NCBI GenBank assembly: GCA_016218365.1
Contig: JACREF010000024.1
Coordinates: forward strand, 31,712 to 95,711
Reading direction: 5' to 3'
DNA: 64,000 bases
DNA from: Gammaproteobacteria bacterium
GTDB taxonomy: Bacteria; Pseudomonadota; Gammaproteobacteria; SZUA-140
Part shown: piece by piece, positions 1 to 64,000 of the stretch
Layout of the letters: each line of letters begins with the position of its first letter
Position numbering within the stretch: position 1 is the first letter of the stretch
Program-made: the position numbers and the translations under genes
Notes under the pieces: model-generated
The model's input: only the letters and a program-made list of their open reading frames with translations
Told to the model about the DNA's origin: nothing
Databases searched by the model: none

Positions 1-805
1 GCTCGATATGCCAGCGCGCCCGCTGCTGGCCACCGGGATAGGACGTGCTGACCGGCAGCGGCATGTCGGTCACCGCCTCGCGGGCAGTGGCAAAATTGAG
101 CAGCAACGGCAGCATCGGGTGCGCATAAGGGGTCATCGACAACTCAACCTTGCCCTGTTCGCTGAGCCGGCGATAGCGCCCGATCAGTGTATCCAGCAGG
201 CCGGCAATCACCTCCAGCAGTACCCGGCGATCCTCATGGTCGAACATCCGACCCTTTTCGACCAGACGCTGTATCCGGCGATCATGCATCCGCACCGTCT
301 CGCCCAGCCAGGCCAGGTGATACCAGACCACCAGATCGGTGATCACTGGCGTCGCCAGATACCCGCCCATGCCGTCACGATCAAGCGCCAGCTTCACCAG
401 CTGGGCAAGGCGCCGGAATTCATCAAAACGATTGATCAAACGACTTTCGTTGACACGCAAACAGGCGCGCGCCAGCCGTTCGCGTTGTGCCTCATCAAGA
501 TTGTCGAGCTGTGGCGCTGCCAATGCCGCCAGCAGCGGATCGGTCAACGACGTACCGTGCTGCAGATGAGACTCCAGCTGCCGTGCATAATCATCGATCT
601 GTTCAAGCAGGATCGGTACGAAATTGACCACTGCCCGTGCACCCGGCGTCAGCTCCAGCAACGCCGCCATGTCTACATAATCCTTGATCGCATGCAGATA
701 GGTCCATGGCAGCTGGAAGCTGCCGGTCGCGAGATCACGGTATTCCGGCTGGTGCATGTGCCAGCACAGCACCACCTTGAGGCGGGTACGCGGTTTATCG
801 GACAC
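1..805 (-). CDS. Glycoside hydrolase family 57 protein, N-terminal part; gene runs off the window start. Putative GTG start at 805 overlaps the glgC stop.
   Basis: Reverse-complement translation gives [15 protein letters not shown]...AIKDYVDM...[11 protein letters not shown], matching GH57 conserved regions (HQP, TPYxHPxLP). The ORF is absent from the six-frame track because its stop lies outside the window. The + strand ORF 8..862 is its antisense artefact. Confidence 0.6.
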
Positions 806-2087
806 GGTGGATATCCTGTCCCAGCATCTCCGGTGTCACCAGCACGACACCTTCAGGACTGACATTGAACCGCTGCTGATCCAGTGCATGGTCCTCACCA
901 ATGACGGTGCCGTCCGGGATGATGCAGGCCTTGTCGATGACCGCCTTCCTCAGCCGGCAGCGCTTGCCAATCTTGGCGTCAGGCAGGATCACGCAGTCCT
1001 CAACAGTACTGTAGGCCTCGATCTGAACCTTGGAAAACAGCAGCGAGTGGCGCACCGTGGCCCCGGAGATGATGCAGCCCCCGGATACCATCGAATCGAC
1101 CGCCATGCCACGCATGCCGTCATCATCAAAGACAAACTTGGCTGGCGGCAACTGCTCCTGGTAGGTCCAGATCGGCCAGCGGTCATCATACAGATTCAGC
1201 TCCGGCGTCACGCCGATCAGTTCCATGTTGGCGCTCCAGAAGGCGTCGACGGTCCCGACATCACGCCAGTAGGCCTGGGCCTGGGCCTGGCCGTCACCCT
1301 CACGGAACGGGTAGGCAAAGACCCGGTATTTATGCACCGAGTGCGGGATGATGTCCTTGCCAAAATCATGACTGGAGGCCGACTGATCGGCATCCCGCGT
1401 CAGCTGTTCAAACAGGAACGAGGCATTGAAGACATAGATGCCCATTGATGCCAGCGCCAGATCACTGCGCCCCGGCATCGGCTTGGGGGCATCCGGCTTC
1501 TCGACGAAACTCTGCACCCGCGCCTGTTCATCGACCTCCATGACACCGAAGGCCGAGGCCTGAGCCACCGCCACCTCGATGCAGCCGACTGTCATGTCGG
1601 CCTGCTTCTCGACGTGATAGGCCAGCATCGGTCCATAATCCATCTTGTAGATGTGATCGCCGGCCAGGATCAGCACATATTTCGCATCATGGCTGCGGAT
1701 GATATCGAGATTCTGGAACACGGCATCGGCGGTCCCCGCATACCAGCTCTCGGTGATGCGCTGCTGTGCCGGCACCACCTCGACAAACTCACCCAGCTCG
1801 CCGCGCAAAAAACTCCAGCCCTGCTGGATATGACGGATCAGCGAATGTGCCTTGTACTGGGTCAGTACCGAGATGCGCCGGATATTGGAATTCAGGCAGT
1901 TGGAGAGCGGAAAATCAATGATGCGGAACTTGCCGCCGAACGGCACCGCCGGTTTGGCGCGCCACTGCGTCAGCTCCTTGAGCCGGGAACCCTTGCCGCC
2001 GGCCAGGATCAGGGCCACGGTGTCGCGGGTCAGACGGCTGACAAAACGGGCCTCGCGGCCGCTGCCGCCAAATAACTGGTTATTCAT
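795..2087 (-). CDS. glgC: Glucose-1-phosphate adenylyltransferase (ADP-glucose pyrophosphorylase)
   Basis: Motifs [42 protein letters not shown] and [13 protein letters not shown] are diagnostic of GlgC. The track ORF extends to 2252, but the family N-terminus fits the internal ATG at 2087 (MNNQLFGG...). Confidence 0.9.
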
Positions 2088-2282
2088 CGAGTGTAGTCCG
2101 CTTTCCTGATCTGCCGGGACGGTGCGTTGTATCATTGTACACGCCATCCCGGGTAGTATCGACATCAAGCCGATTATGTTGAGATTGGCTATCCACCCGG
2201 AAAACCCGGTAGTATAGTTTCCGACCGGGCCGGCATCATCAGCTGCTGACAATCTAATTTATCCATAGGCCGCTAGCAAGAA

Positions 2283-4475
2283 ATGGCAATCAAGACCCCG
2301 ACACCCCCGCTGCCACCGGAACTGCAAAGGCTGCTGGCTGCCCGCCATCACGATCCATTCGAGCTGCTGGGACTGCATAGCGAAGGCCCGCAGGATGTGG
2401 TCCGGGTGTTTCTGCCGCGGGTACGCGAGGTCAGCATCGTCGAGAACCGCCAGCCGCTGCAGCGGGTACAGAACAGCGACCTGTTTGAATGGCGCGGCGC
2501 CACAAACAGCCTGTCAGGCCCGTACCGGCTGCGCTGGACTGATGATCATGGTCATGTCCACAGCGCCTACGACCCATATTGCTTCCCGCCCCAGCTGTCG
2601 GAATTTGACCTGCATCTGTTCAACGAGGGCAAACACCGCCACAGTGAGCAATTTCTGGGCGCACACCTGCATGAGGTCCAGGGGGTCCATGGGGTATTGT
2701 TTGCCGTCTGGGCGCCGAACGCCGAGCGGGTCAGTGTCGTCGGCGACTTCAACGGCTGGGACGGGCGCTGTCACATGATGCGGGTACGCGGCGGCAGCGG
2801 TGTCTGGGAACTGTTCATCCCGGGACGGATTGCCGGCGATCTGTACAAATTCGAGATCCGCAACCGCGAACACGGCAGCCTGCAGCTGAAGACCGACCCC
2901 TACGGCCGGCGCTTCGAGACCCGTCCCAACACCGCATCGATCGTAGTCGAGGACAGTCACTTCCAGTGGCATGATCAGCCGTGGATGACCCGGCGCCACG
3001 CTAATCGCTGGATGCATGAACCGATGTCGATCTACGAGGTCCATCTCGGTTCCTGGCAACACGATGACCATGGGCATTTTCTCAATTATCGCGACATGGC
3101 CCAGCGTCTGGTCGCCTATGTCAAACACCTGGGCTTCACCCATATCGAACTGCTGCCGATCACTGAACATCCATTTGACGCCTCATGGGGTTACCAGACC
3201 ACCGGCTATTTTGCACCGACCAGCCGCTTCGGCACCCCGGACGATTTCCGTTATTTCGTCGATCACTGCCATGCCAACGACATCGGCATCATCCTCGACT
3301 GGGTACCCGGCCATTTCCCCAAGGACAGTCATGGCCTGGCCAGGTTCGATGGCAGCCCGCTGTATGAACATGCCGATCCGCGGCTCGGCGAACATCGTGA
3401 CTGGGGGACGCTGATCTTCAATTACGGCCGTAACGAGGTGCGCAACCTGCTGCTGTCCAGCGCGCTGTACTGGCTCGATGAATACCATCTCGATGGCCTG
3501 CGTGTCGACGCCGTGGCCTCGATGCTGTACCTGGACTATTCACGTGAACCCGGTGACTGGCTGCCCAATATCCACGGCGGCAATGAAAATCTCGACGCGA
3601 TCACCTTCCTGCGCGAACTCAATGCACTGAGCCATGAGCTGTGTCCCGGCACCGTGGTCATTGCCGAGGAGAGTACCGCCTGGCCAATGGTGTCACGACC
3701 CACCTGGCTCGGCGGGCTCGGCTTCAGCATGAAATGGAACATGGGCTGGATGCATGACACGCTGCTATACATGAGCAAGGACCCGATTCACCGCCATTAC
3801 CATCACAACATCCTGACCTTCAGCCAGCTGTATGCCTATACGGAAAACTTTGTGTTGCCGTTCTCCCATGATGAGGTGGTACACGGCAAGGGCTCGCTGC
3901 TGAACAAGATGCCCGGTGATGAATGGCAGCGTTTCGCCAACCTGCGGCTGCTGTACACCTACCTGTTCACCCACCCCGGCAAAAAGCTGTTGTTCATGGG
4001 CACTGAATTTGCCCAGGGCCGGGAATGGAATCACACCCGACCGCTGGAATGGTATGTGCTCGATTACCCGTTACATCGCGGCATCTTTGATCAGGTGCGC
4101 GACCTGAACCGGCTGTACCGGGATTATCCGGCGCTGTACACCCACGAGTTCGAGCATCAGGGCTTTGAATGGATCGACTGCAATGACTCCTCGCAATCCA
4201 TCCTCAGTTATCTGCGCCGCAGTGGCGACCAGTTCATCGTCGTGGTGCTGAACTTCACCCCGATACCCCGCTATCACTACCGGATCGGCGTCCCGGCCGC
4301 CGGCAGTTACCGCGAGGTATTCAATTCGGATTCCAGTTACTACGGCGGCAGCAACATCGGTAACAGCGGCGCACTGCACAGCGAAGATCAGCCGTGGATG
4401 GGCCGACCACACTCCATCGATATCACGTTGCCGCCACTGGCCGGACTGGTATTCGCGCTGAACCGCAACTCATAA
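2283..4475 (+). CDS. glgB: 1,4-alpha-glucan branching enzyme
   Basis: 730 aa with an N-terminal CBM48-like region. GH13 catalytic motifs are present ([50 protein letters not shown]). Confidence 0.95.
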
Positions 4476-5171
4476 CCACCACAGCACAGCGGCCAGACCC
4501 AGCGGCGGCAACCACTCGTACCATAGCGGGGCCGGCAACAGCTCCAGGCTTAACGTCCGCAGCGGTTCCTGCTCGGCCTCGGCATGAATACGTTGCACCA
4601 GGGCCCCCATCCGCTCGGCAATGCGCTGTAATGCGGCCGAATAGTTGACCCTGGCAGCGCCCATGGCCTCCGCTGCCGGCTTGGATGCGGCCAGCAATGG
4701 TCCAAGTTCGCGCTCGATCCTCGGCAGGGTTTCCAGCACCAGCAGCATCCGCAATGCGAAACGCTCCCGTGACAAACCCAACACCCGCAGTGGTGTCACC
4801 AGCTGATAGAGCGCAGCACAGAGCTGGCGACGCGTCGTCACCGCCAGCAACACCGTCACCGCCATGACCACGGCAAGCAGTGACAGGATGCGCAACCCGC
4901 CCTGCAGCACCCCTTCCCGGCTTGGCATCCAGGCGGCATTCCATTCCTCAAGCAATGGTGCGCCCGGGGTCATCCATAGATAAATTAAGAAGATGGTCAG
5001 CATCAGCCAGCGTATCCGCCGCAGCATGCCACGCAACGCCACCCACCATTCACGCTGCACCAGCATGGCCGCCGCCAGTGCCGCCGCCGTCACCATGACC
5101 AGCAATGGCCCGGCATAGGCCAGCCCGATGACCAGCACCAGAAAAAATACTATGCGAATCAGCGGATGCAT
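4470..5171 (-). CDS. Polytopic membrane protein, possibly CbiQ/EcfT family (ECF-transporter T-component-like). No ATPase partner is adjacent.
   Basis: 233 aa with multiple hydrophobic helices. The segment [32 protein letters not shown] resembles the conserved CbiQ/EcfT loop (LLxPLxxLGLPxxELALMLxIALRFIP). Confidence 0.35.
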
Positions 5172-5208
5172 GGCGGGTAATCAGCAGTGGCTAACAGGAA
5201 TCGGGGTG

Positions 5209-8079
5209 TCAACCGATCTGGGCGAGCAGTTGCTGCGCCTCCTTCTTCTGCTCATCATTACCGTCCCTGGTGATCTCCTGCAAAATATTGCCGGCACTTT
5301 CCTGATCACCCATGTCGATATAGGCACGCGCCAGGTCCAGCTTGGTGGCGATCTCGTCCTCGCTGGAAAACAGCGTGCTACCGGCGACATCCTCGTCTTC
5401 ACTGGTTGCTGACAGCCAGTCAATCTCATCATCCAGCGTACCGAGCAACGGATCGGATGGCTGCTGGTTATCCGCCACACCTGCCGCCGCCAGTTCCAGA
5501 TCCTGGCTCAGGCCCTGATCGGCCGCCCCGCCCGGCGCCTCCTTGTCATCCACCATCGACATCAACTCACTGAGGGCGTCGGCCATCCCGCTATCGCTGG
5601 AGGAGCCGGACGCTGGCGATTCTTCGACACCAACGGTATCAAACTCCATGGTATTCGATAAGGCGGGCTCCTCGTGTGCCGTGGCCGTGCCGGTTGACGG
5701 CACCTCCACCACATCAGCCGGCGCCTGCTCCACAATAAACTCCAGTCCGCCGCCCGTGCCTGCATCAGCACGCGGCAGCTCGACAACTGCTGCGTCTGGC
5801 TCAGCGGCTGTCGAGCTGGCCAGATCAAACTCCAACGCATGCTCATCGCCTGCAGGTAACCCGATGTCTGATTCCATTGCCGGCCCGGTCATAGGCTCAT
5901 TACGCAACGGGGCCGCATCGGCCGGTATTGTCGGCTCCTGTGGTGCGCTACTGTCGCCCAAGCCACCCAGCAGACCACTACTGTCGAGTGACATCTCCAG
6001 ATCATCAAGCTCCTTGCCCAGATCACTGTCGAGGTCACCCCCAGGCAGATCGATCCGGCCACCTGTGTCACTGAGCGCCGCATCATCGACCAGCGGGGCA
6101 CGTGCCATCTGCACCTTCTGGGCTGCGCCGCTGAACAACGGGTGATCCGGGGCGATGCGCATGCCGGCATTGGCCACCTGATCCCAGATGGCGCCTGCGC
6201 CACCGCTCTCCTGGTGCAGTTTTTCCGCACCGGCAACAAATTCCTCGCGCTTACCCGCCGCCGCATAGACCTCTAGCAACTTGCCGGCAATATCCTGGCG
6301 CTGCGGATCCTGGCCAAGGGCCTCTTTCAGCAATTCCTCGGCCCGATCAAAGCGATGATAGGCGATGTAGACATCGGCCTCGGCCAGCACATCGATCTCA
6401 TCGATCTCAGATCCGATCTCCACCGGGACACCCTGCGATGACGGCGTAGTCATGCCATCCAACGCGTCCACATCCTGTGACGCTCCGGCAGAGGCCGGCC
6501 CCTGATCATGTTCTTCGTGCTGCATCGTGGCAAAATCTTCCAGCGCCGCCTGGCGACGCTTCCTGATCATCACCAGCCCGCCACCGATCACCAGCACCAC
6601 GGCGGCAATGGCACCAAGCATCATCGTATTCAGCGAGGATGCCAGCCCCAGCACCGTCTCAACGATCGACACCAGCACACCCGGTTCTTCAACCGCCACG
6701 GGTTCAGCAGGCAGCGGCGTCACCCGGACTGGCGGGGTCGGGGTAACCTGTTGCGGTGGCGGCACCGCGATCTGGTTGTTCTCTTGCTCGGCGGTCGCTT
6801 CTGCCTGCGACGGCTCTGTTTGTGACTGTCCCGCCTCAGCTTGCTGGCCTTGCTGCTGCAACGCGGTCAGCGTATCGGCACGCATCGACAACAGCCGTTC
6901 CATCTTCGCCAGCTGACCTTCAAGCTGGCTGATCCGGTCACGTAAGGCGGTATTCTCCTGCCGGCTGATGTCAGTGGCCTCGATCGCCATCTGCAGCTGC
7001 TTGCGCACCACCTCGAGGTCTTCCTGCTGGAAGTTCTCACCTGCTGCGACCGTGGCAGCCGGCGGCTGCGGTACATCCTTGGCCTCCGGCACCACCAGCT
7101 TCAGGCGCGCCCCGCCCTGTTGCGCCCGCGCCGGAGGTTGCCCGGACACCGTGCCGGATTGATCAGCACCCAGCGGCCGGACACCAGCCTGACCTGCACG
7201 CTGCTGCTTGATATCCAGCCAGCGCTCATAGTGTAGACGGGACTCGCGATCGGCCTCGGCGGCGCTCATCGCCTGGATCAGCGCCGGATCAGGGATACGC
7301 AGTACATAGTCAGCCTTCAGCTCATTGACGTTGTTGTTGATAAACGCCTCAGGGTTGCTCTTCAGCAAGGCCATCATCACCTGCGGCACCGTGGCGGATT
7401 CCGGACGTAGCGCCTTGGCAATATTCCACAGCGTGTCATCACGTTTGACGCGGCCGTAATACAGTTCGTTGTCACCGCGCCGGCCCTCTCCAGGTAACTG
7501 GCGCGGCTGTGATGTGGCCGCCGAAGGCTGCGGACCTGCGGCCTGTTCTTCCGGCGTCAACTCCGATGGCGCCGCCATCATCTCTGCCGGTTCATTGCCA
7601 GGCTCATCGACCGGGGCCGATGGCGCTGCACTGAGCGGGGCCTCGATGGCTGCAGGTGCCTCATCGCTGACGATCGGCAGGTCGAGCAACACCGTGTATT
7701 CGCGCACCAGGTGCCCACTGGACCAGTCGACCTCCAGCAGAAAATCGAGAAAGGGTTCCTGGATCGGGGCGCTGGAAGAAATCTTTATATAGGGGACGCC
7801 GTTCCTGACATCGACCTGGAACTGGAGCTCGGATAATACCGGCAACGGCTCCAGCCCGGCCTTGTCAAAATCGGCTGCTGAGGCGATCGAAACCTTGATT
7901 GTTTCTGCCTCAGCCGGATTGGTGGCCAATAATTCAACATCTGCATTAAAGGGCTGATTCAGGGCCGAGTGCAGCTCGATCTCTCCAAGCCCCAGCGCAT
8001 GCCCCGTCCCGGGCAGGATTCCAAGCGCAACCATGCATGCATAGGCCAATGTGCGCAATGTTCCGTCTCCTTTAAACAC
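5209..8079 (-). CDS. fimV: FimV/HubP-family peptidoglycan-binding protein (type IV pilus assembly / polar organiser)
   Basis: 956 aa, highly acidic, with an N-terminal signal and FimV N-domain. A LysM motif is present (YGRVKRDDTLWNIAKAL...ADYVLRIPD), plus a single TM segment and a coiled-coil. The C-terminal FimV motif is DLARAYIDMGDQESAGNILQEI. It sits downstream of asd as in Pseudomonas. Confidence 0.85.
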   Translation of the reverse strand: MFKGDGTLRTLAYACMVALGILPGTGHALGLGEIELHSALNQPFNADVELLATNPAEAETIKVSIASAADFDKAGLEPLPVLSELQFQVDVRNGVPYIKISSSAPIQEPFLDFLLEVDWSSGHLVREYTVLLDLPIVSDEAPAAIEAPLSAAPSAPVDEPGNEPAEMMAAPSELTPEEQAAGPQPSAATSQPRQLPGEGRRGDNELYYGRVKRDDTLWNIAKALRPESATVPQVMMALLKSNPEAFINNNVNELKADYVLRIPDPALIQAMSAAEADRESRLHYERWLDIKQQRAGQAGVRPLGADQSGTVSGQPPARAQQGGARLKLVVPEAKDVPQPPAATVAAGENFQQEDLEVVRKQLQMAIEATDISRQENTALRDRISQLEGQLAKMERLLSMRADTLTALQQQGQQAEAGQSQTEPSQAEATAEQENNQIAVPPPQQVTPTPPVRVTPLPAEPVAVEEPGVLVSIVETVLGLASSLNTMMLGAIAAVVLVIGGGLVMIRKRRQAALEDFATMQHEEHDQGPASAGASQDVDALDGMTTPSSQGVPVEIGSEIDEIDVLAEADVYIAYHRFDRAEELLKEALGQDPQRQDIAGKLLEVYAAAGKREEFVAGAEKLHQESGGAGAIWDQVANAGMRIAPDHPLFSGAAQKVQMARAPLVDDAALSDTGGRIDLPGGDLDSDLGKELDDLEMSLDSSGLLGGLGDSSAPQEPTIPADAAPLRNEPMTGPAMESDIGLPAGDEHALEFDLASSTAAEPDAAVVELPRADAGTGGGLEFIVEQAPADVVEVPSTGTATAHEEPALSNTMEFDTVGVEESPASGSSSDSGMADALSELMSMVDDKEAPGGAADQGLSQDLELAAAGVADNQQPSDPLLGTLDDEIDWLSATSEDEDVAGSTLFSSEDEIATKLDLARAYIDMGDQESAGNILQEITRDGNDEQKKEAQQLLAQIG

Positions 8080-8430
8080 TCACTCGTCCCTACTTATACG
8101 TTTATGCGTCAAACAGCAACAGTTTCAGAGATTTTTTTAAACCCCATTCGTGCCCACCCCGCAGCGTCACACCCGCTACCACGGACGGAAATACCGCCAA
8201 GGCAAGACCCTGTCCGGGCCAGCGAAAACAACTCAGCCGCCGCCGGCGTATCCTCAATAACGTCACCCGGGAATATTTATTTAGTTTCCCGAATCATGGC
8301 GTATTCGGGCCAGGCCCTGCCAGCACCCGAAACTGGCGCCGGCACAACAGCTGCCAGTACGATGATGGCAGGCAGGTGACCTGTAGCAAGACGTCAACTC
8401 CGTGACTCATGTTCCCTGATCAGCCGATGG

Positions 8431-9558
8431 TCAGGCCGAATGTTCGAGCAGTATCCTCAACATGCGGCGCAGCGGCTCGGCGGCGCCCCACAACAGCTGG
8501 TCACCGACGGTAAAGGCCGTCAGATAGTCCGGCCCCACTGTCAGCTTGTGCAAACGTCCTACCGGTACCGTCAGCGTACCGGTCACGGCCGCCGGCGTCA
8601 GCTGGCGCATCGTGTCCTCACGGTCATTCGGCACCACCTTGACCCAGTCATTGGACGAGGCAATGATCGCCTCGATGTCCGGAAGTGGTACATTTTTCGT
8701 CATCTTGATCGTCAGGGCCTGGCTGTGACAGCGCATCGCACCCACCCGGACACACAGCCCATCGATCGGGATCGGACTAGCGGTACGGCCCAGGATCTTG
8801 TTGGCCTCAACCTGCGCCTTCCACTCCTCGCGGCTCTGGCCGCTATCGAGCTGGCTGTCGATCCACGGGATCAGATTGCCGGCCAGCGGTACCGGCCATT
8901 GTTGCAGAGGGTAATCGGGGCTGCGTATGAACTCGGCCACGCCCCGGTCGATGTCGAGGATTGCCGCGGCCGGATCATCGTTCAACGCCTTGACCGCATC
9001 GCTGATCGCACCCATCTGCCGGATCAGCTCGCGCATGTTCTGCGCCCCGGCGCCGGAGGCCGCCTGATAGGTCATCGGCGTGATCCATTCGATCAGATTT
9101 TCACGGAACAGACCGCCGATCGCCATCAACATCAGACTGACGGTGCAATTACCGCCGACATAGGCCTTGATGCCGTCCCTCAGGCCCACCTTGATAACAT
9201 TGAGGTTAACCGGATCAAGGATGATGATGCTGTCATCCTTCATCCGCAGCGTCGACGCGGCGTCGATCCAGTAACCGTTCCAGCCCGCGGCCAACAGCTT
9301 GGGATAGATCTCCTCGGTATAGGAACCACCCTGGCAGGTGATGATGATGTCCATCGCCTTCAGCTCAGCAAGACTGGCGGCATCTTTCAGTGGCGGCACC
9401 GGCCGGCCAACATCCGGCCCCGGGCTGCCAGGCTGCGAGGTCGTGAAGAACACCGGCTCGATCAGTGCAAAGTCGTGCTCCTCGCGCATCCGCTGCATCA
9501 GCACCGAGCCCACCATGCCGCGCCAGCCGATCAGCCCTACCCGTTGCATCGCCATCAT
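8431..9558 (-). CDS. asd: Aspartate-semialdehyde dehydrogenase
   Basis: The N-terminus [18 protein letters not shown] is the Rossmann motif of Asd. The length is 375 aa. Confidence 0.9.
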
Positions 9559-9608
9559 TCCCCTCCGTTGCCGCGTATCATTCCGGCAATCCTTAAAGTT
9601 ATGTTGTA

Positions 9609-10688
9609 CTACACCGACAACGCGGCCACCACCGCATCACCGATCTCGCGCGTGCCCACCTTGCGACAACCCTCGGCATAGATATCCGGGGTCCGCAGAC
9701 CCTGATCCAGCACCCGCTGCACCGCCTGCTCGACCCGCAACGCCAAGACCTCATTATGCAGCGAGTAACGCAACAGCATCGCCACCGACAGGATGGTCGC
9801 CAGTGGATTGGCCACACCCTTGCCGGCGATGTCCGGGGCCGAGCCATGGATCGGTTCATACATGCCCTTGCCATGGACATCCAGCGCCGCGGACGGCAGC
9901 ATGCCGATCGAACCGGTCAGCATCGCTGCGCAGTCCGACAGTATGTCACCGAACATGTTGCCGGTCACCATGACGTCAAACTGCTTCGGCGCCCGCACCA
10001 GTTGCATCGCGGCATTATCCACATACATATGACTGAGCTGCACCTGTGGGTAGTCCTTGCCGACGCGGGTCACGACCTCGCGCCACAGCTCAGTGGCCTC
10101 CAGCACATTGGCCTTGTCGACCGAACACACCCGACGATTGCGTTTCAACGCGGTCTCGAAGGCGACGCGGGCGATGCGCTCGATCTCGGACTCGGCATAG
10201 ACCATGGTGTTGAACCCCTGGCGTTCGCCATTGTCGAGACGGCGGACACCACGCGGCTGACCAAAATAGATGTCACCGGTCAGCTCACGGATGATCATGA
10301 TATCGAGCCCGGCCACGACCTCGGGCCTCAGTGTCGAGGCGCTGGCCAGCTGCGGGTAGAGGATCGCCGGCCGCAGGTTGGCGAACAGCTGCAAGCCGGC
10401 ACGCAGGCCCAGCAGGCCCTTCTCGGGGCGTAGCGCGATGTCCAGTGACTCCCACTTGGTGCCGCCAACTGCACCCAGCAGAATTGCATCGGCGGCACGT
10501 GCCAGCTGCATGGTCTGCTGCGGCAGCGGCGAGCCAAAGGCATCATAGGCCGCGCCACCGACCAGCGCATGTTCCAGCTCGATCTTCAAGCCATGGCGCT
10601 GTTGCAGCGCAGCGAGCACCTTGACCGCCTCGGCGACGATCTCCGGCCCGATGCCATCACCGGCCAATATCAGTATCTTCTTGCTCAT
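9609..10688 (-). CDS. leuB: 3-isopropylmalate dehydrogenase
   Basis: [18 protein letters not shown]... is the IMDH signature. The start is chosen at the internal ATG 10688; the track ORF extends to 10772. Confidence 0.9.
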
Positions 10689-10713
10689 GCTTTGTACTCT
10701 TGTCAGGACTAAA

Positions 10714-11361
10714 TTATTTGCTGGCAGTAAACAGCCACGGCGCCTCATTGCGCCGCCGCGCCTCGTAGCCACGGATCTCAGCGCTGTGTTGCAAGGTCAG
10801 GCCGATCTCGTCCAGCCCGTTCAACAAACAATGTTTGCGAAAGCCATCGATATCAAAGCTGAAATGTTCACCGGTGGGCAGAGTGACCTGCTGAGACTGC
10901 AGATCAACCTGCAGTCGATAGCCGGGCTGCTGCGCCACCTCGCTGAACAAGCGGTCGACCACCGCGGTCGGCAACACGATCGGCAGCGCCCCGTTCTTGA
11001 AACAGTTATTGAAAAAGATGTCGGCAAAGCTCGGTGCGATGACACAGCGGAAGCCGGCATCGACCAGTGCCCACACCGCATGTTCGCGCGATGAACCGCA
11101 ACCGAAATTGTCGCGCGCCAGCAGGATCTGCGCGCCACGGTAGCGTGACTGGTTCAGCACAAACCCGGCATTGGGCCGGCGCGTGGCCGGATCCTGTCCG
11201 ACCTCGCCGACATCCAGATAACGCCATTCATCGAACAGGTTGGGGCCAAAGCCGCTGCGCTTGGTCGATTTCAGGAACTGCTTCGGGATGATCGCATCGG
11301 TGTCGACATTGGCGCGGTCCAGCGGCGCAACCAGGCCGCTCAATGTGGTGAAAGGCTGCAT
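10714..11361 (-). CDS. leuD: 3-isopropylmalate dehydratase small subunit
   Basis: [31 protein letters not shown] is LeuD. The ATG at 11361 overlaps the leuC stop (ATGA). Confidence 0.9.
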
Positions 11362-12776
11362 CAGTGCCCCCCCTGCCAGTGGCGGATATCGACGAAATGC
11401 CCGGCGATCGCGGCGGCGGCGGCCATCTGCGGGCTGACCAGGTGGGTGCGTCCACCCGGCCCCTGTCGGCCCTCGAAGTTGCGGTTCGACGTCGACGCGC
11501 AACGCTCACCGGGCTCGAGGCGGTCGGCGTTCATCGCCAGACACATTGAACAGCCCGGCTCGCGCCACTCGAATCCGGCCGCGATAAAGATCCGGTCCAG
11601 ACCCTCGCGCTCGGCGGCCTGCTTGACCAGCCCGGAACCCGGCACCACCAATGCCTGTTTGATATTGGCGGCCACATGACGGCCCTGTACCACGGCGGCT
11701 GCCGCGCGCAGATCCTCGATCCGCGAATTGGTGCAGGAACCGATGAACACCTTGTCGATCCGGATATCCTGGATCGCCACCCCGCCCTCGAGCCCCATGT
11801 ACTGCAGGGCCCGCTCCAGCCCGTCGCGGGCCACCGGATCGCTGAGATCGGCCGGACGCGGCACATAACCATCGACGCCGGCGACCATCTCCGGCGAGGT
11901 GCCCCAGGTCACCTGGGGCGCGATCTGCGCCGCGTCCAGCGTGATGACCTGGTCGAACACCGCATCGGCATCGCTGTGCAGCTGCCGCCAGGCGGCCACC
12001 GCCTGATCCCATTGCGCATCCGTAGGGGCGTAGGGGCGGCCTTTGACATAGTCGATCGTCTGGTCATCGACCGCGACCATGCCGGCACGGGCGCCGGCCT
12101 CGATCGCCATATTGCACAGCGTCATCCGTCCCTCAATCGACAGGGCGCGGATCGCCGCGCCGCCGAACTCGATCGCATGTCCGGTGCCACCGGCGGTACC
12201 GATGCGGCCGATGATCGCAAGGATGATGTCCTTGGCAGTGACGCCGGGTTGCAGCCGGCCATCGACCCGCACCAGCATATTACGCGACTTCTTCTGCATC
12301 AGGCACTGCGTCGCCAGCACATGCTCGACCTCGGAGGTGCCGATGCCAAAGGCCAGCGCGCCGAAGGCGCCGTGGGTCGAGGTGTGCGAATCGCCACACA
12401 CCACGGTCATGCCCGGCAAGGTTGCACCCTGTTCCGGGCCGACGACATGGACGATACCTTGCCGCAGGTCATTCATCATGAACTCAGTGATGGTGAACTC
12501 GGCGCAATTGCGGTCCAGCGTCGCCACCTGCTCGCGCGACACCGGATCGTCGATACCCTGGGAACGATCAGTGGTCGGGACATTGTGATCCGGCACCGCC
12601 AGCACCGAATCACGGCGCCACGGCGTGCGGCCGGCCAGCCGCAGTCCCTCGAAGGCCTGCGGCGAGGTCACCTCATGCACCAGATGGCGATCGATATAGA
12701 TCAGGCTGGAGCCGTCATCGTTGTCATATACCCGATGGGCGTCCCACAATTTGTCGTAAAGGGTCTTGCCGGCCAT
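11361..12776 (-). CDS. leuC: 3-isopropylmalate dehydratase large subunit
   Basis: [16 protein letters not shown]... is aconitase-family LeuC. The start is the internal ATG 12776. Confidence 0.9.
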
Positions 12777-12931
12777 GCTGTTTACCGCTGTCGTATCAAT
12801 GGGTTCGTAAGCTGCTATGTTACCATTATTTACGCCGCTGCCCAGCGCAGACACCACCGGCGGCCGACCGCGCCTTGTCTGTCCCGGGTGGCCGTGACAG
12901 AATTGCGCCTTTGACTAGGATCCGAGCACCC

Positions 12932-13792
12932 ATGACCGCCCGCATCATCGATGGCAAGGCAATCGCCGCCGGCATCCAGGCCACGATCCGGCAACGGGTG
13001 ACCGAGCGCCAGATGCAGGGCCTGCGGCCACCGGGCCTGGCGGTGATCCTGATCGGCGACAACCCGGCCTCCGAGGTCTACGTCCGCAACAAGAAGCTGG
13101 CCTGCGAAAAGGCCGGCCTGCTATCGCGGGCCTTCCATCACCCGGCGACGATCACCGAGACCGCGCTGCTGACCCTGATCGATCAGCTGAATGACGATCC
13201 GGTGATCGACGGCATCCTGGTACAACTACCGCTGCCGGCACACATCGACAGCGAACGGGTCATCGAACGCATCCACCCCGACAAGGACGTCGACGGTTTT
13301 CATCCCTATAACGTCGGCCGGCTGGCCTTGCGGCTGCCGCTGCTGCGACCCTGCACGCCGTATGGCGTCATGATGCTACTGGAGTCCACCGGGCAGGATG
13401 TCCGCGGCCTGGATGCGGTCATCGTCGGCGCCTCGAACATCGTCGGCCGGCCGATGGCGCTGGAGCTGATGCTGGCCGGCTGCACCGTCACCGTCTGCCA
13501 CCGCTTCACCGGTGAGCTCGCCGCCAAGGTCGCGCGCGCCGATATCGTCGTCGTCGCGGTCGGCAAACCGGGCATCGTGCGCGGCGAATGGATCAAACCG
13601 GGCGCCATCGTCATCGACGTCGGCATCAATCGCCTGGCCGATGGCAAGCTGGTCGGCGATGTTGATTATGACCATGCGGCGCAGCGCGCCGGCTGGATCA
13701 CGCCGGTACCGGGCGGGGTCGGGCCGATGACGATCGCGATGCTGCTGCAGAACACCTTGTACGCCGCCGAGAAGCTGCACGGCGCCGGCTGA
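12932..13792 (+). CDS. folD: Bifunctional methylenetetrahydrofolate dehydrogenase/cyclohydrolase
   Basis: [19 protein letters not shown]...[24 protein letters not shown] is FolD. The start is the internal ATG 12932. Confidence 0.9.
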
Positions 13793-13800
13793 TCAGCGCG

Positions 13801-15249
13801 TTATTTGCGGCGCCACTCGGTCTTGCCATTCGGCTTGTCTTCCAGCACCACGCCCTGCGCATCGAGCTGCTGGCGGATCCGGTCGGCCTCGGCCCAGTTC
13901 TTCGCGACGCGGGCGGCCAGGCGCTGCTCGATCAGCGCATGGACGTCCTCGACCGACAGACCTACTATACCTGTTGCAACCACAGAGTCATCTTCAGAGG
14001 TAACTGCAACCTTTCCAGAAATAGTTACACCTGGTCCGCCCTGAAGATATTCTTCAACATCACAGGTCAAGATTCCCAGCACGCCCGCCAATGCCTTCAG
14101 CTGCCGTACCAGGCGTATTGCCATCCGAGGGTCATTGTCGCGCAACCGATTGATGTCGCGCGCCAGATCGAATAGCACTGCGATGGCAACCGGCGTATTG
14201 AAGTCATCATCCATCGCATCCTGAAACTTGGCCAGATACTCATCCTGCACCAAATCGGCTTCAACATCGCTGTAATCACGCAAGGTCCGATATAGACGAT
14301 CCAGCGCCGCCTTGGCATTCTCCAGACTCTGGTCCGAATAATTCAGCGGGCTGCGGTAATGGCTGCTGAGGATGAAATAGCGCACCACCTCGGGGTGATA
14401 GCGCTGCAGCACATCGCGCACCGTGAAGAAGTTGCCCAGCGACTTGGACATCTTCTCGTTGTCGATGTTGACGAAGCCGTTGTGCATCCACACGTTGACG
14501 AAGCGGCAGCCGGTCGCCGCCTCGCTCTGCGCGATCTCGTTCTCGTGATGCGGGAACATCAGGTCCATGCCACCGCCGTGGATGTCGAAGTGATCGCCGA
14601 GGCACTGCGTAGACATCACCGAGCACTCGATATGCCAGCCCGGCCGGCCCGGCCCCCACGGCGACTCCCACTGTGGTTCGCCCGGTTTGGCCATCTTCCA
14701 CAGCACAAAATCCAGCGGATCGTCCTTGGACTCATCGACCGCCACCCGTTCGCCGGCACGCAGATCGTCGAGCTGTTTACCGGACAAGCGGCCATAGGCC
14801 GGGAAGGTGCTGACATCGTAATAGACATCGCCGTTACCGGCCTGATAGGCAAAGCCCTTGGCGATCAGCATCCGGATCATGCTGATGATCTGCGGCATCG
14901 CCGCCATCGCCCGCGGCTCCAGATCGGGTCGCAGCACGCCGAGCGCATCGGCATCACGGTGCATCTCGACAATAAAGCGCCCGGTCAACGCCCCGACGGT
15001 CTCGCCATTGTCCTGCGCCCGGCGGATGATCTTGTCGTCGATGTCGGTGATGTTGCGTACATAGGTGACCTGATAACCGCGGTGGCGCAGGTAACGCACG
15101 ACACTGTCGAACACCACCATGACCCGGGCATGGCCGACGTGACAATAGTCATAGACCGTCATGCCGCAGACATACAGGCTGACTTTACCCGGCTCGATCG
15201 ACTGGAACGGCTCCTTCTGGCGGCTCAGGCTGTTATAGATCTTCAGCAT
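13801..15249 (-). CDS. cysS: Cysteine--tRNA ligase
   Basis: [15 protein letters not shown]...[18 protein letters not shown] (HIGH motif) and KMSKS are present. The start is the internal ATG 15249. Confidence 0.9.
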
Positions 15250-15577
15250 AGTAGGGTTTCCTGGCACATGAATGCCTTTCAACATATATAACCTGATGTA
15301 ACCTGCTTGCCAGCTCGATGCTCTTATACTTTGTTTTCAAAAGGATAGCATCCAATCCGCCCTGCACAAAGCCAGCATTCTAGCACAGCGTCAGGACGGC
15401 AGGCACCGCTACGAAATTAGCCTATTTCATTAACCTTGCTTAAATACACTACAAATGTTGCCGTTATATCACATGCAGTAGATTCTGAACCATTCGCATG
15501 CCAAGGACAGCCCAAGCACCCGACCCAACCATTGGGATGGTTCAGTATGGTCATCAACTGATATTACAGGGTTCAAC

Positions 15578-17155
15578 ATGAAAAAAAATCTTCCAATCAC
15601 AGGCCGGGAACGCATCCTCACGGAAGAGGAAATCATTGTCTCAACAACCGACCTGAAGGGTTGCATTACCTATATCAATGACACCTTCACGGAGATCAGC
15701 GGTTTCAGCGCAGAGGAGTCGGTCGGCAAGAACCATAATGTGGTCCGCCACCCTGAGATGCCGCCGGCCGCGTTCGCCGACCTGTGGGCCACGCTGCAGG
15801 CCGGCAAGTCCTGGATGGGCATCGTCAACAACCGCGCCAAGAATGGCGACAACTACTGGGTCGACGCCTATGTCACGCCGATCTTCGAGCATGGGCGCGT
15901 CACCGGCTATCAGTCGGTCCGCACCAAACCGGCCGCTGATGATGTGGCGCGGGCCGATGCGCTGTACCAGAGCCTGATGCAACCCGCCAGATTCAAGCTG
16001 AAGCTGCCGAGCCTGGGCCTGGGGCTCGCCGGCCGGATCACCACCACCGTCGGCGCCGTCATGACCCTGCTGCTGGGCGCATTATGCGCCACCACCGACC
16101 TCGGTATCATCGCGGCCACAGTGGCCGGTGGCATTGGCCTGGGCCTGGCCGCCTTTGCCGTCCGCAGCTTGACTGCACCGCTGCGTGCCACGGTAGACAA
16201 GGCCCATGAGATCGTCAACAACCCGGTCATGCAGCGGGTGTATACCGGCCGTGCCGATGATATGACCGCACCGCTGCTGGCGATCCGCATGCTCGAGGCC
16301 AGGCTGCGCACGGTATTGGGCCGCGTCACCGACTCGGCCGGTAATCTTGCCGACATCGCCGCCCGCACCTCCGCCGGTGTTGAACAGTCTTCTGGCAATC
16401 TCGCCCAGCAACAGGAACAGACCGAGGCGGTCGCCACCGCGATCACCGAGATGAGCGCCACGGTCGCCGAGGTGGCCCGCAACACCGAGCAATCTGCACA
16501 CTCCACCAAAGAGACCGAACAAAGCACCCGCGCCGGTCAACAGGCGATCCAGAATATCGTCACTTCAACAGATGAGCTGTCCGATAAGGTCAAGAACGCC
16601 TCCGGTGTGATCCATACCCTGAAGGCCAAGACCAATGACATCGGCATCATCCTCGAGGTCATCAAGAACATCGCCGAACAGACCAACCTGCTGGCATTGA
16701 ACGCCGCCATCGAGGCCGCACGTGCCGGTGAACAGGGACGCGGTTTTGCCGTGGTTGCCGACGAGGTGCGGACACTGGCACAACGCACCCAGAAATCGAC
16801 CAGCGAGATCGAACAGGTCATCGAGAAGCTGCAGCACGAGGCCAATAATGCCGTGTCAGTCATGGAACAGAGCTGCCAACTGGCCATCAAAAATGCCGAC
16901 CATGCCCGTCAGGGTGGCACCATGCTTGACGCCATCGTCAAGCAGGTCGGCATGATCACCGAAATGAATAACCAGATCGCCTGTGCCGCCGAGGAACAAT
17001 CTGCGGTATCGACAGAGATCAGTCGCAGCATTGAGAAAATCAATGGGGCCGCCAAGCAGAATACCGCTGGGGCCAAAGAGATCGCCCGTGCCAACAAGTT
17101 GCTGGCGGAGCAGGTCCGCAGTTTCAGCAACATGCCGCGTCAATTCAGCCATTAA
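15578..17155 (+). CDS. aer: Aerotaxis receptor Aer-type methyl-accepting chemotaxis protein (N-terminal FAD-PAS domain, TM hairpin, HAMP, MCP signalling domain)
   Basis: The N-terminus [22 protein letters not shown]...[44 protein letters not shown] closely parallels the E. coli Aer PAS domain. The C-terminal half carries the MCP highly conserved domain ([31 protein letters not shown]). Confidence 0.85.
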
Positions 17156-17166
17156 ACGACTATAGT

Positions 17167-17190
17167 CCCGGGGGCGATATCACCCCCGGG
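17167..17190 (+). terminator. GC-rich hairpin (cccggggg-N8-cccccggg) 12 nt after the aer stop. There is no U-tract.
   Basis: A perfect 8-bp inverted repeat is seen directly in the sequence. The lack of a T-run makes intrinsic-terminator function uncertain. Confidence 0.3.
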
Positions 17191-17267
17191 CAGACCGCGC
17201 TTCTGCCTGCAGCAAACACTGCTCTTCCGTCATCGCTGCAAAGCCTTTATGATTCCTTGCATCATCC

Positions 17268-17906
17268 ATGACGATCCGGACATCTTTCATGATCAAATCC
17301 ATGTTGCATAAGTTGTTACTGGCACTGGCCTGCAGCCTGCTCCTCGGGCAAACTGCTGACGCAGCCGACACGCCTCAAGTCAGGATGCAGACGCGGTTCG
17401 GCGACATTGTCATCGAACTCGAGGCCGACAAGGCACCCCAGACCGTGAATAACTTTCTCGGCTATGCGCGTGACGGCTTTTACGATGGCACGATCTTTCA
17501 CCGCGTGATCCCGGGCTTCATGATCCAGGGCGGTGGCTATACCCCGGCCCTGCAACCCAAACCGACCCGGTCATCGATCAGGAACGAGGCCGATAACGGC
17601 CTGAAAAACCTGCGCGGCACCATCGCCATGGCCCGCACCGGTGACCCGCATTCGGCCAGCGCCCAGTTCTTCATCAATGTGGTGAACAACCCGTTCCTTG
17701 ATCATCGCGGCAAGTCTCTTGATGGCTGGGGTTATGCGGTATTCGGCCGTGTGATCCAGGGCATGGAGATCGTCGACCGTATCGCTGCACTGCCCACCGG
17801 CGGATCAAACAACCCGCTGTTCCAGGACGCGCCGCGCCAGGCCTTTGCCATCGACCACGTCTCGGTCATCACCAGCGCCGTGCCACCCCGGACCACCGGC
17901 CACTAG
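17268..17906 (+). CDS. ppiA: Periplasmic peptidyl-prolyl cis-trans isomerase (cyclophilin type)
   Basis: A signal peptide is followed by RFGDIVIELEADKAPQTVNNFLGYARDGFYDGTIFHRVIPGFMIQGGG, the cyclophilin signature. An alternative start is the ATG at 17289. Confidence 0.85.
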   Translation: MTIRTSFMIKSMLHKLLLALACSLLLGQTADAADTPQVRMQTRFGDIVIELEADKAPQTVNNFLGYARDGFYDGTIFHRVIPGFMIQGGGYTPALQPKPTRSSIRNEADNGLKNLRGTIAMARTGDPHSASAQFFINVVNNPFLDHRGKSLDGWGYAVFGRVIQGMEIVDRIAALPTGGSNNPLFQDAPRQAFAIDHVSVITSAVPPRTTGH

Positions 17907-17924
17907 CAGGCGGCTAGCCGGATC

Positions 17925-18668
17925 ATGGCGACACTGCTCATCTCCGATCTGCACCTGAGCCGCGAACGGCCGGCGCTCAGCCGATTGATGCTGGCCTTTC
18001 TGCACCACGGGCTGACAAACACCCGGCAGCTCTACATCCTCGGCGACCTGTTCGAGGTCTGGATCGGTGACGATGCCATCCCCGATGAGTATCAGCAGGT
18101 CATCGCGGCGCTGCATGATTGCCGGCGTCGTGGCATCGAACTGTATTTCATGGCCGGTAACCGGGATTTCCTGTGTGGCGGCGGATTCGCGGCGGCCAGC
18201 GGCTGCACGCTGCTGGAGGAGCCGCAGGTGCTGCGGCTGGCCGGACAGGACACACTGCTGATGCATGGCGACACGCTGTGCAGCGATGACCAGGACTACC
18301 AGCAGTTTCGCCGCCGGGTCCGCGACCCGTACTTCATCCGCGACTTCCTGGCCAAACCGCTGGCTGAGCGCCAGACGATCGCGCGCCATTATCGCCAGCA
18401 GAGCCAGTTGCGCAGCAGTCAGAAGTCTTATCAGGATATGGATGTCAATCAGCAAACGGTAGCAAGCGCACTGCAGCAGCACCGCTGCCTGCGGCTGATC
18501 CACGGCCATACCCATCGACCGGGGCGCCACACGCTGACACTGTCAGATGGCCAAACAGCCGAACGGATCGTACTCGGTGACTGGTCCGATAAGCAGGGCA
18601 GTGTGCTGCGTTGTGATGACACGGGTTGCAGTCTGGAAACCTTCACCCTTGGTGATCTGGCCCGCTGA
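17925..18668 (+). CDS. lpxH: UDP-2,3-diacylglucosamine diphosphatase
   Basis: MATLLISDLHLS...YILGDLFEVWIGDD...GNRDFL...MHGDTLC...HGHTHRP are the LpxH metallophosphoesterase motifs. Confidence 0.9.
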   Translation: MATLLISDLHLSRERPALSRLMLAFLHHGLTNTRQLYILGDLFEVWIGDDAIPDEYQQVIAALHDCRRRGIELYFMAGNRDFLCGGGFAAASGCTLLEEPQVLRLAGQDTLLMHGDTLCSDDQDYQQFRRRVRDPYFIRDFLAKPLAERQTIARHYRQQSQLRSSQKSYQDMDVNQQTVASALQQHRCLRLIHGHTHRPGRHTLTLSDGQTAERIVLGDWSDKQGSVLRCDDTGCSLETFTLGDLAR

Positions 18669-18680
18669 GGCCGGAAGCGG

Positions 18681-19775
18681 CTAGCCGCCAGCCCCCATCG
18701 CCAGGGCACGGGCACGGCTGGATGGATCACCTGATGCATCATCACGGCTGACGCCCCAGGCCTGCAGCACCGGCTGCACCAAGGCCTGCATCATCGCTAC
18801 ATGCTCGTCGTCATCATTCAATGCCGGGATATATTGATACTGCTGACCGCCGGCCGCCAGAAACAGCGCGCGGTTCTGCAGCGCCACCTCCTCCAGCGTC
18901 TCCAGGCAATCGGCGGAGAACCCCGGGCTGATGACCTGTACACTGGCAATCCCCTGCCGTGCCCACGCCTGCAGCGTCTGGTCGGTATACGGCTGCAGCC
19001 AGGCCTCGCGGCCAAACCGTGACTGGAAACACAACTGCCAGCGCCCTTCGGGCAATGACAGCTGCTCGGCCACCCGCCGCGCGGTCTTGTGACAATGACA
19101 AAAATATGGATCCCCGCTGTCAAACATGCGCTGTGGCGTGCCGTGAAACGAGAACATCAACCGCTCGGCCTGGCCATGCTGCTGCCAGTGCCGCCGGACC
19201 GTCGCCACCAGTGCCGCGATGTAGGCCGGATGATCGTGATAATGATTGATCCAATGCAGCTCCGGAACACGGCGCCAGCTGCGCAACTCCTCCCCGATCG
19301 CATCGAAGGTCGAGGCCGTGGTACTGGATGAATACTGCGGATACAGCGGCAGCACGACGATCCGGCTCGCACCGGCCTGCTGCAAGGCCCGCAAGGCGCT
19401 GGCCACAGACGGCTGGCCATAACGCATGCCGAGCTCGACACGAATGGCAGCTCCATATTCTTGGCTCAGCCGTTGCTGCAAGGCCCGGGCCTGACGCTGC
19501 GAGATCGCCAGCAACGGGGAGCCCTGATCGTTCCAGATCGTTGCATAGGCATGGGCCGAGCGGCGCGGCCTGATGTTGAGGATCACACCATACAGGATCG
19601 GCAGCCATAACCAGCGCGGGTACTCGACGACACGCGGATCGGACAGAAACTGTTTCAGATAGCGGCGCAAGGCCGCCGGGGTCGGTGCATCCGGTGTGCC
19701 GAGATTGCTGAGCAGCACCCCAGTAAGATGTCCGCTGCCATGGGTATACGGGAGGGTCTGTGATGTAACCGTCAT
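18681..19775 (-). CDS. hemH: Ferrochelatase
   Basis: GVLLSNLGTPDAPT...LRRYLKQFLSDPRVVE...FSFHGTPQRMFDSGDPYFCHCHKTARRVAEQL is the ferrochelatase family signature. Confidence 0.9.
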   Translation of the reverse strand: MTVTSQTLPYTHGSGHLTGVLLSNLGTPDAPTPAALRRYLKQFLSDPRVVEYPRWLWLPILYGVILNIRPRRSAHAYATIWNDQGSPLLAISQRQARALQQRLSQEYGAAIRVELGMRYGQPSVASALRALQQAGASRIVVLPLYPQYSSSTTASTFDAIGEELRSWRRVPELHWINHYHDHPAYIAALVATVRRHWQQHGQAERLMFSFHGTPQRMFDSGDPYFCHCHKTARRVAEQLSLPEGRWQLCFQSRFGREAWLQPYTDQTLQAWARQGIASVQVISPGFSADCLETLEEVALQNRALFLAAGGQQYQYIPALNDDDEHVAMMQALVQPVLQAWGVSRDDASGDPSSRARALAMGAGG

Positions 19776-19961
19776 GCCGATTGTGATGCCTCGTCAGTTG
19801 CCGCTTGACCAGACAGCGTCGCTGCGCTGCCTGTAGCGGATTATGTACTACAAGGGTGCGATTACCAAACCATGGCAGGGGTATGGCCAGCGGGACGCGA
19901 ATCGGCTACGGTAACGGAAATACCGCATCATCAAGACATCAGCCGAGACAAGGAGCGCCCC

Positions 19962-20288
19962 GTGGACCAGTTCGCCGATTTACAAACCCTGCTGAAGAAA
20001 AAACGCGCCGAGCTCGATGAGCGGGTGCATCGCATCAAGGATGATGCGCGCCATATCAGCGATCCGCTGGAACAGGACAGCAAGGAGCGTGCGGTACAGC
20101 AGGAAAACGACGAGGTACAGGACGCACTGGAGAAAGAGGCGCAGATCGAACTGCAGGCCATCGACCGCGCGCTGGCACGTATGACCAGTGGCCGTTACGG
20201 CCTGTGCCGGGACTGCGGCAATCCGATCGCGATCGAGCGATTACGCGCCCTGCCCTACACCGACCGCTGCATCGACTGCGCCCGCTGA
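19962..20288 (+). CDS. DksA/TraR-family C4 zinc-finger protein (small, about 108 aa)
   Basis: The C-terminal CRDCGNPIAIERLRALPYTDRCIDC motif (CxxC-N17-CxxC) follows a coiled-coil. The start is chosen at GTG 19962, 6 nt after an AGGAG RBS; the track ORF starts further upstream at 19872. Confidence 0.7.
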   Translation: MDQFADLQTLLKKKRAELDERVHRIKDDARHISDPLEQDSKERAVQQENDEVQDALEKEAQIELQAIDRALARMTSGRYGLCRDCGNPIAIERLRALPYTDRCIDCAR

Positions 20289-20310
20289 CAGCCTGCTTAA
20301 CCCCTGCAGC

Positions 20311-20805
20311 TTACGCAGGTCCTGGCTGCCCTACCAACTCCTTTAACGCGCTGGCGGCCTCGGTAAAATCGCCATTCAATTCCAGCGCCTTGAGCAGAGA
20401 CACCCTGGCCAGGGCGGCCTCGCCCAGCGCCTGCAGCACCAGTCCTAGCTGGTAATGGGCGCGCGGGTGATCAGGCTGCAGTTCCAGCAGCCTTTCCAGG
20501 CATTGCCGCGCCTCCATCAGATGACCGCTGCGCTGGCAGACCATGGCCAGCTGAAACCAGCCTTCAGCGGCAGTGGGCACCGCCTGCACCAGCTGCCGTA
20601 ACCAGTTCCGGGCCAGACCCAGCTGCCCGGCGTGATAGGCATTCTGGGCCAGGCCGTGCAGGGCCTCGGGATCAGCAGGCCTGGCGGCCAGCACCCGGCG
20701 CAACAGCAGATCGGCCTTGCCATGCTGGCCGTGACGGGCCAGCCTGCGGGCCTCGCTGATCAGGGATTTGACGTCATCGGTCATGGTGAACTGCCAACCG
20801 AGCAT
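20311..20805 (-). CDS. Tetratricopeptide-repeat protein
   Basis: 164 aa with repeated A/L/Y-rich 34-residue units (…AYHAGQLGLARNWLRQL…, …HYQLGLVLQALGEAALA…). Confidence 0.6.
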   Translation of the reverse strand: MLGWQFTMTDDVKSLISEARRLARHGQHGKADLLLRRVLAARPADPEALHGLAQNAYHAGQLGLARNWLRQLVQAVPTAAEGWFQLAMVCQRSGHLMEARQCLERLLELQPDHPRAHYQLGLVLQALGEAALARVSLLKALELNGDFTEAASALKELVGQPGPA

Positions 20806-20980
20806 CCAGAGAGGGAATTGAACAGCAACAGAAAAACCATCTGCCGACCAGCAACCGTCAGTCGGGACGATATCGACAAGACAACAGCCACCTTGGCCAC
20901 CGCTGAGGATGACCTCTGACTATCCGGGGACAGGCCGGGGCGTGACCAAAGTGGCCAGCCCCGCGATACACCTAATCCAA

Positions 20981-21190
20981 TCAGGCAGGGGTTACGTTCG
21001 CCGCCTGCGGACCCTTTGGTCCCTGGATGATGTCCATGGTCACTTTCTGTCCTTCACGCAGCGACTTGCGTCCTGTACCGTTGATGGCGCTGTAATGAAC
21101 GAATACGTCCTTACCGCCTTCATACGCAATAAAACCAAAACCCTTTTCATCATTGAACCACTTAACGGTACCGACTACTTGCTGTGACAT
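20981..21190 (-). CDS. Cold-shock protein (CspA family)
   Basis: [36 protein letters not shown] contains the RNP1 and RNP2 motifs. Confidence 0.9.
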
Positions 21191-21268
21191 AACGCCCCTC
21201 TTGATTACAATTCACCAGGTCACCCTGGTCTCAGACCAAAGCCATCCTGCGATGGATGACCCCGCCAT

Positions 21269-21296
21269 ACTATACCTGCGGCCAATTCCAATCAAT
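21269..21296 (-). promoter_or_regulatory. Possible sigma-70 promoter of the csp gene (TTGATT/ATTGAT -35, TATAGT -10, 15-16 nt spacer). The 5'UTR would be about 70 nt.
   Basis: The hexamers are read on the minus strand. A long 5'UTR is typical of cspA-type genes. Confidence 0.3.
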
Positions 21297-21326
21297 ATTT
21301 AGCCCGGGCTTCCAGGCGAAGGGCCA

Positions 21327-21721
21327 TCACGGGCCATCCCGCCGGCGCTGGAAGGCCATCAGATCGCGGCGGGCCTTCTTGTCGGGGCGTCGCTCGGGAT
21401 GGGGGGCCAGCTGGCGCAGCAGCCGGCGCTGCTCACTGTCGGCCTGACGTGCGGCCAAGCTGGCCGCGATTTCCTGGTACAACTGCTGGGCCACACTGGC
21501 CGAGCCGCGGCGTTGCGACAGCCCTCGCACATGGACGGTGAAGCGTTCTTCGCCGCGAACGATCTCGAGTTCATCGCCCGGGGTAAGGATGCGACTGGCC
21601 TTGACCCGGGCGCCGTTGACATGCACCCGGCCACCGCCTCCGCCGCCAGGGCCCGGGTCTTGAAGAACCGGGCCGCCCACAGCCACTTGTCGACGCGGAC
21701 CGTGGCGCCGTCGTCGTTCAT
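21327..21721 (-). pseudogene. hslR: Heat-shock protein 15 (ribosome-associated S4-domain protein) split into two frames by an apparent 1-nt frameshift near 21628-21634
   Basis: Frame A (from 21721) gives [32 protein letters not shown]..., the Hsp15 S4 N-terminus. Frame B (to 21327) gives ...RVHVNGARVKASRILTPGDELEIV...HPERRPDKKARRDLMAFQRR, the Hsp15 C-terminus. The junction lies in a G/C run (cccggcc). The ATG overlaps the htpG stop (ATGA). Confidence 0.6.
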
Positions 21722-23634
21722 CGCCCCTGCAACATCAGCGCCAGCAACAGCTCATTGGTTCGTTTGACAAAGGCCGCCGGGTCCTGCAATTGCCCGCCTT
21801 CGCTGAGCAGCGCCTGGTCAAACAGCAGCTGTGACCAGTCGCGGATCCGCGTCTCATCGTCCAGCTGCTTTAAGTTCCTGACCAGCGGGTGATGCGGATT
21901 GATCTCCAGCGTCGGCGTCGCCTCCGGCACCTGCTGCCCGGCCGCCTTCAGCAGCTTCTGCAGGTTGATCGCCATATCGTGCTCACCGACGACGACACAG
22001 GAGGGTGAATCGGTCAGACGGTGCGTGACCCGGACCTCCTTGACCTGCTCGCCGAGCGCTGTCTTGATCCGCTCGACCAGCCCCTTGAACTCATCGGCGA
22101 CCTGCTCGAACTTCTGCTTTTCCTCCTGATCATCAAGCGCGCCCAGCTCCAGACTACCCTTGGCGACCGATTGCAGCGACTTGCCGTCGAACTCAAACAG
22201 ATAACCCATCATCCATTCATCGACGCGGTCATGCATCAGCAGCACCTCGATGTCCTTCTTACGGAACACCTCGAGATGCGGGCTGCTGCGCGCCGCCGCC
22301 AGCGTCTCGGCGCTGATGTAATAGATCTTGTCCTGACCTGGCTTCATCCGCGCAATATAATCCTGCAGGCTGACCCGCTCGCCACTGCTGTCATGCGTGG
22401 AATCAAAGCGCAGCAACTGGCAGATCCGCTGCTGATTGGCCATGTCCTCGACGACCCCTTCCTTCAGCACCTTACCGCACTGCTCCCAGAAGGTCCGGTA
22501 CTTGGCGGCATCATTTTTTGCCAGGTCCTCGATCATATCGAGGATCTTCTTGACCGAGGACCCGCGCATCACCTCGATCTGACGGTTGTGCTGCAGGATC
22601 TCGCGCGACACATTCAGCGGCAGGTCATCGGAATCGATGATGCCACGGACAAAGCGCAGATAGTTCGGGATCAGTTCCTCGGCGGCGTCCATGATGAATA
22701 CCCGGCGCACGTAAAGCTTGACGCCGTGGCGCTTGTCACGGTCCCACAGATCAAACGGGGCACGGGACGGAAGGAAGAACAGCGAACTATACGACTGCCG
22801 GCCCTCGACATGGGCATGGGTGTGGACCAGCGGGCCCTCGAAGTCATGCGAAAGATGCTTGTAGAAGTCCTGATACTCCTGCTCACTAATATCGTTACGG
22901 GCACGTTTCCACAAGGCCGAGGCCTGATTGATACGCTCCAGCTTGATGCGTTCCAACCCCCCGTCTGCCGCCTGCCCCTCAGCATCCTGTTTGGCCATCA
23001 TGATCGGCAAGGCGATGCTGTCGGAATAGCGGCGCACGATGCCGCGCAGCCGGTAATCCTCCAGCAATTCCCGTTCATCGGCGCGCAGATGTAATGTGAT
23101 CTCGGTGCCACGCGTGGCCTTGTGGGCCACCTCCAGCGTGTAGCTGCCCTCGCCGGAAGACTCCCAGCGCACGGCATGTTCGGCCGACAGGCCGGCGCGC
23201 CGGGTCGTCAGCTCCACCCGCTCGGCGACGATAAAGGCTGAATAGAAGCCGACCCCGAACTGGCCGATCAGCTGGGCATCCTTGGCCTGATCGCCGGACA
23301 GTTTCTCGAAAAACTGCCGGGTACCGGAGCGGGCGATGGTGCCGATGTTGTCGATGACCTCCTGACGGCTCATACCGATGCCGTTATCCCGGATGGTCAG
23401 CGTGCCGGCCTGTTTATTGAAACTGACCACGACCTGCAGTTCGCTGTCCCCCTCATACAGGGCATCATCCCCCAGGGCCTCGAACCGCAGCTTGTCGCAG
23501 GCATCGGAGGCATTGGAGATCAGTTCACGCAGGAAGATCTCCTTGTTTGAATACAACGAATGGATCATCAGTTGCAACAGCTGCTTGGCCTCGGTCTGGA
23601 ATTCGAGGGTTTCCTTATGTACATCTACCGACAT
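21718..23634 (-). CDS. htpG: Molecular chaperone HtpG (Hsp90)
   Basis: [30 protein letters not shown] and [12 protein letters not shown] are Hsp90 ATPase motifs. The length is 638 aa. Confidence 0.95.
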
Positions 23635-23696
23635 GGCTCACTCCTTCAGTCAATTCAATAATTTCCGCCCCGGTATACCGCCAGGCCCTGGCGCCA

Positions 23697-23725
23697 CAAT
23701 GGGGATAGTAGCGGAAGATTTCAAC
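23697..23725 (-). promoter_or_regulatory. Sigma-32 (RpoH) heat-shock promoter of htpG-hslR: GTTGAAA-N14-CCCCATTG
   Basis: The minus strand reads ggaGTTGAAAtcttccgctactatCCCCATTGtgg, which matches the sigma-32 consensus TTGAAA-N13-15-CCCCATnT. The htpG ATG lies about 55 nt downstream and is preceded by AAGGAG. Confidence 0.55.
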
Positions 23726-23826
23726 TCCCCAGGCCATCACACCCCGCCGAACCGCTGCCCTGACGAGCCCCGCTCACCCAGTCGGCGGGCGACTTTCGCA
23801 TTTATACATCCTCAATGGCATACTGA

Positions 23827-25557
<1,731 letters not shown>

Positions 25558-25594
25558 CCCGGCATCATCTCCCTTCATACCCGCTGGAGGCCCC

Positions 25595-28003
25595 ATGCGC
25601 TACACCCGTCGTTTCAATGAACTGAACATCGGTGACATACCGCTGGTCGGAGGCAAAAACGCCTCGCTGGGTGAGATGTACAATGCGCTGGCCGGCCATG
25701 GCATCCATGTCCCCAACGGCTTTGCGATCACCGCCGACGGTTACCGCAACTTCATTGAACACAACCAGCTCGGCGACAAGGTCCGCAATGAACTGGCACG
25801 GCTGCAGGTCGATGACACTCATGCACTGAACAGAAGCGGGGCACGCATCCGCGAATGGATCAGCAATGGCGAGATGCCCTCCGGCCTGGTTGATGAAGTC
25901 GTCGCACTGTACCGGGAACTGGAGGCTGAATACGGCGAGGAGGTCGATGTTGCGGTACGCAGCTCGGCCACCGCCGAAGATCTGCCGACGGCATCGTTCG
26001 CCGGCCAGCAGGACACCTATCTGAATATCCGCGGCATCCGCAACCTGCTCGCCACCTGCCGCCAGGTGTTTGCATCGCTGTTTACCGACCGCGCAATCTC
26101 GTATCGCCATCATCAGGGCTTTGACCACCTCGATGTCGCCTTGTCCATTGGCGTCCAGAAGATGGCGCGCGCCGATCATGGCTGTTCCGGCGTGATGTTC
26201 ACCCTCGACACCGAGAGCGGGTTCCGTGATGTGGTGTTCATCACCGCCGCGTATGGCCTGGGTGAAAACATCGTCCAGGGCAAGGTCAATCCGGATGAGT
26301 TCTATGTCTTCAAACCAACACTGGCCCGGGGGTTTCGACCGATCCTGAAGCGTCAGCGCGGTGACAAGGCGATCAAGATGATCTATACCCATGACGCCGT
26401 GGCCGGCATGTCAACCCGCAATGTCCGGGTACAGCGCGAGGATCGAGAACGCTTTGCAATCTCCGATGACGAGGTGCTGGAGCTGGCGCGCATCGCCGTC
26501 GTTATCGAACAACATTATTCGCAACAGGCCGGGACTGACCGACCGATGGACATCGAGTGGGCCAAGGATGGAAAAAGTGGCCAGCTGTTCATCGTCCAGG
26601 CACGGCCCGAGACCGTACAGGTCAACCGCAGCGCCACGACCCAGCAGATATATTCACTTAAAACACGCGGTGAGGTGATCGCAACTGGCAAGAGTGTCGG
26701 CAAAAAGATTGCCAGCGGTCGGGCACGCGTGATCCTCGAGGCCTCACAGATGCATGAGCTGCAACGCGGAGAGGTTCTGGTCACCGACATCACTGACCCG
26801 GACTGGGAGCCGGTGATGAAACTGGCCTCAGCGCTGGTCACCAACCGTGGCGGCCGTACCTGTCACGCAGCAATCATCGCCCGTGAACTGGGCATCCCAG
26901 CCGTGGTTGGCTGTGAAACCGCTACCCATGCCATCACCAACGGTCAAGCCATCACGGTATCCTGTGCCGAGGGTGACACTGGCCTTGTCTTCAATGGCCA
27001 GTTGCCGATCGACATCAAGGAGATCAATCTGCGCCTGACTCACAAACCCGCCACCAAGATCATGCTGAATATCGGCAACCCGGAACAGGCCTTCGAGGCA
27101 TCACAACTGCCGGCCGACGGTGTCGGACTGGCGCGTCTGGAATTCATTATCAACAACAGCATCCGCATCCACCCGCGGGCGCTACTGGAATATGCGCAAC
27201 AGGATGAGGCCACCCGCCACCAGATCGATGCGATCTGGGCCGGCTACCCTGATCCGCAGAGTTTTTACATCAAGCGCCTAGCCGAAGGTGTCGGCACCAT
27301 TGCCGCAGCCTTTTTCCCCCGCCCGGTGATCGTCCGCATGGGCGACTTCAAATCCAATGAATATGCATCGCTGATCGGTGGCGCCCGTTATGAACCGGCC
27401 GAGGAGAATCCGATGATCGGTTTTCGCGGTGCCGGGCGCTATTTCTCGCCATCCTTTGCCGAGGCCTTCCGGCTGGAATGTGCCGCGATGAAACGGGCCC
27501 GCGAATACATGGGACTGGATAACATAGCCCTGATGATCCCGTTCGTGCGCACCGTTGACGAAGGGGTCAATGTATTGAGGCTGATGGAAAAGGAAGGACT
27601 GCGGCGTGGCGACAATGGCCTAAAGATCTATATGATGTGCGAGATTCCGTCCAATGCGCTGCTCGCCGATGCCTTCCTCGAACACTTTGACGGCTTTTCA
27701 ATCGGCTCCAACGACCTGACCCAGCTGACCCTGGGGGCTGATCGTGATTCCGGGCTGATCACCGGCTTTGATGAACGCAACCCGGCTGTCAAGATGCTGG
27801 TCGAGATGGCGATCAAGGCCTGCAAGCGGCACAACAAATATATCGGCATCTGCGGTCAGGCGCCGTCCGACTATCCGGAACTGACCGCCTGGCTGGTCGA
27901 GCAGGGCATAGAGTCAATATCCCTGAATCCTGACTCAGTACTGCCAATGATACAGGTGGTTATAGAAGAGGAAAAAAGACTGGCGCACACACGCAGCAGG
28001 TAG
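25595..28003 (+). CDS. ppsA: Phosphoenolpyruvate synthase (pyruvate, water dikinase)
   Basis: MRYTRRFNELNIGDIPLVGGKNASLGEMYN and GGRTCHAAIIARELGIPAVVG (phosphohistidine domain) are present. The length is 802 aa. Confidence 0.95.
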   Translation: MRYTRRFNELNIGDIPLVGGKNASLGEMYNALAGHGIHVPNGFAITADGYRNFIEHNQLGDKVRNELARLQVDDTHALNRSGARIREWISNGEMPSGLVDEVVALYRELEAEYGEEVDVAVRSSATAEDLPTASFAGQQDTYLNIRGIRNLLATCRQVFASLFTDRAISYRHHQGFDHLDVALSIGVQKMARADHGCSGVMFTLDTESGFRDVVFITAAYGLGENIVQGKVNPDEFYVFKPTLARGFRPILKRQRGDKAIKMIYTHDAVAGMSTRNVRVQREDRERFAISDDEVLELARIAVVIEQHYSQQAGTDRPMDIEWAKDGKSGQLFIVQARPETVQVNRSATTQQIYSLKTRGEVIATGKSVGKKIASGRARVILEASQMHELQRGEVLVTDITDPDWEPVMKLASALVTNRGGRTCHAAIIARELGIPAVVGCETATHAITNGQAITVSCAEGDTGLVFNGQLPIDIKEINLRLTHKPATKIMLNIGNPEQAFEASQLPADGVGLARLEFIINNSIRIHPRALLEYAQQDEATRHQIDAIWAGYPDPQSFYIKRLAEGVGTIAAAFFPRPVIVRMGDFKSNEYASLIGGARYEPAEENPMIGFRGAGRYFSPSFAEAFRLECAAMKRAREYMGLDNIALMIPFVRTVDEGVNVLRLMEKEGLRRGDNGLKIYMMCEIPSNALLADAFLEHFDGFSIGSNDLTQLTLGADRDSGLITGFDERNPAVKMLVEMAIKACKRHNKYIGICGQAPSDYPELTAWLVEQGIESISLNPDSVLPMIQVVIEEEKRLAHTRSR

Positions 28004-28011
28004 TTACGGCC

Positions 28012-28215
28012 TCAGCCGTCACGCTCTTCGATCCACGCCATCTGGATCGCCTCGAGGATCCGCTCACCGCAGCGGGCGACATCATCATCAAACCCGTCCA
28101 GCGCCACGATCCAATCACGCAACTCGACAAAATTCACACGTAACGGGTCAGCATCAGGGTGCGCATCCTCGAGCGCCAGCACTATCTCCAGGGTATCGAT
28201 CCACTTCATCGTCAT
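28012..28215 (-). CDS. iscX: Fe-S assembly protein IscX
   Basis: MTMKWIDTLEIVLALEDAHPD... matches IscX/YfhJ. It is the terminal gene of the isc operon. Confidence 0.85.
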   Translation of the reverse strand: MTMKWIDTLEIVLALEDAHPDADPLRVNFVELRDWIVALDGFDDDVARCGERILEAIQMAWIEERDG

Positions 28216-28237
28216 ACTCCATCCCCGCGGGGGAAAG

Positions 28238-28576
28238 TCACTTGCCCTCGGATACCTGATTAATCGTGTAGCGTGGGATCTCGACCACCAGGTCCCGATC
28301 CTGTACTACGGCCTGACAGGCCAGCCGCGAGTCTGGATCAACGCCCCAGGCCTTGTCCAGCATGTCTTCTTCCGCATCACTGGCCTGCGGCAACGAATTG
28401 CGGCCTTCACGCACCCAAACATGACAAGTGGTGCAGGCACAAGACTTCTCGCAGGCATGCTCAATATCTATGCCATGTTCAAGTGCCGCATCCAGAACTG
28501 TCGTGCCAGCCCTGATCTCCAGCACCTCACCGGCCGGACATAGGGTCTCATGAGGGAGAATGATCAGCTTTGGCAT
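28238..28576 (-). CDS. fdx: [2Fe-2S] ferredoxin of the ISC system
   Basis: The cysteine pattern CEKSCACTTCHV fits adrenodoxin-type Fdx. The length is 112 aa. Confidence 0.9.
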   Translation of the reverse strand: MPKLIILPHETLCPAGEVLEIRAGTTVLDAALEHGIDIEHACEKSCACTTCHVWVREGRNSLPQASDAEEDMLDKAWGVDPDSRLACQAVVQDRDLVVEIPRYTINQVSEGK

Positions 28577-28579
28577 CGA

Positions 28580-30457
28580 TCACTGTCCCGAAAATTCATC
28601 AACGCGATGGCCGGAAAGCGCAGCATTGATTGCGACATCCATACGCCGCTCAGCCAGCGACGCCGCGGTCCGCTCCAATTGATCCATGGCCCGGGTAATG
28701 GCATCAACATCCACTGAATTGTACAGTGCCTCTAGTCTGCTCAGTGCGCTCTGCAATTCATGCTGCTCCTGTGAACTCAGCAACTGCCGACCACCCTGCT
28801 GGTAGGCTGCCGTTACCGCCTCGATAGATCGCGCCGCCTCGACCTGAACCTCGCGTAACTTGCGCGCCCCGACATCTTCGGACGCATGAGCCATCGAATC
28901 TCGCAGCATCCGTTCGATCTCACCATCAGATAAGCCATAGGAAGGTTTGACGATCACACTGCTCTCGACACCCCGGGTCTGTTCCCGTGCACTGACACCC
29001 AGCAGACCGTCGGCATCAACCTGGAAGGTGACCTGGATACGGGCAGCGCCAGCCACCATCGGTGGAATACCATGTAATTCAAAGCGTGCCAATGAACGAT
29101 TATCCTGCACCAGTTCACGCTCACCCTGTAGCACATGGATTGCCATAGCGGTCTGCCCGTCCTTGAAGGTGGTGAACTCCTGGCTGCGCGCCGCCGGGAT
29201 CGGCGTATTACGCAGTATCACCTTCTCCATCAGGCCACCCATGGTCTCAATTCCCAGTGACAATGGCAGCACATCGAGCAACAACATATCATCATCACGC
29301 TTGTTACCCACCAGGATATCGGCCTGGATCGCAGCGCCGATCGCTACCACACGATCCGGATCAATATCGACATGTGGGGGACGGCCAAAAAACCCGCCAA
29401 TACGTTCACGCACTCGAGGGATACGGGTCGAGCCACCGACCATGACCACCTCGGCAATCTGTGATGGATCCAGTCCCGCATCACGCAACACCCGCTGACA
29501 GGGCACTAATGTCCGGTCAATCAACGGATCGATCAACCGCTCGAATTCCCGGCGCCTCAGCTTCCCCTGCCATGCCGTGCCATCGGGCCGGGCAATATCC
29601 AGCCCCACTATATTGTTGGTGCTCAGCAGTTCCTTGACCCGCTTGCCGGCACGCAGCAGCCGCCGTTGCAAACGATCATCGATATCGCTACCCAGAGCGG
29701 CGTTTGCCACGATCCACTCAGCGAGCAACCCGTCAATATCATCTCCACCCAGTGCGGTGTCGCCGGCAGTGGCCAGCACCTCGAACACCCCGCGGGAGAA
29801 TCTCAGGATCGAGACATCAAAGGTGCCGCCACCGAGATCATAGATCACATAGACACCCTGTTCGCGCTGATCCAGACCATAGGCCACCGCTGCAGCCGTC
29901 GGCTCATTCAGCAGGCGCAACACATTCAAGCCGGCGAGCCGCGCCGCATCCTTGGTCGCCTGACGCTGAGCATCATCGAAATAGGCCGGCACGGTGATCA
30001 CTACACCGTCCAGCTCTCCACCCAATTTGGCCCGGGCACGCTGCGCCAATGACTTTAGGATCTCGGCAGAAACCTCGATGGCCGTCACCTCACCCGCTGC
30101 AGTGACAATCCTGGGCGTAGTACCTGGCTGAGCTGAAAAACGATAGCGCAACTGGTTGCCCTGGTGGCGGATATCTTCCAGGCTGCGCCCCATCAAACGC
30201 TTGACCGAGACCACGGTATTGAATGGGTCCTCAACGCTGGCGGCGTAGGCCTGCGCGCCAACCTGTACTTCGGCGGTGGTGTATCTGACTACCGAAGGCA
30301 GCAGATGTTCGCCGTCACTATCGGCCAATGTTTCACACCGTCCACCCCGGGTTATGGCGATCAGGGAATTGGTGGTGCCCAGATCGATCCCTGCTGCACG
30401 GCGTACCGCGTGTGGCGCGCGTGATTGTCCTGGTTCACTGATCTGGAGTAGTGCCAT
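28580..30457 (-). CDS. hscA: Fe-S cluster assembly chaperone HscA (Hsp70 family)
   Basis: [15 protein letters not shown]... is the Hsp70 N-terminus. The length is 625 aa, and the stop overlaps the hscB start. Confidence 0.95.
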
Positions 30458-30966
30458 TACAGGGTCTCTTCCCGCCGATCTAGCTCTTCGAGCAAACGAT
30501 ACATGAACTGCAACTTGTTATACAGGACATGCAACCCCGCCAGATCACCTGCATGATGAACATCAGCCGCCTGCGAAAACAACATCGCGCAGGCCTGGCT
30601 TAGACTCTGACGTATCCGCTGCAGTTCAATCCGATCATGCGCAGCCGCCAGCTCTTCACGCAATTCGATCTGCTGCCCAAGAAATTCGCCGTCCAGTGCT
30701 GCGGTGGCTGAGGAAACGTCGACACCGGCAATCTCCAGCAGGGAGCGCAGACGGGTAAGTGGAGCCTTCAGAGACTGGTAGGCCTGATTGACGCGCGCTG
30801 ACATCTGCATCGCTATCCGGCGCTGCGCATCACCGCTACTGGCAAACCGGTCAGGGTGCACGGCCTGCTGTAACATCCGGTAACGCCGGCTCAGGTCATC
30901 CAGATCTATATCCAGTGCAGGAGGGATATCGAATAACTCGAAATCGTTTTTGGCGAGCCGCGACAT
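30457..30966 (-). CDS. hscB: Co-chaperone HscB (J-domain)
   Basis: [35 protein letters not shown] is the HscB J-domain with HPD. Confidence 0.9.
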
Positions 30967-30974
30967 GACTGCGG

Positions 30975-31298
30975 TCAGACACTAAAACTTTCGCCGCACC
31001 CGCAGCTGTCCTTGACATTCGGATTATTGAACTTGAAGCCTTCGTTCAGCCCTTCACGGGTGAAATCCACCTCGGTACCATCCAGATACAGCAGGCTCTT
31101 CGGATCGGTGATTACCTTGACATCATGCTGTTCGAACACCACATCATCCGCCGCAATCTCGTCACATACCTCAAGCACATAGGCCATACCGGAACATCCG
31201 GAGGTCCGGACGCCCAGCCGCAGGCCTACACCTCGTCCCCGAGTGCTCAGAAAGGACTTGACGCGCTGGGCGGCATTTTCGGTCAGTGTAATCGTCAC
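30975..31298 (-). CDS. iscA: Iron-sulfur cluster insertion protein IscA
   Basis: [15 protein letters not shown]...[11 protein letters not shown]...[14 protein letters not shown] are A-type carrier motifs. Confidence 0.9.
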
Positions 31299-31316
31299 GT
31301 AACGTTTCCTCTTGGC

Positions 31317-31736
31317 TCAGCCAGCAGCCACGTCCGGCTTGGTCGTGCCGGCCCCCTGCAGCATCTTGCTCTGATAATCCTTGATCGCAGCGCGGATGGC
31401 GTCCTCCGCCAGCACTGAACAGTGGATCTTGACCGGTGGCAGCGCCAGCTCAGCGGCGATGTCGGTATTCTTGATCTCAAGCGCCTGCTCCAGCGTCTTG
31501 CCCTTGACCCATTCGGTCAGCAATGAACTCGATGCGATCGCCGAACCACAGCCATAGGTCTTGAATTTCGCCTCTTCAATGACACCCTGGTCATTGACCT
31601 TGATCTGAAGCTTCATCACATCCCCGCACGCCGGGGCGCCCACCATACCGGTGCCAACATGGGTGTCATGAGGATTAAAAGAACCGACATTCCGTGGATT
31701 CTCGTAGTGATCCAGGACTTTTTCACTGTAGGCCAT
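31317..31736 (-). CDS. iscU: Fe-S cluster scaffold IscU
   Basis: MAYSEKVLDHYENPRNVGSF...GAPACGDVMKLQIKV...YGCGSAIASSS are IscU motifs. Confidence 0.95.
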   Translation of the reverse strand: MAYSEKVLDHYENPRNVGSFNPHDTHVGTGMVGAPACGDVMKLQIKVNDQGVIEEAKFKTYGCGSAIASSSLLTEWVKGKTLEQALEIKNTDIAAELALPPVKIHCSVLAEDAIRAAIKDYQSKMLQGAGTTKPDVAAG

Positions 31737-31783
31737 GTCTTTAACTCCTTGCTAAATTAATGTGGGACCAGGGTCACACGTTT

Positions 31784-32998
31784 TCAATGGGCAACCCACT
31801 GCACCTTGGCAAGATCAATACCGTCTTTGTACATATCCCACAGCGGAGACAATTCACGCAGGCGGCTGATACTGTCACGCACCGCCTTGATCGTGTAATC
31901 AATCTCTTCTTCTGTGGTAAAACGTCCTATCGAGAAGCGAATCGAGCTGTGCGCCAACTCATCTGGACGACCAATGGCGCGCAGCACATAAGATGGCTCC
32001 AGACTCGACGAGGTACAGGCCGAGCCACTGGACACCGCCAATGATTTCAGCGCCATGATCAGCGACTCACCTTCAACATAATTGAAACTGACATTCAGGT
32101 TGCCGGGGATTCGTCGCTCCAGGTCACCATTCAGATATACCTCTTCCATTTCACGCAACCCATTCCACAGCCGGTTACGCAATTTCTGGATCTTGGCGCC
32201 CTCTTCCCGCATCTCCTCCCTGGCAATGCGGAAGGCCTCACCCATGCCGACAATCTGATGGGTGGGCAGGGTACCGGAACGCATGCCGCGCTCATGGCCA
32301 CCGCCATGCAGCTGCGCCTCGATACGCACCCGTGGCTTGCGCCGCACATACAGGGCACCTATGCCCTTGGGACCATAGATCTTGTGTGCTGACAGCGACA
32401 GCAGATCGATCTTCATCCGCTCCATATCGATCTCAACCTTGCCGGCACTCTGCGCCGCATCACTGTGAAACAGGATGCCGCGGCTGCGACACAACTCACC
32501 AATCGCAGCAACGTCCTGGATCACCCCGATCTCGTTATTGACGTGCATGATGGACACCAGAATGGTATCGCTGCGCAAGGCAGCCTCCAGCTTCTTCAGG
32601 TCAATCAGTCCGTTGGGTTCAGGATCCAGGTAGGTGACCTCATATCCTTCGCGTTCCAGCTGGCGACAGGTATCCAGCACCGCCTTGTGTTCTGTCTTGC
32701 AGGTTACGATATGGCGACCATTCTTTTTGTAAAAATGTGCCACCCCCTTTATCGCAAGATTATCGGACTCCGTTGCACCTGAGGTCCAGACGATCTCTTT
32801 TGGATCGGCATTGATCAGTGCCGCCACCTGGTTACGTGCGACATCGATCGCGTCTTCCGCCTTCCAGCCGAATACATGTGAACGCGACGCCGCATTACCA
32901 AATACGCCATCCAGCGTCAGGCACTGCATCATCTTGTCGGCAACCCGCGGGTCGACCGGCGTGGTCGCTGCATAATCAAGATAAATCGGCAATTTCAT
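31784..32998 (-). CDS. iscS: Cysteine desulfurase IscS
   Basis: [23 protein letters not shown]...[21 protein letters not shown] is the group-I desulfurase active-site loop. Confidence 0.95.
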
Positions 32999-33017
32999 TC
33001 TTCAACCTCAATAAAAT

Positions 33018-34172
33018 CTATGCCCACGAACCCAGTGACCGAGACAGAAATCCCGAAGTCTGTTGTGCCAGCACTGCAATCAGCTGCTCAACATCCTGCG
33101 TGGTGTTACCTCGACCAAGGCTGACCCGTATTGCGCTGCGCGCCATTTCCTCATCAACGCCCATCGCCAGCAATACATGACTCGGTGCGCGACCACTGTG
33201 ACTGTCGCAAGCCGAGCCACTCGACACCGCGATCCCGGCCTCGTTCAATGCCAGCACCAGGGCCTCGCCATCATAGCCGGCTACACCGAACAACACCGTG
33301 TTTGGCAGTCGCTCAGCATATCGCCCAAACACCGTCACCCCAGGCAGCGTGGCCAGTCCTGATTCCAGCCTGTCCCGCAGCACACGAAGACTGCTCTCGT
33401 ATCCAAACTTCAATCCCGCAGCTGCCAGCTCCGCGGCGGCGCCAAATCCGACGATGCCCGCAACATTTTCCGTGCCACTGCGTAAGCCCGCCTCCTGCCC
33501 GCCACCTCGCAGCAGTGGCTCGATCTCCACTGCGCGATCAATGATCAGGGCACCAACTCCCTTTGGTCCGTTCAACTTGTGGGCCGAGAGACTCATCAAC
33601 TGTGCACCGGTCGCGGCAAAATCTATCGCCACCTTGCCAGCAACCTGCACGGCATCAGTATGCAGGATCGCCCCCATCTGTCGCGCCTGCTCAGCAACCA
33701 GCACCATGTCCTGGACCGTCCCGGTCTCATTATTTGCCATCATCACAGACACCAACGCAGTATCCGTCCTGACCCCGGCCTGTAATGACTCTGCCACTAC
33801 CCGTCCCTGCGCATCCACATCGATGCTCCGCACGTTCACACCATCCGCCTGCAGCGACCGTGCCGTCTGCAGCACCGAGGCGTGTTCGATCGCACTGATT
33901 GCCAGCGTCCGCCCCCTAGCCAGTCGTCTCATGCCCTGCAAGGCAAGATTGTTGGCCTCGGTACCGCCACTGGTAAACACCACCTGTGCCGGCGACACAT
34001 TTACCAGTGCCGCAACCTGGATCCGCGCCTGATCAATGGCCGACCTGGCAACACGTCCGGCACGATGGACACTGGAAGAATTGCCATGATGCAGACGCAA
34101 ATAGGGCATCATTGCTGCCAACACCTGCTGATCAAGTGGCGTCGTGGCGTTATGGTCCAGATAGATCGTCAT
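33018..34172 (-). CDS. Second class-V aminotransferase / NifS-like cysteine desulfurase located between iscS and iscR
   Basis: MTIYLDHNATTPLDQQVLAAMMPYL...HGNSSSVHRAG...SSGSACDSHSGRAPSHVLLAMG carries PLP-Lys and active-site Cys motifs like IscS/NifS. Confidence 0.8.
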   Translation of the reverse strand: MTIYLDHNATTPLDQQVLAAMMPYLRLHHGNSSSVHRAGRVARSAIDQARIQVAALVNVSPAQVVFTSGGTEANNLALQGMRRLARGRTLAISAIEHASVLQTARSLQADGVNVRSIDVDAQGRVVAESLQAGVRTDTALVSVMMANNETGTVQDMVLVAEQARQMGAILHTDAVQVAGKVAIDFAATGAQLMSLSAHKLNGPKGVGALIIDRAVEIEPLLRGGGQEAGLRSGTENVAGIVGFGAAAELAAAGLKFGYESSLRVLRDRLESGLATLPGVTVFGRYAERLPNTVLFGVAGYDGEALVLALNEAGIAVSSGSACDSHSGRAPSHVLLAMGVDEEMARSAIRVSLGRGNTTQDVEQLIAVLAQQTSGFLSRSLGSWA

Positions 34173-34206
34173 GGCATCATGAGACCCGCAGGTGCCGGCC
34201 AGCCGC

Positions 34207-34683
34207 TTACTGTACAGCTGCGATCGGGATCACTGGCTTGTGCTTAACCAAGGCATCCTGACGCCCGGAAATCTCCTGGACAGCGCGGTGCTCCACCAGA
34301 TTGCCCAGGCTGATTCCCTCTAGGAACTTATAGATCTGCTTGCTCAGATCACACCACAGATCATGGGTCAGGCACGGTTCTCCGTCCTGACAATCTCCCT
34401 TGCCATCGCAGCGGGTCACACTGACCTTCTCGTCAATCGCAGTGATCACTTGTGCAATATCGATATCAACAGCGGCACGGCTTAACTGGTAACCGCCGCC
34501 GGGGCCGCGCGCACTGATTACCAGCCCACTGCGGCGCAGTTTGGAAAATAATTGTTCAAGATACGACAGCGATATTCCCTGACGCGTTGAAATGTCGGCC
34601 AATGGTACCGGGCCATCATTGGCATGCAGCGCCAGATCCAGCATTGCGGTTACAGCATAACGACCTTTGGTTGTCAGTCTCAT
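34207..34683 (-). CDS. iscR: Fe-S cluster regulator IscR (Rrf2 family)
   Basis: [19 protein letters not shown] is an Rrf2 HTH. The Cys ligands are in [13 protein letters not shown]. Confidence 0.9.
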
Positions 34684-34727
34684 GGCAGCGATCTCACTGA
34701 GGTTGTGGCTGGTATAGGCTATTTTAC

Positions 34728-34752
34728 AATTCTGAGTGTTTTAGTCAACTAT
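34728..34752 (-). promoter_or_regulatory. IscR type-1 binding site in the iscR promoter (autoregulation)
   Basis: The minus strand reads ATAGTTGACTAAAACACTCAGAATT, which is close to the E. coli type-1 consensus ATASYYGACTRwwwYAGTCRRSTAT. It lies 45-70 nt upstream of the iscR ATG. Confidence 0.5.
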
Positions 34753-34793
34753 AAAATAATTCTGATTAACCGCATCTATTATAAGACGACTTG

Positions 34794-35570
34794 TCAATTT
34801 TGCTCTGTTATATTATTTTTTTCAATAGAATCAACCTTATATATATCAAGCTCTGGTAGCGGCTTTTCGCTGAGCTCCAGACCATGCTGGCGTAGCGCCT
34901 GACGCATCTCATCAACCCGCCCGTCCATCGCATGCATATGATCCAATAAGCAATTCACAGCATGTGCCACAGGATCAGGCATATCCTGGGTTGCTCCATA
35001 AGCATCAAAACCGATCTTTTTGGCAAAGGCCTTGCGTTGCGCATCCTGACCCTGCAGTGGTAGCGAGACCACCCGACCGGGCACCCCTACAACCGTCGCA
35101 CCGTCAGGCACGTCCTTTACCACCACCGCATTGGACCCCACCCTGGCATTATCACCCAACCGGATCGGGCCCAGCACCTTGGCCCCGGCACCGATTACGA
35201 CATTATTGCCTAGCGTAGGGTGACGCTTGCCGTGCTCCCAACTGGTCCCGCCCAGCGTGACCCCGTGATACAGCGTACAATCGTCACCGATCTCGGCAGT
35301 CTCTCCGATCACCACGCCCATACCATGATCAATGAAAAAGCGCCGGCCGATGCGTGCCGCCGGATGGATCTCGATGCCCGTCAACCAGCGCGCCACCAGT
35401 GACAGCCAGCGCGCCAACCATTTCAGACCAATACCCCACAGCCGATGGGTGATCCGGTGCATGATCAAGGCATGCACCCCCGGATAGGTGGTCAGCACCT
35501 CAAAGGCATTGCGCGCAGCCGGATCACGGTCTAGCACGCAAGACACATCTTCTCGTAAACGTTTAAACAT
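34794..35570 (-). CDS. cysE: Serine O-acetyltransferase
   Basis: The N-terminal SATase helical domain is followed by the hexapeptide-repeat region ([49 protein letters not shown]). Confidence 0.9.
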
Positions 35571-35588
35571 AGTGTGTTGACTTTTCCA

Positions 35589-36347
35589 TTAGGCGTCTCT
35601 GCGCCAGTGATTCCTGCCAGCACCTGCGGCACTCATCGCACCCAATATCCCGCGCAGGATGTTGATCTCGTTCTTGTCAGGCCGGACCCGTCCATACAGA
35701 CGACGCAACCGGTGCATCAGGTTTCTGGGCTGCTGCAGATCGAGAAAATCAAGCTCCACCAGCACCTGTTCCAGGTGGCAATAAAACAATTCCATCTCGC
35801 CGGCGGTAGCATATTCACCGGCCACCTCGCTCAGTGGCAACTCCTCGGCATCAACACTGCTGGCAACGAAGACCTCATAGGCCATGACCTGTACCGCCGC
35901 TGCAATATTCAAAGACGAAAAATCGTCACGGGTTGGTATCCGCACGTGGACATGGCAACGCCCCAACTCGTCATTTGAAAGACCTGAATGTTCACAGCCA
36001 AATACCAGGGCTACCGGTGCAGCCCCCCTGGCCTCCGCCACCAACTGCCCGGCACATTGCCGTGGCGTCACGGTGGGCCAGTCGATGGTGCGCGATCGTG
36101 CGCTGGTACCGGCGACCCAGACACATTCTGCTACCGCCTCATCGAGGGTCTCGCATACACGGGCATATTGCAGGATATCATCCGCCCCTGACGACATCGC
36201 AAATGATTCGGCATTCGGCAGCACCTTGGGGCGCACCAGCATCAGATGGGATAGCCCCATGGTCTTCATGGCACGGGCAGCGGCCCCGATGTTTCCGGGA
36301 TGGGTGGTACCTACCAGTATAATGTGTATACGATCCAGCATCGGCAT
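35589..36347 (-). CDS. trmJ: tRNA (cytidine/uridine-2'-O)-methyltransferase TrmJ (SpoU family)
   Basis: IHIILVGTTHPGNIGAAARAMKTMGL...VAGTSARSRT...ALVFGCEHSGLSNDEL...SLNIAAAVQVMAYEV parallels E. coli TrmJ. The start is at ATG 36347 or 36341. Confidence 0.85.
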   Translation of the reverse strand: MPMLDRIHIILVGTTHPGNIGAAARAMKTMGLSHLMLVRPKVLPNAESFAMSSGADDILQYARVCETLDEAVAECVWVAGTSARSRTIDWPTVTPRQCAGQLVAEARGAAPVALVFGCEHSGLSNDELGRCHVHVRIPTRDDFSSLNIAAAVQVMAYEVFVASSVDAEELPLSEVAGEYATAGEMELFYCHLEQVLVELDFLDLQQPRNLMHRLRRLYGRVRPDKNEINILRGILGAMSAAGAGRNHWRRDA

Positions 36348-36448
36348 AGCATAGCGGCTGACATGGTCCGGCAACAAGGAACAACCGTGCCCAAAGGTGC
36401 TGATTCTGGTATCATTCCGCGTCCCCAGCCACAACCGGTACCCGCCTG

Positions 36449-37246
36449 ATGCACCCGATCATCACCATTGCGACGCGCGCCGCCCGCCAGGCCGGGACCG
36501 TCATTATGCGCCACTACGAAAAACGCGATCAGTTGCAGGTCTCGAACAAGGCCCGCAATGACTATGTCAGCGAGGTCGACCGCCTGGCCGAACAGGCCAT
36601 TGTCGACATCCTGCGCAAGACCTATCCGGATCACGGCATCCTGGCCGAAGAAGGCGGTCATACCACCGGCGATGAACACCTGTGGATCATCGACCCGCTG
36701 GATGGCACAACCAATTTTCTGCATGGCTTTCCGCAGTTTTCGGTCTCGATCGCCCTGCAGGTCAAGGGCCGGATTGAACAGGCGGTGGTGTACAACCCTG
36801 TCAACGACGAACTGTACACGGCCTCACGTGGCCGCGGTGCCCTGATGAACAGCCGGAGGCTGCGGGTCAGCGGCGCCAAGGAACTTGAAGGGTCCCTGAT
36901 CGGCACCGGTTTCCCATTTAAGCAGCCCGAACATCTGGACTGCTACCTGCAGACCTTCCGGGCGCTTCATACCGAGGTCGCGGGTATCCGCCGCGCCGGT
37001 TCGGCGGCACTGGATCTGGCCTTTGTCGCCAGCGGCCGCCTTGATGGGTTCTGGGAGATCGGCCTCAACCCCTGGGATATGGCTGCAGGTGTGCTACTGG
37101 TTGAAGAGGCTGGCGGCCTGATCGGTGACTTTGCCGGTGGACACGATTATATGAGCAGCGGCAACATCGTTGCCGGCTCACCAAAGATATTCAAGGCCAT
37201 CCTGCAGAAGATCAGGCCCTTGCTGAGCAGCACCTTGCAAAAGTAA
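36449..37246 (+). CDS. suhB: Inositol monophosphatase family protein
   Basis: MHPIITIATRAARQAG...AEEGG...WIIDPLDGTTNFLHGFP...GGGAA-like motifs of the IMPase family are present. It is divergent from trmJ as in Pseudomonas. Confidence 0.9.
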   Translation: MHPIITIATRAARQAGTVIMRHYEKRDQLQVSNKARNDYVSEVDRLAEQAIVDILRKTYPDHGILAEEGGHTTGDEHLWIIDPLDGTTNFLHGFPQFSVSIALQVKGRIEQAVVYNPVNDELYTASRGRGALMNSRRLRVSGAKELEGSLIGTGFPFKQPEHLDCYLQTFRALHTEVAGIRRAGSAALDLAFVASGRLDGFWEIGLNPWDMAAGVLLVEEAGGLIGDFAGGHDYMSSGNIVAGSPKIFKAILQKIRPLLSSTLQK

Positions 37247-37285
37247 CGGCAATGATGGCGGCCCCTCATCGCAGCTGAGCCGAAC

Positions 37286-38107
37286 ATGACCACAGACAGC
37301 ATCCCGGTGTTTCTTTCTCCGCAGGCCCTGGTCGGCCAGACCGGAGAATACCCTGTCAGGATCTTCGATGTCTCGGCCGCAGAGACCTACCAGGACAGCC
37401 ATATCCCCGGCGCCATTGCCGTCGATCCGCAAAGCTATCTACGCAACTCACCACCGGTCATCGGCCTGCTTCCTGCACCAGGAAACATCGCCGCATTGCT
37501 GTCCAGACTCGGCATCACTCCGGAGACACGGGTGATCGCCTACGATGATCAGGGTGGCCGGGTCGCCGCGCGCCTGCTATGGACCCTGCAGGTTGCCGGC
37601 CACAAAAAGTTTGCGCTACTCGATGGCGGATTCAATAGTTGGCGCCAACATGACCTGCCGGTCACCGCTGATATCATGCATGCCACACCGTCGGCAGCGC
37701 ACTATCCGGTTCAGTTACAGCACCATCTGATTGCAGACAAGGAGTATATCCTCCGACACCTGAAGGATCCCTCGGTTACCATCGTCGATGTGCGCAACCC
37801 AGACGAATTTTACGGAATCGAGAAACGTGCCGCCCGCAATGGCCATATCCCCGGTGCGATCAATCTTCCATGGCAGCAGGTGCTCGATGGCCAACAGCAG
37901 CTGTTGCCAAAGATACAACTGCTGCGACTGTTACAAGAGAAGCATATCCTGCCGGAACATGAGCTTATCGTGCACTGCCATTCCCACCAACGCTCCGCCC
38001 ACACCTGTCTGGTGCTGCACGCACTGGGCTACCAGCGGGTCCGCGGCTACCCCGGGTCGTGGTCAGACTGGGCCAGCTACAGCGACACACCGGTCGTCTG
38101 TGACTGA
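37286..38107 (+). CDS. Tandem-rhodanese sulfurtransferase (thiosulfate/3-mercaptopyruvate sulfurtransferase)
   Basis: Two rhodanese domains are present. The active-site Cys loop is IVHCHSHQRSAHT, followed by GYPGSWSDW. Confidence 0.8.
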   Translation: MTTDSIPVFLSPQALVGQTGEYPVRIFDVSAAETYQDSHIPGAIAVDPQSYLRNSPPVIGLLPAPGNIAALLSRLGITPETRVIAYDDQGGRVAARLLWTLQVAGHKKFALLDGGFNSWRQHDLPVTADIMHATPSAAHYPVQLQHHLIADKEYILRHLKDPSVTIVDVRNPDEFYGIEKRAARNGHIPGAINLPWQQVLDGQQQLLPKIQLLRLLQEKHILPEHELIVHCHSHQRSAHTCLVLHALGYQRVRGYPGSWSDWASYSDTPVVCD

Positions 38108-38169
38108 GGCTGCCAGCACCGCCCGGGGGATGCTAGAATTGGCCATTCCCGAACACAGCTGGCCATTCC

Positions 38170-40782
38170 ATGGACTCCACCGCACCGGCAATCTCCGGCA
38201 CTGCCCGACACACCCCGATGATGGAGCAGTATCTGCGCATCAAGCGCGCCCATCCCGGCATGCTGCTGTTTTACCGGATGGGCGATTTCTATGAATTATT
38301 TTACGAGGATGCCCGCCGTGCCGCCGAGCTGCTCGACATCACGCTGACCAGCCGCGGCCACTCAGCGGGCCAACCCATCCCGATGGCCGGCATCCCGTAT
38401 CATGCCGCTGAGAGCTATCTGGCACGGCTGGTGTCACGCGGCGAGTCGGTCGCCATCTGCGAACAGATCGGCGATCCGCAGGTCAGCAAGGGCCCGGTTG
38501 ATCGTCAGGTGGTGCGGATCATCACCCCCGGCACGCTGACCGATGAGGCGCTGCTCAGTGAACGCCGCGAAACCCTGCTGCTGGCCCTGCACGAAGCGAC
38601 CGGAAATTATGGCCTGGCAACGCTGGACCTGGCCGCCGGGCGCATCTCACTGATCCAGTGCACAAACTGGGAGGCGGCACGTGATGAACTGGAACGGCTG
38701 AAGCCCGCAGAGCTGCTGATCAGTGAGGATGCCACGTGCCTGGCCGCTCTGGGCAAACGTCCCGGCCTGCGGCGGATGCCGCCATGGTATTTCGATCTTG
38801 ATACCGCAACACGCTCCTTATGCGAGCAATTCGCCACGCATGATCTGCGCGGCTTCGGTTGCGATGACCAGCCACTGGCCCTGATCGCCGCCGGTTGCCT
38901 GTTGCATTATGCCGGTGAGACGCAACGCACCCGGCTGCCGCACCTGCACACCTTGCAGGTTGAACGGCGCGACGAGGCGCTGCTCCTCGATGCCATCAGC
39001 CGTCGCAATCTGGAACTGGAATACACGCTGTCGGGCGGCACTGAGCATACGCTGCTGTGGATCATAGACCGTACCGCCAACCCGATGGGCGGCCGGCTGC
39101 TGCAACGCTGGCTCGGCCGGCCACTGCGCGATCACGCACTGTTGCGTCAACGCTACGCCGCCGTCAGCACCCTGATGACCGACAACCTCCATCATTCCCT
39201 GCAGCGTATCCTCCGCGCAACCGGCGATATTGAACGGATACTGGCGCGGATTGCCCTGCGCTCGGCCCGGCCACGTGATTTGGCGCGGCTGCGCGATGCA
39301 CTGGCGCAGCTGCCGGAAATCGGCCTGCTGCTGCACGGCGCGTCAGATCATATCGGCAAACTGCTGGCCACCAGCGGACAGTATCCGGAACTGCACGCAT
39401 TGCTGGATCGTGCCATCATCGAAAATCCGCCGATGCTGATCCGCGATGGCGGCGCCATCGCCAGCGGCTATGATGCTGAACTCGATGAACTGCGCCAGCT
39501 CAGCGAACATGCCGATGGCTTTCTTCTTGATCTGGAGCGCCGCGAACGCGAGTGTACCGGCATCAGTTCGTTGAAGGTCAGTTACAACCGGGTCCACGGT
39601 TACTACATCGAGATCACCAACAGCCATGCCCAGCGGGTCCCTGATCATTATCAGCGGCGCCAGACGCTGAAGGGTGCCGAGCGCTACATCACACCGGAGC
39701 TGAAATCCTTTGAGGACAAGGTGCTCAGCGCCCGTGAGCGCGCGCTGAGTCGCGAGAAGGCATTATATGAAGAGCTGCTCGACCAGTTATTACCGCATGT
39801 GCCTTCCCTACAGCACAGCGCCAATGCGCTGGCTGAATTGGACGTGCTGGGCTGTTTTGCCCAGCTCGCTGACACATTGAATCTGTGTGAACCTGAGCTA
39901 AGCAGCCATGAAGGGCTCTCCATCATCGGAGGGCGTCATCTGGTCGTCGAGGCCGTCTCCGACACCCCGTTCATCCCCAATGACGTTGAATTCGATCCGC
40001 AACAGCGCATGCTGATCATCACCGGCCCGAATATGGGCGGTAAATCGACCTATATGCGGCAAACTGCCCTGATCACGATCCTGGCCCATATTGGCTGTTT
40101 CGTCCCGGCCAGCCGTGCCAGTTTCGGCCCGCTCGATCGCATCTTTACCCGCATTGGCGCCTCCGATGAACTGGCCAGCGGCCGCTCCACCTTCATGATG
40201 GAGATGACCGAGACCGCCAACATCCTCAATAATGCCACTGCGCACAGCCTGGTGCTGATGGACGAGATCGGACGTGGTACCAGTACCTTTGATGGCCTGT
40301 CTCTGGCCTGGGCCTGTGCCCGACATCTGGCTGCCAGCTTGCGCGCCTATACAATGTTTGCGACCCATTATTTTGAACTGACCACGCTGACTGACACCCT
40401 GCCGGGTGTCAGTAATGTCCACCTGAGCGCCGTCGAACACGGCGACCGGATCGTCTTTCTGCATGCCGTGAAACAAGGTCCGGCCAGCCAGAGCTATGGT
40501 CTGCAGGTCGCCGCCCTAGCCGGCATCCCGCGCCAGGTCATCGCCCAGGCCAATGAGTACCTGCAGCAACTGGAGCAGCATGCCCATACCGATCGGCCCG
40601 ATGCCGGGGTTGAAGTCCAGATGCCATTATTCTCGGCACAGCCCCACCAGGCCGCCATTGATGCGCTGCGGGCCTTGCACCCGGATCAGATGACCCCGCG
40701 CCAGGCGCTGGAGGCACTGTATCACCTGCAAACCCTGCTGGCATCACCCGGCGAGCAGGCTCGCCATCCCGGCCTTTTGTGA
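38170..40782 (+). CDS. mutS: DNA mismatch repair protein MutS
   Basis: [35 protein letters not shown] is the mismatch-binding domain. [13 protein letters not shown] is the Walker A motif. STFMMEM and [12 protein letters not shown] are also present. Confidence 0.95.
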
Positions 40783-40834
40783 TTAACATAGACACATGCC
40801 CTGATCCGGTGTCTCAAGCAGAAAGGAGTCCCTC

Positions 40835-41158
40835 ATGACCTTTGTCGTCACAGATGAATGCATCCGCTGTAAATACACTGACTGTGTCGAGGTCTGCCCG
40901 GTCGACTGTTTTCACGAGGGGCCGAACTTCCTGGTCATCGATCCGGATGAATGCATCGATTGCACATTATGTGAACCTGAATGTCCGGCGGCGGCCATCC
41001 ATGCCGAGGATGATGTGCCCGACCATCAGCAGCAGTTCATCGCCCTGAATGCCGAGCTCGCCAAGCAGTGGCCTGTCATCAGCGAGAAAAAAGACCCTCC
41101 TGCTGACGCTGAGGAGTGGGTCAATGTAAAGGACAAACTGCAATACCTTGAGCGTTGA
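40835..41158 (+). CDS. fdxA: 7Fe ferredoxin (Azotobacter FdxA type)
   Basis: [29 protein letters not shown]...[12 protein letters not shown] are [3Fe-4S][4Fe-4S] cysteine motifs. It sits next to mutS as in Pseudomonas. Confidence 0.9.
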
Positions 41159-44147
41159 ATCCCAGCCCGTAACACCGACGCAGCACCGCATCATCATCGT
41201 CGCGGGTCACGATGATCCGCTGGATTGCCTGGTCGAATATCTCAGACAACAGATAAATCAGCCGTCGAACCTGACCCATTGCACCGTCATTGTCCCGCCG
41301 GTTGCACCGCACTCGCATATCCGGAACCACCTGCTGACTGGCATCGGTAGCCCGGCGTTGCTGGGCCCCGAGATCTGTTCGCTGCAGCAGTGGCTGGCAC
41401 GCAGTGCGCCACTATCAGTCCCGGTAATGCCTACCCGTACCAGTGAACTGATGCTCGCCGAGGCATTGCAACAACACCCGGAGCTGGTCGGGGACAACAA
41501 TCTGTGGGCACTGACCGACAGCCTGCTGACCTTCTTCGAGCAGTTGTCAGCCTGGCACGTCACTCTGCCACAGGATCTTGATGACTTCACCGATCTGCTG
41601 GCCAGGGGATATCACTATCTGTCAGCCCCTGCAGCACCACTGAACCAGGAGGCACGCATCGTCCACACCCTGTGGCAGGCCTTCACCAAACAACAAGCCG
41701 GCGAAGGTTATACTGACGAACATACGCTACATGCCCTACGCTTGCATGCCAGCCTGCAGCGCATCCCCGATGGTACACAGCTGATCCTGCTGTGTCCGCT
41801 CCAGCTGACCCCGGTCGAGGTCACCTGGGCCAGGACCCTGCTCGATTGCGGCAGACTGACCATTATCGTGCACGGTGAACTGCCCACCACCAATACGACC
41901 CCATCACACCCTGACAGCCCGCTGGCACAACTGCTGGACACGCTCGGGACCGCCCATACTCACTATCAACGCACTGTCCCCAATCATTATTATCAATTCC
42001 TGAACACCACCTTCGCCCCACACGTCTATCGAGACCCTGCGCAGGCCATCACACCTGCCGCCCCCTCCCTGTTACAACGCGCCCAGGGATTTGCTGCGGA
42101 CTGCCCGCGCAGTCCGCTTCAGGACAGGATCACCGTCTACAAAGGGGATAATGCCGAACAGGAGGCGCGCGCCGTCGACATCCAGGTCCGGCGCTGGCTG
42201 CAAGACGGTAAGCATAACATCGGCATTATCTGCGAAGACCGGCGGCTGGCGCGCCGACTGCGTGCGCTGCTGGAACGTGCCGGTATCACGCTCCAAGACC
42301 GTTCCGGCTGGGCACTGTCGACAACACGGGCCGCGGCAACCCTGGAGGCGATGCTGCAGACTGCTGAGGAAGATTATGCCCACCTGCCACTGCTGGATCT
42401 GCTGAAATCCCCCTACTTTGTCCTAGAGCAGTCGCCGGGGCTGTCACTGGCAACGGTGTTTCAGCTTGAGCAGGATATCATCCGGCGCGAAAACATCGCC
42501 CGAGGACTGCAACGCTATCGCCAGCATATCCAGTTTCGTCAGCGACGCGCCGCACAACATACCGACCAGGATGCCCCGCTGTTAAAACTACTGGATCTCG
42601 TCGAGTCATTATGCGCCCCACTGACACCATTTCTCACCGGCCGCCATCCGCCAGCGAGGATACTGTCTGCAATGCTGTGCGGCCTGGAGACAAGTGGAAT
42701 GCTACAACGCCTGGATAACGATCCGGCTGGCGCGCGACTGATCGAGGAGATCCGTCTGCTGCAACGGTCCCTGATCGGCCGCAGCCTAGACATGAGCTGG
42801 CAGGAGTTCCGCGCCTGGTTTGGCCGGGCACTGGAAAAGGCCCATTTCATCATTGGTGCCGACCCATCACCGGTACAGCTGCTGACGCTGGAACAGTCCC
42901 CGCTCGCCAGGTTTGATGCCGTGATCATCACCAGCACGGATCTGACTCACCTTCCCGGCAAGGTCCCACCCACGCCGTTTTTCAATGACGCTGTACGCAG
43001 AGAGCTTGGATTACCCACCAGCGCTGTGGTCCACAGCCATCGCCTCCATCATTTCCTGACCCTGCTCAGCCAGGCAACACGGCTACTGATGACCTGGCAT
43101 CAGGACAGCAACAGCGATGACGCGCTACCCAGCCCATGGCTGGAACTGATCCAGACCTTCCATGATCTTGCCTATAAAACATCATTGCTTGATCACGAGC
43201 TGCGCCGACTGGTATTGCGTCACGACAGCCAGATCTGCGATCGCCAGGCAGCCCTGCCCAGGCCCAGCCTCCGCCCGCGCCCTGTACCGGTCGCCAATGA
43301 ACTGCCGGACGACATGACTGCCAGCATGTATCAAAACCTGGTCAACTGTCCCTATCGGTTCTTTGCCGCCCACATACTCAAGCTACGCGCCCCGGATCGG
43401 GTGCGTGAAATCATGGAACGGGCGGATTTTGGCAGCCGCATCCATCAGGTTCTGCAACAATTCCACTCCGGGCCTGTGAGCGCCGTTACCGCCGACCGCA
43501 CCCAGCTGTTGCAGCGCCTGAATGCCATATCACGCGCAGTATTCTCCAGCGATATCGAAGATAATCCGGAGCACCGCAACTGGCTGAACCACTGGCTGGA
43601 ATGTACCCCGCACTATGTCGATTGGTTACTCGATTGCCTGGCCGACAGCGCCATCACCAAGATAGAGTCCGAGATCTCCATGATCCAGACTGGTGATGAC
43701 AGCTGCGGCACCTTGCGGGGAAAGATCGATCGCATTGATCATACCGCTGATGGAATCACCATCATTGACTACAAGACCGGACAACTGCCCTCGATGCCCG
43801 ACATCATCGCGGGGGAAAATGTCCAGCTGCCTTACTATGCGCTGCTGGCTGGACAGCCGCGTTGCCAAACCGTTTATCTCGGCCTGCTGCAGCGTGACAA
43901 ACATGGCCAGCCCGTGATCAGCGAGCAGCGGCTGGACATCGCCACCACCTCGACGCTTGCATTACAACACTTCGATAGACTGTCCAGACTGCGTTCTGCG
44001 CTAAACTCCGGAGCCGGCATGCCCGCCTGGGGAGACGAAGCTACCTGTGCACGCTGTGATATGCAGGGGGTGTGCCGTAAACAGAGCTGGCATGATCATG
44101 GTGTCCCACTCCCTATGATGAGCGACTCCATAATGGCAGGTGAATGA
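41148..44147 (+). CDS. addB: AddB-like subunit of an AddAB-type helicase-nuclease. It has a degenerate N-terminal nucleotide-binding region and a C-terminal PD-(D/E)XK nuclease with an Fe-S Cys cluster.
   Basis: 999 aa with no Walker A. The C-terminus carries a RecB-family nuclease core ([22 protein letters not shown]) and terminal cysteines ([11 protein letters not shown]), typical of AddB iron-staple nucleases. It is immediately followed by, and translationally coupled to, a UvrD-type helicase-nuclease. The TTG start overlaps fdxA by 11 nt. Confidence 0.65.
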
Positions 44148-47100
44148 TGAACATCGTCGCCCTGGCCTGCGCACCCGAACATAATATTTCAGTCATGGCT
44201 TCAGCAGGCACAGGCAAGACCTGGCTGCTGGTGACGCGGCTGATCCGGTTGTTAATGGCCGGAGCGCCACCGACATCACTGCTGGCCATTACCTTCACCC
44301 GCAAAGCGGCAACCGAGATGCGTACGCGCCTGATGCAGCGCCTGCTCGAAATGGCCGCAGCAGATGATGCCGCACTCCGGAGACTACTGGATGAAATCGG
44401 TGCCGATACAGAGCCTCATACCATGTCGATGGCACGCAATCTCTACGAGACCCTGCTGCGCAGCGAACATCCAGTCCGCATCACAACCTTTCATGCCTTC
44501 TGTCAGGATATCCTGCAGCGCTTTCCTGTCGAGGCGGGCATCCCGGCCGGATTTGACTTACTGGAGGCCAGCGGTTTGATCGAACAGGAGGCCTGGGATG
44601 CTTTATGGGCGGAATCCACCACGCCAACTGGCAAGGTCCTGACCCGGGCGCTGGACGCACTGCTGGCCCATTGCGGCAGCGTCAGCCGACTGCGCAATAT
44701 ACTGCAGGCCTTTATTGGTCACCGCAGTGACTGGTGGGCCCTGACCCATGGCCAGGCCAATGCCCTAGACGCAGCCAGGCATCATTTACAACAACAACTG
44801 GGCATTGATCCAGCAATCGATCCGACAACACATTATTTTAACCCGTCCACGGTTGCCGACCTCGCAGAATACCTCAGCCTGTTACAGCAGCATCCGACCC
44901 AAACAAATCTGTCATGCGCAGACAGGATCTCCCTCGCCCTGGAACATCACCACACTAATCCGTCTTCAGCAGTCCAACACATCATCGCTGTCTTCTTCAA
45001 GAATGACGGCGACAGGAAAAGGATCAGCGAGAGCCAGATCCTGAAAAAAAAGCTCGGGGCAACTGGAGAGCAACGCCTGATCTCGCTGCACGACCGCCTG
45101 GGTGATGACCTCGCCAGCCTCATCGATCTCAGAAACCGTCATATCACCTGGCAATTATCCAGCAACTGGTTCTACGCCGGCCAGCGCCTGCTGCAACATT
45201 TTCAGCGCATCAAGGAAGAACAACGACTGCTGGATTTTACCGACCTAGAATGGCGCACCTATCTATTGCTTAACAGCGATCATGGACTCTGGATTCAATT
45301 CAAACTGGACCAACGCATCAATCATATATTGATCGATGAATTTCAGGACACCAATCCGACCCAATGGCGTTTGCTGCAGCCATTAATTGAAGAGATGGCC
45401 CAGGGCTATCACCAGCAGCCCGGCTCACGCAGCGTCTTCCTGGTCGGCGACAGCAAGCAATCGATATACCGCTTTCGTCGCGCCAATCCCCTCCTGTTCA
45501 TTTCCGCCAGCAACTGGCTGCAGCACAACATGAACGGCCGGCAACTGTCTCTGGTGAACTCACGGCGCTCCAGCCCGGCCATCATACAATTCGTCAACAG
45601 GATCTTTTCCGGATCGGCTCTGAATGGGCAACTCGATAACTTCAAGGATCATCAGACCATCCACGACGGATTATGGGGGCGTGTTGAGGTCTTGCCTTTG
45701 ATAGCTCAGCAATCCTTTACAACCATCACAAACAGTGAAGGTGCCGGTGCGCCATTACGCAACCCGCTTGAACGGCCTCGATTGCAGCATCAAAACGAAA
45801 ATTATCATCTGGAGGGACAGCTGATTTGCCGGATCATCCATCAGCTGGTTGCCGAACAAACCTGTATCAATACCCCGGAACCTCACCTGGCAGGCTACCG
45901 TGACATGATGATCCTGGTTCGCAACCGCACCCATCTGCACTGGTATGAACAGGCATTGCGCGAGGCTGGCATTCCTTATCACAGTTCAGGCGGAGCCCCG
46001 GTAACCGAGTGCCTGGAAATACAGGACATGATTGCATTGCTGGAATCGCTGATTACACCATTTGACAACCTGGCACTGGCAAAGATATTACGCTCACCTC
46101 TGTTTGATTGCTCCGATGATGATCTGATCCGGCTGGCGCAGCTGACGACGCAGCAATCAGCCTGGCTGGATGCCCTGCATACGGCAGACACTGTGGCGCT
46201 GCAACGTGCTGCAGCGTTGCTTGATCGCTGGCGCCGCCTGGCACAACAGCTCCCGGTCCATGATCTGCTAGATCGAATATACAATGAAGGCAATGTTATC
46301 GACCGGTATCTGGCGGCCTTCCCAGCGCATCTACATAGCCGATTAACATCCAATCTGACCTATTTGCTGGAGCTGGCGCTGGAGATCGACAGCGGCCGTT
46401 ACCCGAGCCTGCCACAATTCCTTGCTCGCCTCTCCACGCTGCAGCAATATGCCATCGAAACGCTAAAGGACGCAGCCGCCGGGGGTGACAGTAACCGTGT
46501 CCGCATCCTGACGATCCACGCCGCCAAGGGACTGGAATCTCCAGTGGTATTCCTGGCCGACTGCGGGCCGCAGTCTCCCCGTCACATCTCGTTCCAGCCG
46601 GTCGTCGACTGGCCGGCACAGGCCGGTCGACCCGAGTTATTTCTGCTCGCCGGCAGATCGTCCCAAACCGATCTCTGGACACAACAGCAAACCCAGCGCA
46701 TCGCTGACCTGCAACGCACCGAGGATGCCAACCTGCTGTATGTTGCTGTAACCCGGGCCAAGCAGCTGTTGTTCATCACCGGTAGCGAGGCCCGCGTACA
46801 ATCGCTTCCAAGCTGGCACAGCATCATCAGTGCCTGCATGGAAGACTGGGAGCACGTCAACCAGCAGGAACCCGGACATTACATATTTGAAACTGACTAC
46901 CGCACTACAGAGCCAAGCACCACCGCTGATCCAAGCACCCTGGATAATAATCCGCCGGCCACTGAACTTACCTTGCCACTGCAGCCATTTTCCACGGCCG
47001 CAACACTGCTGCCATCTTCTTCAAGTCTGCCCACCGCTGAGAACCTGGCATCTCAACGCCGTGGCCAGGCGATCCATCGCATGCTTGAACTGCTGACCGG

Positions 47101-47596
47101 CAATCCGGATGCATCACATCAGGAGATCCTGTCTGGCTGTGCACATGCTTATGGCCTGACCGCAGATGATCCGAGGCTTGCCGACTGGCTGCAGGAGGCC
47201 TGCAACGTCATCGCTCATCCGGACCTGCGCCACTGGTTTGACCCTCAATGTTACCAGCGGGCCTGGAATGAAATATCCATCAGCTTTATCGAAGATGGCA
47301 GGCCCGTACAGGGCATCATCGACCGCCTGATTGAAAGCGATCATGGAATAATCATCATTGATTACAAGACCCATATCGAGGCCACGCCACCCAACGCCGC
47401 CACACTTGCCAGACCCTATCAGCCCCAGATGTACTGGTATGCCGCTGGCATACGCCGGATCTGGCCATCTGCTGCCATACGTTGCATCGCGATCTTTACC
47501 CGTTGCGCCTGTTACTATGAGTTTGCCGACACCGCGGATTACCAAATCGCCAGTACACCTGTCGGCGATTTGGTAATTGCCACCGACAATATATAG
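44144..47596 (+). CDS. addA: AddA-like UvrD/PcrA-family helicase with C-terminal RecB-type nuclease domain
   Basis: Walker A is ASAGTGKTWLLV. UvrD motifs are LLAITFTRKAATEMRTRL, ILIDEFQDTNPTQWRL, VGDSKQSIYRFRRA and LTIHAAKGLESPVVFL. The C-terminal nuclease motif is GIIDRLIESDHGIIIIDYKTH. The length is 1150 aa, and ATGATG overlaps the addB stop. Confidence 0.75.
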   Translation: MMNIVALACAPEHNISVMASAGTGKTWLLVTRLIRLLMAGAPPTSLLAITFTRKAATEMRTRLMQRLLEMAAADDAALRRLLDEIGADTEPHTMSMARNLYETLLRSEHPVRITTFHAFCQDILQRFPVEAGIPAGFDLLEASGLIEQEAWDALWAESTTPTGKVLTRALDALLAHCGSVSRLRNILQAFIGHRSDWWALTHGQANALDAARHHLQQQLGIDPAIDPTTHYFNPSTVADLAEYLSLLQQHPTQTNLSCADRISLALEHHHTNPSSAVQHIIAVFFKNDGDRKRISESQILKKKLGATGEQRLISLHDRLGDDLASLIDLRNRHITWQLSSNWFYAGQRLLQHFQRIKEEQRLLDFTDLEWRTYLLLNSDHGLWIQFKLDQRINHILIDEFQDTNPTQWRLLQPLIEEMAQGYHQQPGSRSVFLVGDSKQSIYRFRRANPLLFISASNWLQHNMNGRQLSLVNSRRSSPAIIQFVNRIFSGSALNGQLDNFKDHQTIHDGLWGRVEVLPLIAQQSFTTITNSEGAGAPLRNPLERPRLQHQNENYHLEGQLICRIIHQLVAEQTCINTPEPHLAGYRDMMILVRNRTHLHWYEQALREAGIPYHSSGGAPVTECLEIQDMIALLESLITPFDNLALAKILRSPLFDCSDDDLIRLAQLTTQQSAWLDALHTADTVALQRAAALLDRWRRLAQQLPVHDLLDRIYNEGNVIDRYLAAFPAHLHSRLTSNLTYLLELALEIDSGRYPSLPQFLARLSTLQQYAIETLKDAAAGGDSNRVRILTIHAAKGLESPVVFLADCGPQSPRHISFQPVVDWPAQAGRPELFLLAGRSSQTDLWTQQQTQRIADLQRTEDANLLYVAVTRAKQLLFITGSEARVQSLPSWHSIISACMEDWEHVNQQEPGHYIFETDYRTTEPSTTADPSTLDNNPPATELTLPLQPFSTAATLLPSSSSLPTAENLASQRRGQAIHRMLELLTGNPDASHQEILSGCAHAYGLTADDPRLADWLQEACNVIAHPDLRHWFDPQCYQRAWNEISISFIEDGRPVQGIIDRLIESDHGIIIIDYKTHIEATPPNAATLARPYQPQMYWYAAGIRRIWPSAAIRCIAIFTRCACYYEFADTADYQIASTPVGDLVIATDNI

Positions 47597-47919
47597 AAAT
47601 ACACCAGCATCGCCAGACACCATGCCGTCACCTTGACGGTCTGGGGAAAATTTGGCCTGAAGGCGATCAGGCCCAACATGATATACACTATCAATGCCAC
47701 CACCTTTGCCGTCAGCCAGGACTGAACAAGCGGGTATTGGCCAAGCATAATCATCAGACCCACCGCGCTGACCAGCAACACCGTATCATTGACATGGGGC
47801 ACTATCCTAAGCCAGCGCTGTTGCAAGCGCCCAGAACCTTGCACCATCCATATGCCACGCACGGCAAACAGTGAAATGCTGACCAAAACGGTCACTTGAT
47901 GTATGATTTTGAGCGCCAT
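47539..47919 (-). CDS. Small 4-TM membrane protein, SirB2/YchQ-like
   Basis: 126 aa with four hydrophobic helices. The overall pattern resembles the SirB2 family. It overlaps the addA 3' end convergently by about 58 nt. Confidence 0.45.
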   Translation of the reverse strand: MALKIIHQVTVLVSISLFAVRGIWMVQGSGRLQQRWLRIVPHVNDTVLLVSAVGLMIMLGQYPLVQSWLTAKVVALIVYIMLGLIAFRPNFPQTVKVTAWCLAMLVYFYILSVAITKSPTGVLAIW

Positions 47920-48005
47920 GTCACAATATCTCCAAGTGGTTATCTATACTGTTTATAGAGCCGGATATCTCGATACATCACGGTACAACCAACCGGGGAG
48001 GTCAC

Positions 48006-48242
48006 ATGAATACCATCGGCAGCTTTGAACGTGGCATTGTCGGCATCAAGCGTGGCCTCAACAGCGCCAACACCCAGGCAGCCGAGATCGCCTCAGCCGA
48101 TGCCCTTATCCACCCCCCGGAAAAGGATCTCGCCCAGCCGCTGGTCTACATGATTACGGCCAGGAGCCAGGTAGAGGCCTCGGCCAAGGTCGTGAAAACG
48201 ACCGACGCCATGCTCGGCGCCCTCCTGGATATCAAGGCCTGA
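48006..48242 (+). CDS. Hypothetical 78-aa protein (weak resemblance to YjfB-like putative motility proteins)
   Basis: A strong RBS, GGGGAGG, lies 5 nt upstream of the ATG. The C-terminus ...SQVEASAKVVKTTDAMLGALLDIKA loosely resembles the YjfB_motility family. Confidence 0.4.
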   Translation: MNTIGSFERGIVGIKRGLNSANTQAAEIASADALIHPPEKDLAQPLVYMITARSQVEASAKVVKTTDAMLGALLDIKA

Positions 48243-49304
48243 TTACATCACCTTCCGCAGCATATAAACTGCAGCCGCTGCAAACACCGTCAGCGGTATC
48301 ATCGCTCCTAACATCGGATTGAACTCGTATACCACACCAAGATAGGTGGCAATCTCGTTCAGCATGTAGTAACCAAGCCCGACCAGCACACCCACCATGA
48401 TGCGATGACCTAACGAAACGCTGCGTAATGAGCCAAAGATAAATGGCACCGCCAGTAGCACCATGACAATCATCGAAAGCGGCATCAGCACCTTCCCCCA
48501 CAGCACCTTTTGGTAACGCAGAGAGTTCAGGCCATTCCTGTCAAGATATCCGATATGCTGATAAAGATCCGGCACTGTCATGCTGTCGGGTCGCATATCG
48601 ATCACCTCCAGCAGCTTGGGACTCATCAGCGCCCCCCAGCTGGCCTGCTGCAAACCCTCCACCGACAATACATCCCCGTTCAGCCTACTGCGAACCACCT
48701 CATTCAATACCCATGAACCGGATTCAAAATAAGCGGTGCCCGCATGCGTCATATTACTCAGTTTCTGTTCGACATCGAACTCATAGATATCAATATTCGC
48801 CAGCCGGCCGGCGGAAGTCAGACCACCTATATGAACATAATACCTACCATCCCTGGCCCAGAATCCACCTGACGACAGAACACTGCTATAGCCCAGTGCC
48901 TTGTCACGCAGCCGATAGGCCTGATCCTCACTCTTGGGTGCAATGATCTCGCCAAGCAACACGGCTAGTACGATCAGCCACAATGAAACCTTCAGCGTGG
49001 CCGCCGTAACGCGTGTCACGGTCACGCCCGCAGCACGCATCGCCGTCAGTTCGCCATTGTTTGCCAGCATCCCCAGCCCCACCAGGGTACCGATCATCAC
49101 TGCCATCGGCATCAGCTGATACGCCAGGCGTGGAACCATCAGCAGGACATATTCCACCACATCCATACCACCATAATCTCGCTTGCCCACATGACCCAGC
49201 TCGGCCAAAAAGGTTACAAAAGAGAACAAGACCAACAACACCAGCAACACCAAGGCAATCGACAGCAACACCGAATGCCCGAGATAACGATCCAGTATCT
49301 TCAT
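48243..49304 (-). CDS. lptG: LPS export ABC transporter permease LptG
   Basis: MKILDRYLGHSVLLSIALVLLVLLVLF... is the YjgP/YjgQ family. It is overlapped and coupled with lptF. Confidence 0.9.
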   Translation of the reverse strand: MKILDRYLGHSVLLSIALVLLVLLVLFSFVTFLAELGHVGKRDYGGMDVVEYVLLMVPRLAYQLMPMAVMIGTLVGLGMLANNGELTAMRAAGVTVTRVTAATLKVSLWLIVLAVLLGEIIAPKSEDQAYRLRDKALGYSSVLSSGGFWARDGRYYVHIGGLTSAGRLANIDIYEFDVEQKLSNMTHAGTAYFESGSWVLNEVVRSRLNGDVLSVEGLQQASWGALMSPKLLEVIDMRPDSMTVPDLYQHIGYLDRNGLNSLRYQKVLWGKVLMPLSMIVMVLLAVPFIFGSLRSVSLGHRIMVGVLVGLGYYMLNEIATYLGVVYEFNPMLGAMIPLTVFAAAAVYMLRKVM

Positions 49305-50401
49305 CGCGCTGGCATCCTGTTAAACATCATGACGAACAGCCAATACAGTCCATAACGCCGGATCAACATCAGTGCTATCGCGATCACCATCAGCCCATGT
49401 ACCCACCATACGCCCAACCCCACGGGTATGATGCCGCGCGCAGCCCAACTCTGGCTCATGCCTATCAGATCACCATAGATCGCATACACGATCACGGCGC
49501 CGAACAGCTTGGCGTATTTCCCCTGGCGCGGTGACGAATAGCTGAACGGTACGGCGAAGATTGCCAGCAACAAGGCAGCCAGCGGCATCGATACCCGCCA
49601 TTGCAACTCCGCCCAGTCGGCAGGCTGTCCAGACTGCCACAATGCCAGCGTCTGGCGAGCAAAGTGCTTGCGCTCACTGGGATGCACCTGAACATCGGGC
49701 AGCCGTATAGCATGTCGCTTAAATTCGGTGATACGGAACGTCGGATCACCAGCTCTGCCCTCATACCGTTGCCCATCCTGCAGGATCAGGTACCGGACCC
49801 CGCTGCCCTCATCGGTCACATAGGTGGCCGTTCTGGCGTACAGCAGGACGGGCTGGGCGTCCAGCGTCCCATTGATAAAAATCTGTTCCATCGACTGGTC
49901 AGAGGCTGCATGCCGTGCGGCATAGAGCACCCCACCTGCCTGCTCAAACTGCAGAAAGCGCCCAACCGCCACCTCGCCCAGTTCGCCGCGCGCTGATTCC
50001 CGGTCCTGCAGACGATAACTCTGTTCCTCGGCCCAAGGGGCGCCCCACAGTGAGACCAACGCAACAAAACATGCCACCAGCACCGACAACCCACCCACTG
50101 CCAGATAGGTGGAGCGGATACTGACCCCGCAGGCCGCCAGCGCGGTCATTTCACTGTCCTTATACAATCTGCCGAGCCCAATCATCACCGACAGAAACAA
50201 TGCCAGCGGTACCAGAAATATCAGGGCACCTATTGCCTTGTACAATAGTATCTGCAACACCACCAATGGCGGCATCGCCGCCTCCCCCGGGGCATCGAGC
50301 AGGCGGATCGCATAATCACCCATATAGATCAGCAACAACACCAGCAGGATGCCAAGGAGGGTAACCGATATCTCTCGGCCGATGTAACGCAGGATAATCA
50401 A
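49301..50401 (-). CDS. lptF: LPS export ABC transporter permease LptF
   Basis: MIILRYIGREISVTLLGILLVLLLIYM... is the YjgP/YjgQ family. It is divergent from pepA as in Pseudomonas and E. coli. Confidence 0.9.
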   Translation of the reverse strand: MIILRYIGREISVTLLGILLVLLLIYMGDYAIRLLDAPGEAAMPPLVVLQILLYKAIGALIFLVPLALFLSVMIGLGRLYKDSEMTALAACGVSIRSTYLAVGGLSVLVACFVALVSLWGAPWAEEQSYRLQDRESARGELGEVAVGRFLQFEQAGGVLYAARHAASDQSMEQIFINGTLDAQPVLLYARTATYVTDEGSGVRYLILQDGQRYEGRAGDPTFRITEFKRHAIRLPDVQVHPSERKHFARQTLALWQSGQPADWAELQWRVSMPLAALLLAIFAVPFSYSSPRQGKYAKLFGAVIVYAIYGDLIGMSQSWAARGIIPVGLGVWWVHGLMVIAIALMLIRRYGLYWLFVMMFNRMPAR

Positions 50402-50543
50402 ACACCGCCCCCTAACAGTGGGTCAGGCATGGAAAATATGGCTGTTTCATGTACAATCGCTGGATCATGAAATTCCCGAAGAATGTTACAGGGAATAGAT
50501 GGTCCGGACCAACCCCTTTTGACCGCCCGCTGATGGAGCAACC

Positions 50544-52037
50544 ATGGAATTTTCTGCCAAAAAGGTAAATCTCTCAAAACAGAAGACTGCCTGCATCGTT
50601 GTGGGCGTATTCGAGAACCAGCGCCTGACTGATCATGGCAAGACCCTGGATGCGACCAGCCGCGGCTACCTGCAGATGATCCTCAAACGGGGTGACCTGA
50701 GCGGGAAGGTCGGCCGTTCGCTGCTGCTGCATGCCGTCCCCGGTCTGGCAGCAGAACGGGTGTTGCTGGTCGGTTGCGGCCCTGAGAAGGACATGGATGA
50801 TGCCCGGTTCCTGAATATCATGACCAAGACCGCCGAGATCCTGCGTTCCATGCGCTGCCGGGACATCGTATTCACACTGCATCAACTGAAGCTGCGTGGC
50901 CATGACCTGGACTGGAAGGCCCGTCAGGCCGCCCAGCTGATCCGGGACCGCCTGTACACCTTCGATTACCTGAAGAAACGTGACCCACAGTCCCGTCCAA
51001 TCCTCGCCAAGATCCTACTGGCCGCACAAGAGGCCTCCGAGGTCAAACCGATCCAGCGCGGGATCACTCAGGGTGTGGCCATCGCCGACGGCGTTGATCT
51101 TGCCAAGGACCTAGGCAACCTGCCCGCCAATGTCTGCACCCCCACCTATCTGGCCAAACGGGCACGCGAGCTGGCCAAGGGCGTCCGGACACTCAGCGTC
51201 CAGGTCCTTGAGGAGCGCGATCTGCGCCGGCTGAAGATGGGCTCGTTCCTGTCAGTGACCCGTGGCAGCCGCCAGCCGCCGAAGTTGATCACGCTGCAAT
51301 ACAAGGGTGGCAAGACCGGCACAGCCCCGGTGGTACTGGTCGGCAAGGGCATCACCTTCGACTCCGGCGGCATCTCGATCAAACCGTCCGCCGCAATGGA
51401 TGAGATGAAATATGATATGTGCGGCGCAGCCAGTGTGCTCGGCGCCCTCGCCGCGGTGAGCCGCCTCAAACTTCCGATCAATGTCGTCGGCATCATCCCG
51501 ACCTGTGAAAACCTGCCGGATGGCAATGCCAGCAAACCCGGCGATATTGTCACCAGCATGTCCGGCCAGACCATCGAGATCCTGAACACCGACGCCGAAG
51601 GTCGACTGATCCTGTGCGATGCGCTGACCTATGCCGGCCGCTACAAGCCGGACACCGTCATCGACATCGCAACGCTGACCGGGGCCTGCGTCATTGCACT
51701 GGGTAAACATGCCACCGGCCTGATCGGCAACCATCAGCCGCTGATCGACAGCCTGCTGGCCGCCGGTGTCACCGCCGCCGACCGCGCCTGGCAGATGCCG
51801 CTGTGGGAAGAATATCAGGACCAGCTGCAGAGCAACTTTGCCGACATGGCCAATGTCGGCGGTCGTGAAGGTGGCACAATCACCGCCGCCTGTTTCCTGT
51901 CGCGCTTCACCAAGGACTACCGCTGGGCGCACCTCGACATCGCCGGCACCGCATGGCGCAGTGGCAGCAACAAGGGCGGCACTGGCCGGCCGGTGCCGTT
52001 GCTGATCCAGTACCTGATCGACAAGGCGGGTCGCTGA
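50544..52037 (+). CDS. pepA: Leucyl aminopeptidase (M17)
   Basis: VGKGITFDSGGISIKP and NTDAEGRLILCDALTYA are M17 active-site motifs. Confidence 0.95.
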   Translation: MEFSAKKVNLSKQKTACIVVGVFENQRLTDHGKTLDATSRGYLQMILKRGDLSGKVGRSLLLHAVPGLAAERVLLVGCGPEKDMDDARFLNIMTKTAEILRSMRCRDIVFTLHQLKLRGHDLDWKARQAAQLIRDRLYTFDYLKKRDPQSRPILAKILLAAQEASEVKPIQRGITQGVAIADGVDLAKDLGNLPANVCTPTYLAKRARELAKGVRTLSVQVLEERDLRRLKMGSFLSVTRGSRQPPKLITLQYKGGKTGTAPVVLVGKGITFDSGGISIKPSAAMDEMKYDMCGAASVLGALAAVSRLKLPINVVGIIPTCENLPDGNASKPGDIVTSMSGQTIEILNTDAEGRLILCDALTYAGRYKPDTVIDIATLTGACVIALGKHATGLIGNHQPLIDSLLAAGVTAADRAWQMPLWEEYQDQLQSNFADMANVGGREGGTITAACFLSRFTKDYRWAHLDIAGTAWRSGSNKGGTGRPVPLLIQYLIDKAGR

Positions 52038-52047
52038 TCGCCAAATC

Positions 52048-52500
52048 ATGACGCAGATCGATTTCTACATCGTGGATGAGGATGCGACACACAGCCGGGA
52101 GCAATTGCTGTGCCGGCTGGTCGACAAGATCTGGCAACAGGACCGGCAAATCCATATCCATACCGAGTCGAGCCGTCACAGTGCCGTGGTCGATGAGCTG
52201 TTATGGACCTATCAGGCCGGCAGTTTCATCCCACATGCCGTCTATCAACAAGGGCTGGCCACGCCGGCGCCGGTATTGGTCGGCCATCAAGACGATCCGG
52301 CATATCACAGTGATGTCCTGATCAACATGGCGCCGCAGGTGCCGCTGTTCTTCAGCCGCTTCGAGCGGGTGCTGGAACTGGTCAACAGTGTGCCCGAGAT
52401 TCGCCAGCATGGGCGCGAACGCTACCGCTTCTATACCGACCGCGGCTATTCAATCAAGACCCATAATCTCGGCGCCCAGACCGCCGGGGCCGTACGTTAA
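52048..52500 (+). CDS. holC: DNA polymerase III chi subunit
   Basis: [31 protein letters not shown]... matches the HolC family. It is positioned between pepA and valS as in other gammaproteobacteria. Confidence 0.85.
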
Positions 52501-52526
52501 CAACAAACAGTAAAGTACATATCACG

Positions 52527-55289
52527 ATGGACAAGACCTACAAGCCCGACGACATTGAGCAGCGCTGGTATCAGCACTGGGAACAGCAGGGATACTTCGC
52601 GCCGTCCGGCCACGGCGCACCCTATTGCATCATGATCCCGCCGCCGAATGTCACCGGCTCGTTGCACATGGGCCACGCCTTCCAGGACACGATCATGGAT
52701 GCGCTGGTCCGGTATCACCGCATGAAGGGCGACAACACGCTGTGGCAGCCGGGTACCGACCATGCTGGCATCGCCACGCAGATGGTCGTCGAGCGACGTC
52801 TGCTCGCCCAGGGCACGACCCGCCACGACCTCGGTCGCGAAAGGTTTCTTGATGAGGTCTGGCAATGGAAGGCTGAATCCGGTGGCACAATCACCCGCCA
52901 GTTGCGGCGCATGGGCGCCTCGCCGGACTGGTCGCGGGAACGTTTCACGATGGATGACGGACTCAGTGAGGCGGTGCGCGAGGTCTTCGTCCGCCTGCAT
53001 GACAAGGGACTGATCTATCGCGGTAAGCGCCTGGTCAACTGGGACCCGGTGCTGCACACCGCGGTCTCGGATCTCGAGGTGATCGCCGAAGAGGAGCAGG
53101 GCCATCTGTGGCACATCCGTTACCCGCTCAGCGATGGCAGCGGCCATCTGGTCATTGCCACGACCCGACCCGAGACCATGCTCGGCGATGCCGCCGTCGC
53201 CGTCCATCCCGATGACGAACGCTATCGCCATCTGATCGGCAAGACCGTGACGCTGCCACTGGCCGGCCGCGAGATCCCGATCATTGCCGACGACTACGTC
53301 GACCCGGCCTTCGGCACCGGCTGCGTCAAGATCACCCCGGCCCATGACTTCAACGACTACGCGGTCGGGCAGCGCCATGGCCTGCCTCAGATTAATATCT
53401 TCACGGTCGATGCCAGCATCAATGAACAGGCACCGCCACAATATCGCGGCCTGGACCGCTATGAGGCACGCAACGTCATCGTCCGTGACCTGAAAGAACT
53501 GGACCTGATCGAGAAGATCGATGACCACAAGCTGATGGTACCGCGCGGCGACCGCTCCCATGCCGTCATCGAACCGCTGCTGACCGACCAGTGGTACGTC
53601 AAGGTCGCGCCGCTGGCCGCCGAGGCGATCAAGGTCGTCGAGGACGGCCGCATCCGTTTCGTCCCTGATAACTGGAAGAACACCTATTACGAATGGATGA
53701 ACAACATCGAGGATTGGTGTATCTCGCGCCAGATCTGGTGGGGCCATCGGATCCCGGCCTGGTATGACAACCGGGGCACGGTCTATGTCGGTCGCTCCGA
53801 GGCCGAGGTGCGCAACAAATACCAACTGGGTTTTGACATCGCGCTGACCCAGGACGAGGACGTGCTCGACACCTGGTTCTCATCGGCACTGTGGCCATTC
53901 TCGACACTGGGCTGGCCGCAGCACACTGAGGCCGTGCAGGCCTTCTATCCGACCAGCGTGCTGGTCACCGGTTTTGACATCATCTTTTTCTGGGTTGCGC
54001 GGATGATCATGATAGGCCTGAAGTTCATCGGCGATGTGCCGTTCCGTGAGGTCTATATCCACGGCCTGGTGCGTGATGCCCAGGGTCAGAAGATGTCCAA
54101 GTCCAAGGGCAATGTGCTCGACCCGATTGATCTTATCGATGGCATCACGTTGGAGACGCTGGTTGACAAGCGCACCCGCGGCCTGATGCAGCCGGAGATG
54201 GCCGACAAGATCGCCCGCCAGACCCGCAAGGATTATCCGGACGGCATCCCGCCGTTTGGCACCGACGCATTACGCTTCACCTTTGCAGCCTTGGCCTCGA
54301 CCGGGCGTGACATCAAGTTCGACCTGAACCGCATCGAGGGCTACCGCAACTTCTGCAACAAGCTGTGGAATGCTGCACGCTATGTGCTGATGAACACCGA
54401 GGATCAGGATACTGGCCTTGAAAATGACGATGTGGTCCTGAGCCTGCCTGACCGCTGGATCCTGTCGCGGCTACAGCTGGTCACCAAGCAGGTCATCGGT
54501 GCCATCGAGCAGTATCGATTCGATCAGGCCGCCCAGGCGATCTATGAATTCACCTGGAATGAATACTGCGACTGGTATCTGGAACTGTCCAAACCGGTGC
54601 TCACTTCCGCAACCAGTGCCGGGGCCGAAAAGCGCGGCACCCGTCGCACGCTGGTCCGGGTGCTGGAGACTCTGCTGCGCCTGGCGCACCCGGTCATCCC
54701 GTACATCACCGAGGAGATCTGGCAGCGGGTATCCGTGCTGGCCGGCGTCCGTGGTGACACGATCATGCTGCAGCCGTATCCGCAGCCGGATGAAACGCTG
54801 ATCGATCAGGCCGCCATCCTTGAGGCCGAGTGGCTGATGGCCTGCGTGCTCGGGGTGCGCAAGATCCGCAGCACGATGAACATCGCCCCGGGCAAACCTC
54901 TGCCGGTGCTGTTGCAGAACACCGCCGCGGAAGATCGCCAGCGCCTCGACCGCAATCGCGAGTTCCTTACCAGACTCGCCCGGCTCGAGACGATCACGGT
55001 GCTGACGGACGAAACAGCACCGGAATCGGCTACCGCGCTGGTCGGTGACATGAAGGTGCTGATCCCGATGTCCGGACTGATCGACAAGGATGCGGAACTC
55101 ACCCGTCTCGATAAAGAAATCAGCCGGCTGGCGCAGGGCGTCGAGCGCAGCGAGGCCAAGCTTGGCAATCCTGGCTATGTAGCCAAAGCGCCGCCGCAGG
55201 TCGTGGCGCAGGAGCGGCAGCGGGTCGCCGAGATGCAGGCATCACTGGATCAGCTCAGGGAACAGCAGCAGAAGATCCGGTCGCTATAA
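52527..55289 (+). CDS. valS: Valine--tRNA ligase
   Basis: [15 protein letters not shown] is the HIGH motif and KMSKSKGN is the KMSKS motif. A C-terminal coiled-coil is present. The length is 920 aa. Confidence 0.95.
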
Positions 55290-55725
55290 CACACTCGTTG
55301 CCACGCCAGCAGACGGCCGTCGGTCACAACATTGCCGACGGGTGCCGAGGCCCGGTAGCACACGGCACCCATCGGCAAGTTGTGAGGCCATCCCTTGCCT
55401 TTTGCAGCCGCAAAGCAGGACAGGCCTGGCATTGCATGATTATCTTCAAGCAGCCCGCGCTGCTTGAAGAAAGCGGGGCGTCCTTGCCGCGCATCGAGCA
55501 GACCACAGCTGCCTGTCAGCTCTGCCCGGGTCCACAGGCGGCATGCTAAAGCCGCCTTAACTTGATGGAGCCTAACCTTAATATATTATTAAGTAAACGT
55601 ACAATTACTTGTATTTATAATACATTTTAAACAGAATGATTAGCCCGCTGTTAGCCAGGCACCGCAAGACCATATATCCTCAAAACAAACCTGCTATAAA
55701 TCCCACCACCCACTTGGGCAACGAT

Positions 55726-56463
55726 ATGCTGATGCCACGTCTGATCCTGCTCAACAAGCCCTACGATGTCCTGACCCAGTTCACCGATCAGGCGGGGCGA
55801 CGTACGCTGAAGGATTTCCTCCCGATACCGGGAGTCTATCCGGCCGGACGGCTGGACCGCGACAGCGAGGGACTGGTCGTGCTGACCGACGACGGCCAGC
55901 TGAAACAGCGCATCAGTAACCCGCGCTTCAAGCTGGTGAAGACCTACTGGGTGCAGGTCGAAAACATCCCGCCCCCCTCTGCGCTGGAACAGTTACGCCA
56001 CGGCATCCGGCTTACGGATGGCCCGACGCGCCCGGCCCAGGTCCGACTGATTGCACCACCGGTCATCTGGCCGCGCGACCCGCCGATCCGTCACCGTGCG
56101 GCGATCCCGACCTGCTGGCTGGAACTGACGATCACCGAAGGGCGTAACCGCCAGGTGCGGCGCATGACTGCCCACATCGGCCATCCGACGCTGCGGCTGA
56201 TCCGCTGCCGGGTCGGGCCGTGGACGCTGGAGGGCCTGCAACCCGGACACTGGCGGGAACTGGACAATGCTATGATGGACGCCTCATTACAACAGTTACC
56301 GCCCGCTCATGAGCTGGACACCCCACATCACCGTCGCCACCATCGTCGAACAAACCGGCCAGTTCCTGCTGGTCGAGGAGCTGTCGGAAGGCCGCCTGGT
56401 CCTCAATCAGCCCGCCGGCCACCTCGAGGCCGGGGAAGGCCTGGCCCAGGCCGCGGTGCGTGA
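55726..56463 (+). CDS. rluE: 23S rRNA pseudouridine synthase RluE. The 3' end runs about 155 nt into the next gene in another frame.
   Basis: [52 protein letters not shown]...[25 protein letters not shown] closely parallels E. coli RluE, with no S4 domain. The start is the internal ATG 55726. Confidence 0.8.
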
Positions 56464-56782
56464 GACCCTGGAAGAGACCGGCTGGCACGTCGAGCTGACC
56501 GCGGTCGTCGGCATCCATCAATGGACGCTGCCGGGCACCGACCATATGTACCTGCGCATCTGCTTTGCCGGGCAGGCGCTGCGCCATGACAGCACCCGGG
56601 CGCTGGATCACGGCATCCAGCGTGCGCTGTGGTTGAGCCGTGATGAACTGGGCCAGATGTCGGGACGGCTGCGCAGCCCGCTGGTGCTGGCCTGTGTCGA
56701 TGGCTACCTCAGCGGTCAGCGCTATCCGTTGCACCTGATCGTTGACCATGACCGCAAGATCACAGGCCACCCCCCGGCCTGA
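56309..56782 (+). CDS. NUDIX hydrolase (NudJ-like)
   Basis: [20 protein letters not shown]...[23 protein letters not shown] is the Nudix box (GX5EX7REUXEEXGU). Confidence 0.75.
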
Positions 56783-56856
56783 TCACAGCGGCTGCGCAGC
56801 AGCGCAGCTGGTTTGATATAATCACCGCCTTGCCCGGCAATTAACGGATACCCAGC

Positions 56857-58050
56857 GTGACTCACACCCCGCACATCATGGTTGGCATGTCTGGCGGCGT
56901 CGATTCGTCGGTTGCTGCACTGCTGTTGCAACAGCAGGGTTATGACATCAGCGGTGTATTCATGAAGAACTGGGAGGACTTCGATGCTACCAGCCCATGT
57001 CCGGCCGCCATTGATGCCGTCGATGCCGCCCGGGTCTGCGACATCCTCGACATCCCGTTTGAAGGCATCAACTTCGCCCGCCAGTACCGGGAGCAGGTGT
57101 TCAGTCACTTTCTCGCTGAATACCAGGCCGGTCGCACACCGAACCCGGACATTCTGTGCAACACCGAGATCAAGTTCAGCGCCTTCCTCGACCATGCCCT
57201 GGCCCAGGGGGCAGACCGTATCGCCACCGGTCATTATGCACGCATCGATGAAGTAAACGGCCGCTTTCGTCTGCTGAAGGCCATCGACCGCAACAAGGAC
57301 CAGAGCTATTTCCTGCATGGCCTGAACCAGCAGCAACTGTCGCGGGCCCTGTTCCCGCTCGGCGCGCTGCAGAAACACGCCGTGCGTCAGCTCGCGCTGG
57401 CGGCCGGCTTTGCCAATCATGCCAAGAAGGACAGCACCGGCATCTGCTTCATCGGCGAGAAACATTTCACCGAATTCCTGGGCCGTTATCTGCCGGCCCA
57501 GCCCGGTGACATGCGCAGCCCGGAGGGGGAATACCTCGGTGCGCACCATGGACTGATGTATCACACCATCGGCCAGCGCAAGGGCCTGGGCATCGGTGGC
57601 CGACGCGGTGACAGCGGCCAGCCGTGGTTTGTTGCCGGCAAGAACCTGGCCACCAATACATTGATCGTCGCCCAAGGAGAAGGCCACCCGCTGTTGTTTG
57701 CCAACAGTCTGGTCACCGGCACCCTGCACTGGATCAGCGGCCAGGCACCAACGCTGCCATTGCAGGCCACCGCCAAGATCCGCTATCGCCAGGACGATCA
57801 GCCGTGCACACTACATCAACTGGACAACGGTGCCGTATGGATGGAGTTCTCAGTGCCACAACGTGCCGTGACCCCGGGCCAATCGGTCGTGATCTATAAT
57901 GGCGACGACTGCCTGGGCGGCGGCGTGATCCTGGCCAGTGACCACCCGCTGGATCAGGAGAATTTCTGTGCGCTGCGCCGCGGCGCCCCAGCAAGCAGCG
58001 CAGCAATGAACATACTCCCGACCACCCAAGCGATGTCAGCCCGACGATGA
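56857..58050 (+). CDS. mnmA: tRNA-specific 2-thiouridylase MnmA
   Basis: IMVGMSGGVDSSVAALLL is the PP-loop. TGHYAR and CFIGEKHF are also present. Confidence 0.9.
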   Translation: MTHTPHIMVGMSGGVDSSVAALLLQQQGYDISGVFMKNWEDFDATSPCPAAIDAVDAARVCDILDIPFEGINFARQYREQVFSHFLAEYQAGRTPNPDILCNTEIKFSAFLDHALAQGADRIATGHYARIDEVNGRFRLLKAIDRNKDQSYFLHGLNQQQLSRALFPLGALQKHAVRQLALAAGFANHAKKDSTGICFIGEKHFTEFLGRYLPAQPGDMRSPEGEYLGAHHGLMYHTIGQRKGLGIGGRRGDSGQPWFVAGKNLATNTLIVAQGEGHPLLFANSLVTGTLHWISGQAPTLPLQATAKIRYRQDDQPCTLHQLDNGAVWMEFSVPQRAVTPGQSVVIYNGDDCLGGGVILASDHPLDQENFCALRRGAPASSAAMNILPTTQAMSARR

Positions 58051-58667
58051 GCAAGACGCTGCGTGATGCAACACTGGCACTGGCCGGTATCTTCCAGGCC
58101 GCCGCCCTGGTCAAACAGGTGGCGCACGATGGGTATACCGACAGCGAAGCCTTTGCGGCATCGATCCACAGCCTGTTCGAGACCCATCCCGAGACCACCG
58201 AGGCGGTGTATGGCGGCACGGCCAACCTTCAGCTCGGCCTGAAGACGCTGAGCGAGCAGCTGTCGACCACCGGCAAACGTCCCGATCACGAGATCATGCG
58301 CTACAGCCTGTCGGTGATGATCCTGGCGCGCAAACTGTCCAAGCACGAGCATCTGATGGATGTCATCGTCAAGGGCATCGAACGCGCCCGTACCCAGGCC
58401 GGTCATTTCGGCCCGGTACACGACAACGTCATCGCCAACCTTGCCGGCATCTATGTCGAGACCGTCAGCCTGATGCAACCGCGTATCATCGTCAACGGTG
58501 CCCACGGCCATTTATCCCATGCCCAGGTCGCCAACAAGGTACGGGCGCTGCTGCTGGCCGCGATCCGCTCGGTGATATTATGGCGCCAGTGCGGTGGCAG
58601 CCGCTGGCAATTGCTGTTCAAACGGCGAATGATCACCGCGGAAGCCACGCGGCTACTTGGTGTATAA
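58047..58667 (+). CDS. hflD: High-frequency lysogenization protein HflD homolog
   Basis: LALAGIFQAAALVKQVAHDG... matches the HflD family. It sits between mnmA and purB as in E. coli. Confidence 0.85.
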   Translation: MSKTLRDATLALAGIFQAAALVKQVAHDGYTDSEAFAASIHSLFETHPETTEAVYGGTANLQLGLKTLSEQLSTTGKRPDHEIMRYSLSVMILARKLSKHEHLMDVIVKGIERARTQAGHFGPVHDNVIANLAGIYVETVSLMQPRIIVNGAHGHLSHAQVANKVRALLLAAIRSVILWRQCGGSRWQLLFKRRMITAEATRLLGV

Positions 58668-60068
<1,401 letters not shown>

Positions 60069-60193
60069 CCGGCTGAAACACTCTCTCAACAAAAACAATA
60101 ATTACCTATATATCAATATATTGATATCCTGCCGGCCAGGCGACGTCTGAAACACCCGCCCCGTTCCCCGCCCGTTGCGCCAGCCAGCCATTG

Positions 60194-60209
60194 TGTGACG
60201 CGCGTCACA
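60194..60209. promoter_or_regulatory. Perfect CRP/Vfr-type box TGTGA-N6-TCACA inside an 18-bp perfect palindrome. It is centred 41.5 nt upstream of the predicted TSS of a + strand promoter with -10 GATAAT at 60231..60236.
   Basis: The sequence gtgtgacgcgcgtcacac (60193..60210) is self-complementary, and the CRP consensus half-sites are exact. The geometry corresponds to a class-II CRP-dependent promoter. Confidence 0.45.
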
Positions 60210-60243
60210 CACTCGACGTGACCCAATCCGGATAATGGGACTC

Positions 60244-60332
60244 ATGGCGGTCCGACCTCCCTCCTCCAGGGGCCGCCTAAGCACCTTATCCCGGCGCTGC
60301 CTCCCTTCCTCTTCGGCGCGCCGGTTTTTTTT
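60244..60332 (+). ncRNA. Candidate CRP/Vfr-dependent small RNA of about 90 nt. It has CU-rich, anti-SD-like tracts and an intrinsic terminator.
   Basis: The promoter geometry is given above. The transcript would contain CCUCCCUCCUCC and CUCCCUUCCUCUUC tracts, and would end in a GC stem followed by U8. No plausible ORF or RBS is present. It lies between the convergent purB and mutL genes. Confidence 0.25.
60291..60332 (+). terminator. Rho-independent terminator on the + strand: GC stem ccggcgc...gcgccgg (or tight cggcgcgccg palindrome) followed by T8
   Basis: A perfect 7-nt inverted repeat plus TTTTTTTT (60325..60332) is seen directly. It is orientation-specific for + strand transcripts and lies about 260 nt after the purB stop. 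Confidence 0.5.
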
Positions 60333-60338
60333 GCCTAG

Positions 60339-62213
60339 TCACCGGCCGCGCAGGAACAGGCGGTCCAGCTCCGCCAGTGACAGCTGAACCCAGGTGGGCC
60401 GGCCATGATTGCACTGGCCACTGCGCTCGGTGCGCTCCATATCACGCAGCAAGCCGTTCATCTCCGCCAGTGTCAGCCGCCGCTGGGCGCGTACTGAACC
60501 ATGACAGGCCATCGACGCCAGCACCTCGTTCAGACCCTCCCGGACCCGCTGACTGCGTCCCTGCTCACGCAGGTCAGCCAGTACATCCCGCAACAACTGC
60601 TCGACATCACCGCCCGCCAGCAGGGCAGGCACCTCGCGGATCACCAGTATCGTCGGCCCCAGTCGCTGCAGCTGCAGGCCGATCTCGGCAAAGAACGCCT
60701 GCTGCTGTTCGGCCAGCTCGGCCTCAGCCTCGGACACCACCACGGACTGCGGGACCAGCAACGGCTGGGTCGTCACCGCACCCCGTTCATGATGACTGGC
60801 CTTCAAACGCTCATAGATAATGCGCTCATGGGCCGCATGCATATCGACCAGGATCAGGCCCTGGGCGTTCTCGGCCAGGATGTAGATGCCATGCAGCTGG
60901 GCCAGCGCATAGCCCAGCGGTGGACAGGCCGCGTCATCGGCCTCAGGCTGCGCGGGCGTGTCGGCAGTGCCCGCCATCGCCGCAGCTCGCCACCCCGGGC
61001 GATAAGCGATCGGCGCAGATTCGCGTACGGCATGAACCACAGCACTGTGCGCACCAGGGGCCGTTGTCAGCTGCAGGCCTGTTTGCATAACCCATCCTTG
61101 ACCATCGGTGACCGACTCCGACGCTGATGCAGCGGGCACGGTGGCAACACTGGCCGGCCTGGGCCCGGCCAGTGCACGGTGCAATGCGCGAAACAGAAAA
61201 TCGTGGACCTGGCGCTGCTCGCGGAACCGCACCTCATGCTTGGTCGGGTGGACGTTGACATCAACCAGTTCGGCCGGCAATTCCAGAAACAGCACATAGG
61301 CCGGGTGACGACCGTGATACAACACATCCTGATAGGCCTGGCGTACCGCATGCCCGACCAGCTTGTCACGGATGATGCGGCCATTGACGTAGAAATACTG
61401 CAGATCGGGCTGGCTGCGCGAGAAGGTCGGCGCACCGACCCAGCCGCTCAGCCGCAGGCCAACGGCCTCGGCCGCGATCGTCACCGATTGCTGGATAAAG
61501 GACTGACCGCACAGCATCTCGACCCGCGCGGCCCCGTCACCGCCGGCAGGCAGCGCCTGGGTCACACGGCCATCATGGCGTAGCGTGAAACCGACATCAA
61601 AACGCGACAGCGCAATCCGCTTGACCAGCTCCTCAATGTGTCCGAACTCGGTCTTGTCAGCGCGCAGGAACTTGCGCCGCGCCGGGGTATTGAAAAACAG
61701 ATCCCGCACCTCGACCGTGGTGCCCGGCGGATGGGCCACCGGCGAGGCGTCCACCAGCGTATCGCTGCCATCGCCGCTGACCTGCCAACCCATGTCATGG
61801 GCGGCAACCCGGGACCGCACTGTCAACCGCGACACCGAGGCGATGCTCGGCAAGGCCTCGCCACGAAACCCCAGCGAGCAGATGTGTGTCAGGTCATCGA
61901 GTGTGCTGATCTTGCTGGTGGCATGCCGGCACAGCGCCAGCGCCAGATCCTGCTGGCCAATGCCGCAACCGTTATCGCGGATACGGATCAGCTTGCTGCC
62001 GCCCTGTTCGATATCGATGTCGATGCGGGTCGCACCGGCATCGAGCGCATTCTCCACCAGCTCCTTGACGACCGACGCCGGCCGGTCGACGACCTCGCCA
62101 GCCGCGATCTGGTTGGCCAGCTGCGCCGGCAGCCTGTGGATACGCCGCGGACCTGCAACCGCTGATGACTGTGGGTCGATAACCGGGGGGTCTGTGCTCA
62201 TGCCCTGCTCCAA
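60339..62213 (-). CDS. mutL: DNA mismatch repair protein MutL
   Basis: [41 protein letters not shown] is the GHKL ATPase signature. The C-terminal dimerisation domain is present. Confidence 0.95.
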
Positions 62214-62263
62214 AACATCGGCACAGTATAAACAAAGAGCGCGGCGGATGCCCGCCGGCGCGA

Positions 62264-63601
62264 TCAGCCCTCGCGTGCGGCCGGGATGCGCAGCACCCGC
62301 CCGACCGGCAGGGTTTCATCCTTCAGGCCATTCAACTGCTTGATATCCTCGACGCTGACCTGATATTGCGTGGCCAGGTCGCTGAGGCGGTCACCGCGCA
62401 GGATGGTATGGCGGCGGGTGGCGAACAACGAATCAGGCGGGGCATTCTTGACGAAATAATTGCGGATACCGCCCAGCATCGCCTCGGCCATCGCCCGCTG
62501 GGTACTGACATCACGCAGCTTGCGCTCCTCGGCCGGATTGGAGATGAAGGCGGTCTCGATCAGCATCGATGGCATGTCCGGTGACTTCAGCACGACAAAG
62601 CCGGCCTGCTGCACCCGTCCCTTGTGCAGCTCACCGACCGAGCCGAGATTGCGCAGCACATCATCTGCCGCCTCGAGGCTGGACTCCAGTGTCGCGGTCT
62701 GTGACAGATCAAGCAACACTGACCGCAATACATCATCCTTGTCATCCAGACTGACACCACCGATCAGATCCGAGGCGTTTTCCTTCTCGGCCAGCCAGCG
62801 AGCCGCCTCGTCGGTCGCACCATGGCTCGACAATACAAACACCGAGGTACCTTTGACCCGCTTGTCGCGGAACGAATCGGCATGGATCGACACGAACAGA
62901 TCGGCCTTGTTATCCCGGGCGATCTGCGTGCGTTTGCGTAGACTGAGAAAATAATCACCGCTGCGGGTCAATACTGCCTTCATGCCGCGCTCACGATCGA
63001 TCAGCGTCGCCAGATGACGGGCGATCGCCAGCACCACATCCTTCTCGCGGGTGCCGCGGTAGCCCAGCGCCCCGGGGTCTTCACCACCATGCCCGGCATC
63101 GATGGCAATGACCAGGTCACGCATGCCACTGGGTTTGGCGATGACCAGAGGTGGCGCGGCCTCGGCGGCAACGGCCGGGCCAGCCGGGGACGGGGTCTTG
63201 GTAAACAGGTCTATGACCAGGCGGTGGCCATATTGGCGATAGGGCTTCAGCAGGAAATCCTTGTACTGGGCCTCTCCCTGCAGGTCCATGACAATGCGCA
63301 AGGTGCCGTCCTGGACGCCACTGCGGATACCCTTCAGCAAGCGATCCTCGGCCGTCACCTCCAGGCGTGAGGCCTTGTCGAGTCTGGCGCCCTTGATGTC
63401 GACGACCAGCCGTTCCGGGTTGTCGATGGTAAAGACGCGATAACGGGCCTCAGCGCTCAGATCCAGCACCACGCGGGTATTGTCCGGGGCAGGCCAGGTG
63501 CGCAGCCCCAGCACCTGGACCGGCGCAGCGCTGACCGGCACGGCGGTCAGCAGCAACAGCATGGCCAGCACAATCCGGGGCAATGGGCCTGGACCCGTCA
63601 T
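62264..63601 (-). CDS. amiB: N-acetylmuramoyl-L-alanine amidase (AMIN domain, Amidase_3, C-terminal LysM)
   Basis: A signal peptide is followed by the AMIN domain and the amidase_3 core ([16 protein letters not shown]...). The C-terminal LysM is [27 protein letters not shown]. It is positioned between tsaE and mutL as in E. coli amiB. Confidence 0.85.
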
Positions 63602-63729
63602 AGATGTCCTTGCCGGGGTGCTAACCGGCAGCTGATGCGATTTTGATTGAGTGGATGATTCAACAATGTCTGCCAGTAATTATGCAAAAGATACACCAGT
63701 AGCAGATACCCGCTGCATCGGCGGCGAGT

Positions 63730-64000
63730 TCAGCCGTCGAGGCGATCGATGATCCGCTGGCCAAACCCGGAGCGGGCAACCAGCTCGACGTGACGGCGCT
63801 CGCCATCATGGCCGATCCGGATCACCAGATCCGGCGCCGGGATGACACCCGCACCGTGTTCCGGCCATTCGACCAGCAACAGGCTGTTGGCCGCCAGATC
63901 CCGGATACCAATGTACTCCAACTCCCCCGGGTCTGTAAGCCTATACAGATCAAAATGATGCACGGTGATACCTGCAATCTCATAGCTCTCGATCAGCGCA
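63730..64000 (-). CDS. tsaE: tRNA threonylcarbamoyladenosine biosynthesis protein TsaE (C-terminal part; N-terminus beyond window end)
   Basis: HFDLYRLTDPGELEYIGIRDLAANSLLLVEWPEHGAGVIPAPDL matches the YjeE/TsaE C-terminal region. Confidence 0.8.
   Translation of the reverse strand, partial: ALIESYEIAGITVHHFDLYRLTDPGELEYIGIRDLAANSLLLVEWPEHGAGVIPAPDLVIRIGHDGERRHVELVARSGFGQRIIDRLDG

What the first reader, a model, noticed from the sequence alone, without database searches (positions are those of the whole stretch)
60069..60338. Candidate CRP/Vfr-dependent small RNA with anti-SD-like CU tracts in the convergent purB|mutL spacer
The 270-bp spacer between two convergent genes is far more structured than a simple terminator region.
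- An exact CRP-type site, TGTGAcgcgcgTCACA (60194..60209), sits within a perfect 18-bp palindrome.
- It is centred 41.5 nt upstream of the TSS implied by a GATAAT -10 (60231..60236). This is the geometry of a class-II CRP-activated promoter, as for E. coli CyaR.
- The predicted transcript is about 90 nt, with no RBS or ORF.
- It contains two pyrimidine tracts, CCUCCCUCCUCC and CUCCCUUCCUCUUC, that could pair with Shine-Dalgarno regions.
- It ends in a GC hairpin followed by T8 (60291..60332).
The amiB-mutL unit is also not followed by miaA-hfq here, so this is a lineage-specific junction.
Basis: partly seen in the sequence, partly recalled or inferred. Interest (0 to 1): 0.6.

Follow-up and report, generated by a model that had tools for sequence, protein, structure and literature searches.

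The report
CRP-box small RNA downstream of purB
The spacer after purB holds a roughly 90-nt non-coding RNA gene with a cAMP-receptor-protein-type promoter and two loops that mimic the ribosome's anti-Shine-Dalgarno sequence; it is conserved in several uncultured gammaproteobacteria and is an unnamed family of a familiar kind of regulator.

Summary
The same module occurs in six other distinct sequences from five lineages whose PurB is only 74-76% (MutL 60-65%) identical to the window's. The module is: a TGTGA-N6-TCAC(A/G) box, 20-21 nt, GATAAT, a hairpin with invariant loop CUCCCUCCUCC, a GCACC linker, and a CU-loop terminator hairpin with U7-9. More diverged versions lie downstream of purB in Chromatiales and Methylococcales MAGs.

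Both stems covary: 95.7% of cells are paired against about 39% in slid controls, and 10 of 18 pairs show compensatory changes. Sequence between the box and the -10, and upstream of the box, is not conserved.

No Rfam 15 family reaches its gathering score. The best sub-threshold matches are the alphaproteobacterial anti-SD sRNAs CcsR1 and ar14. E. coli CyaR is not detectably homologous.

The best reading is a stand-alone sRNA transcribed from a class-II CRP-family promoter, sharing its terminator with purB, and acting by pairing its CU loops with G-rich ribosome-binding sites. It is a functional analogue of CyaR with cuckoo-RNA-like architecture.

Expression, CRP binding and targets are untested. 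I rate it a new member of a known kind, of moderate interest.

The parts
58701..60068 (+). purB (adenylosuccinate lyase) CDS. There is no intrinsic terminator between its stop codon and the sRNA terminator.
   Evidence: NCBIfam NF006764, 766 bits. No T-run of 4 or more in 60069-60240.
60192..60211 (.). Perfect 20-bp palindrome containing the CRP-type box TGTGAcgcgcgTCACA (60194-60209).
   Evidence: 1 found against 0.08 expected. The box is conserved in homologues.
60231..60236 (+). -10 hexamer GATAAT, 21 nt after the box. There is no usable -35 (CACACT at the -35 position).
   Evidence: GGATAAT is invariant in 7 sequences and the spacing is 20-21 nt in all.
60243..60332 (+). Predicted sRNA of about 90 nt. 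The TSS is inferred at about 60243-60244, and the 3' end lies in the U8 tail.
   Evidence: Fold z = -3.19. CM R1 79.5 bits, R2 84.3 bits, and a single copy in the window.
60246..60277 (+). Hairpin 1: an 8-bp stem (60246-60253 / 60270-60277) and a 16-nt loop, GACCUCCCUCCUCCAG, carrying the invariant anti-SD-like tract (60256-60267).
   Evidence: In helix 1, 100% of cells are paired and 4 of 8 pairs show compensatory changes. RNAalifold on the unfitted alignment finds the same helix.
60278..60290 (+). Single-stranded linker UAAGCACCUUAUC, with the invariant GCACC at 60281-60285.
   Evidence: Invariant columns in A2/A3.
60291..60324 (+). Hairpin 2, the intrinsic terminator stem: 7+3 bp with a 13-nt loop, UCCCUUCCUCUUC.
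   Evidence: In helix 2, 91% of cells are paired and 6 of 10 pairs are compensatory.
60325..60332 (+). U8 tail of the terminator.
   Evidence: U7-9 in all homologues.
60339..62213 (-). Convergent mutL. Its stop codon lies 6 nt from the sRNA U-tail.
   Evidence: NCBIfam NF000949, 876 bits. ORF list.

Best explanation
The spacer encodes a stand-alone small regulatory RNA of about 90 nt.

Promoter (inferred from sequence). It is transcribed from a sigma-70 promoter that has a good -10 (GATAAT) and no -35. The promoter therefore depends on an activator of the CRP/Vfr type, bound to the perfect TGTGA-N6-TCACA box centred near -41.5, which is class-II geometry. Expression would then follow cAMP or carbon status.

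RNA (supported by covariation). The RNA folds into two GC-rich hairpins. The second, with its U8 tail, is an intrinsic terminator and a likely Hfq-binding module. It is also the first terminator after purB, so the sRNA sits in the purB 3' region in the manner of promoter-bearing 3'UTR sRNAs.

Mechanism (inferred by analogy with CyaR, CcsR/NfeR1, RsaE and sX13). Each hairpin presents a C/U-rich loop that mimics the 16S anti-SD sequence. Loop 1, CUCCCUCCUCC, is invariant across the close family. These loops would pair with G-rich Shine-Dalgarno regions of target mRNAs and block translation initiation.
For: 1. All features are present and unlikely by chance.

2. The same module is found in six other distinct sequences from five lineages: L201, L202 (also L203-L205), L211/L212, L214/L215 and L216-L222. 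CM scores are 74-113 bits. PurB in these lineages is only 74-76% identical to the window's, and MutL 60-65%.

3. Phylogenetic footprint. TGTGA, TCAC, GGATAAT, loop 1, GCACC and the U-tail are invariant, while flanking sequence and the box-to-(-10) spacer are not. Box-to-(-10) spacing is always 20-21 nt.

4. Covariation.
- 95.7% of cells are paired, against 35-41% in slid controls.
- 10 of 18 pairs have changes on both sides.
- 0 of 500 shuffles reach the observed value.
- With three distant members added: 95.5% paired and 12 of 18 pairs compensatory.
- RNAalifold on the unfitted MAFFT alignment recovers both helices.

5. L201 has the module convergent with mutL but no purB upstream, so the promoter is its own.

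6. More distant versions with a CRP-like box (2 mismatches or fewer), the same 20-21 nt spacing and CU loops lie downstream of purB in L015 (Methylococcales MAG, R1 31.9 bits), L001 (Chromatiales MAG, 25.6 bits), L005, L022 and L023.

7. There is no downstream gene on the same strand and no conserved ORF.

8. There is one copy per window, so this is not a dispersed repeat.

9. The best sub-threshold Rfam matches are all anti-SD-loop sRNAs: CcsR1, ar14 and the betaproteobacterial toxic sRNA.
Against: - There are no expression data. The TSS is inferred only from the -10.
- No crp/vfr or hfq gene lies in the 64-kb window or in the fetched loci. This is uninformative for a MAG, but the regulator is unverified.
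- TGTGA/TCACA boxes could be read by another Crp/Fnr-family protein.
- In distant members the box degrades to 1-2 mismatches and hairpin 2 can lose its CU loop (L015).
- Those distant CM scores are close to noise. R1/R2 scores of 16-19 bits for L005, L022 and L023 compare with a best of 18.3 bits in 361 kb of CT-rich control DNA.
- A crude target scan within the window gave nothing convincing.
- An anti-SD mimic could in principle bind very many mRNAs, so specificity is unexplained.
Confidence: 0.68

Rival explanations
1. The hairpins are simply the structured 3'UTR and terminator of purB. There is no independent promoter, and the palindrome is a chance or unrelated protein-binding site (for example a roadblock, or a site acting on another promoter).
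For: There is no intrinsic terminator between the purB stop and hairpin 2 in any of 8 loci, so purB transcripts must run into this element. The element is syntenic with the purB 3' end in most lineages.
Against: L201 keeps the box, -10 and RNA without purB upstream. The box and GGATAAT are invariant at a fixed 20-21 nt spacing while the DNA between and upstream of them drifts, which is the footprint of a promoter. An exact box has 0.08 expected per window. The two readings are not exclusive: purB read-through could add a second, processed source of the same RNA.
Confidence: 0.1
2. It is a real sRNA, but it is controlled by a different Crp/Fnr-family regulator, not cAMP-CRP/Vfr. The physiological signal would then be something other than carbon status.
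For: No crp gene is visible. Crp/Fnr paralogues with related half-sites are common in Proteobacteria (own knowledge). Distant family members have diverged right half-sites such as TCTCA, GCTCA and TGGCA.
Against: TGTGA-N6-TCACA is the canonical CRP/Vfr/Clp core. It differs from the FNR/Anr/Dnr (TTGAT-N4-ATCAA), FixK and NtcA cores (own knowledge). It is exact in 6 of 7 close members.
Confidence: 0.15
3. Its main role is in cis. Convergent transcription would make it antisense to the mutL 3' end, or let it occlude mutL transcription. It would then tune mismatch-repair levels rather than acting in trans on ribosome-binding sites.
For: The mutL stop is 6 nt from the U-tail, and mutL has no U-tract terminator of its own on the minus strand. 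The convergent mutL arrangement recurs in L201, L211, L214 and the P0004 contig.
Against: The mutL neighbour is absent in L216 and in L001, L005, L015, L022 and L023, and it is separated by 2.8 kb of inserted genes in L202. Yet the loops stay invariant, which argues for a trans-acting seed. A purely antisense function would not demand conserved CU loops.
Confidence: 0.05
4. It encodes a small protein, or it is a cis-regulatory leader or attenuator.
For: A mechanical 50-aa ORF at 60235-60387 overlaps the element.
Against: The ATG lies in or next to the -10 and is absent from all homologues. Indels among homologues are not multiples of three, there is no SD, and the ORF runs through the terminator into mutL. 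No same-strand gene follows that a leader could control.
Confidence: 0.02

Closest known systems
CyaR (RyeE), Rfam RF00112, enterobacterial CRP-activated Hfq-dependent sRNA
   Same: - It is an sRNA of about 87-90 nt.
- Its promoter has a CRP half-site (TCACA) overlapping the -35 position. In E. coli the site centre is at about -42.5.
- Its seed is a C/U-rich stretch (CCACCUCCUU) held in a hairpin, and it pairs with the ompX Shine-Dalgarno sequence (PMC11795201).
- Its terminator hairpin also has a CU-rich loop (UCUCCCUU) and a long U tail.
- It is CRP- and Hfq-dependent (PMC11795201).
   Different: - There is no detectable homology. CyaR is not among Rfam hits with E of 10 or less, and the family CM R2 gives only 10.1 bits on E. 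coli cyaR, on the terminator part alone.
- The synteny differs: yegQ-cyaR against purB-sRNA.
- The host range differs: Enterobacteriaceae against uncultured Chromatiales- and Methylococcales-like lineages.
- The box here is a perfect palindrome, whereas E. coli cyaR has one good half-site.
Cuckoo RNAs / CcsR1-4 (RF02791) and ar14/NfeR1 (RF02344), alphaproteobacterial sRNAs with CCUCCUCCC loops
   Same: The architecture matches: two or more GC-rich hairpins, each exposing a CCUCC-type anti-SD motif in its loop. These are the best sub-threshold Rfam matches: CcsR1 at 17.9 bits over the full model and ar14 at 25.3 and 19.2 bits.
   Different: - Scores are far below gathering (65.3 and 58.8 bits).
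- CcsR RNAs are co-transcribed with a DUF1127 gene from an RpoHI/HII promoter and occur as tandem paralogues in Rhizobiales and Rhodobacterales (PMC4615179, PMC8034643).
- Here there is a single copy, a CRP-type promoter, a gammaproteobacterial host and purB synteny.
Promoter-bearing (type I) 3'UTR sRNAs such as DapZ (dapB 3') and MicL (cutC 3') of enterobacteria (own knowledge)
   Same: The sRNA gene sits directly downstream of a housekeeping CDS on the same strand. It has its own stress- or activator-dependent promoter and shares the terminator with the mRNA.
   Different: Here the promoter lies after the stop codon rather than inside the CDS. The module can exist without the upstream gene (L201). 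There is no sequence relationship.
Other CU-loop sRNAs that gave sub-threshold Rfam matches: Pseudomon-1/ErsA (RF01719) and the betaproteobacterial toxic sRNA (RF02278)
   Same: They have C/U-rich single-stranded seeds that target ribosome-binding sites, and Rho-independent terminators. Sub-threshold matches are 23.3 and 15.7 bits on L214.
   Different: The matches are below gathering (50 bits). ErsA is AlgU/sigma-22-dependent and lies next to polA (own knowledge). There is no CRP box and no purB synteny.

Membership tests
CyaR (RF00112) | Match to the Rfam covariance model at or above the gathering score | tested here: not met
   No CyaR hit even at E of 10 or less on the window, L214 or L201. 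No hit at gathering on the whole window or on 5 homologous loci.
CyaR (RF00112) | Reciprocal similarity: the family model built here should recognise E. coli cyaR | tested here: not met
   R2 gives 10.1 bits on L223 279-387, aligning only the terminator hairpin.
CyaR (RF00112) | CRP-dependent transcription | not testable with these tools
   Sequence level only: an exact TGTGA-N6-TCACA box 21 nt before the -10, conserved. Expression data or a mutant are needed.
CyaR (RF00112) | Conserved synteny (yegQ-cyaR in enterobacteria) | tested here: not met
   E. coli cyaR lies after yegQ. This element lies after purB or next to mutL.
Cuckoo / CcsR (RF02791) and ar14 (RF02344) | Match to the covariance model at or above the gathering score | tested here: not met
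   CcsR1 17.9 bits against 65.3. ar14 13.4-25.3 bits against 58.8.
Cuckoo / CcsR (RF02791) and ar14 (RF02344) | Hairpin loops carrying the CCUCCUCCC motif | tested here: inconclusive
   The loops carry CCUCCCUCCUCC and CCUCCCUUCCUC. The exact 9-mer CCUCCUCCC occurs only in some homologues, for example L216 loop 2. It is the same kind of motif but not the same consensus.
Cuckoo / CcsR (RF02791) and ar14 (RF02344) | Co-transcription with a DUF1127 gene from an RpoHI/HII promoter; tandem paralogues; alphaproteobacterial host | tested here: not met
   The upstream gene is purB. The promoter is a CRP box plus GATAAT. There is a single copy in the window. The host is gammaproteobacterial. Family features are from PMC4615179.
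Class-II CRP-dependent promoter | Consensus core TGTGA-N6-TCACA | tested here: met
   Exact at 60194-60209, with 0.08 expected by chance. Exact in 6 of 7 close family members.
Class-II CRP-dependent promoter | Site centred near -41.5, overlapping and replacing the -35 | tested here: inconclusive
   The geometry fits. The centre is 29.5 nt (28.5 in some homologues) before the -10 hexamer, and the -35 position reads CACACT. However, the TSS is inferred, not mapped.
Class-II CRP-dependent promoter | Binding and activation by cAMP-CRP; crp gene present in the genome | not testable with these tools
   No crp homologue in the 64-kb window or the fetched loci (tblastn). The rest of the MAG is not available.
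Hfq-dependent trans-acting sRNA | Rho-independent terminator with a U tail of 7 or more, plus a single-stranded seed | tested here: met
   A 10-bp GC stem plus U8. U7-9 in all homologues. The loops are unpaired in the MFE and the consensus fold.
Hfq-dependent trans-acting sRNA | Hfq binding and identified mRNA targets | not testable with these tools
   No hfq in the window. The duplex scan of window translation-initiation regions was uninformative.
Type I 3'UTR-embedded sRNA (DapZ/MicL-like) | Same strand as, and directly downstream of, a CDS, and sharing its terminator | tested here: met
   There is no terminator between the purB stop and hairpin 2 in 8 loci.

The most novel reading that the evidence does not exclude
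The sRNA is a cAMP/CRP-controlled node wired in cis to both neighbours, in two ways.
- It forms the end of the purB (adenylate synthesis) transcript.
- When induced, it collides with or pairs antisense to the unterminated 3' end of the convergent mutL mRNA.

Carbon starvation would then lower mismatch-repair capacity (stress-induced mutagenesis), in addition to any trans regulation of ribosome-binding sites.
Probability: 0.08. Interest if true: 0.75.

Novelty: new member of a known kind. Interest (0 to 1): 0.5.

Why it matters
CRP-activated sRNAs with anti-SD seeds are known experimentally almost only from enterobacteria (CyaR). Twin-loop CCUCC sRNAs are known from alpha- and betaproteobacteria.

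This element combines the two designs in basal, mostly uncultured gammaproteobacteria of Chromatiales- and Methylococcales-like lineages. It has clear covariation, a phylogenetically footprinted promoter, and no Rfam family.

It gives three things:
- a ready-made seed alignment for a new RNA family;
- a case of either very deep divergence from, or convergence with, CyaR and the cuckoo RNAs;
- a sequence-only handle on the CRP regulon in lineages with no genetics.

It does not overturn any concept.

Tried and rejected
1. Metagenome pattern scan for the two loops (CCTCCCTYYYYC-N25-55-CCTCCCTYYYYC). No hit had hairpins plus a T-run.

2. GTDB scan with PurB.
- None of the 80 loci has mutL next to purB.
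- None has an exact CRP box.
- A regex for twin CU tracts found nothing.
- Only the covariance model later pulled out L001, L005 and L015.

3. MutL relatives P0123, P0124 and P0126. They have a different downstream context (ABC transporter, efp) and no element.

4. The P0004/P0178 contig shows the same purB|mutL junction with a 243-nt spacer, but no DNA could be fetched.

5. The look-up of the window's own PurB contig failed.

6. A target scan of crude translation-initiation regions in the window with RNAduplex. The top hits are GC-rich internal starts and are not credible.

7. tblastn for CRP and Hfq in the window and loci found nothing.

8. The CU tracts at window 32199-32221 and the 1-mismatch box at 31763 lie inside or next to a minus-strand coding gene and are not a second copy.

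9. The small-ORF, attenuator and dispersed-repeat readings were rejected (see the rival explanations).

10. CM specificity control on 361 kb of CT-rich loci. The best score was 18.3 bits. Hits of about 19 bits or less (L005 by R1; L022 and L023) therefore rest on synteny and promoter geometry, not on the CM score alone.

Full report
**Observation**

The window is a 60% GC fragment of an NCBI MAG labelled only "Gammaproteobacteria bacterium" (PurB = MBI5451481.1). The gene order around the finding is mnmA-hflD-purB on the plus strand, convergent with mutL-amiB/C on the minus strand.

- purB stops at 60066-60068.
- TGTGAcgcgcgTCACA lies at 60194-60209, inside a perfect palindrome that is in fact 20 bp long (60192-60211).
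- GATAAT lies at 60231-60236.
- CCTCCCTCCTCC lies at 60256-60267, and CCTCCCTTCCTCTTC at 60300-60314.
- T8 lies at 60325-60332.
- The mutL stop codon lies at 60339-60341.

These features are unlikely by chance. An exact TGTGA-N6-TCACA is expected 0.08 times in the window. The CU tract with up to two mismatches occurs only here, against 7.6 expected.

The predicted transcript folds into two hairpins, each with a CU tract in its loop. MFE is -36.5 kcal/mol and z = -3.19. The simple terminator scanner missed hairpin 2 only because its loop is 13 nt.

**Database status**

No Rfam 15 family reaches its gathering score in the window or in five homologous loci. With permissive thresholds, the best matches are all sRNAs that expose CCUCC-type motifs in loops:
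- CcsR1: 17.9 bits over the full model, on the window.
- ar14/NfeR1: 25.3 and 19.2 bits.
- Pseudomon-1/ErsA: 23.3 bits.
- Betaproteobacterial toxic sRNA: 15.7 bits.

All are far below their cut-offs. CyaR never appears among the hits.

**Finding relatives**

The organism is an orphan. Its PurB is a singleton cluster with the next-best relative at 76% identity, and its MutL has a best relative at 65%.

The two large scans were of little help:
- The GTDB scan with PurB returned 80 loci at 71% identity or less. None has mutL beside purB or an exact box.
- The metagenome pattern scan returned only CT-rich low-complexity DNA.

Contig look-ups of individual PurB and MutL homologues were decisive:
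- Next to the best MutL relative (L201, GCA_012974725.1) the reverse strand reads TGTGAccctgtTCACA, then 20 nt, then GATAAT. A hairpin with loop CCCUCCCUCCUCCUCC follows, then a linker with GCACC, a CU-loop terminator hairpin and U9.
- Downstream of purB in L202 (also L203-L205) the same module occurs. Here a mazE/PIN toxin-antitoxin pair, an ORF and a transposase are inserted before the convergent mutL.
- After choosing PurB clade members by pairwise identity, L211/L212 and L214/L215 show purB, the module and convergent mutL exactly as in the window.
- L216-L222 show purB plus the module with a different downstream neighbour.
- A further contig has the same junction with a 243-nt spacer, but its DNA could not be fetched.

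**Promoter footprint**

I aligned seven distinct sequences. The invariant columns are TGTGA, TCAC, GGATAAT, CTCCCTCCTCC, GCACC, parts of hairpin 2 and the T-run. The N6 of the box, the 20-21 nt between the box and the -10, and everything upstream of the box vary freely.

The box is exact in six of the seven and has one mismatch in L216 (TCACG). The distance from the box to the -10 is 20 or 21 nt in every case. With the hexamer at -12 to -7, this places the site centre at -40.5 or -41.5, which is class-II geometry. The -35 position is non-consensus (CACACT in the window).

This is the signature of an activator-dependent promoter. L201 keeps it in the absence of purB, so it is not a relic inside a 3'UTR.

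**RNA structure**

A covariance model (R1) built from the seven sequences recovers all members at 74-113 bits. On the resulting alignment:
- 95.7% of cells form standard pairs, against 35-41% when the 3' partners are slid by 1-3 columns.
- 10 of 18 pairs show changes on both sides.
- 0 of 500 column shuffles reach the observed value.

Because that alignment is fitted to the model, I also ran RNAalifold on the raw MAFFT alignment. It independently predicts the same helices: 8 bp and 6 bp, five pairs with compensatory changes.

The loops are the most conserved part and the stems covary. This is the pattern expected for a base-pairing sRNA whose seeds sit in the loops.

**Wider family**

R1 also hits the plus strand 100-190 nt downstream of purB in three GTDB loci:
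- L015, a Methylococcales MAG: 31.9 bits.
- L001, a Chromatiales MAG: 25.6 bits.
- L005: 18.3 bits.

Reading these shows a TGTGA-N6 box with 1-2 mismatches, exactly 20 nt, a -10 (GATAAT, GATACT or CATAAT), a hairpin with a C/U-rich loop, and a terminator.

An independent scan for "box, 19-22 nt, -10" downstream of purB recovered the same loci plus L023, and a weak candidate in L032. A second model (R2) adds L023 and L022, each with two tandem elements.

Adding L001, L005 and L015 to the alignment keeps 95.5% pairing and raises compensatory pairs to 12 of 18.

One caution applies. In 361 kb of CT-rich control DNA the best R2 score is 18.3 bits. L005, L022 and L023 are therefore supported by position, strand and promoter geometry rather than by score. 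The window holds only one copy.

**Relation to purB and mutL**

In eight loci there is no hairpin plus T-run between the purB stop and the sRNA. The sRNA terminator is therefore also the first terminator for purB. By inference, the sRNA is embedded in the purB 3' region in the manner of promoter-bearing 3'UTR sRNAs such as DapZ and MicL (own knowledge).

mutL ends 6 nt from the U-tail and has no U-tract terminator on its own strand. Its transcripts probably run antisense into the sRNA gene. This arrangement is not universal in the family, so I treat a cis effect on mutL as a minor possibility.

**Mechanism**

Shown:
- a conserved, covarying two-hairpin RNA element;
- invariant CU loops;
- a conserved upstream CRP-type box and -10 at fixed spacing.

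Inferred:
- transcription from about 60243-60244, activated by a CRP/Vfr-type protein;
- Hfq association through the long U tail;
- pairing of the CU loops with G-rich Shine-Dalgarno regions to block initiation.

The pairing step rests on analogy. CyaR is CRP- and Hfq-dependent, and its hairpin-held seed pairs with the ompX SD (PMC11795201). The CCUCCUCCC cuckoo/CcsR and NfeR1 RNAs are the other models (PMC4615179, PMC8034643, PMC10746234).

**Comparison with CyaR**

I retrieved E. coli cyaR. It is 87 nt. It has a TCACA half-site centred at about -42.5, a CCACCUCCUU seed and a CU-rich terminator loop. The resemblance in design is therefore real.

However, R2 scores only 10.1 bits on it, on the terminator alone. 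The synteny also differs. Membership is not supported.

**What I could not do**

- No crp or hfq gene is visible in the held sequence.
- A crude target scan was uninformative.
- No literature on a purB-downstream sRNA was found.

**Verdict**

It is an undescribed sRNA family of a well-known kind, not a new principle.

Noticed in passing
window 60085-60127 (palindrome 60110-60127); repeats at 60073-60081 and 60147-60155: An AT-rich island directly after the purB stop contains a perfect 18-bp AT-only palindrome, ATATCAATATATTGATAT. It is bracketed by a 9-nt direct repeat, CTGAAACAC. The homologous spacers are also AT-rich after purB but do not share this sequence. Its function is unknown; it could be a protein-binding site or the remnant of a small insertion.
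   Followed up: partly
L202 6452-6545: About a dozen tandem copies of an 8-nt unit (CTTTCACC / CTTTCATC) sit immediately upstream of the CRP-type box of the homologous sRNA.
   Followed up: no
L202 6936-9339: A MazE-antitoxin/PIN-toxin pair, an unknown ORF and a Transposase_mut gene are inserted between the sRNA and the convergent mutL. They split an otherwise conserved purB-sRNA-mutL junction.
   Followed up: no
L022 3860-4030 and 4140-4267; L023 5380-5551 and 5780-5908: Two tandem CU-loop sRNA-like elements lie downstream of purB in these MAGs. Each is preceded by a TGTGA-containing box. This suggests duplication of the element in that lineage.
   Followed up: partly
window 60333-60341: The mutL stop codon lies 6 nt from the sRNA U-tail, and mutL has no U-tract terminator on its own strand. 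mutL transcripts probably extend antisense across the sRNA gene.
   Followed up: partly
window 62213 / protein P0121: The deposited MutL protein is 620 aa, whereas the longest ORF from the TTG at 62213 gives 624 aa. The true start is probably 4 codons downstream of the mechanical ORF start.
   Followed up: no
window 31763-31778 and 32199-32221: A one-mismatch CRP-like box (TGGGACCAGGGTCACA) lies in the short gap between two minus-strand ORFs. CU-rich tracts lie inside the 404-aa minus-strand ORF. The family CM finds no second sRNA copy here.
   Followed up: yes
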